Positions 1-59,624 are shown, numbered from the whole stretch's first letter. The stretch is DNA of 59,624 bases, filler included, from 5 parts of 5 records of this genome joined end to end with filler, not necessarily neighbours in it, one strand, 5' to 3'. Made by a program: numbers and translations. Notes: generated from the sequence alone by a model not told the origin.

Positions 1-1
1 A

Positions 2-40
2 CCGGGTCGAGCCCTAAGGGCTCGACCCGGCATTTTCTTT
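2..40 (+). terminator. Rho-independent terminator-like hairpin
   Basis: Perfect 13-bp inverted repeat CCGGGTCGAGCCC/GGGCTCGACCCGG (2-14/18-30) followed by CATTTTCTTT; the upstream gene lies outside the window. Confidence 0.75.
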
Positions 41-472
41 GATCAAATAAACCTTAAACCTCTCAGTTTTGTTATTCAACACACTGGCACCGAATTTTAT
101 AGGTCAAAACGCACACTCCATAACCATTCAATACACACAAATGATAGCAGAATCTGAGATTCCGGCGTTTGACGCCGCGATACAAACTCGGTGGATGAAC
201 TGATTCGGCACAAAGTCCCACCGGCAGCGCGCCTTCGCCGCTACCATGTTGGTGACTCTCAATAGAATAGACATAGCATGCGAGATTTACAGGATTCGAG
301 TTGGGAGACGTAAAGAGTAGATGCTCGCCGTCTCAGATGCTGGAGACTCGATTACGACATTCTGCAACTGCTGTCCAATCTGCGTTCAAGCGGTTCTGCA
401 GTTGGACACAAGACAATCGGGAACTTGCCTCTTGCAGACTGTGCCGAATTGACTGAAAGCGTGATTGCTACC

Positions 473-650
473 TGAATGGAGATTTAACCACTGAATGCAG
501 CTTTGCTAAAGGATTGGATGTTTGTTACGTGTGGATATCTTATCTCTAAATGGCAGATTAACTACAGAATGGAGATTTGCTAAAGGATTGGAGATTTGCT
601 ACGTGTGGATGTTTAATCTCTGAATGGAGGTTTAATCTCTGTGTGGATTT
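473..650. repeat. Degenerate 17-19-bp tandem repeat (~10 units) with a 74-bp higher-order period
   Basis: Units begin TGG/TGC at 477, 496, 515, 532, 551, 570, 589, 606, 625 and 644 (e.g. TGGAGATTTGCTAAAGGAT, TGGATGTTTAATCTCTGAA); the 19-19-17-19 spacing occurs twice. Confidence 0.8.
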
Positions 651-653
651 GGG

Positions 654-712
654 CAGACTCAGCCGATTGGCGATTCCGGCTCATCAACTAACAAAAAGCT
701 CATAAAGGCAAG
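654..712 (-). repeat. Copy of a dispersed intergenic repeat family
   Basis: 675-694 TCCGGCTCATCAACTAACAA is the exact reverse complement of 29984-30003; 686-709 matches the reverse complement of 59600-59623 at 22/24. Confidence 0.75.
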
Positions 713-788
713 AGATGCGCATGCAGCTCGCTGCAATCAGGTGACTGTTAAAACTGAAGAACTTGTGTTAATCGCTAAGAGCTTAAAC

Positions 789-1670
789 TCAACGTCCGCG
801 GCCGGTTAATTCGCAGATATTATCAACGTAGTCGGCGCCATCAATCTTAAATTCAATCAAACCCTTGACCAGGTTCTGTGATTGTGGCTCAAAAGTCACC
901 AGAAAACCAACCGATTCACCGGCTTTGAGAATGACGGGAAACTCTGGAAAACCGGAGGGCAGGAAAATTCCAAGTGGAAACGAGACAACCGCATCCAGGA
1001 TCATCACGTCCTTATCGCTGTGATTCTGGATAACTGCGTTGCGCAGCTCCAGGCCGTTAACAGCACCAAAATTTAAGTCTTCAACAGACACTTCCGGTGA
1101 GATTCCGTTAAGCGCGACTTTGGCGACGTCATTGTTGTTTAAAAACAGGTTGCCCAGATAATCGCCAAACTCAGTGGGGCTAAACAAAATGTCGAAACTT
1201 TCAACTGAGGCGGGATGGCCGATGGGATAGAGCTCAAAAGGCAGCAGAGGCATTGTCGTTTTATCGACGCTGAATTGCTCCAGGTCAATATCAAGCTTGT
1301 GGATCGTGACGGATTCCGTACCCGTGTTGCGCATTGTGATAGAGGCGCGGCGACGCACGTGGCGCAGAGTATGTTCAAATGCGAGAACATTGCGGTCGAA
1401 TACAATCTGATCAGTATTGTCGTTACGTTCATTAACCGGACGCACCGTTCGCTGCGCGTCTACGTCAGTTGGTGAGGTACATCCGTTAACAAAAATGGCG
1501 GCACTTAACAGAAGGGCAAAACAAGTATAGGCGAACGGTTTGACAATTTTTTTGCCAATTCCGACTCGCCCTGGAGTTTCACCTGCGGATGTAACAGACA
1601 CCTGCTGCGCAGTATTCGCTGCGCGCGAGCCCGTTTTGAGCGTACTGTTAAAGTTTAAATGCCAGCCCAT
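789..1670 (-). CDS. Putative lipoprotein with two Ig-like (ASH / choice-of-anchor D-like) domains; start uncertain (ATG 1670 or GTG 1601)
   Basis: Lipobox-like FALLLSAAIFVNG-C; two similar beta-sandwich segments (ITMRNTGTESVTI...FDILFSPTEFG and VIQNHSDKDVMI...FLVTFEPQSQ); last gene of the ECF operon. Confidence 0.65.
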   Translation of the reverse strand: MGWHLNFNSTLKTGSRAANTAQQVSVTSAGETPGRVGIGKKIVKPFAYTCFALLLSAAIFVNGCTSPTDVDAQRTVRPVNERNDNTDQIVFDRNVLAFEHTLRHVRRRASITMRNTGTESVTIHKLDIDLEQFSVDKTTMPLLPFELYPIGHPASVESFDILFSPTEFGDYLGNLFLNNNDVAKVALNGISPEVSVEDLNFGAVNGLELRNAVIQNHSDKDVMILDAVVSFPLGIFLPSGFPEFPVILKAGESVGFLVTFEPQSQNLVKGLIEFKIDGADYVDNICELTGRGR

Positions 1671-3021
1671 AAGTAAACGCCAATTTGTTTGAAAGGTGAC
1701 TGCTGGACTGGAAGTTGTACAACAATGAAGAGGCTTCAACACCTGCCAGCATTGCGAGGCGATCGTCAAAGGAATATTGCATTCCCAGCATCATACGACC
1801 GACGGGCCCTTGTTCCGTTCCACCAACGGCAATACGCGAGAAGAATTGCGCATCGGCGAGTGACTCAACCGGAAGCGTGCGATACTGTAAGGCGGCCGCA
1901 GCCCAGAAACCAACGTAGCGCTGTTCGTACAACAGGGTTTCGCTGCGCGTATCTTCGGTAAAGCTCTGGTTAAAGGTTTCCTGACCGATTTCGAGGCCGT
2001 ATGACCAGTTGTGATCAACCTCCAGGAGGGCGGCAACACTAAAGTTATTCAGGACGGGCTCACCTTGCGGCTGGATTCCCAGGACGGTAAAGTTGTGCCC
2101 CATAAACCCGCGCATTTGAACTTCGAGTCCCAGGTCTTTAGATTCCAGTTGGGCAACTGAGCTCTGAATTCCCTGCCCCATGCCGGTGATATTACTGCTG
2201 TAATTCACATCACCAACAACAATCGAGCGGAATGCTGCGGGTTCTTCGGGGTGTTTAGCCAGGGCGCGGACGATCAAATCGCTGATCGAAGCTGATCCGT
2301 GAAGCGGATCGCTATCCAGGGGATCAATTGGAAAACGATCTTCACGGTCAGCATTTGAAGATAAAAAGGCGGATGTATTATTCGCTGAGTTCCAGTTGGC
2401 GTATTGGCTACCGGCGGCCGAAGCAATCAACGAGTTAGCCTGGAGTTGAGCATATCCGGCTTCCGCTGAAAGAATTTGGTCAAGTGTCAAGGCACGTGCC
2501 AGGTCGATATCACCACTGGACTGATGTGAGGCAAACATTTGGGCGTCAGCCAATACATCGAGGTAAGATTCGGAAGAAGTTGTATTGCTGGAAGCGGCAT
2601 CGGATGTGCCATTTCCTGCAATCTGGCCGGCTGGGCCAATTGGGCTGAAATCACTCACAAAGATGATTGACGTCAGCAAGGTAGCCAGCAGGGCGGATCC
2701 AAGCATTGCCGCAGCTTTGGAGGCTGCAAAATGTTTGATGCCCATCAACAGACCGCCGGTAGCACCCGCAGCAACACCTGCTGCAGCGACGCCGTCGGCC
2801 AAACCAATCGACTGGATGATTCCAGCTTTAAGGTGTGCCGGAGGTTCAACCAGACCATTCTGGATTGAATTGCGCAGGCTGACCTGGTGGACCAGTTCGG
2901 ACTGCAGATCCGGGTTGTTGGCCATCTCCAGAAACAGGGTTCCTGCATCGGCGCCGTCAAGCTCGCCGTCCAGGAGCGCTGTCAATTGCTCGGAGCTGGA
3001 ATATGAATTTAAGTCGCTCAT
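1648..3021 (-). CDS. Anti-sigma factor with N-terminal anti-sigma domain, TM helix and C-terminal outer-membrane beta-barrel-like domain
   Basis: N-terminal EQLTALLDGELD (RseA-like), hydrophobic helix AAAMLGSALLATLLTSIIFV, amphipathic beta-strands ending TYGLAFKL; directly downstream of the ECF sigma gene. Confidence 0.7.
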   Translation of the reverse strand: MSDLNSYSSSEQLTALLDGELDGADAGTLFLEMANNPDLQSELVHQVSLRNSIQNGLVEPPAHLKAGIIQSIGLADGVAAAGVAAGATGGLLMGIKHFAASKAAAMLGSALLATLLTSIIFVSDFSPIGPAGQIAGNGTSDAASSNTTSSESYLDVLADAQMFASHQSSGDIDLARALTLDQILSAEAGYAQLQANSLIASAAGSQYANWNSANNTSAFLSSNADREDRFPIDPLDSDPLHGSASISDLIVRALAKHPEEPAAFRSIVVGDVNYSSNITGMGQGIQSSVAQLESKDLGLEVQMRGFMGHNFTVLGIQPQGEPVLNNFSVAALLEVDHNWSYGLEIGQETFNQSFTEDTRSETLLYEQRYVGFWAAAALQYRTLPVESLADAQFFSRIAVGGTEQGPVGRMMLGMQYSFDDRLAMLAGVEASSLLYNFQSSSHLSNKLAFTYGLAFKL

Positions 3022-3055
3022 GATATAGTATCTATTCTATCTGGTTCGAATGAAC

Positions 3056-3619
3056 TCACTTTTGGAGGTCCTCGACATAGGGGGCAAGGATTGTTCTGAT
3101 TTTTTGTTTAGCGCGATAAATTCGCGTTCGGATGACGGGCATGGTTGTACCAACCACTTCCGCAATTTCATTGTATGACAGTCCAACGTGTTCACGCAGG
3201 ACAAATGCTTCGCGATATTCTTCCTGCAGCATCTCCAGGGCCATGTTGACCAGGCGCAGCAGTTCTGTCGATTCGTAGTTCTCGTCCCGCACCGCAAACC
3301 GAAACTCCTCGAATGTGACATTCAAGTTGTCTTTCTTGCGTTTCTCGTTTAGACATAGATTGCGCGCGATGCGAAAAAGATACGAGGTGACGTTGTTGAC
3401 GGTGCGTTTGTCGCGGGCGCTGGAGTAGAGTCGTGCAAAGGTTTCCTGATAGACGTCTTCAGCCTGGAACTCATCACCAAGGATGCGCAGGATGTAGGTG
3501 AAGATGCGGCGCGAATGGCGTGCATACAGCTCTTCGAAGGCAGCCAGAGCGGGTTTGCGCTCACCGCCAAGCTCGATGAAGAGTTCATTATCCGTCAGTA
3601 TTTTCAGGTCTTTCTGCAT
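3056..3619 (-). CDS. ECF-family RNA polymerase sigma factor
   Basis: Region 2 AEDVYQETF...YLFRIARNLCLN and region 4 YREAFVLREHVGLSYNEIAEVVG...TRIYRAK. Confidence 0.95.
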   Translation of the reverse strand: MQKDLKILTDNELFIELGGERKPALAAFEELYARHSRRIFTYILRILGDEFQAEDVYQETFARLYSSARDKRTVNNVTSYLFRIARNLCLNEKRKKDNLNVTFEEFRFAVRDENYESTELLRLVNMALEMLQEEYREAFVLREHVGLSYNEIAEVVGTTMPVIRTRIYRAKQKIRTILAPYVEDLQK

Positions 3620-3760
3620 GCAGTGCCGTAGCGATAGCCCTTCTGAAAGTTTGCAATGAACGCTCTATAGTGCGCCGTTCACAATGCAGAGACGAACGAT
3701 CAGATGTTTTGTCACACCTGACTCAAAGATTTGAAGAGATAATCGCAGAGTTTAAAATTT

Positions 3761-6700
3761 TTAGGCTTGCGGCTGCGTTTCGCTGCCGGGCGCTACGGAA
3801 GGGTTGGGGCTAGATTCATCGGTTGCGGCCTGGCCCCAGCGCAGCAGTGCCGCACGGATTTCGAGCGGGCGGACGGGCTTGGGCAGGAAATCGACCATGC
3901 CGGCTTCAAAACAGCGTTGGCGGTCTTCGTCGGCCGTGTTTGCCGTCATGGCAATTATGCGTGGCTGAGTGGGCTGGTCGGCACTTTCACTTAAAATGCG
4001 TCTGGTGGTATCCACCCCATCCATGCCAGGCATCTGCACGTCCATAAAAATTATATCAATGGGATGTTGACGCTGCAGTTCAAGGGCTTCGTAACCGCTT
4101 TCGGCATTGAGAACTTCAATCTTCCATTTGCGCAGAATAACGCCGATAATTTTGCGATTGACGGCGCTGTCATCCACCACCAGGACTTTAAGTTCGGGGT
4201 CGGGCAGCTGTTTGGGTTCAGGCGCGGGCTCTGCTGATTCAGCTCTGGACGGCAGCAGGCGCGCAATCTCCTCACGCAGCCGTTGATGTCTAAGTGGTTT
4301 GACGATCAGCGCGTCGTACAGCCTCTGGTCTTTTACCGTAAATGTATCAACAACAGATCCGAAGGATAACAATAGAATTTTGAATTGGCGCGGATCCCGG
4401 CGCAGCTGCTGCAAAATGTTAATGATATTTTTTTCGTCAAAGGAACAGTTAAACACAAGCAGATCCAGCTGCTCTTTTTCGGCGAAGTGCTCCTTAAACT
4501 CGTCCATGTTGGAAAATGCGCCACTCTCAACACCAAGCCCACTTAACAAACCCAGCGTGTTATTGCGGCTCACAGGGTGAGCGTCCAGTAGCACTCCGCG
4601 ACTGCCTTCGCGCACTACCGGGGGCTGCGTCACATGTTTTGTTGAAGTCTGGAAGTCAGCTTTAAACCAAAATATTGAGCCGCGCTCAGCATTTGATTTC
4701 ATGCCGATCTCACCGCCCATCAAGTTAACAAGTTGACTACTGATCGCCAGGCCAAGTCCTGTACCACCGTAGCGACGTGACATGGAAGAATCCACCTGTT
4801 CAAATGCGCGGAATAAGTTTTCACGATCTTTTTCCGGAATACCAATTCCGGTGTCACGCACTTCACACAACAGTTTAACAGAACCTTCAGCTGTTGTCTC
4901 AAAGTCGAAATAAATGTGAACGTACCCCGCAGGTGTAAACTTGACGGCATTACCCACCAGGTTCATGAGAATCTGGCGCAGCCGCGTAGGGTCACCGACG
5001 AGCTGTCTTGGCAGCTTGGCGGCGTATCCACAAATCACTTCGAGTTTTTTCTGTCCCGCTGCGGGAGCCACAACGCTGAGGATATCATCTACCAGTTGAA
5101 CCAAATTAATTTCAATGGCTTCCAGGACAAGTTTGCCGGACTCAATTTTGGAGAAATCGAGAATGTCGTTAACAATTGCAAGCAGCGAGCGGCTGCTGGC
5201 CTGGAGTGTTGAGATAAACTCGCGTTGCTCAGGCGAGATGCGCGTTTCTGAGAGTAACTCGGTTGCGCCAACGACTCCATTCATGGGCGTGCGGATTTCA
5301 TGACTCATGGTAGCCAGAAAGTCGGACTTCACACGTGCCGCACGTTCGGCTTTGTCTTTGGCATTGCGCAACTCAAGCTCGGCAGCTTTGCGCTCCGTAA
5401 TATCCTGCGCGGTCCCCTGCATACGCAGAACGCGACGGTCCTCTCCCAGAATACAGGCTCCACGCGCAAGCACGGTGCGCTCCGTGCCGTCGGGCCTGAC
5501 GATGCGATGTTCAACTTCGTAGGCAGAACCGGTCTGGGCGGCTGTCATAACGGTCTGCTGCAGCCAGTCGCGGTCTTCTGGATGTATCAATAATTGATAC
5601 TGCTCTGAACTAACGCTGCCCTGACCATTGGGCACTCCAAAGATTTCATAGAGTGTTTCGGACCACTCCAATTCTTCTGAATTTCCATCGAATGACCAGG
5701 AGCCAATTTTGGCCAGACTCTGAGCTTCCAGCAATTGTGCCTGGCTGCGCCGCAGGTGTTCCTCTGCATTGCGCGATTCTGTAATATCGCGCACAACCAC
5801 TAAATACTCACGTAAGGCGGTCAGACGCACACGGGCTTCAAAGATGAGGATGTTGCCGAGTGGATCCGGGAGGGTAAACTCCACCACCTGTAATTCGTTG
5901 GATTCATAGGCCCTCTTGAGACAGGCATCAAAGATTTCGCCGCTTTCGGAAGGCATGATGCTGCTGAGCTGCTTTCCTAAAAATCGCGAGGGCTGCAGGA
6001 TCAGAGACGCGCCTTCGGCGGCGTGATAATCAATGACTTGACGTTCGGCGTCAAGGTGGAAAATCAAATCCGGCAGCGCGGCAATGATAGCTCGCCCTTT
6101 GGCTTCAGCTTTGCGCAGGCGCTCTTCCGCCTCGCGTTGACGCGTAATAATTGCATGAATACCAATGATGCGGCTCGGCATGCCGTCAACTCTGCGCTCA
6201 ACTACCCGGCCACGCGTGTGCAGCCAGGCATAACTGCCGTCGTAGCGCCGCAGGCGATACTCCATCGAAATACGGTCGCTAATTCCGGCGGTAACCAGAC
6301 GTACGGACTGCATGACTGCAGTCACATCTTCCAGGTGTACCATCCGCAGCCATTGATTAACTGTTTCTGGTGCACCGCTCGCCTGATAACCGAGCATGTT
6401 AATCCAACTCTGCGAGATGACCAGGTTGCCGGAGTCAACATTCCAGTCCCATACGCCATCGCCACTGCCTTCCAAGGCCATGCGCCAAATTCGCAACTCA
6501 TCGACCGTCGAACGCTGCTTTTCGCCGTTTTCCTCAACTTCAACCGCCATCCCGGCTATCCGAACCACACGACCGAGCGAGTCCAGCTCCGGCTCCAATA
6601 GCAGGCGGGCGTATTCCTGGCCGCCAACGCCGGTAAACTCAAGCAGCGTTTCCACCGCCGAGGCATTTTCAACGCAGACTTCACACTCTTCGGCCACCCG

Positions 6701-7444
6701 ATCCAGTGGACGCCGACGGCTACTGCGGCCCAGGCGCTCAAATGACTGCCCGCGCAGGCCGGCACTCTGAACGTTAAATGCACGGTCAAAACCACGGTCG
6801 GCCCTGGCGAGCATTACGCGACCGTACTGGTCTACATCTGCCAGAAATGTCAAGCGAACGTCACGCGCCTTAAGGCGCGCCAGCAATCCATTCGAAAGTT
6901 TTTGAATCTCAGAGTCAAGCCAACCATCGGTTAAGTCTGTAAGCGTGCCGACCAGAATCAGGCCGCCATCCTCGCGTTCCACGCGCGCACGATCCCGCAC
7001 AAACAGCGTCATGCCCGAATTACTGATTAAGCGATACTCCAGCTCGTAACTGCCGCTACCGGCAGTTGCGTCACGCACAGCCAAACGCACATCCATCGCA
7101 TCCTGCGGATGGATAAAGTCATCAATTGAGAAGTCTTCATCAACGTCGCTCTGGTGCCCGCGACCAAAAATTAGGTGCAGCAATGCCGCCGGGTGGGCGC
7201 TGAGCACCCGCTTTTCACCAAACAGCGCGCGGTAGCGCATTCTTGCGACATCTGCCGGCTGCTCATTGTCATTCGAAACAAATACACGCGGCTGTCGGCG
7301 ACGCTCCAAATAACGGTACGTAGCGTCCACTTCCTTCAGCATTGCCAGGATAGCTGGATTGGCCTTGTCTTCTTCAGACAAATGCCGCCCTACCTGCTCT
7401 ACGAGGAGTCTGTGATTGATTCCATCCTGATCTTGCTGAGTCAA
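3761..7444 (-). CDS. Multi-PAS hybrid sensor histidine kinase (PAS/PAC repeats, HisKA, HATPase, degenerate REC plus canonical REC)
   Basis: FLATMSHEIRTPMNG H-box; RLRQILMNLVGNAVKFT; DTGIGI; YGGTGLGLAI; C-terminal VVDDS...IFMDVQMPGMDG...KP; PAS motifs IHPEDR and VWDWN. Confidence 0.95.
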   Translation of the reverse strand: MTQQDQDGINHRLLVEQVGRHLSEEDKANPAILAMLKEVDATYRYLERRRQPRVFVSNDNEQPADVARMRYRALFGEKRVLSAHPAALLHLIFGRGHQSDVDEDFSIDDFIHPQDAMDVRLAVRDATAGSGSYELEYRLISNSGMTLFVRDRARVEREDGGLILVGTLTDLTDGWLDSEIQKLSNGLLARLKARDVRLTFLADVDQYGRVMLARADRGFDRAFNVQSAGLRGQSFERLGRSSRRRPLDRVAEECEVCVENASAVETLLEFTGVGGQEYARLLLEPELDSLGRVVRIAGMAVEVEENGEKQRSTVDELRIWRMALEGSGDGVWDWNVDSGNLVISQSWINMLGYQASGAPETVNQWLRMVHLEDVTAVMQSVRLVTAGISDRISMEYRLRRYDGSYAWLHTRGRVVERRVDGMPSRIIGIHAIITRQREAEERLRKAEAKGRAIIAALPDLIFHLDAERQVIDYHAAEGASLILQPSRFLGKQLSSIMPSESGEIFDACLKRAYESNELQVVEFTLPDPLGNILIFEARVRLTALREYLVVVRDITESRNAEEHLRRSQAQLLEAQSLAKIGSWSFDGNSEELEWSETLYEIFGVPNGQGSVSSEQYQLLIHPEDRDWLQQTVMTAAQTGSAYEVEHRIVRPDGTERTVLARGACILGEDRRVLRMQGTAQDITERKAAELELRNAKDKAERAARVKSDFLATMSHEIRTPMNGVVGATELLSETRISPEQREFISTLQASSRSLLAIVNDILDFSKIESGKLVLEAIEINLVQLVDDILSVVAPAAGQKKLEVICGYAAKLPRQLVGDPTRLRQILMNLVGNAVKFTPAGYVHIYFDFETTAEGSVKLLCEVRDTGIGIPEKDRENLFRAFEQVDSSMSRRYGGTGLGLAISSQLVNLMGGEIGMKSNAERGSIFWFKADFQTSTKHVTQPPVVREGSRGVLLDAHPVSRNNTLGLLSGLGVESGAFSNMDEFKEHFAEKEQLDLLVFNCSFDEKNIINILQQLRRDPRQFKILLLSFGSVVDTFTVKDQRLYDALIVKPLRHQRLREEIARLLPSRAESAEPAPEPKQLPDPELKVLVVDDSAVNRKIIGVILRKWKIEVLNAESGYEALELQRQHPIDIIFMDVQMPGMDGVDTTRRILSESADQPTQPRIIAMTANTADEDRQRCFEAGMVDFLPKPVRPLEIRAALLRWGQAATDESSPNPSVAPGSETQPQA

Positions 7445-7683
7445 GGCTTTCTCCCTCGCCGTCTCCCCGTGTTGGGGCTCACAGTAATGTCACGAAGCAA
7501 CTCGCTAAATGACTTGTGTCTCTGCTATGTATCCAGGAAAGTTGTTGCGCCCCGGACTGTGCTGACAGCTTCCAATTGTAAGGAACCTGGTGAAGTCTCA
7601 CAGGTTTGCTACATTAGCACATTCCAATTCGTCTCCTATGGAATGTAATCGTCTGCAGTAAATTACAAACAATCCGGTATTAC

Positions 7684-10377
7684 ATGTTTAGATACATCAA
7701 GCGAAAGACAGTATTATTTCTCTGTCCGGCACTGTTTCTGGGTTGCATGTTACAGAATGGTCATGCGCAGATGCGCATGCAGCAACTAGCTTTTAGTGCT
7801 ATAGAATCTGCGATTGGCGATTTCAGAACTGGAACACCCAACTTCAGCAGTCTCAATCGCTCGGGCTTTGAATGTATGGCACATGCCGAAGCTGCAAACG
7901 GCGACCTCCTCTTCTGGCTCTCGGCATCACTCAATGGCAGTGCCGTCGGCCTGTATTTGCCTGACGGCACGCTGATTCCGGATTCAGACCAAATTTTTGC
8001 AAGTAGTTCAGCAACAGAAGCGATTATCTGTCCAGTGCCGGGAAGTCCAGGACAGTATTACGTGATAACCACGGACCTGACGGACCCGACGCCGAGTCTT
8101 TTAGATCCGGCGCCGCGCATCGAGGATTCGCGCACATATTATTCCATCGTGGACCTCAATCTCAACGGCGGAATTGGCGGCATGGTCGAGACCAATACGC
8201 TGATTGGAGATTTGGCAGACTTCCCCGCCGAAGGCATGGAAGTCATTGCCTTGCGCAATCCCTGCACAGACATTTACGATCGATATATGCTTGTGCAATA
8301 CGACATGAATATCGATGCGTTTACCACGCGCATTTTTGATGCCGACGGTTTTCGCGACCGCGTCGTAATGTTTAACTATTCCGAGCCCAACCGCTTTAAC
8401 GGGCGCGGCGAACTCGAATTCCACCGCGGCAAAATCGGCATGGCTTTTTCGAATTCAGGGCGTGCCCTTGTGTTTGACTTTGAGCCCACAACCGGTGAAC
8501 ACTCAAATGAAACCGATATCAATATTGAGCGCGACGGCCCATTCGATTTAACGCTGCATCCGCCTGGTGGCCTTGAGTTTTCGCCCGACGGCACAAAACT
8601 GTATCTCTCCAGATTCTTTTGGCTGGCAAATTCAGTTTATCAGGTGGATCTTACGAATGGCCTGCCCCAACAGAAATACAACATCGATCGCAATCCGGGT
8701 GCCATCGAACTCGGCCCCGACGGCAAAATTTACATCGCCAGTCAACAGTTCCTGGCGGTTATCGAAAATCCGGACCTGCCCTGGAACGGCGGCGATAATT
8801 TCCAGCGAATCACGGAAGGTGGCCTGCTCGATCTGTCCTTCGGCATTTCCGACCCGGTGCAGTATCACACGGTGCCCTATACAATCGATGCGCAAGACAT
8901 ACCGATTACAACTACGCCCGAAGAATGCGCCTGCGATGGCCGCGTCACGCTCAGCGCTCCGGCCGGCCTTGAAAATTACCTCTGGAATCCTGGCGGAGAG
9001 ACGACGCGCGAAATCACCGTAACGGCCTCCGGCCGCTATTCTGTCACCGCCTCCGGCGGCGGATGTGATTTCGCCTCTCAGGAACTCGAAGTCGCAATCA
9101 CACGGCCACAGGCCGAGCTGCAGCTCACAGACGCGCAGACCCAAACCGGAAGTCAGCTGGCCTACAGCCTGCAGTACAACGGCCCCGCACGCGATGTGAG
9201 CTGCCCGCCGCTCAGTGCCGAAATCACGCTCAGCATCGAAGACGGACTGCTCGAATTCTCCGATGCACCCGACCTGACTGTCACAAACACACAAATCAAT
9301 AACGGCAGGCTTGAAGTCAGCTTCCAGGCGGCAATCAATGCCGACGGCGTCATCGGCCCGCTAAATTTTGCCGTTTGCCCACAGAGCGCGGCACGCAGCG
9401 GCACATTTACAATCGAAAGCGCCAGTATTACAGACTGTGACTTTGACCTGAGTTTTAACGAAGGCGGACTCACAATCGAAGATGCGGACATTCAGATTAC
9501 CGGCGACCTGGCACTCTGCTTCTGCAGTCCTGAGACCGTTCTTTCCGCGCCGGACGGCTTCAGCGCCTACACCTGGTTCCCCGGCAACATCAGCGGGCAA
9601 AATCTGACCGTCGATTCGCCCGGCGACTATTTTGTGGTAATTGCCACGTCCGGTGGCTGTGAGTTAACATCCGAAACCGTCACGGTTGAAGCCGAAGATT
9701 TTGCGGTTGAAATCAGCTTCGGAGAGGCTGCCGGCGCGCCGGCGGATCGTGTTAACGTCACGCTCGACGCAGCTGTCAGCGGCAGCGCCACGGCCGAATG
9801 TGCGCCCGACGAATTTATCATGACCATGCAGTACAACCAGTTCGTGGCTGCAGCGCAGGATTTGCCCGCAGCACTTGAATTGATTCAGATTGAGCGCGGC
9901 GGCGAATTTGAATCGGTGCAGTTTCGCGGAGCGCTGAGCGACCTGCCGCTGGAGATTCCATTTATTCTGCTGGCGGACATTGAACGCGTCAGCGACGTGA
10001 CGGTCAGCCAGTTTGAATGGCAGGACTGTGATGCCGACGCAGCCCAATTTGTGGATGGACGCCTGGAAGTGGACAGCCTTTGCATTTCAACGCGCGTAGT
10101 TCTGCTCTCCGGCGCGACGCTGATGACGGTAACCGGCCCCAATCCCACAGACTCAGAGACGCGCGTCAGCTTTGAGACGGTCAAAGATGGGACCGTCCAG
10201 CTGGAGTTGCGCTCAATTACCGGCAGTCTAGTCCAGCGCATCGAACATCACATGCTGCCGGCCGGCGAATATCAGGAAGTGCTCGATCTTTCCAGCCTCG
10301 TAAGTGGGCAGTATATTTTACTGCTGCGCAAGCCCGGCGGCACGCATGAAAGCTGCCTCCTGCACGTCACACACTAA
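7684..10377 (+). CDS. Secreted protein with beta-propeller and Ig-like repeats and a C-terminal T9SS type-A sorting domain
   Basis: Signal peptide; GLEFSPDGTKLY and IELGPDGKIY blades; repeated LSAP.G...Y.W.PG...G.Y.V....GGC modules; C-terminal GPNPT...LRSITGSLV...DLSSLVSGQYILLL. Confidence 0.8.
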   Translation: MFRYIKRKTVLFLCPALFLGCMLQNGHAQMRMQQLAFSAIESAIGDFRTGTPNFSSLNRSGFECMAHAEAANGDLLFWLSASLNGSAVGLYLPDGTLIPDSDQIFASSSATEAIICPVPGSPGQYYVITTDLTDPTPSLLDPAPRIEDSRTYYSIVDLNLNGGIGGMVETNTLIGDLADFPAEGMEVIALRNPCTDIYDRYMLVQYDMNIDAFTTRIFDADGFRDRVVMFNYSEPNRFNGRGELEFHRGKIGMAFSNSGRALVFDFEPTTGEHSNETDINIERDGPFDLTLHPPGGLEFSPDGTKLYLSRFFWLANSVYQVDLTNGLPQQKYNIDRNPGAIELGPDGKIYIASQQFLAVIENPDLPWNGGDNFQRITEGGLLDLSFGISDPVQYHTVPYTIDAQDIPITTTPEECACDGRVTLSAPAGLENYLWNPGGETTREITVTASGRYSVTASGGGCDFASQELEVAITRPQAELQLTDAQTQTGSQLAYSLQYNGPARDVSCPPLSAEITLSIEDGLLEFSDAPDLTVTNTQINNGRLEVSFQAAINADGVIGPLNFAVCPQSAARSGTFTIESASITDCDFDLSFNEGGLTIEDADIQITGDLALCFCSPETVLSAPDGFSAYTWFPGNISGQNLTVDSPGDYFVVIATSGGCELTSETVTVEAEDFAVEISFGEAAGAPADRVNVTLDAAVSGSATAECAPDEFIMTMQYNQFVAAAQDLPAALELIQIERGGEFESVQFRGALSDLPLEIPFILLADIERVSDVTVSQFEWQDCDADAAQFVDGRLEVDSLCISTRVVLLSGATLMTVTGPNPTDSETRVSFETVKDGTVQLELRSITGSLVQRIEHHMLPAGEYQEVLDLSSLVSGQYILLLRKPGGTHESCLLHVTH

Positions 10378-10532
10378 TCACTTGAGTTGTGGCTTTGCGC
10401 GCCGCTCCTGCGCGAAATGTGCATCCGCCGACAAATATGTCCGCGGATGCGCCGCAGCTGTGTATATTTGCAATTGGCAAAATTGGCGGACCTCCCGCAG
10501 GACGAACATCTTCTCCTGAGTGCCGAGCTTCT

Positions 10533-12248
10533 ATGCTGCAATTTCTCCGAATCGAAAACTTTGCTCTGATTGACCTGGTTGAAATTGACCTGACGGCCGG
10601 ACTAACGATCATAACTGGTGAAACCGGCGCCGGAAAGTCGATCATCGTTGACGGCATGCTCACTCTGCTCGGTGCGCGCCGCCGTTCCGAAGTTGTACGC
10701 GCCGACGCCGCCAAAGCAATAATCGACGGAACCTTTCTGATTGGCGGCAATCAAGAGATAGCTGCCTTCCTTAGCGCAAACGACCTGGAACCCGAAGTTG
10801 ACAGCGGTGAGCTGTTTGTGCGGCGCGAAATCACACAGCGCGGCGGCTCACGTTCGTTTATTAACGACCGGCCTGCCACGCAGGCGCTCGTGCGCGAGTT
10901 AGGCGCGATGCTGATTGACTTCCACGGCCAGCACGACCACCAATCGCTCCTGCGCCCTGAATTACACCGCAGTCTGCTCGACCGCCTGGCGGATACCACA
11001 ACAGCACGTCAAAACTATCAGAAAACATTCAAGCGCCTGCAGTCGCGCCTGACGCAGTTGAGCACTCTGATGCAGTCCGAGGAAGAGCTGCGCGCCAAAG
11101 AAGAATTCAGTCGCTTCCGCCTGCGCGAAATCGAAGAAGTTGATCCTGCCGAAAATGAGCTTGAAGACCTCGAACGCGAAATCACCCTGCGCGAGAACGC
11201 CGAGCTAATTTTTGAACAAACTCAGGCCATCGCCGAACAACTCTACGAACGCGACGGCGCCGTCCACGACGTCCTTGCCGGCCTGCGCGACAGGCTCGAT
11301 GAACTTAGCGAACTGGACAGTGAATTTGCCGCGCAGCGCGACGAATGTAACGGCGCGCTCATTGCTGTTGAGGAAATCGCGCGCTTTATGCGTGGCTACA
11401 ACGACGGCATCGACTTTGACCGGGCACGCCTCGAAGAAATGCGTTCGCGTTCGACCCAACTACAATCCCTGCGCAAACGATTTGGCAGCATGCCGAATGT
11501 CTTCAGCGAGCGCAAACGCCTTCAGGAAGAATTGCGGCTGACTGAGCATTTTGACGAAGAAATCAGCACCTGCCGCCAGGAAATAGAATTGGCGCGCGCA
11601 GCTCTGGCAACATCTGGTGCCGCCCTGACGCGCAAACGGCGCGCAACAGGACAAAAGCTGGCGCAGTCTGTAGCCCGCAGCATGCGCGACCTGGGCATGA
11701 AACACGCCCGTTTTGACGTGCGAATCGAACATGTTGCCAGCGATGCCGGCGCCGCAGACGCCTGGACCGAAATTGACGGCGAACCAGTCAAAGCCTGGGC
11801 GCACGGCCTCGACTCCGTTGAATTTTTTGTAGCTACCAATCCAGGCATGGACCTGCGTCCGCTATCCAAAACGGCATCCGGCGGCGAGATTTCGCGTATC
11901 ATGCTCTCGCTAAAATCATTGGTCGCGGCCGGCGACCGCGTGGCGACTCTTGTGTTTGATGAGATAGACACAGGCATTAGCGGCGGAATAGCGCAAAAAG
12001 TGGGCCGCACTATGAAGACACTGGCAGACAAACGCCAAATTCTGGCGATTACACACCTGCCGCAGATTGCTGCGCTCGCCGACCGCCACGTGCTGGTCAG
12101 CAAAGCCAACAATAAAGGTGCCGTCCGCGTCAGTGTTAACACCCTGCAGGAAGACGATCGCACCCGCGAAGTAGCACGCCTCCTGAGTGGCGAAAAAATT
12201 TCGGCCGCATCGCTGGCCAGCGCACGCGAACTCATGTTTGTTGAATGA
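10533..12248 (+). CDS. recN: DNA repair protein RecN
   Basis: MLQFLRIENFALID start, TGETGAGKS Walker A, FHGQHDHQ, ASGGEISR, VFDEIDTGISG, ITHLPQIAA; start trimmed from the ORF track to ATG 10533. Confidence 0.97.
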   Translation: MLQFLRIENFALIDLVEIDLTAGLTIITGETGAGKSIIVDGMLTLLGARRRSEVVRADAAKAIIDGTFLIGGNQEIAAFLSANDLEPEVDSGELFVRREITQRGGSRSFINDRPATQALVRELGAMLIDFHGQHDHQSLLRPELHRSLLDRLADTTTARQNYQKTFKRLQSRLTQLSTLMQSEEELRAKEEFSRFRLREIEEVDPAENELEDLEREITLRENAELIFEQTQAIAEQLYERDGAVHDVLAGLRDRLDELSELDSEFAAQRDECNGALIAVEEIARFMRGYNDGIDFDRARLEEMRSRSTQLQSLRKRFGSMPNVFSERKRLQEELRLTEHFDEEISTCRQEIELARAALATSGAALTRKRRATGQKLAQSVARSMRDLGMKHARFDVRIEHVASDAGAADAWTEIDGEPVKAWAHGLDSVEFFVATNPGMDLRPLSKTASGGEISRIMLSLKSLVAAGDRVATLVFDEIDTGISGGIAQKVGRTMKTLADKRQILAITHLPQIAALADRHVLVSKANNKGAVRVSVNTLQEDDRTREVARLLSGEKISAASLASARELMFVE

Positions 12249-12379
12249 CAAGCATGTTCCAAAGCGCTCAATGTGAAAATATCGACGAAAGCCTGGCGTG
12301 TTATTAATAATGCGCTTCTGCTGCAGTTCAATTTAAGGCGAATGAACATCCGACAGTTAACCAGACACGGCGAAATACG

Positions 12380-12991
12380 ATGAGCACAGTTCCCTACAAT
12401 ATGACGTTCCTCTCGCGCACGGAATTGATTGCCGCACTTAAACAACGCATCAACCCCGTTGAGTTAACAAAAGTGGAGAGTGCGTATGAATTGGCCGAAA
12501 ATGTTCACGCTCCGCTTGACCGCAAAGACGGCAGCCCCTGGTTTTATCACGTGACACGCGTCTGTCGTATCCTGCTTACCGAACTTGACATTCTAGATAC
12601 TGACTCACTCTGCGCCGCACTCCTGCACGACGTCCTCGAAGACTCCGATACAGTGTCCAAAGATGTGCTGGAATACAACTTCGGATCTTATGTGACTTAC
12701 ATTGTAGAAACGCTCACGAAAGACCTGGAGCGTCAGAAAGAACTGCCTGACGTGGTTGATCAGGACCATGTTAATCAGCTGCGTAATTCCAGTCAGGATT
12801 GCATCATGATTCGTTTGGCGGCACGTCTCGATAACTTTCGCTGCCTGGAATTTAACCTCAAGCGCAATCCAATCAAATATGTTAACGACACAATTGAGCG
12901 CTACACTCCTCTGGCTGTGAACTCCAACGATCGCAACTTGCTCTATCTGGTGGAACAACTCAAGCGCGAAGGCTCCAAGTTCTTCTCCTAA
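12380..12991 (+). CDS. Stand-alone HD-domain protein of the RelA/SpoT hydrolase (small alarmone hydrolase) type
   Basis: AYELAENVH...RKDGSPWFYH...AALLHDVLED...VETLTKD...IRLAARLDN mirrors the SpoT hydrolase domain; no synthetase domain. Confidence 0.85.
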   Translation: MSTVPYNMTFLSRTELIAALKQRINPVELTKVESAYELAENVHAPLDRKDGSPWFYHVTRVCRILLTELDILDTDSLCAALLHDVLEDSDTVSKDVLEYNFGSYVTYIVETLTKDLERQKELPDVVDQDHVNQLRNSSQDCIMIRLAARLDNFRCLEFNLKRNPIKYVNDTIERYTPLAVNSNDRNLLYLVEQLKREGSKFFS

Positions 12992-13081
12992 AAACGCAAT
13001 AAAAAGTTAAACTGAATGCCCTGTTTAACACCGGCTTGTTTAACAGTCCAACAATAAAAGTGTTAACAAAGTGATCGCGAA

Positions 13082-13468
13082 CTACTCTTCTTCAACGATG
13101 GTCACAACTACCAGATTCTGATCTTCGTCCAGCGCCAACTCATAGGTATAGTTCCCCACCCCAAGTGGATCCAACGCCGAATAATCCGGTGTAAACTGGT
13201 ACAACTCGCCATCCGCATTCAGCGTAACGCCCACCAGCGGAAATGCTTCTTCAACTTCACGAAAGCGCGTCTCATTCGCAGCCGAGAGCGTGCCAAATAC
13301 TTCCTGGCGTCCATCCCTGAAACTTAACACCAGCTGGGTAAACTCCGTATCGGCCACATTGCGCGCACGTATAAACAATGCAGGTGTTCCGGCCGGAGAT
13401 TCTGCATCGTCACAGCCGGGCGCAAACATCAATCCCAATAGGCACACAATCACTGTCAGTCGCTTCAT
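13082..13468 (-). CDS. Small hypothetical lipoprotein
   Basis: MKRLTVIVCLLGLMFAPG-C lipobox; GAGG RBS before ATG 13468; beta-rich mature part. Confidence 0.7.
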   Translation of the reverse strand: MKRLTVIVCLLGLMFAPGCDDAESPAGTPALFIRARNVADTEFTQLVLSFRDGRQEVFGTLSAANETRFREVEEAFPLVGVTLNADGELYQFTPDYSALDPLGVGNYTYELALDEDQNLVVVTIVEEE

Positions 13469-14087
13469 CTCAATTTCCTCATCATCTCTCAAACAGACCC
13501 CGCAAATTACACAATTGCCGGCATTTGCACTCAAAAACGGCATTTCAGTTTGCTGACACGGGTCCTTGCCCAAGCGTCTCAGTCCGCATAACAGCCGACA
13601 ATTGCAGCACCTGGAAATCAGCAGAATCGGTGCTCCATAGCGCTGATCTCATCAACTTTGGCCTTAATAAAACGCGGAAAAGCCACGTTCCACCGAAGCG
13701 AATCGCAGCTTTTCCGTATCACACCCACACATCTTCTCGTCCATCTGGCTTCGCCCGGCACACTTGGCGCGAAACTCTCACGATGGACCTTTCTACCTAC
13801 CGTCTATGGTGCAGTACAGGCCCCAATCTCAAAAGTTGGCGCCATAGATGCTTGACATGCAAAATAAATTAGGCCATCACATTTTCTGGCAGTATTGCTC
13901 CGGAGTACTCGCGGGTAAAAACCACGGTGGAATTCAGGCCCAGTCGCAATTCTTGGGTCGGCGCTTTGAGCTGCCCCTTCTGATTTGGGGCATCTCAGGC
14001 TTGGGTGATTTTTTTGTTTGTCACGCAGTCAAAAGTCCAAAACCAAGCTACTGCAAGTCTTTTTGCCGGTGAGTCTGAAAGCTAACA

Positions 14088-14187
14088 NNNNNNNNNNNNN
14101 NNNNNNNNNNNNNNNNNNNNNNNNNNNNNNNTTAATTAATTAANNNNNNNNNNNNNNNNNNNNNNNNNNNNNNNNNNNNNNNNNNNN
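14088..14187. other. Artificial contig spacer
   Basis: 44 N + TTAATTAATTAA (stops in all six frames) + 44 N. Confidence 0.98.
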
Positions 14188-14292
14188 CGTATTGGATAAG
14201 GACATGTCCTGAGCAAACACTCCGCAAGACAGACAGGTGTAGAACGCGAAGCACACAGCAGCGAGGGACTTGGGGGTCATATTCAGGCCTTC

Positions 14293-14874
14293 TTATTGTA
14301 CGTTCGACAAGTTGGACAGCTGTTTTCGGTATATAATATTATTCTCAATAGCTTGCGCAATTGCGACCTTCAGAAGCTTTACGGTACATGGGGTTCTGAT
14401 GCTGACATCGGCAATAGCGCTCCGCTGTACAGTGAGGTCATCATAAGTGAACTTGTCTGAAAGGATGGCAATCGGCACACTTGAGTTGATCGAGCGAACC
14501 TTCAGAAGCCAATCAATGGCATCATCCAGGCACTCGAAAACATCGATGTCGACAACCAAGATATAGTCATCCCTGAGAAAGGAAATGGTGAACGAGGGAT
14601 CCTCTGCATCATGAAAGAAAATCTTCGAGCAACAGCCGATCAACGAATGAGCCTTGTGCCAGATAAAGGAGTCATTCTTGGACACAATGTAAATTGACGT
14701 ACCTTGAAGTGCGATTGGTTTCTCGCAAGCTGCAGCTCGCTCAAACATAGAAATACTAGATGCGACTCTGTCACCACTGCCGACCGTGCTATGCAAGTAT
14801 TCCCCCCCATCTTGGCAAGCGACGCAGTACGTAACGTCGAAGAGTACTGGTGCAACAACGACAATGCTTATCAC
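14293..14874 (-). CDS. Hypothetical protein with an atypical (pseudo-)receiver-like domain; start uncertain (possibly ATG 14748)
   Basis: ILVVDID...DAIDWLLKVRSINSSVPIAILSD...ADVSIRTP pattern of a CheY-like fold, with RTP in place of the conserved KP. Confidence 0.5.
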   Translation of the reverse strand: MISIVVVAPVLFDVTYCVACQDGGEYLHSTVGSGDRVASSISMFERAAACEKPIALQGTSIYIVSKNDSFIWHKAHSLIGCCSKIFFHDAEDPSFTISFLRDDYILVVDIDVFECLDDAIDWLLKVRSINSSVPIAILSDKFTYDDLTVQRSAIADVSIRTPCTVKLLKVAIAQAIENNIIYRKQLSNLSNVQ

Positions 14875-15014
14875 AGAAGATCGGCGGCTTAATTGAGCAA
14901 AAGACCGAGATGTGCTTCTATAGATGACCTGTTGTCTATAGTAAATACTCAGAGTAGTCTGATGATTATGAAAGCATACCTGTTAGTTTCTTAGCGACAA
15001 GAACTGGAAGATGA

Positions 15015-15311
15015 TCATTGTCGTACGACTTCTCCGATTACTGCATCGATTGCAGTAGTAGCAACATCCCGAGCAGTCGCAGAGTGTGCCCGAATTGCAG
15101 TCAGAACCGCAACGGATGTGCTTGGTGCATTAGTTGCTATGTTCAGAGCAAGAAGCGCGAAGTACTCGTCACCACCGATCGCTTCGGACGTTTGACTAGC
15201 AGCACAAAATGCAGAAAACTTGGCTATTAAAGTAGCCAAATCCCCGAAAAAACCGTGATCCGATAAAAAAGTTAAGGATGCGTCAGTAGCAACAGGGTGA
15301 CGTCTCGAAAA
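15015..15311 (-). pseudogene. Fragment or short third paralog of the secreted repeat proteins
   Basis: Frame is open from 15311 and reads FGDLAT...IGGDEYFALLALNIATN-x21-VATTAIDAV, matching FGDMAT...LGGSADTGAIVLNIASN-x21-LSTTALGAV of 19420-20349; no signal peptide or ATG in frame (TTG at 15239 only). Confidence 0.55.
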
Positions 15312-15345
15312 TCAACAAAATTGGTTGGCCACGCGGTTTAAAATA

Positions 15346-15981
15346 TCATAGACCAGTTATTTCACTAACTATGGAAGAAACACCTGACTGAATTTCGCCA
15401 GAGTTCACGGCACCAATAGCAGTTGCCGTTATCTGACCTACAGACGCGCTTATCTGAGTAATCTGATTTTCAACCCTACCTCGAACAATTGCTTCGTTGG
15501 CGGAAATGTTCAGAACCAAAACAGCGCCATCAAAACTTCCTCCAAGCTGTGCCAATTGCATATATGATGCATTTGTCGTTGTGGTTGTGACTTGATCCAA
15601 CACCATGTTTGCACCCGTCCAGATGCCGGTGCTGAAATTCTCAACCTGATCTAGAATAACCTGACCTGTGTTGACACCACCGATAGACAAAGCATCTTCG
15701 CTTTCAACTTCGAATACTGCTAAAGTGCTAAGAGCTTGTGCGGCGTATACTTCAGAGGTTATCTCGGGAATTGTAACCCCATAGATCGTGTTGCTGATGG
15801 TGCCATCGATCAAGGCAAAGGCCGGATCAAATGTCATAGGGTGGAAAGCGGTTTCCGCAGCGTTCACGAAGACGCCATTCAACATCGGGTTATTAAACGA
15901 TGCCAGAACACGTTCCAAGACAGATTCAGCAGAAGCAGGGCCTGCGCACACAGACACCAAAAGAGCCATAGGACAACCCAC
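15346..15981 (-). CDS. Secreted repeat protein, paralog of 19420-20349 (candidate minor subunit); start may be CTG 16026
   Basis: Signal peptide ending GPASA-ESVLERVL; shared motifs NGVFVNAAE, IDGTISN, IGGVNTG, LGGS, LNISAN, TAIGAVNSG. Confidence 0.8.
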   Translation of the reverse strand: MGCPMALLVSVCAGPASAESVLERVLASFNNPMLNGVFVNAAETAFHPMTFDPAFALIDGTISNTIYGVTIPEITSEVYAAQALSTLAVFEVESEDALSIGGVNTGQVILDQVENFSTGIWTGANMVLDQVTTTTTNASYMQLAQLGGSFDGAVLVLNISANEAIVRGRVENQITQISASVGQITATAIGAVNSGEIQSGVSSIVSEITGL

Positions 15982-16688
15982 ATTCTGGCAGAAACGTCTT
16001 GAAAGTGTATACGACTGACGTTTCAGGTCTCTGCCCCCCTCTGTTGAGCTAGTAAGCCCTGCTTGGATATAACAGTCTCAGATTTTATACTGAACTATCA
16101 GTCATTTACGTATCTGTCACACGACCGGGTTTCATACCAATCTTTTACGATGACAAGCTTAGCATAGAATCATCAGCAAAGCGATGCCATTTCAGGCATT
16201 TTTCAGCATTTTCTAAGCAGTAAGTGGACAGAAACGTTCGAGATTGTCGACCCGCTGGTCTCGGCTTGAAACCAGCGGGTCTCCAGAGGGCTCTCACCGG
16301 GGAGCAAGAGCGCCCTCGACTGCTGTCGCATGGCAAAAAAGACAGCAGCCGATCCAAAAAGTTCGGAGGTTCGGCAACACGACGTGTGCGCCCGTTCGTG
16401 CGCCGAACCTCGACTGGGTCTTGCCTAGGGGGCGAAACAGACCCAGCACCGCATCATCGGGCAGTTGATGATGCGGGTTTTGGAAAAAAACTGCTGCATA
16501 AAAGGCGTGTCGGTACGATTCTTCCTTCTGATATTTCCACTAAAACCCATCATATTCAACTGTTTATGTGGAACTTGATAATATGGAGACGTCTGATCGA
16601 AGCTGTGTAACGACCAGTGCACTCTGCAATGTCGTCTGCTCTAGCCCATACGATTCAGATCAGTACAATCTGCGCTTTACAGAAGGGT

Positions 16689-16889
16689 TCAACAGTTCCT
16701 GAGTGCCTTAGACAGGCTGCCCACGCCATCGTCACGCTGCCCCAGAGCAATTTCGATATTGCCCTTGGTGATCCATACATCGGCATCCTCCGGGTCATTT
16801 TTCAGAGCATTGATGCAATCGGCGAGCGCTGATTGTAGCATTCCTTTTCGTATTAGTAGAGCCAACCGCGCTCTCAAGGTTGTAAACAT
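16689..16889 (-). pseudogene. TPR-repeat fragment (probable gene relic)
   Basis: SALADCINALKNDPEDADVWITKGNIEIALGQRDDGVGSLSKAL is a TPR unit; the frame ends after 66 aa and is followed by in-frame stops. Confidence 0.5.
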
Positions 16890-16918
16890 GACGCGAGCTA
16901 TCTGCTTAATCTATAAAT

Positions 16919-19366
16919 TTACGTATTAACTTTTGATGGCACGAACCGATACAGGGGTCCGTTGTAATCCGGGTTGTATCCAAGCTTGTCGATATATGGC
17001 TGCAAAACTTCTGTGTGCGGCAAAAGGAATTTAGAATATCTTTCCCAGCGATAAGCAGATTCTTTATAAATCGGCTGCGTAACTTGTCGGTAGCTTGGTG
17101 TATTGATTTTTTTTCGCGATAAAGCTGTGGATCGATATTCAGTTAAAGAGTCCTCCCAATCCAAACCAATATTGCCTAAGAGTTGTTTCACTTCCGTTTC
17201 AAAGTCGGCTACGATACTTTCGTATCGGTAAAGGACGATATTGGCATCTGTTTTATCCAGAATGCCCTCAAGAATGGAAAGTGCTCGATCATATAACGTG
17301 CAGGCCGTTTCTAACTTCAACATGCATGCCATCGCGGGATTTATATGAAAATTCTGCATGAAATTACTAAGTATTGAGTCGAAGGGGTGGCGCGAAGCAA
17401 AAATAACAGGGGCGTTTGGAAACATCGTGTGAATGATTGGTAGACTCAAAATGTGCAAAGGAAGCTTGTCAAAAACTATTTGACCGCGCGTGTCGCAACT
17501 TCCAAGCTCTGCTTGCACGTTGCGCAAATAAATACTACGACAGTGTGATAGTGTTTTTTCATCAAAGTCGGTAAATCCTCCACCATCCTCAGCATCTGAC
17601 TGGCCTCGCAAAACCGCTGACATGGCATGTCTAAGCATGGGGCGTTCTTCAATCACCGATATTCGCGAGTGAGTACGCAAAACAGTGTCAAGGAGAGTTG
17701 TGCCTGACCGGGGGAAGCCAACGATGAAACCAATCCTTGGTTCGTCATAGCCACTTAATGTTGTAAAATTGGGTGAGAAACCTGTCTGCTTACTGTGTGA
17801 GACTTCACGGTCGAGCCTGTTCAACAGTTTATGTGCCATCAAGCTCGGATCGGGGTCGTCACTCAAAAACAAATCATTCATTTTAACAAAGCATTCCATG
17901 GCAGCATCTGGTCGAACCAGTTTGTCTAAAGCCTCGCCAAGAACAGCAAAATAACGTTTTTGAGAATGTTTGGAAAGCTCATTAGTTGAGACTGCCTCGA
18001 GTCGCTTTACTGCAAGGGAGTACTGTCTTTGCCTGCAAAAAAGAATTCCCTCAAGGAAGGTAAGAACATTTTTTGATTCCGAACATTCGCGAATTGGCTC
18101 AAGCGCAAGTTCGGCCTTGTCTAACTGTGACTTGAGTTCAAACGCATTGAAGAGGCGTTCGGCGACCCTCATAGGGCGATACCCCTCAGAGGCAAGCTTC
18201 GAATAAACTTCGATTGCCTGATCTGGCCGACCAACGGATTCTAAACAAACTGCATAATCATACATATCCTCATGGTGCTCGATGAACGGAACGTACTCGT
18301 CAAACACCTTAACTGCTTCAAGTTCTTTCCCGATTGCAGCAAGACTTCTCGCAAGGCCGAACCCTACTTTGGGATTTTTTGGCGCATACGTCTGTGCATG
18401 CTTAAAAAAGTCGGCAGCCTTAGAGTGGTCTCCAATGGCAGAATAAATCGTTGCCAGCCCAGAAAATCCCTCAGAACTTCTAGGGTTTACTGTGAGTACT
18501 TTGCTGTATTGGCTGATTGCTTCATCTAAATTACCCAATTTATATTGAAACCATGCGGTGTTGAGCAAGATTTTCTCGCTACGGGGGTTCTTTAGCAGTG
18601 CCTTGCGAGTTGCCCTAAGAGCAGCTTCATATTGGCCCAGTTCGCCAAGCACGGCACCATGAGAGAAATGTTCCTTTTCAGTTGCATTAGGACAAATCGT
18701 CGCTGCTTCGTAATGTTTAATCGCAATCTCAAGTTCCCGGCCAGCCGCATATGCAGCACCCATTGCTGCATGACTTATCGCCGAGTTAGGTTCTAGTTCT
18801 ATTGCGCGACTAGCGGTTTCCACTGCAGAGCTGACTTCTCCGGCATCAATAAAGGAGTAGCACGCCGCGATCAAAAGTAGCGCGCTTTTAGGATGATGGC
18901 CGATTGCTTCGCCTAGCAACTGATTAGAAGCCGAAAAATGTCTTATTTTGCGTAATGCATTTGAGTAGTTAACAAAAAAATTTGGACTTCGGTTCCCTAA
19001 CTTGTGAGCCTTTTTGTATATGTCTATTGACTGGTCTATTTTTCCTTCACTAAAGTAGGCTGTTCCTAAATTATTGAGTGCATCGGCATCAGTCGGAAAT
19101 TTTTGATGAAGGTGATAAAAGTATTTTTGGGCTCCGCTAAAATCACTAACCGCCATGCAAGCCGCACCAGCAATCATGAGTACACTTTTATTATCGGGGT
19201 TTCTCTTCAGAAACTTTTGGGAGGCGCGCTTGCACTCTGAAAATTTACCGCTCTGGTAGAGACGTGCAATACCTCCTGCATCGTAGCTGATGCCATTGAT
19301 GCCGAGTTTGCCGACCTTAGAGTTTGGATAGTGCTGTCTGCGGTATCTTGAGGGCATTTTAGGCAC
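16919..19366 (-). CDS. TPR-repeat sulfotransferase (PAPS-dependent, Sulfotransfer_3-like)
   Basis: Many N-terminal TPRs; 5'-PSB FIVGFPRSGTTLL; DKLP; 3'-PB RHPFDSILSNF; YESIVAD; TPSYRQVTQPIY; GTG 19366 with GGAGG RBS 8 nt upstream. Confidence 0.9.
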   Translation of the reverse strand: MPKMPSRYRRQHYPNSKVGKLGINGISYDAGGIARLYQSGKFSECKRASQKFLKRNPDNKSVLMIAGAACMAVSDFSGAQKYFYHLHQKFPTDADALNNLGTAYFSEGKIDQSIDIYKKAHKLGNRSPNFFVNYSNALRKIRHFSASNQLLGEAIGHHPKSALLLIAACYSFIDAGEVSSAVETASRAIELEPNSAISHAAMGAAYAAGRELEIAIKHYEAATICPNATEKEHFSHGAVLGELGQYEAALRATRKALLKNPRSEKILLNTAWFQYKLGNLDEAISQYSKVLTVNPRSSEGFSGLATIYSAIGDHSKAADFFKHAQTYAPKNPKVGFGLARSLAAIGKELEAVKVFDEYVPFIEHHEDMYDYAVCLESVGRPDQAIEVYSKLASEGYRPMRVAERLFNAFELKSQLDKAELALEPIRECSESKNVLTFLEGILFCRQRQYSLAVKRLEAVSTNELSKHSQKRYFAVLGEALDKLVRPDAAMECFVKMNDLFLSDDPDPSLMAHKLLNRLDREVSHSKQTGFSPNFTTLSGYDEPRIGFIVGFPRSGTTLLDTVLRTHSRISVIEERPMLRHAMSAVLRGQSDAEDGGGFTDFDEKTLSHCRSIYLRNVQAELGSCDTRGQIVFDKLPLHILSLPIIHTMFPNAPVIFASRHPFDSILSNFMQNFHINPAMACMLKLETACTLYDRALSILEGILDKTDANIVLYRYESIVADFETEVKQLLGNIGLDWEDSLTEYRSTALSRKKINTPSYRQVTQPIYKESAYRWERYSKFLLPHTEVLQPYIDKLGYNPDYNGPLYRFVPSKVNT

Positions 19367-19384
19367 AATTCTATCCTCCAAATA

Positions 19385-19408
19385 GGACGACGGCTTGCGC
19401 CGTCGTCC
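19385..19408 (-). terminator. Intra-operon hairpin / weak terminator after the major secreted-protein gene
   Basis: 10-bp stem GGACGACGGC/GCCGTCGTCC with GCAA (GNRA) loop on the - strand, followed only by TATTT and then the sulfotransferase RBS. Confidence 0.65.
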
Positions 19409-19419
19409 ATTTTTTTGCC

Positions 19420-20349
19420 TTACTGGCCGCTAGAACCGCCCGTGGAGGAACCCACGATACCAGCAACAGCAGCATCAACACCGGACACGATGGTACCTGT
19501 GTTAACTGCACCAAGTGCGGTGGTGGACAGGTTGCCGATCGAGCCGTTGACCTGATCCATCACGTTGTTGATGGAGCCGTTCACGCCGGTCATGTTCGAC
19601 GCGATGTTCAGCACGATTGCACCGGTGTCAGCCGAACCACCCAGCTGGTTGACAACTGCCGAGATGGCGTTTGTGCTGGAGGTCGATGCCTCATCGATGG
19701 CGGAGTTCACGCCCAGAGTGATGTCGCCGGTATTCACAGCACCAAGCGCCGTGGTGGCCATGTCGCCAAAGTCGAGCGTTGGCATGTTCCACTCGATGGC
19801 CGACACGTCGATCGACGCGATGGCTTCCTGAGTAGCGCCGTCGATGCCGTCGATCGTGTTGTTGATCGAGCCATCGATGCCCTGCAAACCAGACACCTCA
19901 ATCAGGTCAGCTTGGAAGCCGTTAGCATAGTTGCTCGTTGCGTTCGAAACAGCGTTAGCGCGATTGTTAACTGCGTTGTTGTAGTTGTTGACTGCGTTGT
20001 TGTAGGCATTTTGAGCAGCCGTGTTGGTCAGGTCCCAATCCGCCGGATCGGGTTCAGCAGGAACGGGGTTCGCCAATTCAGCAGCCGCAATAGCGTCAGC
20101 AAGACCTGCTAGATACTCAGTTTCTGAGATAACGTTGCCGTTAGGATTGCCAGTGGTCAGTTCGTTATACACCGTAACAGCAGAACCGTTACCGATGTTT
20201 TCCGCGATGTTGGCGAAGGTGCCGTTGACGGACGCCAGATTGGTGGCGTTGTCGATCTGGTCCAGAACACGTTCCAGAACCGATTGTGCCGACGCAGCGC
20301 CGCTCAGAGCGACGAGTGCGATGGCGGAAGTTGCAAGAAGCTTTTTCAT
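19420..20349 (-). CDS. Secreted Asn/Gly/Ser/Thr-rich repeat protein (candidate major fibre or anchor subunit)
   Basis: MKKLLATSAIALVALSGAASA signal peptide; two internal repeats G[IV][DN]GSINN...TTALGAVNTG; GAGGG RBS; strongly biased codons in the conserved parts. Confidence 0.85.
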   Translation of the reverse strand: MKKLLATSAIALVALSGAASAQSVLERVLDQIDNATNLASVNGTFANIAENIGNGSAVTVYNELTTGNPNGNVISETEYLAGLADAIAAAELANPVPAEPDPADWDLTNTAAQNAYNNAVNNYNNAVNNRANAVSNATSNYANGFQADLIEVSGLQGIDGSINNTIDGIDGATQEAIASIDVSAIEWNMPTLDFGDMATTALGAVNTGDITLGVNSAIDEASTSSTNAISAVVNQLGGSADTGAIVLNIASNMTGVNGSINNVMDQVNGSIGNLSTTALGAVNTGTIVSGVDAAVAGIVGSSTGGSSGQ

Positions 20350-20501
20350 GCTTTCCCTCATTTCAATTCAAGACCGGCCCCTGTCCACCAGTCCCTAGAT
20401 TGTTAAAGGGGGGGTAAGGGCCCCTTGGCTGGTGCCCTTTGACGGGCCCCCCCACTGGCTTCCCCCATCCCGGCGAAATCAGTGGAATTTCTACTCCGTG
20501 C

Positions 20502-21347
20502 TTACGGATCTGCAGCGTCCTCCTGTCCCGGATCGACTGCTGTGCTGTCTTGTTCGGCGTCCACGACCTCGTCTTGGGGCGCGGCGTCGGCCGTTTGTGT
20601 TTCCTCGGAGGATTCCTCGGGCGGAGTGAGAAGTTCATTGGCCTCTATCGTCAGCTCTAGTGCTCGCTGAACGACGATGGCTGTCGCATCTCCCCGCGGG
20701 CCGTCCATCCCAAGTTCGGCGGCACGACGCAGGGCTTGGCCAGCAAGCCGTACGAGTTGCAAAGCCTCTGCCGCCTTTTGGGCCTGGATGTCCGGCGTTG
20801 TGGATGCGATCGACTCCTCCGCTGCAGCAATCGCGCGCGCGGCAAGCACGGAGGCTTGGTTGGAAAGCTCGTTGATATGCTCTTCCACCGAGATCGCGGC
20901 ATGTTCACGCGCCTCGCCACCGTTTTGACCAGCCGCCGCTGCCGTCTGCGTGTCTTCCGCTCCGTTGGCCGCTTCTGCGGCTACCTGCAGCGCATCTCGG
21001 ATTGCCTCAGGCGATCCATTGCGATGCGGGCGACCACCGCCAGCGAATGCCGAGATGGACGATCTGCAATTCTGGTACGCGGCCTCGTTCGCAACCTGAC
21101 CAACCAGTTCGAAGGTTGCGAGGCTCAGCATCTGGCGAAGAACAAAATGCACCGCCTCGCGCTCCTGCCCACCGGCTTCAAGGCTTACCAGAGTATCGCC
21201 AAAGAACCGCCCGACACTTGCGCCGACCTCGCGTGAAAACATTTGCCGCTGTAAAGGAACACTAGCCACGATCCGGCCCGTAAGGGCATCCGTCATGGAA
21301 AGATCCAGACCGACAAGAATACGATTCTGGCGATAACTCGGGCCTAC
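20502..21347 (-). CDS. CsgG/HfaB-family outer-membrane secretion pore, 5'-truncated by the contig end, with an Ala-rich C-terminal extension
   Basis: Frame is open to the contig edge: VGPSYRQNRILVGLDLSMTDALTGRIVASVPLQRQMFSREVGASVGRFFGDTLVSLEAGGQEREAVHFVLRQMLSLATFEL, collinear with the C-terminal half of CsgG/HfaB as recalled (V.LDLR..D..T..[IV]...V..QKQI..REV.AGVF.F......E.G....EP....[LV]R..IE.A..E). Confidence 0.75.
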   Translation of the reverse strand, partial: VGPSYRQNRILVGLDLSMTDALTGRIVASVPLQRQMFSREVGASVGRFFGDTLVSLEAGGQEREAVHFVLRQMLSLATFELVGQVANEAAYQNCRSSISAFAGGGRPHRNGSPEAIRDALQVAAEAANGAEDTQTAAAAGQNGGEAREHAAISVEEHINELSNQASVLAARAIAAAEESIASTTPDIQAQKAAEALQLVRLAGQALRRAAELGMDGPRGDATAIVVQRALELTIEANELLTPPEESSEETQTADAAPQDEVVDAEQDSTAVDPGQEDAADP

Positions 21348-21348
21348 G

Positions 21349-21448
21349 NNNNNNNNNNNNNNNNNNNNNNNNNNNNNNNNNNNNNNNNNNNNTTAATTAA
21401 TTAANNNNNNNNNNNNNNNNNNNNNNNNNNNNNNNNNNNNNNNNNNNN
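21349..21448. other. Artificial contig spacer
   Basis: 44 N + TTAATTAATTAA + 44 N. Confidence 0.98.
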
Positions 21449-21605
21449 GTGGCTTGCTGTTTCCTCTTGTTTTGCACCAGGGCAGAATCCCAAATCCACA
21501 CAGCCCGCCTAAAGGCAGTCCCAATCAATTCAGAATTAACGCTCAGTGCCAAGCAAAAAACTCAAAAGGCAAGCCACCCGCAAAGCGGAGAGGCGCTGCA
21601 ATGCA
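21449..21605. repeat. Inverted doublet of the dispersed intergenic repeat
   Basis: 21451-21471 matches 29968-29988 at 20/21; GTGGCTTGC (21449-21457) is inverted at 21569-21577; 21554-21573 resembles 692-712. Confidence 0.65.
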
Positions 21606-21625
21606 AGAATGTTAATGCCAAAAAG

Positions 21626-24163
21626 TTAACGCTTGTCGCGCTGTGGGACTAGATAAAGCGAGTGGTCAAAACTGGCGTGATGTGCACGTGACATCGGAAT
21701 CGTAGCAAAACCGCCCGTACGCCAGAGCTGCATCTGATTGGCATAGTGTGGGCTGAGGGCCTGGCCGGAATTGCCGCCCGGCAGAATTGTACGTACAACC
21801 GAATCGCGCATATCCGCCACAAAACGCATGGAAGTGCCGGTTTTAACATTAAAGGGATCGTAAAAACGCCACTCGCTATTGTTAATCGTTGTAACGTTGC
21901 CGTCGGCAGGGAAGGGGCCCAGGTTAACAAGCGGCTGCATTGCAATTTGTTCGCCGAATAAATGTGGCACTTCTACGCGGTGAATTTTGCCCCAGTTCCA
22001 GGAAGGTGCGTCGTCGCTCCCCAGCGTCTCACGCAGGTCCTTAATTGCCATGCGAAAGGCGCGCCGGATTATCTCGTCGCGATGTTCGGTCTCGATCGTG
22101 CGCCGGTCGTCAAACCATGGAGAATTATCCTGTTTGGAGTACTCCAGAATTAAACGCATAGGAACATTACTGACGAAAGTAAACTTGTAATAGAGCTGTT
22201 CGCCAAGTTCATCAATAAATGTTTCGTAAACCAGACGCTCCAGGAAAACGTTAAAAATGGCTGCTGCGGCACTGCCGCTGTACATCGAAAAATCCCACTG
22301 GTCCAGCAGCGTTAGAGCCTCGCGCTCCACTTCAGTGAAGTCCATGGGGGCAAGTATTAACGTGTCTTTTAGCGCCCGGCTGATTATTGGCGTTAACTCA
22401 CGTGCATGTGGTGAGACCACATCCATTTGCATGAAACTTGCGTCGGCCGCTGTGTAGATGTCGAGCTCAGAGAGCAGCTCGTCGATGCGGCGTGCACGTG
22501 AGGACGGTTCCCAGAGTGAGCTGACGTGGAAGTCTAAGTCACGAGATGTTAAGTTGTTGGCACTGAAAACGTAGGCGCGTTCGGGGTTAAACAGGTTCGG
22601 CAGGTCGCTGGGGGGATGCATGCCACGCCAATCTTCGGCTTTGACCCAACCGCGCCCGGGGAGGTTTGGATGATTGTCGCCGCGTTTGGGAACATTGGCT
22701 GCAGGCGCAACACCCACATTGCCAGCTGTGTCCGCGTACGTGAAGTTAAGTCCGGGTGTTGTGAAAATGCTGAGTGCGCGAATAAAGCGGTCCCAGTTGC
22801 CGGCTTTTTGCATGCGGTACATCGCCAGAATCTCATCGCTCATTTCGTAGCCGGTCCAGCGGAAACTCAATGCTTTGCGGCGATAGAAAGCTGCCGCCGC
22901 AGTATCCTGCTGATTTGCCGTCATTAACAATTCGGGATGGCGAAACAGATGCGCATCCGAAATGAGCGCCGAACGTTCCGTTGAACGAATGCTGACAACT
23001 GCTGGAATTGAATCCTTAACATGTATAGTGTCTACGCGTACCTTAAACTCGGCCGTTTCGGTTTCGTTAATAAAGTAGCGGTGGCGGTTACTCGTATCCA
23101 GTTTTTCAACAAATAGATCACAGTCATCGAGCATGATATTCGTCACGCCCCAGGCGATTGCGTCATTGCGGCCAACCACCACAAATGGCAAACCCGGAAT
23201 TGTTAACCCCGCAACGTTAATCCCCGGAGATGTTAAATGCGCCTGATACCACCGTGGCGGCATCATTAGGGTCAGGTGTGGATCATTCGCCAGGATCGCA
23301 CCGCCATTGGTGCCCGCAGCCCGCACGGCCCAGGAATTACTGCCGATTGCTGTGCCGCGCAGACCATAATACTCGCGCGAATGCATCCAGCCCTCAGCAA
23401 ATCCGCCATCAAACTCAGGTGGAATGTAAGACGAACCGCGCTTGCGTGCAGCAGCGTCCAACATTGTCCCAGCCGAGAGCGCAGGTGGGGAAGTGCCGTC
23501 CGTAACCGTCGGAGCGTCGGCAGGCCAGCTGGGAACCAATTCTTCTGCAATACCCGTGCCGTAACGCGCAGCAACTTCGCCCATGGCGGCGTCGGTCCAA
23601 AATGACAGACACATTTCCCAGGACATGAGGCGCGCAAGGATCAGTGAGTGACTGCCATGCCAGGGCTCGGGTGTATATCCAAGTGCGTCGAACTCAAACG
23701 GCAGTTTGTCCTTGTGCTCATCCAGCCAGGCGTTAACACCGCGCGTATAAGCATCAAGCGCCATCCGTGAGTCGTCGCTGATGTGTTGATACAGTTTATT
23801 GGCGGTTTGTGTGAAGTTAACATGGCGTGAAAAGACGTCAACGTTAAGTGCATCACGCCCCAGAACTTCGGCGAGGCGACCCTGACCATAGCGGCGGCCC
23901 AGGTCCAACTGCCACATGCGATCCTGTGCGTGCGCGTAACCTATTCCAAAAAACAGATCCTCGTCGCTGGCGGCGATGACGTGCGGAATACCATAGCGGT
24001 TGCGGTGAATTTGTACGGAATCGCGAATGCCTTCCACGACGCTCTCACCCTCAAGGTCCGGCAGCGACTTCGTAGCCAGGTTGAGCATGAACCAGAGGCC
24101 CGTGCCAATCAGAATCAACGTAGCGAAGAGCAATCCCGCCGTGGTCGTAAAAAAACGTCGCAT
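21626..24163 (-). CDS. Penicillin acylase family (Ntn-hydrolase, peptidase S45) protein
   Basis: GIPHV, GYAHAQDRMWQLD, catalytic G-SNSWAV, ILANDPHL, FSANN; N-terminal membrane anchor. Confidence 0.93.
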   Translation of the reverse strand: MRRFFTTTAGLLFATLILIGTGLWFMLNLATKSLPDLEGESVVEGIRDSVQIHRNRYGIPHVIAASDEDLFFGIGYAHAQDRMWQLDLGRRYGQGRLAEVLGRDALNVDVFSRHVNFTQTANKLYQHISDDSRMALDAYTRGVNAWLDEHKDKLPFEFDALGYTPEPWHGSHSLILARLMSWEMCLSFWTDAAMGEVAARYGTGIAEELVPSWPADAPTVTDGTSPPALSAGTMLDAAARKRGSSYIPPEFDGGFAEGWMHSREYYGLRGTAIGSNSWAVRAAGTNGGAILANDPHLTLMMPPRWYQAHLTSPGINVAGLTIPGLPFVVVGRNDAIAWGVTNIMLDDCDLFVEKLDTSNRHRYFINETETAEFKVRVDTIHVKDSIPAVVSIRSTERSALISDAHLFRHPELLMTANQQDTAAAAFYRRKALSFRWTGYEMSDEILAMYRMQKAGNWDRFIRALSIFTTPGLNFTYADTAGNVGVAPAANVPKRGDNHPNLPGRGWVKAEDWRGMHPPSDLPNLFNPERAYVFSANNLTSRDLDFHVSSLWEPSSRARRIDELLSELDIYTAADASFMQMDVVSPHARELTPIISRALKDTLILAPMDFTEVEREALTLLDQWDFSMYSGSAAAAIFNVFLERLVYETFIDELGEQLYYKFTFVSNVPMRLILEYSKQDNSPWFDDRRTIETEHRDEIIRRAFRMAIKDLRETLGSDDAPSWNWGKIHRVEVPHLFGEQIAMQPLVNLGPFPADGNVTTINNSEWRFYDPFNVKTGTSMRFVADMRDSVVRTILPGGNSGQALSPHYANQMQLWRTGGFATIPMSRAHHASFDHSLYLVPQRDKR

Positions 24164-24203
24164 TCCGCGGTCCCTTGGTCTTTAATCAGCCACTAAAACA
24201 CGC

Positions 24204-25187
24204 TTAAAGCCAGTCGGCATCACGATAAAACTGGACGGTGGCACGAATGCCATCTTCGAGGGAATGCTGCTGCTTATAAGCAAAGTCGCGGCGTGCTTTT
24301 TCAGTTGAGCAAATCCAGTAGGGCTGCACAATGTCGCGTCCCTTCTCAAAATCCAGCACGGGCGGTTTGGAAGCAAATCGGCCAAAGAATCCCGAGATTC
24401 CGGCAATTGTTTTAACGAGCGGATGTGGCAGGCGCAGAGTCCTATAGGAATCGCGCCCCAGCGTGGCAGCCGTCAGTTCACCAATCTGTGGCCAGGTGTA
24501 GAACTCGTCGGAGCTGACGTAGTAAGTTTCGCCGATTGTATTTGGCGATTCGGCGGCTTCAATTATGCCGCGCGCCAGGTCCCCGGCGTAGACCAGGCTG
24601 ACGTATTTTTGGTCAAAGCCAATCAGCGGGACCATGCCCTTGTTGACCGTCTGGAAAAACGACAAAATGGCTGTGTCGCGCGGACCATAAACTGCCGGCG
24701 GGCGCACGATGGTAAAAGGAATATCCTTTTGGGCATGCATCACTTCTTCGGCAGCCAGTTTACTGCGTCCATAGCTGGTAATTGGCGCATTCGGCATGTC
24801 TTCAGTCATGGGTTGGTCCAGCGACTTTGCCGGACCTGCGACTGTGAGGCTGCTGACGTGCAGAAATCGCTTGAGCTTGACATTCTCAAGTCTGACGGCA
24901 TCCAGCAAATTCTGTGTCCCGTCGCGGTTGGCGCGCAGGAACTCCTCTTCACTCTTGGCGGCGGTTAAGCCGGCACAATGAATAATCAGGTCAACACCAC
25001 GAACCGCCGGCCGCAGAGATTCGGGATCGGACAGCGAGCCAACGACTTTCTGGACGTCGAGTTTTTCCAGCCAGACCAGCTTGCTGCTGGCGCGCGTCAG
25101 GCAGCGAACGGAGTATCCGCGTTGCAATAATTGTTCAGCTACGTGACTGCCAACAAAACCGGTGGCACCGGTAACCAGAGCTTGCAT
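24204..25187 (-). CDS. NAD-dependent epimerase/dehydratase (extended SDR)
   Basis: VTGATGFVG, HCAG, YGRSK, RPPAVYGP. Confidence 0.92.
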   Translation of the reverse strand: MQALVTGATGFVGSHVAEQLLQRGYSVRCLTRASSKLVWLEKLDVQKVVGSLSDPESLRPAVRGVDLIIHCAGLTAAKSEEEFLRANRDGTQNLLDAVRLENVKLKRFLHVSSLTVAGPAKSLDQPMTEDMPNAPITSYGRSKLAAEEVMHAQKDIPFTIVRPPAVYGPRDTAILSFFQTVNKGMVPLIGFDQKYVSLVYAGDLARGIIEAAESPNTIGETYYVSSDEFYTWPQIGELTAATLGRDSYRTLRLPHPLVKTIAGISGFFGRFASKPPVLDFEKGRDIVQPYWICSTEKARRDFAYKQQHSLEDGIRATVQFYRDADWL

Positions 25188-25434
25188 GGAGTGCAGTTCC
25201 TTCTTCTATTTCCCCGGGGAAGTGAATCACAGAGTGACCACAACGTGCGTGTGCGCAAAAATAGTGCGCAACGGCCACAAGAAAAAGCGCAGATGCTCAA
25301 GTACGCCGCGTGCGTCTGCCCAAAAAGTCCTATATTCGGGCTTCTGTTTTCCACGCGGATCGCTTGATTATCATGGCGTCGCCCGCTCCTTTCCAGTGTC
25401 GTTTTGTTTAATTCCTGAAAAGCGCTGTGAACAC

Positions 25435-27936
25435 ATGAAAAAAGCGGTAATTATGGCCGGTGGTTTTGGGACGCGCCTGCGCCCAATAACCAGCAACCTC
25501 CCCAAACCGATGGTTCCGATGTTGAATGTTCCGATGATGGAACACATCGTTAACCTGCTCAAACGACATCAGATCACGGACGTTCTTTCGCTGCTGTATT
25601 ATCAGCCAGAAAAAATCACAGGCTACTTTGGCTCCGGTGCTAACTTCGATGTTAACATGGAGTACAAACAGGCGCAGGCCGACTACGGTACCGCCGGTGC
25701 TGTGCGGTTCGCCGGTGATAAGCTTGACGAACGATTTATCATTATCAGTGGTGATGTTCTAACTGATTTTGATCTGACAGCTGCGCTCAAATTCCACGAC
25801 GAGCAAAAAGCTCAGGCCACGATTGTGCTGACCAAAGCACAAGTCCCGCTCCAGTTTGGAATTGTGATGACCGACGATGCCGGCCGCATTACACGCTTCC
25901 TGGAAAAACCGTCCTGGGGCGAAGTTTTTACCGACACAATCAATACCGGAATTTACATTCTTGAGCCCGAAGTGCTCGACCTGATTCCATTCAAAAAGGA
26001 ATTCGACTTCTCTAAAGACCTCTTTCCACTGATGCTGGAAAAAGGCCTGCCGCTCTATGGTTATGTTGCTGAAGGTTATTGGGCCGACGTCGGTAACCTC
26101 AACCAGTACCAGGAAGCGCATAATGACGCGCTCGCGGGCCGTGTGGAAGTCAACAACAAAGGCAAAAAACACGGCGACGCTTTTATTGCCGAGTCCGCCA
26201 AAGTTGATCCCAGCGCGCGCCTCAACGGCAATGTTCTGATCGGCGAGAACTCAGTCATCGATGCCGGCGCAGAAATCAGCAACTCAGTCATCGGCGATGG
26301 AGTCAACATCGCCGCCGGCGCACGCATCGTCAATTCCATTATCTGGAATCGTGTGCAAATCGGCGTGCAGGCTGAACTGACAGCCGATGTGATCTGCGAC
26401 GACACACGCATCGGTGATCACGTCACAATTGCCGAGAACGTCTTCGTGGCCGACGCCTGCGAAATCGGCGCATACGCGGCAATCCACTCAAATATCAAAC
26501 TCTGGCCCAACAAGCAGGTCGAACCCTATTCGATCGTTACGCGCAGCATGGTCCAGGAAGAAAAGTGGCTACGCGAGCTCTTCTCAAATGCGCGCGTAAC
26601 GGGCCTCTCCAACATTGAAATGATCCCTGAGTTCGGTGCCAAGTTCGGCGCGGCGCTGGGGAACTCTCTGGGTGCCGGCTCCACGATTGTTGCCGGGCGT
26701 GACGCAAATCCTGCTTCGCGAATGGTCAAACGCGCTATCACGACCGGGCTGATTTCAGTGGGTGTCAACGTCACAGACGTGCTTGACCTGCCGCTGCCGC
26801 TCACGCGTCAGCGCATGATGGATGGTAGCTCAGTTGGCGGTTTGCATGTGCGCCGCTCGCCACATTTGCCGAATCATATCGACATCATTCTGATGAATGC
26901 CGAAGGCCGCGACTTCAAGACCGCGCAAACCAAAAAAATTGAGCGTCTGTTTTTCGGTGAAGACATCAAACGTGTCACGCCCGACAAAATCGGGATCATC
27001 CACTATCCCGAGCGGACGCACGAAAGTTACCTGGAGCGCTTCCGCAACAAGCTCAATCTGGACGCCATCAAAAAGCGTGGTTTTAGCATTGCCGTCGATT
27101 ATTCCTTCGGAATGTCGGCTACAATCTTCCCGCGCATTCTCGGTGAACTCAACTGTTCGGCCATCGGCCTGAACTCATATGTTGATCCGGAGCGTTCAAC
27201 GCGCACGACAGAAGACATGCAGCGCGCGCAGGCCGAGTTAAAGACTCTGATGGAGTCGCTCAAACTTGAGCTTGGAATCATTATTGAGCCGGCGATCGAG
27301 AAAATCGCGCTGGTGGATTCAAGCGGAAAGTGGTACTCCTCGCAGCGTCTGGTTTCAATCGTAACCAAGCTGTTTCTGCTGACGCACACAGAGAGTGAGC
27401 CCTATAAAATTGCCGTGCCGGTCTCAGCTACGCGTGAGATTGATACGATTGCCGCTGAGCACAACGTGGAAGTTATTCGCGTCAAAAATTCGCATTCGGC
27501 AATGATGGATGCCACGCTGGAAGAAAATATGCTCTATGTGGGCGGCACACGCGCCGGCTTCATCTTTGCTGACTTCTTCTTTGCGGCCGACGCGATGTTT
27601 ACCGCCGGGAAAATCCTGGAGATGCTCGCCGTAAGTGGTAAGTCACTGGCCGAAATCGATGCCATGATTCCGGTGCGCGAACAGGTGCGTCGTGAGATTC
27701 CCTGTCCGTGGGAAGCCAAAGGCACCGTCATGCGCCAGGCAATGGAGTACAGCGAAGGCAAAGACCGCCAGCTAATTGACGGCGTCAAAGTCTTTGATGA
27801 TCAACGCTCAGTTCTGCTGCTGCCCGATCGTGAAAAAGCAATTTTCCACGTTATCGCCGAAGCCGACAGCGTTGCCCAGGCAGAAGAGTTTGCCGACGTC
27901 TATGCAGAACTCGTCAGTTCCTGGCGCGATCAGTAA
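25435..27936 (+). CDS. Mannose-1-phosphate guanylyltransferase-like nucleotidyltransferase fused to a phosphomannomutase-like domain
   Basis: MKKAVIMAGGFGTRLRPIT..PKP, FLEKP, INTGIY, YWADVG, hexapeptide beta-helix, then a four-domain PMM-like C-terminus; start trimmed to ATG 25435. Confidence 0.9.
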   Translation: MKKAVIMAGGFGTRLRPITSNLPKPMVPMLNVPMMEHIVNLLKRHQITDVLSLLYYQPEKITGYFGSGANFDVNMEYKQAQADYGTAGAVRFAGDKLDERFIIISGDVLTDFDLTAALKFHDEQKAQATIVLTKAQVPLQFGIVMTDDAGRITRFLEKPSWGEVFTDTINTGIYILEPEVLDLIPFKKEFDFSKDLFPLMLEKGLPLYGYVAEGYWADVGNLNQYQEAHNDALAGRVEVNNKGKKHGDAFIAESAKVDPSARLNGNVLIGENSVIDAGAEISNSVIGDGVNIAAGARIVNSIIWNRVQIGVQAELTADVICDDTRIGDHVTIAENVFVADACEIGAYAAIHSNIKLWPNKQVEPYSIVTRSMVQEEKWLRELFSNARVTGLSNIEMIPEFGAKFGAALGNSLGAGSTIVAGRDANPASRMVKRAITTGLISVGVNVTDVLDLPLPLTRQRMMDGSSVGGLHVRRSPHLPNHIDIILMNAEGRDFKTAQTKKIERLFFGEDIKRVTPDKIGIIHYPERTHESYLERFRNKLNLDAIKKRGFSIAVDYSFGMSATIFPRILGELNCSAIGLNSYVDPERSTRTTEDMQRAQAELKTLMESLKLELGIIIEPAIEKIALVDSSGKWYSSQRLVSIVTKLFLLTHTESEPYKIAVPVSATREIDTIAAEHNVEVIRVKNSHSAMMDATLEENMLYVGGTRAGFIFADFFFAADAMFTAGKILEMLAVSGKSLAEIDAMIPVREQVRREIPCPWEAKGTVMRQAMEYSEGKDRQLIDGVKVFDDQRSVLLLPDREKAIFHVIAEADSVAQAEEFADVYAELVSSWRDQ

Positions 27937-28012
27937 AGCGACCAATAATTGGCTGCCGTGACCGTCGTCGCGGCATGGAATTTCTTGAATCGAAATTGGC
28001 GCCAAGGACCAT

Positions 28013-28483
28013 ATGCGGATTGCAGATGCCCTCCATACTGAGTCGATCGACACAAACGTCGAACTCGGCAGCAAACGCGATGTCCTGCTGCACCTGGTTG
28101 ACCTGATCGGCAAAGCCGGCGTCGTCAAAGACCTGGAAACAGTCCGCGACGTCATCTTCAAACGCGAAGCGATCATGTCTACAGGCGTCGGGCAGGGTTT
28201 TGCCGTACCGCATGCCAAAACCAACGCAGTTACGACTACGTCGGCCGCTTTGCTCACTCTTAGCAAACCGGTCGACTATCAGTCGCTGGACAACCAACCG
28301 GTCGAGATTGTGATCATGCTCGTCGGTCCGGAAGACTCCTTCAGCGCGCATCTGCGCTTGCTTTCGCGTATCTCGCGGCTCATGACGGACTCTGAGTTCC
28401 GGTCCAAACTGGCTCAGGCCGGCAACGCCGCCGACTTACATGCCGTCATCGATTCTGAAGAATCACGCAAACTCGATACCTGA
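28013..28483 (+). CDS. PTS EIIA component (fructose/Ntr type)
   Basis: REAIMSTGVGQGFAVPHAK with the phospho-His; HLRLLSRISRL. Confidence 0.92.
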   Translation: MRIADALHTESIDTNVELGSKRDVLLHLVDLIGKAGVVKDLETVRDVIFKREAIMSTGVGQGFAVPHAKTNAVTTTSAALLTLSKPVDYQSLDNQPVEIVIMLVGPEDSFSAHLRLLSRISRLMTDSEFRSKLAQAGNAADLHAVIDSEESRKLDT

Positions 28484-28530
28484 TATTACTGCATTTCTCT
28501 CTTCTCTGCCTGTACCAGGACAACACAACA

Positions 28531-29799
28531 ATGGCTCTCAAGACCGTCAAAGGCACACGTGATATTCTGCCCGATGAATCGTGGCAGTGGCAAAACCTCG
28601 AATCCATTCTGGCCGAAGCCTCGCGCCGCAGTGGTTTTGAAGAAATCCGCACGCCCATCTTTGAATTTGCTGAGCTATTTCATCGTGGTGTTGGAACAGA
28701 TAGCGACGCCGTCGGCAAGGAGATGTACGAATTTGTCGATAAAGGTGGTGACCACCTCGCGCTGCGTCCCGAACTCACAGCCTGTGTGGCACGTGCCGTC
28801 CAGCAGAGTACGATGCTCAAGCATCAGGGAACGCTGCGTCTCTGGTATCAGGGGCCTATGTTCCGTCGCGAGCGGCCTGCCAAAGGGCGCTACCGTCAGT
28901 TCCACCAATATGGTGCGGAGCTGATAGGCACGCTCGATCCGGCGGCGGACGTCGAGTGTATATTACTCGCACGGCGCATCATTGAGCAAATTGGACTTAC
29001 GGAATATGCGCTGCACATCAACTCTTTGGGCAGCGCCGGTACGATGCAAACGTATCGCGAGCGATTGACGGAATTCCTGCGTCCGCAGGCCGAAAATCTC
29101 TCAGATGACAGCCGCAGGCGGCTCGACAGCAATCCATTGCGCATCCTCGACTCCAAGGCTCCCGGCGATCAGGCGCTGCTCGAAGGCGCGCCCACGCTCA
29201 GTTCCTGCTGGTCAGATGACGACCGGCGTCACTTTGATCGCGTGCGTGAGCTGCTCGAAACTCTGGGCGTGCCGTACACTTTGAACGATCGCCTGGTGCG
29301 TGGCCTGGACTATTACCGGCACACGACGTTTGAATACCTGACGGACAAGCTTGGTGCGCAGAATGCCATTGGCGGCGGCGGACGTTACGATGGAATTGCC
29401 ACCCAGTTCGGCGGCGACGATTTTGCGGGTGTAGGCCTCGCGTTTGGCATCGAACGTCTTCTGATGCTTCTGGAAGAAGAGGGCAAAAATTTGGGCAGCA
29501 AACCGGCTCCGACGCTGTACATTGCCGCTCGAGATGACTCCGACAGAACTCTCACCTATCAGCTTGCTGAGCAGTTACGTGCCGCCGGCATTTCCGTTGT
29601 GGGCGATCTCCAGAGCCGTTCCATAAAGGCCCAGATGCGCGAAGCCAATCGTTTTGGCACCACTTTCTCGATCGTTATTGGCGAGACTGAGCGCACATCT
29701 CGCACTTGCCACGTCAAACACATGGCCTCGGGCGAAAATATCGAATCCAGTTTTGAGGATCTTGCTTCTAAAATTCTGCAGCGCCTTTCCCAGGATTGA
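28531..29799 (+). CDS. hisS: Histidine--tRNA ligase
   Basis: KGTRD, LRPELT, FRRERPAKGRYRQFHQ, LVRGLDYY, GGGRYDG, AFGIER. Confidence 0.98.
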   Translation: MALKTVKGTRDILPDESWQWQNLESILAEASRRSGFEEIRTPIFEFAELFHRGVGTDSDAVGKEMYEFVDKGGDHLALRPELTACVARAVQQSTMLKHQGTLRLWYQGPMFRRERPAKGRYRQFHQYGAELIGTLDPAADVECILLARRIIEQIGLTEYALHINSLGSAGTMQTYRERLTEFLRPQAENLSDDSRRRLDSNPLRILDSKAPGDQALLEGAPTLSSCWSDDDRRHFDRVRELLETLGVPYTLNDRLVRGLDYYRHTTFEYLTDKLGAQNAIGGGGRYDGIATQFGGDDFAGVGLAFGIERLLMLLEEEGKNLGSKPAPTLYIAARDDSDRTLTYQLAEQLRAAGISVVGDLQSRSIKAQMREANRFGTTFSIVIGETERTSRTCHVKHMASGENIESSFEDLASKILQRLSQD

Positions 29800-29805
29800 T
29801 TGAAG

Positions 29806-29901
29806 GAGAATCAGCGGAATTATCGCCGGAATTCTCAGCGAAATCACCAGCTGATTCAGCGGCGAAAATATCACTGGAATTCACATCAAAATCGCCACCA
29901 G
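29806..29901. repeat. Degenerate 12-bp tandem repeat (~8 units) after hisS
   Basis: AATTATCGCCGG, AATTCTCAGCGA, AATCACCAGCTG, ATTCAGCGGCGA, AAATATCACTGG, AATTCACATCAA, AATCGCCACCAG in register. Confidence 0.55.
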
Positions 29902-29960
29902 TTTTCTGAGGGCTTGACGCTTCGCCTCCCACTTCAGCCCTGCATTTGCATTTGTGCTTT

Positions 29961-30082
29961 GCGGTTGGGCTTGCTTTTTCCTCTTGTTAGTTGATGAGCC
30001 GGACTGCTGTAGTCTGTGAGTCTGTTCTTGAGTGTAATTACACGAGGCTGTTAGCCTAAGGCTGTTAGCTTTCAGACTCACC
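29961..30082 (+). repeat. Copy of the dispersed intergenic repeat with a terminal hairpin
   Basis: Matches 675-694 (reverse complement, 20/20), 49021-49051 (25/31) and 21451-21471 (20/21); GTGAGTCTG (30016-30024) / CAGACTCAC (30073-30081) inverted repeat. Confidence 0.75.
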
Positions 30083-30182
30083 NNNNNNNNNNNNNNNNNN
30101 NNNNNNNNNNNNNNNNNNNNNNNNNNTTAATTAATTAANNNNNNNNNNNNNNNNNNNNNNNNNNNNNNNNNNNNNNNNNNNN
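30083..30182. other. Artificial contig spacer
   Basis: 44 N + TTAATTAATTAA + 44 N. Confidence 0.98.
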
Positions 30183-30184
30183 CC

Positions 30185-32635
30185 GACAAGGAATACCAGA
30201 TCATGCGCAACGCCTCGCTCGCGGTGCTGCGCGAGATCGGGGTAGAGACCGGCGGTTCCAATGTGCAGTTCGGCCAGGATCCGGAAACCGGGCGCATGGT
30301 GGTTATCGAGATGAACCCGCGGGTTTCCCGGTCGTCTGCGCTGGCCTCAAAGGCCACGGGCTTCCCGATCGCCAAGGTCGCTGCCAAGCTGGCGGTGGGC
30401 TATACCCTCGACGAACTGCAGAACGACATCACCGGCGGTGCGACCCCGGCGTCCTTCGAGCCGGCTATCGACTACGTGGTCACCAAGATCCCGCGCTTCG
30501 CCTTCGAAAAGTTCAATGCCGCCGATTCCCGGCTCACCACCCAGATGAAATCGGTGGGCGAGGTCATGGCGATCGGCCGCACGTTCCAGGAGTCCCTGCA
30601 GAAAGCGCTGCGCGGCCTGGAAGTGGGCTCCAGCGGTTTCGAGCACATGATGGATGTGGAAAATCCCGATCTGCGCGATGAGTTGCGCGGGGAGCTGATC
30701 AATCCGCGCCCGGATCGTATCTGGTACATCGGTGACGCTTTCCGCGCCGGCATGGATATCGATGAGGTGTACAAGCTGTCCGGCGTCGACCCCTGGTTCC
30801 TGGTGCAGATAGAAGACATCGTGCGCACCGAGGACAGCCTGAAGACGGTCAGCCTCGCTGAGCTCGACCGCGATGCCATGTTCCGGCTCAAGCGCAAGGG
30901 CTTTGCCGACGCCCGTCTCGCTGTCTTGTTGGCGGTGACCGAGGCGGAGGTACGCCGCCATCGCCGCGAGCTGGGCATTCGCCCGGTCTACAAGCGGGTG
31001 GATACCTGTGCCGCGGAATTCGCCTCGGCCACCGCCTATATGTACTCGACCTACGAGGAAGAGTGTGAGGCAGCGCCCACCGACCGGGACAAGATCCTGG
31101 TCATTGGCGGCGGCCCGAACCGGATCGGCCAGGGCATCGAGTTTGATTACTGCTGTGTGCACGCGGCCCTTGCCATGCGCGAGGACGGTTACGAGGCCAT
31201 CATGGTCAACTGTAACCCCGAGACCGTGTCTACCGACTACGACACCTCAGACCGGCTGTATTTCGAGCCGGTGACCCTGGAAGATGTACTGGCGATCGTC
31301 GAGTTGGAACAGCCCAAGGGGGTGATCGTGCAGTTCGGTGGACAGACGCCGCTGAAACTGGCCCGGGCTCTCGAGGCCGAGGGCGTCCCGATTATCGGCA
31401 CGACCCCGGATGCGATCGACGAGGCTGAGGATCGCGAGCGCTTCCAGGCCATGATCAACAAACTTGGCCTCAAGCAGCCGGCCAACACCACGGTGCGCAG
31501 CGCCGAGGCGGCGCTGGAGGCGGCGGAGCTGATCGGCTACCCGCTGGTCGTGCGGCCATCCTACGTACTTGGCGGTCGCGCCATGGAGATCGTCTACCGG
31601 GAAGAGGACCTGCAGCGCTATATGCGGGACGCGGTGCGGGTCTCTGACGATGCGCCGGTGCTGCTGGACAGCTTTCTCAGTGCCGCGATCGAGGTTGATA
31701 TCGACGCGGTGAGCGACGGCACCCAGGTGGTGATCGGCGCCATCATGCAACATATCGAGCAGGCCGGGGTGCACTCGGGCGATTCCGCCTGTTCGCTGCC
31801 GCCCTATAGCCTGCCGGCAGCGGTGCAGGACCAGATGCGCGAGCAGGTGGCGCGGATGGCGCTGGAGCTTGGCGTTTGTGGCCTGATGAATGTGCAGCTG
31901 GCCTGGCAGGACGACGAGATTTACGTGATCGAGGTGAACCCCCGGGCTTCCCGCACGGTGCCCTTCGTCTCGAAATGTATCGGGGTTTCGCTGGCCAAGG
32001 TCGCCGCCCGCTGCATGGCAGGTACCTCACTCGCGGAACAGGGCTTCACCCGGGAGGTGGTACCGCCTTTCTTCAGCGTGAAGGAAGCCGTCCTGCCATT
32101 TAACAAGTTCCCGGGTGTTGACCCGATCCTCGGCCCGGAGATGAAGTCGACCGGCGAGGTCATGGGCACCGGTGATACGTTCGCCAGCGCCTTCGCCAAG
32201 GCCCAGCTGGCAGCGGGGGATCCGCCGCCGCGGTCCGGCACCGCGCTGATCAGTGTCCGCGATGTGGACAAGCCCGGCGCTGTAGCGGTAGCCCGTGAGC
32301 TGGTTGCCCTCGGATTTTCCCTTGCCGCCACCGGTGGCACGGCGAACGCGCTGGAGGCCGCTGGCCTGGCTGTGCGGCGCGTGAACAAGGTTCTCGAGGG
32401 CCGGCCGCACATCGTCGACATGATCAAGAATGACGAGGCCGACCTGATTATCAACACCACCGAGGGCCGGCGCGCGATCGCCGACTCGGCGCCGATCCGG
32501 GCCAGTGCCGAGGCACACCGGGTGTTCTACACTACGACTCTGGCAGCAGCGGAGGCGGTCGCCATGTCCCTGAAACTGGAAGGGGACAAGACGGTGCGTC
32601 GGCTGCAGGATCTGCACGGGAGCATAGTGGCATGA
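30185..32635 (+). CDS. carB: Carbamoyl-phosphate synthase large subunit (5'-truncated)
   Basis: [77 protein letters not shown]-like domain. Confidence 0.98.
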
Positions 32636-33108
32636 GCAAGGTACCCATGACCGTTAGCGGCGAGGCCGCCCTGCGGCAGGAGCTGGAGCGCCTCAAGAAA
32701 GACGAGCGCCCGCGGATTACCCAGGCGATTGCCGAAGCCCGCGAACATGGTGATCTCAAGGAGAATGCCGAATACCACGCGGCCCGCGAGCAGCAGAGTT
32801 TTGTCGAGGGCAGGATCATGGAGATCGAGGGCAAACTGGGCAACGCCCAGGTAATCGACGTGACCAAAATTTCCAAGACCGGCAAGGTGATTTTCGGCAC
32901 CACGGTTGACCTGATCAACGTCGATAATGACAACACGGTGACCTACCGGATCGTCGGAGATGATGAGGCCAACGTAAAAGCAAACCTGATCTCGATAAGC
33001 TCGCCCATCGCCCGCGCCCTGATCGGCAAGGAAGAGGGTGACGTGGTCGTGGTCAGGGCCCCCGGCGGCGACATCGAGTACGAGATCGACCAGGTCCGCC
33101 ACATCTGA
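32632..33108 (+). CDS. greA: Transcription elongation factor GreA
   Basis: [28 protein letters not shown]; follows carB. Confidence 0.97.
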
Positions 33109-33258
33109 GTGCCCCGCCCGGGGTCCGGGCCAGAACAAAGCTATTCTCTCTGGATCAAGCCGCACCAGCGCGATTCGCGCCGTCTTGAGTCTGCAGCCTG
33201 GCGGTTGCCGGGAACCCGCTGTCCCGTCTGCTGTTCCGAGTGGTCGACCAGCGGTGGC

Positions 33259-33603
33259 TCAGTCCGTCCGCTCGTGCTGGAACAGCTTGACCTCCGCCAG
33301 CACCAGCTGGGCTACCAGTTTCAGCATCAGGGCGTGGTTTTCCTTGCGAATCCCGGCAAGCCCGGTATTGATCTGGCGATACAGCGACTGTGCCTCCTCG
33401 CCGGTCAGGCTGGTGGGTAGTTCGACACTGAAGCTGTATTGTTCCGATTCGCGCAATTCTGCATAGATGCGGGTCAGCTCGGCGGCGGTGAAGTCGATCA
33501 GCTGCTGGTCGGCGCCGCGGGCTTCCAGCAGCTTGCGCAGCTCCCGGTCGAGGTAGGCCAGGCCTTTGGCCTGCTGCGATGGGAACTCGAGGATGTCGCC
33601 CAT
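33259..33603 (-). CDS. Hypothetical helical protein
   Basis: 114-aa ORF with host-like codons, MGDILEFP start; co-oriented with yhbY. Confidence 0.65.
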   Translation of the reverse strand: MGDILEFPSQQAKGLAYLDRELRKLLEARGADQQLIDFTAAELTRIYAELRESEQYSFSVELPTSLTGEEAQSLYRQINTGLAGIRKENHALMLKLVAQLVLAEVKLFQHERTD

Positions 33604-33673
33604 GAAATACCCGGTTTGGCTGCTCAGTGCCCCATCATAGCCAAGCCCCCGGGGGGAGAGAAGGGCGCCCGGC

Positions 33674-33985
33674 TTACAGGGTGCGAATCAGGTTGGATTT
33701 GCGTGGGTCGGGCTGGGCAGTACGGCGCAGGACCAGGACGACATTGCCGATGCTCTGGACCACCTCGGCGCCAGCCCGCTCACACAGCTCTTCGGTCACG
33801 GCTGTGCGCGCCTCACGGCTGCCAACGGCGAGCTTGATCTTGATCAGCTCGTGGTCGTTCAGTGCGCGTTCGATTTCACCGATCACACCGTCACTCAGGC
33901 CGTTGCCGGCCACGGTAACCACCGGCTTCAGCTTGTGGCCGATGGCGCGCAGCTGCTTGATGTCAGGGGTGGCTCTCTTGCTCAT
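33674..33985 (-). CDS. yhbY: YhbY-family CRM RNA-binding protein
   Basis: LRAIGHKLKPVVTVAGNGLS, HELIKIK, VQSIGNV; divergent from rlmE. Confidence 0.95.
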   Translation of the reverse strand: MSKRATPDIKQLRAIGHKLKPVVTVAGNGLSDGVIGEIERALNDHELIKIKLAVGSREARTAVTEELCERAGAEVVQSIGNVVLVLRRTAQPDPRKSNLIRTL

Positions 33986-34067
33986 GTTGATTCCAAGTTA
34001 CAATAGCGGATTCCCGGGGGCGCGAAGTTTACACCAGCGCCCCGTTCCCTGAAACGGTTACCACCCC

Positions 34068-34694
34068 ATGGCGAAGAAACGATCCTCCAGCAAGGCCTGG
34101 CTCAAGGAACATCGCGAGGACCCCTATGTGCAGCAGGCCCTGCGCGAGGGCTATCGTTCCCGCGCCTGTTATAAGCTGCTGGAGCTACAGGAAAAAGATC
34201 GCCTGATCCGGCCGGGGATGACCGTGCTCGATCTCGGCAGTGCGCCGGGGGGCTGGTCGCAGGTCGCGGCCGAGCTGGTGGGGCACAACGGGCGGGTGAT
34301 AGCCTCGGATATCCTGCCGATGGACAGTCTCGCCGGGGTGGAGTTTATCCAGGGGGATTTCACCGAGGACGCCGTGTTCGAGCAACTGCTGGCGGTGCTG
34401 GGCGATTCCCCGGTGGATATCGTGCTCTCTGATATGGCGCCCAATATGAGTGGCGTGACCGCGGTGGACCAGCCCCGCGCTATCTACCTGGTGGAACTGG
34501 CGCTGGATATGGCGCGCCGGGTTCTGGCCCCGGGAGGGTCATTTGTGGCCAAAGTGTTTCACGGAGAGGGCTTCGATGAGCTGTTTCGCGAGTGTCGGGA
34601 GAGCTTCGACAAGGTGCTGACCCGCAAACCGCAGGCCTCACGGCCCCGTTCCCGCGAGGTCTACATGGTGGCCAGGGATTTCCGCGGGGCTTGA
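34068..34694 (+). CDS. rlmE: 23S rRNA Um2552 methyltransferase RlmE (FtsJ)
   Basis: [40 protein letters not shown]. Confidence 0.97.
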
Positions 34695-34878
34695 AATCTG
34701 GAGTGCCCGCCCCATCTATCGTATAGTGAGGGTATCCATTTCCCGCCAACGTGCGTATCCATACTCAGGGCAGGGTCACCTTGTCATCCCCTGCACAGTC
34801 ACTGCGGCCGATCCGGCTATAATTGAGGAGCTTAGCTGTCATAACCGCCCGGAGCGGTGAATCCGTGAGGTAACAGCA

Positions 34879-35747
34879 TTGAACGATATGGCTAAAAATT
34901 TACTTTTATGGCTCGTGATTGCCGCGGTACTGCTGTCGGTATTCAACAATTTCAATATGCAGAGCCCGACCGAGCAAGTGGGCTACTCCGACTTCATCGA
35001 GGAGATTCAGCGCGACCAGATCAAGAAAGTGGTCGTTGACGGACTCACGATCAGCGGTGAGCGCTTCGACGGCTCCCGGTTCGAAACGATCCGGCCGATG
35101 GTCGAGGATCCCAGGCTGATCGATGACCTGCTGACCCACAACGTGGAAGTTGAGGGCCGCAAACCAGAGCAGCAGAGCGTCTGGACCCAGCTGCTGGTAG
35201 CGAGCTTCCCGATCCTGATCATCATCGCCGTGTTCATGTTCTTCATGCGTCAGATGCAAGGTGGCGCGGGAGGCCGCGGCGGCCCGATGAGCTTCGGCAA
35301 GAGCAAGGCCCGGCTGCTCGGGGAAGACCAGATTACGACGACCTTCGCCGATGTGGCGGGTGTCGATGAGGCCAAGGAAGATGTTCAGGAACTGGTCGAA
35401 TTCCTGCGCGACCCCAGCCGTTTCCAGAAGCTGGGTGGCCGGATTCCCCGTGGTGTCCTGATGGTAGGCCAGCCCGGTACCGGTAAGACCTTGCTGGCCA
35501 AGGCAATCGCCGGCGAAGCCAAGGTGCCGTTCTTCTCCATTTCCGGCTCGGATTTCGTCGAGATGTTTGTCGGCGTGGGTGCGTCCCGGGTCCGCGATAT
35601 GTTCGACCAGGCCAAGAAGCAGGCTCCCTGTATTATCTTCATTGACGAGATCGATGCGGTTGGTCGTCACCGGGGCGCCGGTCTCGGCGGCGGGCACGAC
35701 GAACGCGAACAGACCCTGAACCAGCTGCTGGTCGAGATGGACGGCTT
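34879..35747 (+). CDS. ftsH: ATP-dependent zinc metalloprotease FtsH (3'-truncated)
   Basis: [47 protein letters not shown]; runs into the spacer. Confidence 0.98.
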
Positions 35748-35847
35748 NNNNNNNNNNNNNNNNNNNNNNNNNNNNNNNNNNNNNNNNNNNNTTAATTAAT
35801 TAANNNNNNNNNNNNNNNNNNNNNNNNNNNNNNNNNNNNNNNNNNNN
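35748..35847. other. Artificial contig spacer
   Basis: 44 N + TTAATTAATTAA + 44 N. Confidence 0.98.
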
Positions 35848-35988
35848 TCCATTGCCCCGTACCTGGATGCTGGCTGATGCCGGTACGTCGGTTCGTTAAC
35901 AAAAGCTCAGTCAAGCTGCTGCCAACTGAAAGTCTGGCCCTTGGCTACAATACTTAAACAGCTGTTGTATGTGGTCCAGAGGATTAAC

Positions 35989-37041
35989 TTAGTCGCCACC
36001 CTGGGACTGTTGTAGCTGGCGACGGACAAGATCGACCATGGCGTCGGACTCAATGATAACTCGGCTGGGATTTTTGCCGTCAATACGTACCATTTTGTTA
36101 AACAAGGAAAGTGGGAACTGCAGCTTAACACCGTCGGCGTACACGTCAACGCGGGTGCGACGCTGCAAAATTTTGATATCGGGCTGGAAGTCGTCGGGGA
36201 CTTCGTAGCCATTGTTATCGGCAAATTCGGTCATCGCATTTTCGTCGCCGTAAATATCCTGCGACATCTGCGAAAGGTTAACAGTCTTTTGAGGTGCGTT
36301 TTTGGCAGCGTTCGTAGCGTAGTCGAGAACTTTCTCGCGGACAGTTTCCGGTTCCATAATTTCGCCAGTGGCCGGGTCTACAGGACAAGGCAGCCCATCG
36401 ACGATCTCAGTGACGGCGCGGGTGTACGTTGTTTTATTGGCCATGCTCTCCAGATCGGTTGAGAGCCAATCAACAAAATACTCGGAAATATCGCGCAGGC
36501 GTGAATTTTTTGTGAGTGTGAGATATGCGCCCATATTATTTGAATAGCGTACCTTGTCTATACGACAAGCCATCGCTAAACGCTCGGGATCAAGAATGGC
36601 TGTGTCCAACAGTTGCGGAGAAGCAGCGCCGGCCGGGAAGGAAAAACGCAGACCATCCTGCTCGCGCATAAAACAAACAGCCAGGTAATTTCCATCGCCG
36701 GAAGTATAGTCGGCAAAAAGGAGCCAGCCGCCCTTGGCAGCCGGAATCACACCAATATCTTCGGACAGTTCCGTGGAAGCCTGGCGTGTGAATTCGAGAA
36801 AACTATCGGCATGAGAATTGCCGCGGAAATCAAGAAAAAGCTCGGGAAAACGTTTGCCGCCGTAAAGGTCAAATGCTGCGTATGTTAATGAAGGTGAAGT
36901 CGCAAACAGTTCATCACATCCGCTGAGCAGAGCCTCAGATTTTGCGTCAACGGGCATGAGCTCCGAAGAGAGGCGCGCCGTGGAACCAGTTTCGTTAACA
37001 GATTTCTCAATGCGATGGGCTGCAATGTAATTAATGTGCAT
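35989..37041 (-). CDS. Nucleoid-associated protein, YejK/NdpA (NA37)-like family
   Basis: MHINYIAAHRIEK start, AKGGWLLFADY, RLAMACRID, ISEYFVDWL, FQPDIKILQR; ~350 aa. Confidence 0.75.
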   Translation of the reverse strand: MHINYIAAHRIEKSVNETGSTARLSSELMPVDAKSEALLSGCDELFATSPSLTYAAFDLYGGKRFPELFLDFRGNSHADSFLEFTRQASTELSEDIGVIPAAKGGWLLFADYTSGDGNYLAVCFMREQDGLRFSFPAGAASPQLLDTAILDPERLAMACRIDKVRYSNNMGAYLTLTKNSRLRDISEYFVDWLSTDLESMANKTTYTRAVTEIVDGLPCPVDPATGEIMEPETVREKVLDYATNAAKNAPQKTVNLSQMSQDIYGDENAMTEFADNNGYEVPDDFQPDIKILQRRTRVDVYADGVKLQFPLSLFNKMVRIDGKNPSRVIIESDAMVDLVRRQLQQSQGGD

Positions 37042-37172
37042 CGTCACTCTAGTCGGTTTGTTATTGAATGCTTGGAAACGAGGACGCGGGAGCGGAATCT
37101 TCCGGCGCGGCATGGAGCCACTGGTGACGAGTTAGCTTGCGCGTCAGTGTCTGAATTTAGGGGAAAATATCA

Positions 37173-37790
37173 ATGAAACGCGGTAAAAAAGCCAAGGATT
37201 TTGTGCAAATCGGCAAGATCCGGGACGACCATCAGGATATGCAGGCCTTTCTGGATGAGAATTTGCGCTATCCTGAAAAAGCCCGTAAGAACTTGACACA
37301 TGGCACAGTTTACATCGCCTATTCGGTCAATGACGACGGCGTCGTGGCCAATGCGCGCGTGGTGCGTGGAATTGGCGACGGCTGCGATGAAGAAGCGCTG
37401 CGCCTGGTGCGCATGCTCAAGTTCCAGCGCGTCAAAAACCGCAAAGTCAAGGTGCTGGCGAATCGCGAGATAGGTATTCGATTTCAGATTGACAAGCAGT
37501 CCGCTCCAGCCAACAAACCGGCGCAGCCGACCTCGAATCAAACCGTGCAACAGGCGCAGACGTCCAGTCCGATTCCAACGACCGGAGGCATGACGCTGCA
37601 GTATTCCTACGTACCTCAGTCGCCCAGCGCTCAGGCTGCAGACACACCAGCGAACAATCGCAGCAGCGATAGGGCAAATGCTGCCGGGAAAACACAAGAT
37701 ACAGGTGCAAATACAGTCAGTTATACCCTGAACCTGGCACCGGACCTGAGTGGTGAAATCGTCAATGATTCAGACAAAGACAAGCAGTAA
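37173..37790 (+). CDS. TonB C-terminal-domain protein with a low-complexity tail
   Basis: FLDENLRYPEKA...GTVYIAYSV...VVRGIGDGCDEEALRLV. Confidence 0.8.
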   Translation: MKRGKKAKDFVQIGKIRDDHQDMQAFLDENLRYPEKARKNLTHGTVYIAYSVNDDGVVANARVVRGIGDGCDEEALRLVRMLKFQRVKNRKVKVLANREIGIRFQIDKQSAPANKPAQPTSNQTVQQAQTSSPIPTTGGMTLQYSYVPQSPSAQAADTPANNRSSDRANAAGKTQDTGANTVSYTLNLAPDLSGEIVNDSDKDKQ

Positions 37791-37856
37791 ACCCGCTGAG
37801 AATTTCGGAGCAGTATTAAGGTCAGAAACACAATTCTTGGATATTTCCGCAGACAT

Positions 37857-38534
37857 TCAGGGACGCAGCAGCACCATTACAAAGTACAGCGCCTGAGCCG
37901 GAAGAATGTGAAGCAGTGTGGCGGGCAAATTTTTGCGATCAAAAAAACCAAACAAGCGCGCTGTAATACCAAAAATACAGCCCAGAACAAACCAGGCAAT
38001 GTAGTTCTGTAGTGGTGGTGTGCCGCCACTCCAGGTCCAGTAATTGAGTTTGATTGCCACGAATTCAAGCGCAACATCAAACAGCGTCATAATTGCGGCA
38101 ATCAGTAAGATTCGCCACCAGATAGCCAGTGAGGGCAAAAAGCGCTGTACTAAGGCAAAGGCACCAACAAAGGTTGAGAGCCAGGCAAAACCGATAGCTA
38201 GCGGCACCCCCAGAATCTGTGGCTGCAAAACCAGGCCATAACTATACTCACCAAAAACGGCACCGGTTTGTACCCCGATCCATTCGCAGGCCAGAGATAT
38301 GACCAGCACGAGCACCATCCAGATTCTGATGCCGACGCTACCAAGCCCATGCCGCTCAACTTCAAAGACGGTCCAGGCGGCTACAGTTATCAAGAGCGGG
38401 CCGGCCAGGACTGCCATCGTCGATTGTAAAAGGCCAAGCATTTGCCAGAGGCCGCCGGCAAACATTAAGACGTAGAGCGTTAACACCGAAGCCTGGCTGA
38501 GCTGCACAGGACCGCGCAGTGACACGTGTTTCAT
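37857..38534 (-). CDS. cruF: CruF-like carotenoid 1,2-hydratase (carotenoid biosynthesis membrane protein)
   Basis: EWIGVQTGAVFGEYSYG...GVPLAIGFAW...FDVALE...YWTW...PLQNYIAW; ATGA overlap with the glycosyltransferase stop. Confidence 0.8.
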   Translation of the reverse strand: MKHVSLRGPVQLSQASVLTLYVLMFAGGLWQMLGLLQSTMAVLAGPLLITVAAWTVFEVERHGLGSVGIRIWMVLVLVISLACEWIGVQTGAVFGEYSYGLVLQPQILGVPLAIGFAWLSTFVGAFALVQRFLPSLAIWWRILLIAAIMTLFDVALEFVAIKLNYWTWSGGTPPLQNYIAWFVLGCIFGITARLFGFFDRKNLPATLLHILPAQALYFVMVLLRP

Positions 38535-39778
38535 ATCCGGACCTCCGGACGAATCGGTATGTGGCGCTCTTTCCATTCAACGTGTCCACGGCGGAAGGCA
38601 GTCAGGGAATCCAGGGCTATCAGTAAAATATATAGCACTGCAACGGGATGCAAAATCAGTCCGCTCAGCAGTGGATGTGCAAATCGCCACGCAAGCAAAA
38701 GGCGTACTGCGGCTATTACCGCCAGTGTGGCCCAGGCCACGTAACTACCGGTCAAAAACGCCAGCAGGTACGGCACGGGGCCGGCCAGCAGCAGAGCCAT
38801 GGCCAGGACTGCAAACAGACCAATTCTGAAACCCGTAAGACCAAAGAGATTTTTGGCAAAACCGGCACGAACTTCGGCAGCCGAATGGTACATGCGTCCG
38901 AAGACACAATCGCGACCGGAAAATGTTAGTGTGCGCACCGCATGTTGTTTGGCACGCCGTGCAAGTTCCGTGTCCTCCACAATCTGGCTGCGCACGGCAC
39001 TGTGGCCGCCGACAGCGTCATATCCTGCACGCGCCCACATCATCCATTGCCCGTTGGCGGCGGCAAGCGCCGGATTGGGACTTAAGTACGTAAGCCAAAG
39101 CGGCAGCCCCGCATAGACAAACAGGTCAACCATTGGCACGGCCAGCTTTTCTGCCAGGCCGACAGTTTTCTGATGTGGAAATGCCGAGAGCAGACCAAGT
39201 TGTTTGGCCTGCAAGTAATTCACACTTTTACGCACGGCATCGGGCCGGCAAGTATTATCGGCATCTGTAAATAACAGGATCTCACCGCGTGCGGCCTGCG
39301 CCAGACGGTGGCAGGCCCAGTTTTTGCCGGTCCAGCCGGACGGCGGGCCCGCCGGTTGATCCGCCGGACCAGCGGAATCTGTTGTTTTCAAGCTGAATGA
39401 ATCGATTGCATCTTCGTGCTCGTCGCTACCGGAAGCTTGCGTCTCAGAGCCGGAAATGAGGCGAATGCGCGTGTCTTTGGCGGCATAACTTTCTACGATT
39501 CCGGCTGTGCCGTCGCTGGAGCCGTCATCGAGCACAAGAATTTCCAGATCGGGATAGTCTTGTGCAGAGAGCGCGTCCAGGGATGCTGCGATGCTGCGTT
39601 CTTCGTTGCGGGCGGGCACGAGCACGGAGACGAGGACTGAATCGCTGGATTCGGGGTCTTGCGGCTCAGGCGCATCGCGCAGAAAAGGCCCGAATATCGC
39701 GTTAAAAATGAGCACGAGTAGCCAGATAATTGCGATCAGCAAGCCAGGCACAGCCAGAAGTTCAGTTAGCTCTGTCAC
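38531..39778 (-). CDS. GT2 glycosyltransferase, carotenoid glycosyltransferase (CruC/CrtQ-like)
   Basis: VSVLVPARNEE, LDDGSSDGT, PSGWTGKNWAC, FTDAD, ANGQW, VEDTELAR; lies in the crt operon. Confidence 0.85.
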   Translation of the reverse strand: MTELTELLAVPGLLIAIIWLLVLIFNAIFGPFLRDAPEPQDPESSDSVLVSVLVPARNEERSIAASLDALSAQDYPDLEILVLDDGSSDGTAGIVESYAAKDTRIRLISGSETQASGSDEHEDAIDSFSLKTTDSAGPADQPAGPPSGWTGKNWACHRLAQAARGEILLFTDADNTCRPDAVRKSVNYLQAKQLGLLSAFPHQKTVGLAEKLAVPMVDLFVYAGLPLWLTYLSPNPALAAANGQWMMWARAGYDAVGGHSAVRSQIVEDTELARRAKQHAVRTLTFSGRDCVFGRMYHSAAEVRAGFAKNLFGLTGFRIGLFAVLAMALLLAGPVPYLLAFLTGSYVAWATLAVIAAVRLLLAWRFAHPLLSGLILHPVAVLYILLIALDSLTAFRRGHVEWKERHIPIRPEVRI

Positions 39779-39789
39779 GCTTGCGCCCC

Positions 39790-40521
39790 CTAGTCTGCCG
39801 CTGCCGACGTGTTGCCGCGCATGCTGTCCACGCGACGATTGATGGAACGCTGTCCGTGATGCAAGACCCGATACTGCGTTCCGGCGACGATGTCCGCGCC
39901 GGCTGCATCCAGATTTTCAGTAAGGAGCGCTTCAAGCTGCGGCATTTCAATGCCACCTCCCGGCGCTACGGTCTGCAGCGTGCCAAATCGCAGAAAAGCA
40001 CCTGGACGCTGTTCTCCTAGAAACTCTAAACGTATTGCCAGGGGCAGCACAGCAACAGGCTGATTCAACTGACGCAAGATCCAGTCGAGACCACGCTTAA
40101 AACCAAGCGGCCGAATGTTGGGCGGCAAGAGTTCTCCCTGCGGGAACAGCGTCAGTAGCACCTGCGGTTGAGCTGCAGAATCCAAGATTTGCGTGACGTA
40201 GCGCAGGCTGGGGAGCATGGTTGCTGCGGAATCACGTTTGATAGAGAAAGCGCCTAAGCGACTGAAGAACATATACTTACGCAGCTCTTCCTCAAGCATC
40301 ATCAGATAGAATTTCCGCTCAAAAACCTGCTCATTCAGGTACCAGGTCAGGAATCCGTCCCACCATGTTCCGTGATTGGGAACAAGAATGATGGGCATGG
40401 AAGCAGGCAGCGCCGGTAGCGCATTAATCAGCGTGACACTTGTAAAGTGTTTAGATAAAAGGCGCTGCAGATACAGTCGGAAAACATGCCGATGAATCTG
40501 ACTGTGACGCGCGCGGATCAT
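39790..40521 (-). CDS. Lysophospholipid-acyltransferase family protein (CruD-like carotenoid-glycoside acyltransferase)
   Basis: PNHGTWWDG (HxxxxD), LGAFSI, FPQGEL; start trimmed to ATG 40521. Confidence 0.8.
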   Translation of the reverse strand: MIRARHSQIHRHVFRLYLQRLLSKHFTSVTLINALPALPASMPIILVPNHGTWWDGFLTWYLNEQVFERKFYLMMLEEELRKYMFFSRLGAFSIKRDSAATMLPSLRYVTQILDSAAQPQVLLTLFPQGELLPPNIRPLGFKRGLDWILRQLNQPVAVLPLAIRLEFLGEQRPGAFLRFGTLQTVAPGGGIEMPQLEALLTENLDAAGADIVAGTQYRVLHHGQRSINRRVDSMRGNTSAAAD

Positions 40522-40552
40522 GGCTTTTTCCGGAAGAGACTGGAACGAGGAA

Positions 40553-41497
40553 TTAGGTGCGAGCGAAGCGTGAACGAATGACTTCGCGCAATAATATAAG
40601 CGATTTCTGTTTGGTTGGAACAACTACCCTACCAAGGAAAGGATTGAAATCGCGCAGTTCCAGTCGGTCCAGAATACCGCCGTAAATGCGTGCAGCGGAA
40701 TAGATTGTAAAGCGCGAATCGGCATCCAACATCGCTACGCCCGGCATTGAGTCTCTGTAGTAATTACGTGCGCGTTCGGTCTGGTAGCGCAGAAGCTCGC
40801 GCAATTCCGGCGTGACTTTCTCTGCGAGAATATCACGCTCGGTGACTCCGAACTGGCATAACTCTTCACGCGGCAAGTAAATGCGCCCCAAATTTTTGTC
40901 TTCCTGCACATCGCGCAGAATATTCGTCAGCTGCATTGCGATACCGAGTTTTTCGGCATAGTCGATTGTTTTGGGGTCAGAAGCCCCAAGAACGTGCGTC
41001 ATCATCAGGCCAACCACAGCCGCAACGCGATAGCAGAACAGATAAAGTTCATCGAAGGTCTGATAGCGCGTGTACAGCAAATCCATTTCAACGCCTTCGA
41101 TCAGCTCCAGCGCATATTCGAGTGGGATACCGTACAGGCCTGCCGCCGCTACAAAGGGACGAATAATCGGATGTTCCGACTCGCCCGTCCTGAAGGCCAG
41201 GCGCAGTTCAACCCGCAGGGTATCAAGCTCGGCGCGCAGTTCGTCTTCACTGCGGTCGCGTGGATTATCGATGATGTTATCGGCATACCGGCAGAAGCCG
41301 TAGACCGCATACGTGGCCCAACGCTTATGTTCCGGCAGGAAGCGCGCCGCCAAAAAGAAAGATCGTGCATTGATGCGCGTTAAACGCCGCATGTATTCAA
41401 AGTCGTTCTGCAGGCGCGCATGCCGCCAAAAAAACTTGCCGTAGTCGCCACGCGGAGCAAAAACTTCGGGTTTCTGTTTGAGCGCTACACTTTTCAT
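40553..41497 (-). CDS. crtB: Phytoene synthase
   Basis: ARSFFLAA, YGFCRYADNIID, YCYRVA-like FCYRVAAVVG, QLTNILRDVQED, RIYLP. Confidence 0.93.
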   Translation of the reverse strand: MKSVALKQKPEVFAPRGDYGKFFWRHARLQNDFEYMRRLTRINARSFFLAARFLPEHKRWATYAVYGFCRYADNIIDNPRDRSEDELRAELDTLRVELRLAFRTGESEHPIIRPFVAAAGLYGIPLEYALELIEGVEMDLLYTRYQTFDELYLFCYRVAAVVGLMMTHVLGASDPKTIDYAEKLGIAMQLTNILRDVQEDKNLGRIYLPREELCQFGVTERDILAEKVTPELRELLRYQTERARNYYRDSMPGVAMLDADSRFTIYSAARIYGGILDRLELRDFNPFLGRVVVPTKQKSLILLREVIRSRFART

Positions 41498-43014
41498 GTT
41501 TGCAACTCCACATTACTCTTGGCGGGCGTGCCCAGGTCGTTAAGCACAACTTTCTCGGCGACTTCGGCGGAAAGCATTACTCCGGGCACACCGGCTCCGG
41601 GATGTGTTCCCGCGCCTACAAAGTAAAGCCCCTCAATATCTTCGCTGCGATTATGCGGACGGAACCAGGCTGTTTGTGTTAGCCGCGGTTCGACTCCCCA
41701 AGGGCTGCCGAGGTGTGAATTGCGCTCGCGCTGGAAGTCTTCGGGATTAAAAGTCTCGAGAACTTCAATGTTCTCGCGCAAATCCGTCATGCCAAAGTCG
41801 TTTTCCAGGTAGTCCAGCACAGCGTCTGCAAACTGAGGCCCCTTGGTGGACCAGTCGATATCCGCCTGCAGGTTAGCCACCGGAATCAGGACGTACATAC
41901 TCTCACAACCCTCAGGCGCCATGCCGGGGTCGGTGCGCGTGGGCACATGCAGGTACATCGAGAAATCATCCGGCAAAACTTTGCGATCAAAAATGTCCGT
42001 TACCAGTTCGCGGTAGCGTTCGGAGAGAATCAGTGTGTGATGTAACAACTCGGGGTACTGTTTGCGCACGCCGATGTACAACAGGAAACAGGACATCGAG
42101 TATTTGACTTTGTTAAGTTTGCGGTCCGACCATTTACGACGGCTCTCTTTGGCCAGCAAGGTTCCGTATGTGTGTGCTACATCGGCATTCGACACAACTC
42201 CGGCACCACGCCAGGAACCAACGGCCGTCTCCAAGCCAACGGCTCGATTGTTCTCAACAACTATCCGTTTAACTTCGGCGTTGACATGTATTTCGCCACC
42301 CAGGTCCAGAAAGAGCTGTTGCAGCGCTTCGACTACGCTATACATTCCCCCGCGAGTGAACCAGACGCCGCCGCTTTTCTCCAAATATGGAATCATCAGA
42401 TATACTGACGGCGAACGAAAGGGGCTACCACCAATGAAAAGCGGATGAAATGAAAACGAGAAGAGAACGCGCGGATCCTTGAAGTATTTCTTCACAAAGC
42501 TGTAAGCCGGCAAGAGCGCTTTAAGTGAGACTGCGCGCGGTATGAACTCAGCCATTGTGCCGAGCGAGTCAAAAGGCTCCGAGCCAAGCCCGTCGGTAAT
42601 CACCGCGTCGTAGATTTTGCGCGTATCGTCGATAAACCGGTCGTACTGCTTCGCGTCGTCACTATTTAATTCGGCTATGCGTGCGCGCATCAGGTCGGCA
42701 TCACCGGTGTAGTCAAGTTTGGAACCGTCGTGGAAGTAAATGCGATAGAAGGGTTCGAGTGGTAACAACTCCAGATAGTCGCTCAGTTTACGGCCGCCGG
42801 ATTCGAACAGGCGTTCCAGAATGAACGGCGCCGTAATCAGACTGGGGCCCATGTCAAAGGTATACCCATCGCGTTTGAGTTGGGCTGCGTGGCCGCCGAC
42901 GGCCGCACCTTTTTCAAACAGGCTAACCTGAAAGCCGCGTGCCTGCAGGCGTATCGCTGCGGCAAGGCCACCAAATCCAGATCCAATTATTGCCAGTTTC
43001 TGTGCTGTACTCAC
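41494..43014 (-). CDS. crtI: Phytoene desaturase
   Basis: IIGSGFGGLAAA, FDMGPSLIT, FSFHPLFIGGSPF, TQTAWFRPHN, VGAGTHPGAGVPGV. Confidence 0.9.
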   Translation of the reverse strand: MSTAQKLAIIGSGFGGLAAAIRLQARGFQVSLFEKGAAVGGHAAQLKRDGYTFDMGPSLITAPFILERLFESGGRKLSDYLELLPLEPFYRIYFHDGSKLDYTGDADLMRARIAELNSDDAKQYDRFIDDTRKIYDAVITDGLGSEPFDSLGTMAEFIPRAVSLKALLPAYSFVKKYFKDPRVLFSFSFHPLFIGGSPFRSPSVYLMIPYLEKSGGVWFTRGGMYSVVEALQQLFLDLGGEIHVNAEVKRIVVENNRAVGLETAVGSWRGAGVVSNADVAHTYGTLLAKESRRKWSDRKLNKVKYSMSCFLLYIGVRKQYPELLHHTLILSERYRELVTDIFDRKVLPDDFSMYLHVPTRTDPGMAPEGCESMYVLIPVANLQADIDWSTKGPQFADAVLDYLENDFGMTDLRENIEVLETFNPEDFQRERNSHLGSPWGVEPRLTQTAWFRPHNRSEDIEGLYFVGAGTHPGAGVPGVMLSAEVAEKVVLNDLGTPAKSNVELQT

Positions 43015-43211
43015 TTTTGCCTCTGATCACTCTGTGACTGAATTGTACCGGCTCCACGTTCGGTACATCCCCAATAAGTTAAATTCCTGTCCTGTCTGCA
43101 ATCCCTATCAGCGCGAATGGTTGCACCGGCTGCGGCAACAGCCGAATTAACAGAGTAAAGCGCTGCTTTAACCCCGTCAATTCCTGCCACTGCGGCTCTC
43201 CCGCCGGTATT

Positions 43212-44714
43212 TTAGCCAAGATCATCGGCTGCCAGGTTCGCAGCGATTTTTCCCGATAAGATTACGAGCGGAACTCCCCCGCCCGGATGTGATGATCCGC
43301 CTGCAAAATACAAACCACGCAGGTCGCGGCTGCGGTTAGCCGGGCGCTTAAATGCGCTGAAGGGCGTGTTCGATGAAAGCCCATAGATACTGCCGCGATT
43401 GCTGGCGTAGTATCGCTCAAAGTCATGCGGTTTAATGACGTGTTCCGATTCGATTGCTGCTCCGGGATCAATTCCGGCGCTACGCAAACGGTGCAGCACG
43501 GCAGCGCGCAGTCCATCGATGTCTGCTTGTACTGCGTTAGCATAGTTCTGCGAATCCGAAATATAGGGCATGTTAACCAAAACAAACCAATTCTCACCAT
43601 CTGCAGGCGCATGTTGCGCGTCCGTTCGTGAGGTGATTGCCACATATACCGTCGGAGCGCGTGGTGTGCGCCGCGTGTGGAACAAGTCATCAAACTCGGA
43701 TTGGTAGTCCGCGGAAAACAGAATATTGTGATGCGCCAGCTTAGGGCTTTTCTTCCCAACACCCCACAAAAATGCACAGCCGGAGAGCGAAGGTTCCATG
43801 GTGCGCAGCCGCGTAGTACGCTTGTCCAATCCCTTAATCAGCCTGGAATAGCTCGTAACCACGTCCGCATTACAAAGCACCTGCCGCGCCCTGTATTCGC
43901 GATTCTGCACGCGCACCCCCTGCACCGCTCCACCTGCATGCAGAATCTCATCCACGCCGGTCTCCATCTCAAACTGTACACCCAGCTCCAGTGCCAGCTG
44001 GTGCAAAGCCTCTGCCAGGCGATACATGCCGCCACGGATATAATATCCGCCCAAACCAAACTCCACGTGCGGAATGATGTTCAGTGTTGCCGGTGCGCGG
44101 TAGGGGTCAGAACCATTGTAGGTGGCGTAGCGATTAAACAATTGCACCAAACGCTCATCATCGAAAAATGAACGCACAGCCTTATCTACCGTCCGGAAAG
44201 GATCGATGTGCCGCAGCAGGCGCAGACGCCACAAATTCTGCGCGGTCAGCAATTGACGGATCTCGTGGATTGGCGAGAACAGAAAGACATCAGCCGTGGC
44301 CTCGTAAATTCGGCGGCTGTACTGCATAAATTGCTGCCAGTTTGCCACTTCCGCTGGATTAAACTTCTCCAATGCTCCGCGCATTCTGCCTTCGTCGGCG
44401 AAAGTATCCAGCTGCGCGCCGTCGGCAAAAAAGTAACGACAAATCGGATCCACAGCGTCAAAATCGATGTAATCGCTGCGCTTGCGGCCTGCAGCCTTAA
44501 ACACTTCGTCAATCACAAAGGGCATGGTCAGCAGCGAAGGACCGGTATCAAAACGATAGTCGCCCAACTGTAGTTCGTTCATCTTGCCGCCAACAGTGGC
44601 ATTCTGCTCAAAAACGCGCACACGCATACCGCGCAGCGCAGCGTATATTGCCGCCGAAAGGCCTCCCAGCCCCGCTCCAACAACGATCAATTCAGAATTG
44701 GATTCACTCTTCAC
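43212..44714 (-). CDS. crtD: Second CrtI-family FAD oxidoreductase, most like 1-hydroxycarotenoid 3,4-desaturase CrtD
   Basis: VVGAGLGGLSAA, FDTGPSLLTMP, QLFNRYATYNGSDPY, GGSSHPGGGVP; GTG start 44714; CrtD versus CrtP-like cannot be settled by eye. Confidence 0.65.
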   Translation of the reverse strand: MKSESNSELIVVGAGLGGLSAAIYAALRGMRVRVFEQNATVGGKMNELQLGDYRFDTGPSLLTMPFVIDEVFKAAGRKRSDYIDFDAVDPICRYFFADGAQLDTFADEGRMRGALEKFNPAEVANWQQFMQYSRRIYEATADVFLFSPIHEIRQLLTAQNLWRLRLLRHIDPFRTVDKAVRSFFDDERLVQLFNRYATYNGSDPYRAPATLNIIPHVEFGLGGYYIRGGMYRLAEALHQLALELGVQFEMETGVDEILHAGGAVQGVRVQNREYRARQVLCNADVVTSYSRLIKGLDKRTTRLRTMEPSLSGCAFLWGVGKKSPKLAHHNILFSADYQSEFDDLFHTRRTPRAPTVYVAITSRTDAQHAPADGENWFVLVNMPYISDSQNYANAVQADIDGLRAAVLHRLRSAGIDPGAAIESEHVIKPHDFERYYASNRGSIYGLSSNTPFSAFKRPANRSRDLRGLYFAGGSSHPGGGVPLVILSGKIAANLAADDLG

Positions 44715-45384
44715 TTTTGCGACGCTTCTTAAGCCATTCAAACAGCATGGCACAATATCCCAGGTGAGACATGCCGTAGAAAAAATCTTCGATCGGAATC
44801 GTCCCCAAACGTACATCCAGCTGATATTCTACACCGTAAAGTACAACCGGGCGCCAAGTCAGATAGGTGTTAAAGATCAGCGTCAAAGCAAATACAATCG
44901 GTAGAAAAACCAGTGTCTTGCGCCGCTTAAAAATATGTGTGCCCAACAGCAGGTCCACAATCGGCGTCAGGCCCATGAACAAGGCCGCCAGGGCCGAGTA
45001 TTCCTTGCCGGTCAGCCACAGCACAAAACTGAGTGGCAATAGTGCCAGAAGCACAAGTCGCCAGGGCCGCGCATCTACATCCTGCTTGTCCCAGGCATCG
45101 GGAAGCATATGCCAAACAAATAAACATGAGAACGGCACTGTGATGAAGAACAGCCACTCACCCAAGGGCAAACCAAAAATCCGCCAGGACATAGTGTAGA
45201 GTTCGTTAAACCACCAATGCCTGCCCGTAACCAGAATGTCCCAGGTGATATAGGGAATCAAAACTATAATGGCAGCCGCAAACACCTGCGGAAACAGGTG
45301 CACGAATCGCGTACGCGGCATAAATGCCGCGATAAACGGAACGCAAATAACGATGAAGTTAAAAATTAGGTATTCGGCCTGCAT
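44704..45384 (-). CDS. Membrane lycopene cyclase (two CrtYc/Yd-like repeats)
   Basis: WDILVTGRHWWFN...LPLGEWLFF and RLGTIPIEDFFYG (PxE[ED] motifs). Confidence 0.85.
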   Translation of the reverse strand: MQAEYLIFNFIVICVPFIAAFMPRTRFVHLFPQVFAAAIIVLIPYITWDILVTGRHWWFNELYTMSWRIFGLPLGEWLFFITVPFSCLFVWHMLPDAWDKQDVDARPWRLVLLALLPLSFVLWLTGKEYSALAALFMGLTPIVDLLLGTHIFKRRKTLVFLPIVFALTLIFNTYLTWRPVVLYGVEYQLDVRLGTIPIEDFFYGMSHLGYCAMLFEWLKKRRKSEE

Positions 45385-45579
45385 CTATCTGCCAGTATAG
45401 GTCCGCTGCAAAATCTAATTTAAGCTGAGCGCAAGGCCTTTCCAAACGAAGTGGAGTGAATCGCAATTACAAGCCCCAATGCCCACAGCCCGCATGCCAA
45501 AAACGAGTCAACAATCAAAGATATCAAGCCAAAAACTGATCAGCTGCGGGTGGCGGGACTCAGCTGGAATCCATCCAAC

Positions 45580-45612
45580 AAAAAATGCATGACCACTCTC
45601 GCAGTCATGCAT
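45580..45612 (-). terminator. Rho-independent terminator
   Basis: ATGCATGAC/GTCATGCAT stem with an A-run on + (U-tract on -), downstream of 45671-46156. Confidence 0.6.
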
Positions 45613-45670
45613 CCTGTATTTCCTGAAGCATTACTTTTGCCTCAGCGCCAAAATCAACGTCACGATCGCC

Positions 45671-46156
45671 TTAAAAGTCGTAGCGTACCAATGTCGGGAA
45701 GTCGTTAAGCTGAATCAGGATTGTACCGCTCGACATATTATAGCGGTTGCGGAATACTTCGCGCAGTTCCGAGAGGTCAAACTGAACTTCCTGCGAACGC
45801 ACCACAGCGCAGTCATCATCCACGGCACCTTCGGCGCGCAATTGCAGCTGCGCCTGAATCGGAAAGGACTCAGCAAACTGGCGTGCGCCGAGCAAATCAA
45901 AGCTCAGATCCTCACATGCTGAATACTGCACAAATGCGCTCAGCATGTCTCCATACACCGTTGCACGCTCTATCTCCATATCTGCCAATTGTGCAGACTC
46001 AGAGTCCAATGCCAGTTCATCTTCCAGCAGCAGCGTTGCAAGCGGTTCTGCCTGGTTCGGCAGTAATTCACCGGCGGTTACTGACTTTTTATTAAACGAA
46101 TATGCCAGTGCGCCAAACACCGCCATAATCACGATCATGCCCTGAATTAATCTCAT
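45671..46156 (-). CDS. Hypothetical exported protein
   Basis: GAAGGAGG RBS before ATG 46156; N-terminal hydrophobic segment; Cys pair in a beta-rich domain. Confidence 0.65.
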   Translation of the reverse strand: MRLIQGMIVIMAVFGALAYSFNKKSVTAGELLPNQAEPLATLLLEDELALDSESAQLADMEIERATVYGDMLSAFVQYSACEDLSFDLLGARQFAESFPIQAQLQLRAEGAVDDDCAVVRSQEVQFDLSELREVFRNRYNMSSGTILIQLNDFPTLVRYDF

Positions 46157-46560
46157 CTCTTCCTCCTTCAAATGCAAAGGGCAGTTGCTGAAAACTGCCC
46201 TGCATCTCTTCATCTTTTCAATCGTTCTCAATCCCTGGAAGCACTGGAGTTTTTACACTCCGGGGCTCTTCGACTGCGACATCACTCAACGTTCCAGGCC
46301 TAAAACAATCACTGTGGAAACAGTCTGTGGGCGGCACCTCCTTTGGCCTTTTCCCACTCCGCGCAGCTGCACGCGGCCCTCGTTCCAAACAATGCTTCAG
46401 TCTACGCGGAAGTTACACCCTGCTGCATGCCTTGTTTCCCTTTTCACTGCTGTCTGAACCCTAAGATTTCAGACACCACCTCACTACAAGGCTGCTTAAC
46501 AAAAGTTCGTGTTATCGCCAACAAAGAGTCTATTTTCCGGGAAATGTTTCAAAGGGCACG

Positions 46561-47763
46561 TCATTTTGCACTAAATGCAAAGGCCCCTGGATTGCGTCCG
46601 ACTTCATAACGTCCCAACAGGTCACCTTGTTCCGTTACGTGTAAAACTTCTCCGCCCACGACAAAATCGCGTGCATTGCCAATCCAGAATTCGGCATTGC
46701 TCGCATCAAATGCCAGTGAATACCAATGCTCATTTTCGGGACTATCCTGCGCATAAATGACTTCCGGCTCAGCGTCCGTCGCATTCAGGTCAATTCCGAT
46801 CACGCCGTCCAGTGTTATGGTGTAGAGATGTTCCCATTCGGCGTCGTACAGCAAATCGTAGATCATCGATGGCAGACGCCAGTGCCGCAGAACCTCCCAG
46901 CTCTTAGTCGAATATTCCACTATCCCCGCCAGCGAGTCATTTTGTGGCCAGTTACTGCCCGGCAAATGCAGGTAATGCGCATACAAGCGCGAAGCATCGC
47001 TGTTAAAACAGACGTCCGTCGTGTTCGGTCCCGGACGCAACAATCGCGTCTCAATACCTAGTGTGATGTCAACCAGAGAAACGGTTCCGGCTTTGGGATG
47101 ATCCCTGAACACCGTTCCAAACCCCGAATTCGCAACTGCCAGCAGATTCCCCGCCAGCGCCATCTTTTCCGGTGCCGAACCAACAGCGATGCAGTCTGCG
47201 GCATTTGGTGCTACGCCCGACGTCACATCCAGCGGCAGCACACAGTCGCTGAGCGCCACACTCACAAACAATTCGTGAGAAGAATTTCCAGCCAGAAATC
47301 GCGGCGACATACCTTCCGGCATCACAACACGTCCTAGCCAGCTGCCGTCCGCGGCGTCAAAATATTCAATCGTACGCGAGCCGTCCACAGCCACAAAAAT
47401 CGTGTCACCAAGCAGCAGCATATCATTGGCGGTATCGCCCAGGCGCAAACCCGGATTTGTGCGCACGAAGACATCATTTTCAATCCGTGCGCCGTCTCGC
47501 TCCCAGCGGCTAAGTGTCGAGTTATCAGCGCCTTTGTTGCCTTCACATAAAATGTAGGTTGAATTGGCTGACACTCCCGGCGCGGGTCTAACCGGGTCAT
47601 CTTCGTCTGCGCAGCCGGACAAAATGAGGAGTAAACTGCCGGCCAGCAGCAGCCAGTTACATGGTTTGCAGCCGTACCACAATTGGCGTGTAAAGTCGCC
47701 AATCTTGCCGTGTACAGATTCAGAGTTTTGAGTCTTCAGCAGTAGCTGCATTCGTTCCGTCAT
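46561..47763 (-). CDS. YncE/BtuG-like beta-propeller surface lipoprotein; start probably downstream of 47763
   Basis: Lipobox LLLILSG-C followed by an acidic ADEDD; YILCEGNKG...NSTLS...NDVF...LGDTANDM; repeated propeller blades. Confidence 0.75.
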   Translation of the reverse strand: MTERMQLLLKTQNSESVHGKIGDFTRQLWYGCKPCNWLLLAGSLLLILSGCADEDDPVRPAPGVSANSTYILCEGNKGADNSTLSRWERDGARIENDVFVRTNPGLRLGDTANDMLLLGDTIFVAVDGSRTIEYFDAADGSWLGRVVMPEGMSPRFLAGNSSHELFVSVALSDCVLPLDVTSGVAPNAADCIAVGSAPEKMALAGNLLAVANSGFGTVFRDHPKAGTVSLVDITLGIETRLLRPGPNTTDVCFNSDASRLYAHYLHLPGSNWPQNDSLAGIVEYSTKSWEVLRHWRLPSMIYDLLYDAEWEHLYTITLDGVIGIDLNATDAEPEVIYAQDSPENEHWYSLAFDASNAEFWIGNARDFVVGGEVLHVTEQGDLLGRYEVGRNPGAFAFSAK

Positions 47764-47849
47764 TATCAGGTTTCAGGTATAATTCTCAAAGGAGGTATGC
47801 ATTCATCGTAGCGGTCGGCCTAAAATGCCCAACACAACTCAGCGCTTGT

Positions 47850-48131
47850 TTAGCGCCGTGGTTTGCGGCCGTAAGGACAGTGCCGGCAGCCGCTCTCACA
47901 GCAGTATCCGCGATTCTTCAGGTAAATTGCCGAAAACACCAGCAAGCCACTGACTGGGTCGATGTAATATTCTTCATCGCGCCGGCAGGCTTGTCTGTGG
48001 ACTTCCACCCAGGGTTCTTCCACCCGGTGCGTCTTGCGCATCCCTGCCGGATTCGGACTATTTGGATTTGAGGACTCCGTCATGTTTTGGGTCATGTTTT
48101 GGGCCATGTTTTGGGCCATGTTTTGGGCCAT
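47850..48131 (-). CDS. DUF5522-like small Cys-rich protein; start ambiguous
   Basis: YYIDPVSGLLVFSAIYLKNRGYCCESGCRHCPYG. Confidence 0.75.
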   Translation of the reverse strand: MAQNMAQNMAQNMTQNMTESSNPNSPNPAGMRKTHRVEEPWVEVHRQACRRDEEYYIDPVSGLLVFSAIYLKNRGYCCESGCRHCPYGRKPRR

Positions 48132-48132
48132 G
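48081..48132. repeat. 12-bp VNTR (CATGTTTTGGG[C/T]) x4 plus a partial unit
   Basis: Units at 48081, 48093, 48105 and 48117, with CATG at 48129. Confidence 0.95.
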
Positions 48133-48308
48133 CTTACGGACTTTGTATTCTGACAATCAGGCCAATTGCCAAACTTGTTTTGCGGAACCGACTCGTTGGG
48201 CAGGATGACGAAGTCACGCCAATGCAATTGGAGTTTTTATTGCGTCGTAAAAAGCCGTATTTTGCGCACTTGCAGATTTTGCTCGAACAAATGCTTAAGC
48301 AGAGACCT

Positions 48309-48890
48309 ATGGATCAGAATAAACTTACGAGCGGTCAATCCGGCATCGACTCACGTTTTCTCCTCGTGGCCGGCCTCATTCTGGTAGCGGCAATTTCACG
48401 CGTGCTTCCGCATCCGCCCAACTTTGCACCTGTAGCGGCAATTGCTCTGTTTGGTGGCGCAATGTTCCGTCTAAAGTGGGTTGCCTTTGCAGTTCCCCTC
48501 GCGGCGATGTTGTTAAGTGATGCAATTCTGGAAGCCACAACTGGTTGGGGTTTTTACGAGGGGCAATGGATAACGTACATGGCATTTGCTGGTGTCACGG
48601 CGCTTGGCTTTAGCCTGCGTTCCAAACTTGGTGTTGGTCGTGTTGCCGGTGCAGCAGTTGGTTCTTCCCTCCTGTTTTTTGTCGTCACAAATCTTGGTGT
48701 CTTTTTCACGAGCGGCATGTACGCGCTTAACTTCGCCGGATTGCTGCAGTGTTTCGGTATGGCGCTTCCATTTTACCAGTGGACACTTATCAGCTGCCTG
48801 GCATATAGCGCTGTGCTTTTTGGTGGTTTTGCATTTGTCACGCAGAAATTCCCGCAGCTCGGCATTCGCAGTTTAACACCTACAGCTTAA
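48309..48890 (+). CDS. DUF6580-like membrane protein (ECF S-component-like putative transporter)
   Basis: RVLPHPPNFAPVAAIALFGG, LLSD, SSLLFFVVTN, ALPF; about six TM helices; ATG 48309. Confidence 0.75.
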   Translation: MDQNKLTSGQSGIDSRFLLVAGLILVAAISRVLPHPPNFAPVAAIALFGGAMFRLKWVAFAVPLAAMLLSDAILEATTGWGFYEGQWITYMAFAGVTALGFSLRSKLGVGRVAGAAVGSSLLFFVVTNLGVFFTSGMYALNFAGLLQCFGMALPFYQWTLISCLAYSAVLFGGFAFVTQKFPQLGIRSLTPTA

Positions 48891-48932
48891 CATTTCAGCC
48901 CTAGTTTCACTCGGAAACATTCAGAACTATAG

Positions 48933-48967
48933 ATCCTCTATGTCACGTGGCATAGAGGATTTTTTTT
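48933..48967 (+). terminator. Rho-independent terminator
   Basis: ATCCTCTATGTC/GGCATAGAGGAT stem followed by a T-run. Confidence 0.85.
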
Positions 48968-49020
48968 GTGCCTTTTTTGGGCCTCTTCTTGAGCGCTGCG
49001 CCTCCCTTCGCTTGCAGCAT

Positions 49021-49051
49021 GCGGTTGGGCTTACTTCTCTTTTTTGTTAGT
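49021..49051 (+). repeat. Copy of the dispersed intergenic repeat
   Basis: GCGGTTGGGCTTACTTCTCTTTTTTGTTAGT versus 29961-29991 (25/31). Confidence 0.7.
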
Positions 49052-49481
49052 CATTGGGATAATAGTCTCAAGTATTTGAGGCTGGAGGCTTTTTGGCTTG
49101 GGGGTGCATTTATTTGATGCACAAGAACAGGCCTCGATTCAGCGAGTCAATTCACACGATTATTAAACTTGAAATTTCACTTTCACGTTGCCTGACACTT
49201 CAAGATCACAACCTGCAACTCCAACTCGTTACAGCTGGTCCATCAATTTTCACTCCAGCTTGATAGTGTTTCGGTCTTGCGGCTGTATTAGCTCGAAAGG
49301 GAGAATCTACTATTCAAACCGCTAGAAACCATCACTGTGTTCCACTCCCGGCTTGACGTTAGCTCACAATCTCGCCCCAACGCCAAAGTCATTTTAATTT
49401 GTCAAGCACTATTAGTATTTTCCATTCAACCGCATAACATTGAAGCCCACTGCATCGAGAATCTTCCTAGAGACCGCACAT

Positions 49482-52400
49482 ATGAGCATGGATCTAACTT
49501 TCAGAAACATTTGCAAATTATTGAAGAGTGACAAGGACTTTGGCGAACAAGTTGTAGATGATGTCGATAGCATGCTTAGCCTGGTTTTACTCTGTTCTTC
49601 CGCTGCAATGGGACCAGCCACTTTGGGATTGTGCATCCCAGTTATTGCCGTCAAGAATGAAGTCGTAAAAATTGGCAAGAGAATCTTAGGTCATATCACT
49701 TCAAATCCCGAGGCGGACTATCTGGCCAGATACAAAAAAATGCAGATGGCTCACGGGCTCATCGTGTTTACTGCATTTTTTGATGCTCTGGATTCATGTT
49801 TGACAGACGAGATTCGTCAAAAATTGCAGATGCTTGAATCAGACCGACTTTCGCTGGCAAAAAAGTCGATCGGAATGCAAGAGTCAATCAACGACGATGA
49901 TTTAGAAGTAGAACTCAAAGACACACACTTTGCAGATTCATCAATTCATTTTCCACACCCCGCTGAACACAGATCTTTTCAATTGGAACGGCATGACGTC
50001 ATTTGGAGTCAAATGTTCGATGGTTTTATTATAACCACGGACCAGTTACCAGATAATCAAAAACTTACGACAGCAGAGCTGGACAACATTTCTTCAAAGT
50101 TAAAACCATCAATTGAAGAGACCTTTAATGCACAATTGTTAACACTTGCAGCTGCTTTCGAAGAATTTGGCTTGTGGCTCAACATTCAACAAGGAAAACT
50201 CACAACCCAGAAGTTGAGTCAACTATCAAAATTCGTACGGCACTTTCTGGACATCTTAAAAACAAACAGCAAAGTGATCGACGTTGGTTTTGCAAACTTG
50301 CAAAAAACAGTGCTGGAGATGCCTGAACATCTTCGATTACAAGACTCCATTGAAATCGCCAAAGGATTAAGACTCAAATACGATGCAATAGTTCAAAAAC
50401 CGATACATAATGAGCCTACCGCCCCCCCAGATAACTCGACTCAACAGTTGAAATTTCCCAAGGTCAAGGATGCATATGTTCCGCAGTCTTTTAAAGTGTT
50501 ACATCCAATGGACAATACACAGAACTTGGAAAGTGCAGATACATGGTCCAAAGTTAAAAAAAGGAATGACCTTGGAGCATTTTTGCTATCGTACTTAACT
50601 TCTCCCTACAGTGTTAACTCACCTCTATTAGTTTTAGGCCAGCCAGGTAGTGGAAAATCCTTGTTGACCAAAGTATTGGCAGCACAATTATCATCAACAT
50701 TTACTGTAGTCCGAGTGGAGTTGCGTAACGTAAATGCTGAATCCAGCCCAATCGATCAATTCCAGCAAGCAATCAAACAGATTACAACCATTAACGTGGA
50801 CTCCTGGATAAGGTTAAGTCACAATTTCAAAAACAATCCTGCGATTGTCATTTTGGATGGATTTGACGAGCTGCTCCAAGCCAGCGGAGCGGTGTTTGCA
50901 AACTACCTGAACGAAATTCAAGAATTTCAACAAAACGAATTGGAACAGGAACGACCACTACGGATTATTGTCACCAGCCGCATCACACTCATTAATAAAG
51001 CCAAAACGCCGTATGGTTCTACGGTACTGCGCTTGCTGCCTTTTGACCAAAGTCAAAGACAGCGATGGATAAGCATCTGGAATAGAGCGAACAACAAGAA
51101 TTTCAAGTCTGCTGGAATTGAGCCATTTTCACTGCCAAACAAGGAATCAGAAGGCTCAGCTAAGGTTTTGGAACTTGCAGAACAACCTTTATTGCTCATG
51201 ATGTTGGCGCTGTACGATTCCAACAATAATCAACTGGATAAATCTAAGGGCCTTGATAGAGCAACTCTCTACAAACGCCTACTGAAACAGTTCGTCGAGC
51301 GCGAGCAAGCCAAAACCAAGAGTTGGCGCGAATTGGATAACAATGCACAAAGCGACCTAGTAGATTTTGAAATGAACCGCCTTGGAATTGCTGCACTTGG
51401 CATGTTTAACAGACGCAGTTTGCACATTCATTCTGATGACTTGACTGCAGACCTTGATTTTTTTAATGCAACGAAACAAACTAAAGAGTCAAATAGACGC
51501 AAACTCAGCTCAGGCGAATTATTACTGGGAAGTTTTTTCTTCATACATAAGTCAGAGTCTCAAAATTCATTCGATACTAACAATCAGAACGTTGACGCAA
51601 CATTCGAATTTTTGCACAACACTTTTGGTGAGTATTTAACAGCGGATTTCATATTGACTCGCTTAATAAAGGAAGTCAAGACTATCCAGGACTTACAATC
51701 AAAGACATCACTCAAAGAAACTCTTGATGAAAAGCTTCGAGACGCAAATGGACTACATTTCGAATGGTTTTGCTGCCTTGCGTACACTCCACTGTTCACC
51801 CGCCCGGTCGTATTGGAATTGTTGCGCGAATCAACTGCAAACATCAGAGCGAAAGGTATCAATGAAAGGTCAACATTCTATTCTGCATTGGACCGGATTG
51901 TTTGGAGCCAATTGAATCGGATTCTTAATCAACAAAAAATGCCCACAATTCTCGCGTCTGGCACCACAAAAAAAGGAGACAATTCGCCTCTCGAATCGTT
52001 GCCTCTTTCAGGACACCTCGCCGTGTATAGCCTGAATCTTATTCTGCTACGGACTGTTATCGCAGAAGGTGTTTACACATTCGATGAAGACCAGTTTACG
52101 TCCCACGAATATGGAGCAAGACCATGGGATCGTCTGACTCATATCTGGCGAGCCTGGTTTTCTTTGGACAATCTTTCTGGGGTCACCGGAATAATTAAGA
52201 CCAAACGTAGGGAATCTACTATTGAAATTCACGCTCATCAGGACTTCATAACAGAGAATGAGTCTAATAGACTTAGGATCTACCAGAGTGTTGCAGAAAC
52301 GTTCAATGATGTTATTGCAAGCTCAATGTCAAAAGTTATTCTTTACTCTCCATCCAGAGGTGAGTTGGATGAGCTAACACAAATTGAATTTGAGCTTGAA

Positions 52401-53777
52401 GCCGAATCAGTTCCAGTCTGGTTTAACTTCCGAACAATTCAGTTTGTGACTTCATCAAAGGTTGTCACTGCTCTCAATCTTAGAGAGTTTCTTTCCACTT
52501 CGGTTTTACTGATTCGAACGGCTATACACTTAAAATTTAAATATGAACTACAAGCCATCTTAAATGCAGTGAAGTTTGGTTTTTCGAAAGTTATCAGGCC
52601 GGATAATAGACCGCACGTGAAGGACAGAATAGATACTTACATTGATGACTTTTTTTCGCATGAAAGCATTGTTCACAATTTAATGTCCGATTACCCTGAC
52701 TTGGCGGTCATATACTTTGAGCTTTGGCATTTCAATTATTCAGAAGGAGGAAATCTAATCTTTAGCAGCCAATGGTTTTGGGAGATTGTGGGCAAAAAAG
52801 CTTTCTCGAATCGACCTGAGTTTTTAGTAAATTTGAGTTCTATAACTCTAGGACTTGGAAAGATAATACTTGCAGATTTACCGTCGCGAACAAATCTCGT
52901 CACACCATCAAAACTAATTGAGATTGTTTTATCCACTACACTGAGCATTAAGTCGTTAATTGCAGTTTGGTCAGACTCTTATGAGAAATTTGAAGACCTA
53001 ATCAAAAAGTCAAAGCAAATGGCAGTTCCTGGCCAGAAATATGATCTAGCAAAAAAATTTCATTATGCATCTGATTGGTTAAGCTTTATACTTGATGCAC
53101 TAAACAATTTGAACAATGACAAACGTATGAACCAATTACTATTGAGGTTTTTGAATTTTCGAATCGAGGTTTCGACATCATCGAGCTTCAATGCCACTTT
53201 CGGCTCAGTCTTTTCTAATGAGTTTGCCGATGCAATATTCCCTTCCGAGAGATTCCAAGACTCACTCAAATCAAACCCCTTGGATGTTCTCTACCTACTC
53301 CTTATTTTTTTTAGCAATCGACTCAATTGTGGACCACTAGAGAATATTAGCTGGGACTCATATTTTGAAAGTTGCATCGAAATCGAAGGGCTCGAGCCAT
53401 TATTATTGGACGCCCCACAACACGTTTTGGCACTAATAAAACTCGCCAAAAAATGCAATCAGTTAGAAATACTGCGTTCTATCCTATTGCGAGATTATGA
53501 CTCAGCTATATGGTCAGACTGGGGGTCCAGAATCACCAACAGCAACGATTTGACGTTGGTTGCTATGTTAAAGATTGCACGTATAATCGATAGCTCTCGT
53601 TACAACTTTAAATGGCTTGAAGACATATTGCTAAATGACGTGAAATTTGATCTAAGCGAATCCAAAGTCATGACTCTCCCGATTAAATCCTATGATGATC
53701 TCAAGTGGTTTGTTAAAAACTCGAAAAACAATGATTTAAAAAAAGCATTCAATGAGATTGTCAATTCAGATTATTGA
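49482..53777 (+). CDS. NACHT-family STAND NTPase (bacterial NLR-like) with an N-terminal helical domain and a long unassigned C-terminus
   Basis: Walker A LLVLGQPGSGKS, Walker B IVILDGFDE, sensor IIVTSR, QPLLLMMLA, winged-helix FEFLHNTFGEYLTA; visibly AT-richer than its neighbours. Confidence 0.88.
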   Translation: MSMDLTFRNICKLLKSDKDFGEQVVDDVDSMLSLVLLCSSAAMGPATLGLCIPVIAVKNEVVKIGKRILGHITSNPEADYLARYKKMQMAHGLIVFTAFFDALDSCLTDEIRQKLQMLESDRLSLAKKSIGMQESINDDDLEVELKDTHFADSSIHFPHPAEHRSFQLERHDVIWSQMFDGFIITTDQLPDNQKLTTAELDNISSKLKPSIEETFNAQLLTLAAAFEEFGLWLNIQQGKLTTQKLSQLSKFVRHFLDILKTNSKVIDVGFANLQKTVLEMPEHLRLQDSIEIAKGLRLKYDAIVQKPIHNEPTAPPDNSTQQLKFPKVKDAYVPQSFKVLHPMDNTQNLESADTWSKVKKRNDLGAFLLSYLTSPYSVNSPLLVLGQPGSGKSLLTKVLAAQLSSTFTVVRVELRNVNAESSPIDQFQQAIKQITTINVDSWIRLSHNFKNNPAIVILDGFDELLQASGAVFANYLNEIQEFQQNELEQERPLRIIVTSRITLINKAKTPYGSTVLRLLPFDQSQRQRWISIWNRANNKNFKSAGIEPFSLPNKESEGSAKVLELAEQPLLLMMLALYDSNNNQLDKSKGLDRATLYKRLLKQFVEREQAKTKSWRELDNNAQSDLVDFEMNRLGIAALGMFNRRSLHIHSDDLTADLDFFNATKQTKESNRRKLSSGELLLGSFFFIHKSESQNSFDTNNQNVDATFEFLHNTFGEYLTADFILTRLIKEVKTIQDLQSKTSLKETLDEKLRDANGLHFEWFCCLAYTPLFTRPVVLELLRESTANIRAKGINERSTFYSALDRIVWSQLNRILNQQKMPTILASGTTKKGDNSPLESLPLSGHLAVYSLNLILLRTVIAEGVYTFDEDQFTSHEYGARPWDRLTHIWRAWFSLDNLSGVTGIIKTKRRESTIEIHAHQDFITENESNRLRIYQSVAETFNDVIASSMSKVILYSPSRGELDELTQIEFELEAESVPVWFNFRTIQFVTSSKVVTALNLREFLSTSVLLIRTAIHLKFKYELQAILNAVKFGFSKVIRPDNRPHVKDRIDTYIDDFFSHESIVHNLMSDYPDLAVIYFELWHFNYSEGGNLIFSSQWFWEIVGKKAFSNRPEFLVNLSSITLGLGKIILADLPSRTNLVTPSKLIEIVLSTTLSIKSLIAVWSDSYEKFEDLIKKSKQMAVPGQKYDLAKKFHYASDWLSFILDALNNLNNDKRMNQLLLRFLNFRIEVSTSSSFNATFGSVFSNEFADAIFPSERFQDSLKSNPLDVLYLLLIFFSNRLNCGPLENISWDSYFESCIEIEGLEPLLLDAPQHVLALIKLAKKCNQLEILRSILLRDYDSAIWSDWGSRITNSNDLTLVAMLKIARIIDSSRYNFKWLEDILLNDVKFDLSESKVMTLPIKSYDDLKWFVKNSKNNDLKKAFNEIVNSDY

Positions 53778-54061
53778 GAATTTGAGGTGAAATTCTAGGA
53801 GTTTTAGCGCTAACTTTGAATTCGGTAAATCCGCATTCTGAAAATTGCGACATCAAGTGTTTCATTAAATGTCAAGTGGATCTACGGTGGATGACACACT
53901 CTCCGAGAATTTCTCACCCTCCTGGGCACCACCCATAAACTCAAGACTCCCCACCCAAGGCCAAACAAGAATATCATCCGCCTACGAAGTAAAGGCGTCA
54001 AGACCACAACATGTTAAGTCGAAATTCATGGATCGGAAAACAATCCTACCACATCAACAAC

Positions 54062-54889
54062 TCACTTCCTCTGCAACTCAATACCCTCTTCCGCAGCAAA
54101 ACGCTTAACAATCTGACGCCACAATGCCTGTTCCGTGCGCGCCGTCTGGTAGGGCCTGCAAATATATCGCAAATGCATGTGCAGCGCGCCGTCAATCACA
54201 AAAACCTGAACGTTGGCGTCAAAGGTGCGGTACACCAAGCCCTGGTTAGAATCGCGCAGCTCATTGATTTCTGCCCGCGTCGGAACCTGATGATAATCGG
54301 CCACTACCTCCAGCAACAACGCCTCCGCCCTTTCAACGTCGCTGTCCAGCGATAAAACAACGTCCAACTCGTGCCAGATGTACTGAAAGCCATGTGTATA
54401 ATTTGTGATGCCCTCAGTTAACACACAGGAATTGTTGATCTTAACAATTTTACCAGAAGGGTTATTGCGTCCGTTAACACTGCTCATATCCGCAATCGTA
54501 AAATACAGCAGCCCCGTGTCAATCACATCACCAACATAACCGCGCACCGAAATCCGGTCACCAATGACAAATAAACGACGCCAAAGAATGACCATCCAGC
54601 CCGTTATATTAAGTAGTGCTTCTTTATTAACAATTGTAATTGCCGCCGCAACCAGACTTAGCAAAGTCAGCACTGACTGAAAACGATCAAACCATATGTT
54701 AATAATCGCCACCAGGCCCAGCACAAGTAAAACATATCGGCTGGTCTGACGCCAGACCAAACGCAAACGCGTTCCGTCGACCCGTTTATTGACGACAAAT
54801 ACGACAATACGGTGTACAATAAACAGCAGGATAATTACCAGGAATGTGGCAATCAGGGTTTTGAGGTTTTCGGGAGATAACTCTGGCAT
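54062..54889 (-). CDS. MscS-family mechanosensitive channel
   Basis: Three TM helices, LLNITGW, RLFVIGDRI, GDVIDTG, ITNYT. Confidence 0.85.
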   Translation of the reverse strand: MPELSPENLKTLIATFLVIILLFIVHRIVVFVVNKRVDGTRLRLVWRQTSRYVLLVLGLVAIINIWFDRFQSVLTLLSLVAAAITIVNKEALLNITGWMVILWRRLFVIGDRISVRGYVGDVIDTGLLYFTIADMSSVNGRNNPSGKIVKINNSCVLTEGITNYTHGFQYIWHELDVVLSLDSDVERAEALLLEVVADYHQVPTRAEINELRDSNQGLVYRTFDANVQVFVIDGALHMHLRYICRPYQTARTEQALWRQIVKRFAAEEGIELQRK

Positions 54890-54910
54890 AGTCGTATTTC
54901 TTAATTCCGT

Positions 54911-55984
54911 TTAGAACCACTTTTTGCTTTTGAAGTAGATGAACATTCCTATGGCGATGCCCAACATCACCAATAAAGCCGCAGGGTACCCCCAGCTCCA
55001 TGCCAATTCCGGCATATTCAGAAAGTTCATACCATACAGACCTGCCACAAAAGTCAAGGGCAAAAATATCGTCGAAAATATCGTTAACGTTTTCATCACC
55101 TCATTCATGCGTCGGCTTAATGTGGAATTGTACGTTTCCCCCATGCCGTCGAGCATGACGCGTGAGTGCTCAACTGTGTCAAGCACCTGAATAACGTGAT
55201 CGTACAGATCGCGCAGAAATATGTTGAGTGAGTCGTTCAGAACACCGGATTCATCACGCTGCAGACGGTTAACAAGATCGCGCATGGGTAGCACATCGCG
55301 GCGAATATCAAGTACTTCAGCTTTGAGAACATTAATCTGCTCCAGCAGATCCTCATCCGGGTCTTTGTACAGTTGGCGCCCTATCGCGTCGGCGCGCATT
55401 GTCAATTCTTCGAGCACAACAAAGTAATGATCTACGACGGCATCGATTAAAGCGTACATCAGGTAGTCAATGCCGTTGCGCTGAATGCGGCCTTTGCCTG
55501 AGCGAATTCGCTTGCGCACCGGCTCAAAAACATCGGCGCGTTGCTCCTGTACCGTTACCAACAGATTTTGACGGAGTACCAGACTGACCTGCTCCGAATC
55601 GAGTGACGCATCGCCCTGATGCTGCAGCATACGCACCACCAGATACAGGTATGTCTCAAACTCTTCATACTTGGCTCGATGGCCGGTGTTGGCCATATCC
55701 TCAACTGTCAGCGCATGCAGGTCGCACAAATTGCCCAGTTGCTGCAAAACCGTAATATCGTGAACCCCGCAGATGTTGACCCAGCGGACACCTTGGATGG
55801 GACTAACAAGGATTGGGTCTTCGAGGCTTGTGAGTTCATTTTCACTGTATGTTCCGTCATGATAATCAATGACCGAAATGTAGACCTGCTGTTCCTTGCG
55901 TTCGCCGACAAACACGGCGCTGCCGGGCGGCAGACCAACTTTACTGCGGAAAATGTTCAGAGGCAAGCGAAGCGACATACTCAC
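54911..55984 (-). CDS. corA: Magnesium/cobalt transporter CorA
   Basis: GLPPGSAVFVG, WVNICGVHD, MNEVMKTLT, YGMNF..MPEL. Confidence 0.95.
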   Translation of the reverse strand: MSMSLRLPLNIFRSKVGLPPGSAVFVGERKEQQVYISVIDYHDGTYSENELTSLEDPILVSPIQGVRWVNICGVHDITVLQQLGNLCDLHALTVEDMANTGHRAKYEEFETYLYLVVRMLQHQGDASLDSEQVSLVLRQNLLVTVQEQRADVFEPVRKRIRSGKGRIQRNGIDYLMYALIDAVVDHYFVVLEELTMRADAIGRQLYKDPDEDLLEQINVLKAEVLDIRRDVLPMRDLVNRLQRDESGVLNDSLNIFLRDLYDHVIQVLDTVEHSRVMLDGMGETYNSTLSRRMNEVMKTLTIFSTIFLPLTFVAGLYGMNFLNMPELAWSWGYPAALLVMLGIAIGMFIYFKSKKWF

Positions 55985-56174
55985 GCTGGACGTTGATTGA
56001 ACTAAAATTCGGACAACTGCACCGCAATTTCGCTAATCGCGGGTTCACAACCATGATCGCCGAGCATTTTTGCGATGGCTATGGCCAATTGTGCAGCTGT
56101 GAGACTTGCCTTGTTTTGGGCTGGATTCGTAGATTTGCCGCATTCAATCGACTTGATCAACAAGGAAAAGTATC

Positions 56175-57107
56175 ATGCTACAACGCAGCTGCTCTGCATT
56201 GCTGACGACTGTTCTCGCACTCCTGCTTGCTCCCGCAAGTACATTGCCGGCAGGCAACCTGCCCCAGACTCTCAACTTTACAGATGCAACGACTTTTTCG
56301 ATCGACATTGATTTGTCTATGCAGGTCCTGGACGGCGACGGTAATCAACAAGTCAGTGCCGAGATGTTCTACAAGTGTGAACTTGAGCTGCAGCCTCCAG
56401 CCCTTGTTAACGGATCACCAAGTGTTCTGGCCACGCTCAGAAACGTGATAACGAGTAGCTCGACCGGCTCCGCCGAATACGGCGACTCAAATCACGCAAG
56501 CCACAATATGAGTGCGCTGGATGCGGCAGAACTGCAATTTGACCTGGACGCGCATGGAGCATGTACAGCGCTTCGTATGCTGGACCCGGAATTGCAGGCA
56601 ACCTTAGATGGCAAAACCGGCCAAAAGAATCCCGAAAAAGCCCAATTACGTGCGACGCTCGGGGCACTAAGTGCCGCCCTGCAGGATTATCTGTTTTTTG
56701 GCTTTCCCGAAGAATCAGTCGCTCCCGGCGATAGCTGGCAAACCACGATTCACGACAGTGTCGATGCCGGAATGATGAATGTAGTCCTGGACTATCAGAA
56801 ACACTTCGAATACCTGGACCAGAGCACAGACGAGGCCAGCGGCAGCATTGTAATCAACTATGCGTCCAAAGACGCCAGTGTAGCACTGGGCGACGGCATG
56901 TTGGCCAATATGTTCAAGGAAAGTGAACCTACCAAGGTCAAGATCGATAATGCCGGAACATATGCGCTTGACCCAAAAAGTGGTCTGGTACGCACGTTTG
57001 AAGGCGGTGAGCATCTGCGGTTCATGGTCTCGCGCGATAAAGGCGAAGGCAAGACTCAGGTAATGGATCTGAACGTCAAACGCAGCGTCAATATCGATCG
57101 CTATTGA
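56175..57107 (+). CDS. Hypothetical exported beta-rich protein
   Basis: Signal peptide; FPEESVAPGDSW and LDPKSGLV motifs. Confidence 0.7.
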   Translation: MLQRSCSALLTTVLALLLAPASTLPAGNLPQTLNFTDATTFSIDIDLSMQVLDGDGNQQVSAEMFYKCELELQPPALVNGSPSVLATLRNVITSSSTGSAEYGDSNHASHNMSALDAAELQFDLDAHGACTALRMLDPELQATLDGKTGQKNPEKAQLRATLGALSAALQDYLFFGFPEESVAPGDSWQTTIHDSVDAGMMNVVLDYQKHFEYLDQSTDEASGSIVINYASKDASVALGDGMLANMFKESEPTKVKIDNAGTYALDPKSGLVRTFEGGEHLRFMVSRDKGEGKTQVMDLNVKRSVNIDRY

Positions 57108-57186
57108 ATGCCACGCCGCTGCTAATGCATAAGCAACTGGGCAACACCGGGCGCAAATGGACCACTGCCGGACAGCTGAAAATGAC

Positions 57187-57227
57187 AACAGGCGCATGCA
57201 ATCTGAATTGCATGCGCCTGTTTTATT
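57187..57227. terminator. Terminator hairpin between convergent genes
   Basis: 16-bp perfect stem AACAGGCGCATGCAAT/ATTGCATGCGCCTGTT followed by TTATT. Confidence 0.8.
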
Positions 57228-57270
57228 GTCCTGAATTTCGCTCGCGGTGTAGCCCCGAGCGCATCTGCGA

Positions 57271-57771
57271 TTAGTCTTTGTCCGGCAGACTTGGCGCGCC
57301 ATTGCTGCGATTGCCGCCGCTTCCGGCCATTACTCCGGCAAACACTTTAATAGCTTTGCTTGTGCTGCTGACGACGCTGCCGATCTGGCGGATCGGCTCA
57401 ACGATCTGGTCTTCAAAGTCACGCTCGATCGCCGCTACGCGGCTGGCCAGCTCTGCGACTTCATTGACCATTTCTCCGGTCTTGTTCAGCTGCACATCAA
57501 CTTTGCTGGAAATGCTGATCGACGTATGTGTCGTTTCCTGCACATTCCGCAAAATCGGCACCAGTTCCTGCTTTATGTCTGCAACGTGTTGCAGCGTCGG
57601 CCCGATTTGCTGCCCCACATTGTCAAGTGTTGCCTGCGTTTGTGCAAGGCTGGACTGCACCTGACGAATGAGCGGCCCGAGTTTGAGCACCAGATACACG
57701 CAAAGTATTGCCACTGAAAGAAGCGCCATAATAGCGCTAACATACAGAATCACGTCCATGGAGATGCTCAC
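57271..57771 (-). CDS. DUF948/YoxC-like membrane-anchored coiled-coil protein
   Basis: N-terminal TM helix followed by amphipathic helices; adjacent to a YtxH gene, the usual pairing. Confidence 0.7.
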   Translation of the reverse strand: MSISMDVILYVSAIMALLSVAILCVYLVLKLGPLIRQVQSSLAQTQATLDNVGQQIGPTLQHVADIKQELVPILRNVQETTHTSISISSKVDVQLNKTGEMVNEVAELASRVAAIERDFEDQIVEPIRQIGSVVSSTSKAIKVFAGVMAGSGGNRSNGAPSLPDKD

Positions 57772-57798
57772 TAGAGTTTAGACCTTCGTAGAGGGCGT

Positions 57799-58272
57799 TC
57801 AGGCCGCCGAATGTTCTTCGTCCGATTCTGCCGCTTGTGAGTTGGCTGCTTCAGCGGCCATTTCACGTTTGAATGTTTCTCTGGCTTCGCCGGCTGCATC
57901 GCGGACTTTGTTCAGGCTGCTGGTGATTTCTTCCTGTGCGGAATTAACGCGTACGCGCGCTTCACCGATCAGACCTTCAGCTTCATACAGCAAGTGACTG
58001 GCTTGTTCGCGTGTGGACTGCACAAGTTCGTCAGCTTTCTTTTTGCCTTCGTTGACAAATCTCTCCACGCGGTCACGGCTTTCGTGAGACATGTCACTTG
58101 CACGTGTGTAGACGTCGTTATAGACTTCGTTGGATTTGTCGGCGATATCCTTGCGTAATTCGGAGCCGCTCTTCGGTGCAAACAGCAGGGCTACTACAGC
58201 ACCAATGGCACCGCCGGCGACTGCGCCGAATAAAAATCCCTTTGAATATGACTCGTTCGAATTGCTGCTCAT
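57799..58272 (-). CDS. YtxH-domain protein
   Basis: GFLFGAVAGGAIGAVVALLFAPKSGSELR. Confidence 0.9.
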   Translation of the reverse strand: MSSNSNESYSKGFLFGAVAGGAIGAVVALLFAPKSGSELRKDIADKSNEVYNDVYTRASDMSHESRDRVERFVNEGKKKADELVQSTREQASHLLYEAEGLIGEARVRVNSAQEEITSSLNKVRDAAGEARETFKREMAAEAANSQAAESDEEHSAA

Positions 58273-58627
58273 AATGTCCTCCCTAATTCCAAAATTACAA
58301 AACCACTCTCAAACTTTTGGCGACGCTGTCAACATGAAGTCTCGTAAAACCGGGCTTTTCACTGCGTAAATCAGTACGCCGATTCTCCGGTGGCGCCATG
58401 TAGGTGACGAATCTCTGTACCAGGTTCATCCGCATATCGTTCGTACGATAATTATTTCTGCCGTGGCGCGTCGCCGCTCTTTGCATACGCACTCAAGCTG
58501 CTTGAGTTCCGTATATATCGTATCGACCAATAGTACAGTTGACTGGAGTATTTGTTGACACTCTTTATGCGGACGAGCGAATCCGCATTTTGGTGTTGCC
58601 AAAAATATTTTATCGGAATCTATAATA

Positions 58628-59476
58628 ATGACAAAAAAAATCTACACCCTGGTTCATTGGTCCGTTCCCACGGCGCAGCACGAACTTGCCGCGGCAGCAC
58701 TTGTTCCTTTTCCATTTCTTGGAATAGATCATTCACCGGATACCCTTGTCATTAGTTTTGAGAACGCCGTCTTCGATTCCATCTGGCCGGAAGCGATTGA
58801 GGAACACTGGACGGCGATGGGCATTCAATTTTCGGGCGGCCGCGTTGAGGAAATTGAGGAGGAAAATTGGAATGCGCGCTGGGAAGAGTCTATAGATGTT
58901 GTGCGAATCTCAGATCGTGTCACCATCGCTCCACCGTGGAAACTCGAAGAAGTACGTGCCGAGATCACCTTAATTATTAAACCGCAGATGTCATTCGGCA
59001 CGGGCCACCACGAAACTACGCGCTTAATTGCTGCGATGCTTGAGCATCATGTTCGGCCCGGTACAAACTGGATTGACGCAGGCACCGGCACTGGAATTCT
59101 GGCGATCCTGGCACTTAAACTGGGCGCGCGTTACGCCCTTGGAATTGATTTTGATGAGTGGTCCACGGAAAATGCTGCCGAGAACATTACGGCCAATGAT
59201 CTGGACGGACGCATTGATATCCGCAAAGCCGATTTAACGACAACTCCCCTGCCTGCCAGCGACGGCATCGTAGCAAATGTCAACACCTTCATCCTCAAAA
59301 AATGCTTTAAACAATTTGCAGCGGCACTTCGCGATTCCGGCGGCCCACTTTTACTTTCGGGCATATTAATTGAAGAGGCCGACGGCTTGATTGAGGAAGC
59401 CACGCGCCACGGTTTTGTCTTAAAAGACCGCACAAGCGAGTCTGAGTGGACGGCTATGTACTTCCAGCTCAGCTAA
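58628..59476 (+). CDS. prmA: Ribosomal protein L11 methyltransferase
   Basis: ENWNARW, PQMSFGTGHHETT, DAGTGTGILAI, LLSGIL. Confidence 0.95.
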   Translation: MTKKIYTLVHWSVPTAQHELAAAALVPFPFLGIDHSPDTLVISFENAVFDSIWPEAIEEHWTAMGIQFSGGRVEEIEEENWNARWEESIDVVRISDRVTIAPPWKLEEVRAEITLIIKPQMSFGTGHHETTRLIAAMLEHHVRPGTNWIDAGTGTGILAILALKLGARYALGIDFDEWSTENAAENITANDLDGRIDIRKADLTTTPLPASDGIVANVNTFILKKCFKQFAAALRDSGGPLLLSGILIEEADGLIEEATRHGFVLKDRTSESEWTAMYFQLS

Positions 59477-59599
59477 TTCCAGGTTCGAATTGTTTGACGT
59501 CCGGCGGATTGGCGATTGACTTTTCTGCCGGATTGAATACTCCACTTTTGGCTGGCTGCCTTGAGCGCTTTGAGCACCTTCTCTGCGTTCGGGGCTCAG

Positions 59600-59623
59600 G
59601 CTTTTATGAGCTTCTTGTTAGTT
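59600..59623 (+). repeat. Copy of the dispersed intergenic repeat (runs off the window end)
   Basis: GCTTTTATGAGCTTCTTGTTAGTT versus the reverse complement of 686-709 (22/24). Confidence 0.7.
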
Positions 59624-59624
59624 A

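Follow-up and report, generated by a model that had tools for sequence, protein, structure and literature searches.

A conserved gene cluster, hitherto undescribed, of marine Rhodobacteraceae: a CsgG/HfaB relative adjoins, and probably exports, a new family of secreted proteins

Characterised pore systems of the CsgG family are few; those known to us are the curli system, the holdfast anchor, and the curli modules of phages. The locus described here resembles the Caulobacter HfaA-HfaB-HfaD (HfaE) system in its HfaB-like lipoprotein pore, in the order of small secreted protein, pore, and larger secreted protein, in its alphaproteobacterial host, and in a cargo rich in Asn, Gly, Ser, Thr, and Ala. 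It differs from Hfa in several respects: the partner proteins have no detectable homology to HfaA or HfaD, the pore carries an extra acidic C-terminal extension of ~190 residues, each pore locus has 1 to 4 cargo paralogs (the secA family) with a variable middle, holdfast polysaccharide genes are not linked, and the locus comes with two-component regulators of its own and with swappable enzyme genes. With curli, or type VIII secretion, it shares a PF03783 pore gene, adjoining Sec-dependent cargo, paralogous subunits, and a small secreted accessory protein. Unlike curli, it lacks the curlin repeat, CsgE, and CsgC; the match of CsgF to its small secreted protein (c3) is below the cut-off; and the fold predicted for secA is a sheet core plus a helical hairpin instead of a beta-solenoid. 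We put the chance that the locus works as a variant of type VIII/Hfa-like secretion, exporting a new secreted family, at somewhat better than even.

The stretch of DNA that was analysed (the window; 59,624 nucleotides) comprises several contigs with N spacers between them, of which contig 2 occupies positions 14188–21348. Its long ORFs bear out the gene order and the common minus strand proposed in an earlier reading made from the sequence alone (the sequence-only reading): the 3′ part of a CsgG/HfaB-family gene, secA, a TPR-sulfotransferase gene, a TPR remnant, secB, a paralog remnant, and a receiver-like gene. All gene coordinates given below are on the minus strand. The third conserved gene, c3, encoding a secreted protein of ~185 residues, lies upstream of the pore gene, beyond the end of contig 2. 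Because the contig ends there, the sequence-only reading missed c3 as well as a module of a hybrid kinase and a LuxR regulator that is linked to the system in relatives. We lean towards reading contig 2 as part (the downstream two thirds) of an export locus that is type-VIII-like, with a CsgG/HfaB pore, and patchy in Rhodobacteraceae.

The pore gene (20502..21347; 281 codons of its 3′ part, predicted to encode an outer-membrane lipoprotein) is cut by the contig edge. As claimed, its frame is open up to that edge; the first ATG, at 21296, lies just 17 codons in. The fragment belongs to Pfam CsgG (PF03783; E 4.4e-7, 29.9 bits against a cut-off of 20.8) and matches NCBIfam HfaB (NF037935; E 1.9e-8, 33.8 bits), which agrees with the CsgG/HfaB likeness first proposed. 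The PF03783 match covers pore residues 12–90 (about 21078–21314) and profile positions 128–206 of 210, i.e., the end of the CsgG domain; beyond it, ~190 residues (about 20505–21050) make up the acidic, Ala/Glu-rich C-terminal extension typical of the subfamily. The fragment is 92% identical to the full-length, 467-residue protein of a Nioella ostreopsis locus (L005), which scores 39.5 bits with PF03783. When the NCBIfam models were applied to this full-length protein, HfaB gave 72.8 bits and curli CsgG (NF011731, PRK15184) 12.9 bits (E 0.056); the equivalog cut-offs of 300 and 505 bits, respectively, were not reached. Alignment of the pore family with HfaB by hhalign (99.6%, E 1e-24) spanned positions 7–261 of 461, marking the C-terminal ~200 positions as extra. 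Since this strong alignment goes together with a score of 72.8 out of 300 bits, the pore is a relative of HfaB, not its equivalog. Judged by sequence, it is nearer to HfaB than to CsgG; a phmmer search of the PDB matched CsgG chains with E 0.006. The N terminus of the L005 protein contains LLLASC, which we take to be a lipoprotein lipobox, and most other family members have a similar Cys-containing N terminus, while the window lacks the 5′ end. In four of five carrier genomes, this pore gene is the sole PF03783 gene.

The small secreted protein c3 was compared with the known accessories. The CsgF HMM (PF10614) matched one of 23 members of c3 (E 0.029, 15 bits against a cut-off of 25.8), and the c3 profile found no CsgF match at E ≤ 10 in the PDB, CsgF chains included. 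The idea that c3 is a relative of HfaA was rejected: the hhalign score of 93.8% covered only the signal peptides, and after these were trimmed it was 0.5% (E 0.11). For c3 and secA alike, no relation to the known type VIII substrates or accessories HfaA, HfaD, CsgA, and CsgF was detectable.

Could the locus be a highly diverged holdfast anchor, an hfaA-hfaB-hfaD analogue in which c3 and the secA family tether a polar polysaccharide adhesin and form no appendage of their own? The Hfa system, as set out in PMC6707917, is the established background for this explanation. The gene order of real hfa loci is the same as here, and of the two NCBIfam pore models, HfaB fits the L005 protein much better than CsgG does. 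In a feature-based comparison with ESM-Atlas, the closest clusters that have a name are annotated with Pfam HfaD; their score, 0.83, is below the 0.9 bar and serves as a lead only. Against this, the NCBIfam HfaD model (NF037936), searched at E ≤ 1, matched in the Caulobacter control but in none of five carrier genomes. When signal peptides were left out, hhalign of secA with a 29-sequence HfaD alignment gave 0.1%, as little as the 0.5% for c3 and HfaA, compared with 69% for the control pair HfaA and HfaD. Moreover, the pore falls below the HfaB equivalog cut-off, no polysaccharide synthesis genes were seen among the conserved neighbours, and multiple paralogs, a hypervariable middle, and plasmid-borne copies are not features of Hfa. 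We consider a holdfast anchor unlikely.

The first gene below the pore, secA (19420..20361), encodes a Sec-signal protein of 313 residues with a conserved N-terminal segment, a variable middle, and a conserved C-terminal domain of two repeats. The GSINN/TTALGAVNTG repeat pointed out earlier is real, residues 157–234 matching 255–311 with a BLASTP E of 8e-14 and a family-level hhalign probability of 98.4%. The claimed paralogy of the two secreted genes also held: secB (15346..15981; 211 residues) is a short paralog that lacks the long variable middle and is 36% identical to secA over 157 residues (BLASTP, E 7e-22); by tblastn it was matched in 51 of 53 genome loci. One correction concerns secB: read from GTG 15981, its first canonical start, the signal peptide is short and devoid of a basic N-region; that of the L005 ortholog is better. 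Of a third paralog, the C-terminal ~70 residues remain at 15015..15239. This remnant matches secA weakly (E 0.011). In a small search, it aligned with the C terminus of a full paralog from locus L018 (36% over 64 residues, E 1e-7), and its conservation in L005 is 85%.

Homologs of secA numbered 697 at E ≤ 0.001, falling into 257 clusters at 50% identity. Across genera the ends are conserved, with long invariant stretches, and the middle varies; many of the 150 representatives listed match secA in two stretches. The matches listed are 62 to 652 residues long, with fragments at the short end. Mature secA is strongly acidic, with 29 Asp plus Glu and no Lys, Cys, or His, and is not enriched in N-x-S/T sequons (9, compared with 6.75 ± 2.2 in shuffled sequences). 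Neither secA nor secB matched a Pfam family at E ≤ 1, the curlin repeat of CsgA/CsgB included, or any NCBIfam model, and among 114 family members no family was matched by more than one member at E ≤ 0.01. Taken with the hhalign values for HfaA and HfaD, this places the secreted paralogs outside the characterised families, as had been proposed.

We then asked how often pore and cargo adjoin, counting loci with at least 1500 nt of upstream DNA and scoring a pore gene <400 nt upstream of the first secA-family gene. Such a pore was found in 31 of 46 genome loci (c3 in 30 of the 31) and in 25 of 42 metagenome loci (c3 in 25), so that the predicted co-localisation with a CsgG/HfaB pore applies to most visible loci. 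Fifteen genome and 17 metagenome loci had no adjoining pore, which counts against export through it; the genome loci of this kind are mostly single-gene, and some lie on small plasmids or in genomes with a pore locus elsewhere. Small mobilisable plasmids carry some secA-family copies. The system is patchy, occurring in 8 of 401 sampled Rhodobacteraceae genomes, two of which were seed genomes. Four RNA-library runs, from four studies, yielded contigs over the pore gene and the conserved secA ends, and in two of these runs a single contig spans the pore gene into secA; such contigs do not prove transcription and give a weak hint of expression. On the sequence comparisons, the link between pore and cargo is supported. 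It is very improbable that the adjacency is regulatory or coincidental, with the CsgG-like lipoprotein serving another role and the secA family staying periplasmic or in the outer membrane: the pore is absent from a third of the loci, but the order c3, pore, secA is kept with short gaps across many genera, down to about 35% pore identity.

The AlphaFold2 monomer of secA, computed from a diverse alignment (mean pLDDT 85.4, pTM 0.60), has strands at residues 44–79 and 149–287 and a helical hairpin at 80–147. The conserved ends are thus modelled as a beta-rich core from which the variable middle protrudes as a helical hairpin. The predicted strands are long (9–11 residues), resembling an antiparallel sheet more than a curli-type solenoid, and for this reason the model itself does not indicate a polymer. 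The secA family might be exported through the pore and yet remain non-polymeric, as a surface or released adhesin, coat, or decoy whose hairpin is diversified by phages, grazers, or hosts. The compact core and hairpin, predicted with good confidence and with no partners needed, are in keeping with such a protein, as are the variation of the middle in both sequence and length, the orphan paralogs and plasmid copies, and the patchy distribution. On the other hand, the termini are very strongly conserved across genera, as is seen more often in assembly interfaces than in surface proteins that are monomeric, and several paralogs share one operon. We find the non-polymeric alternative doubtful.

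Between secA and secB, a cassette (16491..19413) is the sole part of contig 2 that has no nucleotide match (blastn) in L005. Its main gene (16919..19381) encodes a TPR-sulfotransferase of about 810–820 residues without a signal peptide, the candidate starts being TTG 19381, GTG 19366, and ATG 19357. Many TPR families matched, and residues 552–744 belong to Sulfotransfer_3 (PF13469; E 1.3e-27, 98 bits against 27); FPRSGTT, at the start of this domain, is presumably the 5′-phosphosulfate-binding (PAPS) loop. The gene has a GC content of 0.45, compared with 0.56–0.61 for secA and the pore gene. Downstream of it, a relic of 66 codons (16689..16889) contains about two TPR repeats by sub-threshold Pfam matches; its best match, from a small search, is the N-terminal TPR part of a TPR-GT41 protein in locus L008 (42% over 60 residues, E 4e-7), and it is probably the remnant of another TPR enzyme gene. 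A GC-rich hairpin with a 10-bp stem (19385..19408, minus strand) directly follows the secA stop codon and precedes TATTT; by pattern match, it is possibly an attenuator or terminator between secA and the enzyme gene.

In L005, the nearest relative, the cassette slot holds an ATP-grasp gene (L005:10970–12394, by Pfam) between flanks of 86–90% nucleotide identity. Sulfotransferases were present in two of 53 genome loci (L001, L019) and two of 79 metagenome loci (L107, L112). The window protein is 51% identical to its L001 ortholog; the architecture of L001 and that shared by L019, L107, and L112 have sulfotransferase domains only 23% identical. Elsewhere, the subunit array contains or adjoins TPR-GT41 (L008), TPR-only (L006, L091), or ATP-grasp (L005, L007; 34% identical to each other) genes. 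At most pore loci, the subunit genes are not accompanied by a gene for a modifying enzyme, so modification is not essential. On this gene content, the sulfotransferase is an optional add-on, not the dedicated core component that it had been called. Of the sequence-only interpretation as a whole, the pore, its co-localisation, and the unfamiliar cargo stood, whereas the sulfotransferase as a core part did not.

Cytoplasmic enzymes of the TPR or GT41 type modify exported surface proteins, examples being the flagellin glycosyltransferases (FlmG) and HMW1C, which acts on the HMW1 adhesin. The present locus is similar in that signal-peptide-less TPR enzymes (sulfotransferase, GT41) and ATP-grasp genes lie within or beside the subunit array, in a slot that varies between close relatives. 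It differs in that the candidate modifying enzyme is a sulfotransferase and that most loci have no such enzyme. A literature search by titles found no TPR-sulfotransferase tied to flagellin glycosylation.

Regulators recur near the system, cluster c4 in 21, c5 in 15, and c6 in 12 of 53 loci. The frequent neighbour c5 is represented in the window by a protein without an output domain (14293..14874). Pfam Response_reg matched none of 15 c5 members at E ≤ 1, and the window protein matched NCBIfam RprY at E 6e-4, far below the cut-off of that model. All 13 PDB matches of the c5 profile were response-regulator chains (best E 0.0023), and the c5 alignment has an invariant Asp within a VDID motif. 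These sequence features weakly suggest an atypical receiver.

The reading we prefer, a type-VIII-like export locus, would work as follows. The Sec system would carry secA-family proteins across the inner membrane by means of their signal peptides, and they would cross the outer membrane through the adjoining CsgG/HfaB-like lipoprotein channel, as the conserved adjacency and the known roles of CsgG and HfaB suggest. From its position, c3 may be a pore-associated partner, as either adaptor or nucleator. Given the fold that AlphaFold2 predicts and the distribution of conserved positions, the two conserved terminal segments would form a beta-rich core at the surface for attachment or self-assembly, with the variable helical hairpin exposed. 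The interchangeable cytoplasmic enzymes of the slot would most likely serve to modify subunits, or a partner molecule, ahead of export, and the hybrid histidine kinase, the LuxR-type regulator, and the receiver-like protein, recurrently linked to the locus, may control expression. A bolder version, in which the locus makes a type-VIII-exported surface fibre or coat of the roseobacter group, with a hypervariable hairpin and subunits customised before export by sulfotransferase, GT41, or ATP-grasp enzymes, is distinctly unlikely on present grounds. If true, it would be the counterpart of flagellin modification islands for a curli-type pathway, here with a sulfated bacterial surface protein.

To the characterised CsgG-family systems, the locus adds a distinct, well-conserved cargo family (the 257 clusters) and a new accessory protein. 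Its carriers are Rhodobacteraceae, bacteria whose habitats are algae, particles, and surfaces. Should the proteins build a surface structure, attachment could be approached through this locus in several cultivable marine genera (Nioella, Celeribacter, Tropicibacter, Yoonia), and the slot with its swappable enzymes would offer a natural experiment on how a secreted structural protein is modified.

The window consists of several contigs separated by N spacers. On contig 2 (14188–21348) every long ORF is encoded by the minus strand, and the gene order is that of the sequence-only reading: a CsgG/HfaB-like pore gene, a secreted repeat protein, a TPR-sulfotransferase, a TPR relic, a second secreted paralog, a third paralog fragment and a receiver-like protein. 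The frame of the pore gene (20502–21347, −) is open up to the contig edge. The first secreted protein, secA (19420–20361, −; 313 aa), carries a classical signal peptide, and its GSINN/TTALGAVNTG repeat proved to be a genuine duplication within the protein (BLASTP E 8e-14; hhalign probability 98.4%). The second, secB (15346–15981, −), is a paralog of secA (E 7e-22), and the 74-codon ORF at 15015–15239 is what remains of the C terminus of a third paralog. Between secA and secB lies an 820-codon ORF (16919–19381, −) with TPR and a Sulfotransfer_3 domain (E 1.3e-27). The receiver-like gene at 14293–14874 (−) belongs to an ORF cluster, c5, that recurs near relatives of secA. All these observations were confirmed; the interpretation placed on them holds in part only.

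At the other edge of the contig, 14188–14280 (−) holds the opening 31 codons of a gene whose product has a PG_binding_1 domain. Its cluster, c29, lies 3′ of the receiver-like gene in the closest relative, Nioella ostreopsis (locus L005), and occurs also in loci L007 and L018. Translation of secB from the first canonical start gives a short signal peptide that lacks basic residues. The open frame of secB extends 33 codons further upstream (15982–16080, −), without ATG, GTG or TTG, and the N. ostreopsis ortholog has an earlier start, TTG.

In Pfam, the truncated pore frame aligned to the final third of the CsgG model with a score that passes the gathering threshold (E 4.4e-7); in NCBIfam it matched HfaB at E 1.9e-8. 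The full-length pore protein of N. ostreopsis, which has 467 aa and a lipobox, is 92% identical across the 281 residues present in the window; it scored 72.8 bits against the HfaB equivalog model (cut-off 300) and 12.9 bits against the curli CsgG model. When the pore-family alignment was compared with one built from 31 true HfaB sequences, hhalign gave 99.6% (E 1e-24), the match spanning only positions 7–261 of 461. Because the HfaB match ends at 261, an acidic, Ala/Glu-rich C-terminal extension of about 200 positions is specific to the pore subfamily; in the window it is encoded at about 20505–21050. Judged from sequence, the pore is a relative of HfaB, in a locus whose layout copies hfaABD.

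The 5′ part of the pore gene, and the gene for c3, a secreted protein of about 185 aa encoded upstream of the pore, were read beyond contig 2 through relatives only; tblastn with the N. ostreopsis proteins found no match to either elsewhere in the window. A scan of one genome per species gave 53 loci with secA-family genes, in which ORFs were called, clustered and counted. In 46 of them, 1500 nt or more precede the first secA-family gene; 31 of the 46 had a CsgG-like gene no more than 400 nt upstream, and c3 lay just 5′ of the pore in 30 of these 31. The remaining 15 loci without an adjoining pore held mostly single orphan copies. Pore loci carried one (6 loci), two (17), three (6) or four (2) secA-family genes. 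Metagenomes contributed a further 79 loci; of the 42 with enough upstream DNA, 25 had the pore and 25 had c3, and a partial pore gene was present in 7 of 16 loci with 300–1499 nt upstream. The expected co-localisation of the secreted paralogs with a CsgG/HfaB-like pore was thus borne out in the majority of assessable loci of both sets. Moreover, in four of five carrier genomes, i.e., those bearing the locus, the sole PF03783 gene is the pore beside secA.

Other neighbours are also frequent. Cluster c4 (21 of the 53 loci) joins hybrid histidine kinases and LuxR-type response regulators via a shared receiver domain; c5 is found in 15, and c6, an exported protein of about 180 aa, in 12. On contig 1, a histidine-kinase/receiver-like stretch (3845–5416, −) is 27–31% identical to the system-linked hybrid kinase of locus L010; it is on a separate contig and may be unrelated. 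In two Gemmobacter genomes (L026:12600–17234 and L040:12633–16982), the secA-family array is followed directly by an RTX (HemolysinCabind) repeat protein of 1449–1544 aa. In one Nioella MAG (L007), the CsgG-like gene is split by a repeated element of 1059 nt (coordinates 5532–6590 and 8097–9154), with a 99.8%-identical copy 2.5 kb upstream; the locus start has another copy, partial and in inverted orientation.

Neither secA nor secB matched a Pfam or NCBIfam family, and no Pfam family was common to more than one of 114 diverse members of the secA family. A word-indexed search, in which 8000 candidates were scored, returned 697 homologs at E ≤ 0.001. None of the 120 matches listed had an informative name; the named organisms among them were Nioella, Phaeobacter, Yoonia, Celeribacter, Pseudotabrizicola, Pseudorhodobacter and Loktanella. 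When 1.84 billion representatives were searched exhaustively with an HMM, 257 clusters were recovered at E ≤ 0.001, of which 188 were at ≤ 1e-10 and 93 at ≤ 1e-30. Many of these matches were two-part, with about 60 N-terminal and 150 C-terminal profile positions around a middle of differing length; in the alignments both ends have long invariant runs, while the middle is free. Mature secA contains no Lys, Cys or His, 2 Arg, 29 Asp+Glu and 40 Asn; enrichment of N-glycosylation sequons was not significant. The family is rare: of 401 genomes drawn from the taxonomic family of genome G001, 8 had a match at E ≤ 1e-10, two of the eight being the seed genomes. No relatives were found in PLSDB plasmids, INPHARED phages or IMG/VR viral contigs.

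Some short contigs with secA-family genes (L016, L047, L029 and L002) are labelled as Blastococcus, Geodermatophilus, Nitrospira and a gammaproteobacterial MAG; contamination, mis-binning or plasmid carry-over seems likelier for them than a true host. One secA-family gene is on a 4.47-kb contig (L017:1–4470), with a coverage, per contig name, of about 9036 against about 79 for L001 of the same assembly. Its ORFs, labelled by eye from translations, are replication-protein-like, HTH, and relaxase-like split across the contig ends, and the contig looks like a small high-copy mobilisable plasmid. Similar contexts recur in L016, L029, L039 and L157–L161, and in a 39.6-kb metagenome contig a secA-family match recurs at intervals of about 8.8 kb, which would fit repeated assembly of one circle.

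With a shallow alignment (A2), AlphaFold2 was confident only in the variable middle of secA, the conserved parts having pLDDT < 50. This run is superseded by a model with mean pLDDT 85.4 and pTM 0.60, for which the alignment was diverse, with 114 rows and identities as low as about 28%. Here, the conserved segments form strands (44–79 and 149–287), the variable part is a helical hairpin (80–147), and a short helix (294–306) lies at the C terminus. A complex prediction for three copies of residues 26–313 scored 0.00, with the alignment unused and no controls, and is uninformative either way.

Could the partners of the pore be known components? The roles of HfaA, HfaB and HfaD were taken from PMC6707917 and bioRxiv 10.1101/2022.07.20.500906. 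Reference hfaA-hfaB-hfaD operons came from Caulobacterales-type genomes found by the HfaD model, which matched 65 of 121 genomes in an order-level sample; the loci used were L054–L056 and L062–L090, minus L082. The likeness of c3 to HfaA had a high untrimmed hhalign score (93.8%), which was discounted because the aligned part consisted of signal peptides; after trimming it fell to 0.5%, leaving a visual resemblance only. With the same trimming, secA scored 0.1% against HfaD, while the control pair, HfaA and HfaD, scored 69%. The HfaD model had no match at E ≤ 1 in five carrier genomes, the Caulobacter control being positive. For homolog P0118 in the ESM Atlas, HfaD-bearing clusters stood at 0.83, below the bar. 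An NTG motif common to c3 and secA is likewise a resemblance by eye (1.9% after trimming), as is that of c3 to CsgF, which was matched by 1 of 23 c3 proteins at E 0.029. Sequence-profile searches of the PDB gave nothing for secA or c3. By these comparisons with HfaA, HfaD, CsgF and the PDB, c3 and the secA family are new families. The system thus shares its layout with the Caulobacter-type operon, and its pore is related to HfaB, but its partners are without detected similarity.

The sulfotransferase had been regarded as a dedicated component, and this part of the interpretation was not supported. Contig 2 and the N. ostreopsis locus are 86–90% identical in nucleotides on both sides of 16491–19413, the exception to the alignment, where N. 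ostreopsis has an ATP-grasp gene instead. In L007, another Nioella locus, the ATP-grasp gene shares only 34% identity with that of N. ostreopsis. Accessory ORFs were scanned for 20 of 75 candidates in genome loci and 19 of 23 in metagenome loci. Among these, L001 has an ortholog of the TPR-sulfotransferase (51% identity), L019, L107 and L112 a shorter type whose sulfotransferase domain is 23% identical, L008 a TPR-GT41 protein, and L006 and L091 TPR-only proteins, that of L091 being cut by the contig end; most loci have no enzyme in the slot. Cluster c19 (ORFs of about 350 aa near some arrays) was considered as an L005-type ATP-grasp and is not similar; only weak matches to ATP-grasp-type ligases (E 0.03–0.07) were seen. 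No signal peptide was found in the TPR-sulfotransferase, and the GC content of its gene is 0.45, compared with 0.56 for secA and 0.61 for the pore gene. The differing enzymes show the slot to be variable, with repeated recruitment of cytoplasmic enzymes, a sulfotransferase twice independently. Since the slot is variable and mostly without an enzyme, this fits an optional, putative step that modifies the cargo or a partner molecule rather than a dedicated core component.

Four RNA-library runs, from four studies, yielded contigs over the pore gene and over the conserved termini of secA. Two of the runs have a single contig that reaches from the pore gene into secA; its middle segment differs, and hence it comes from a relative. 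Such contigs give a weak hint that the locus is transcribed; they are no proof of it, their depth is unfit for ranking genes, and uncovered parts of the locus carry no meaning. In the literature on CsgG/HfaB in Rhodobacteraceae, roseobacters and Alphaproteobacteria, and on functional amyloid in Phaeobacter, judged without full texts, we found no description of the system.

The predicted link between pore and cargo is probable. That the cargo forms a putative surface polymer is a tentative proposal, with the chances slightly against it, and its putative sulfation is doubtful. The best reading of the locus is a type VIII or holdfast-anchor-like secretion system whose cargo family and small partner are new and whose putative modification enzyme is optional and swappable.
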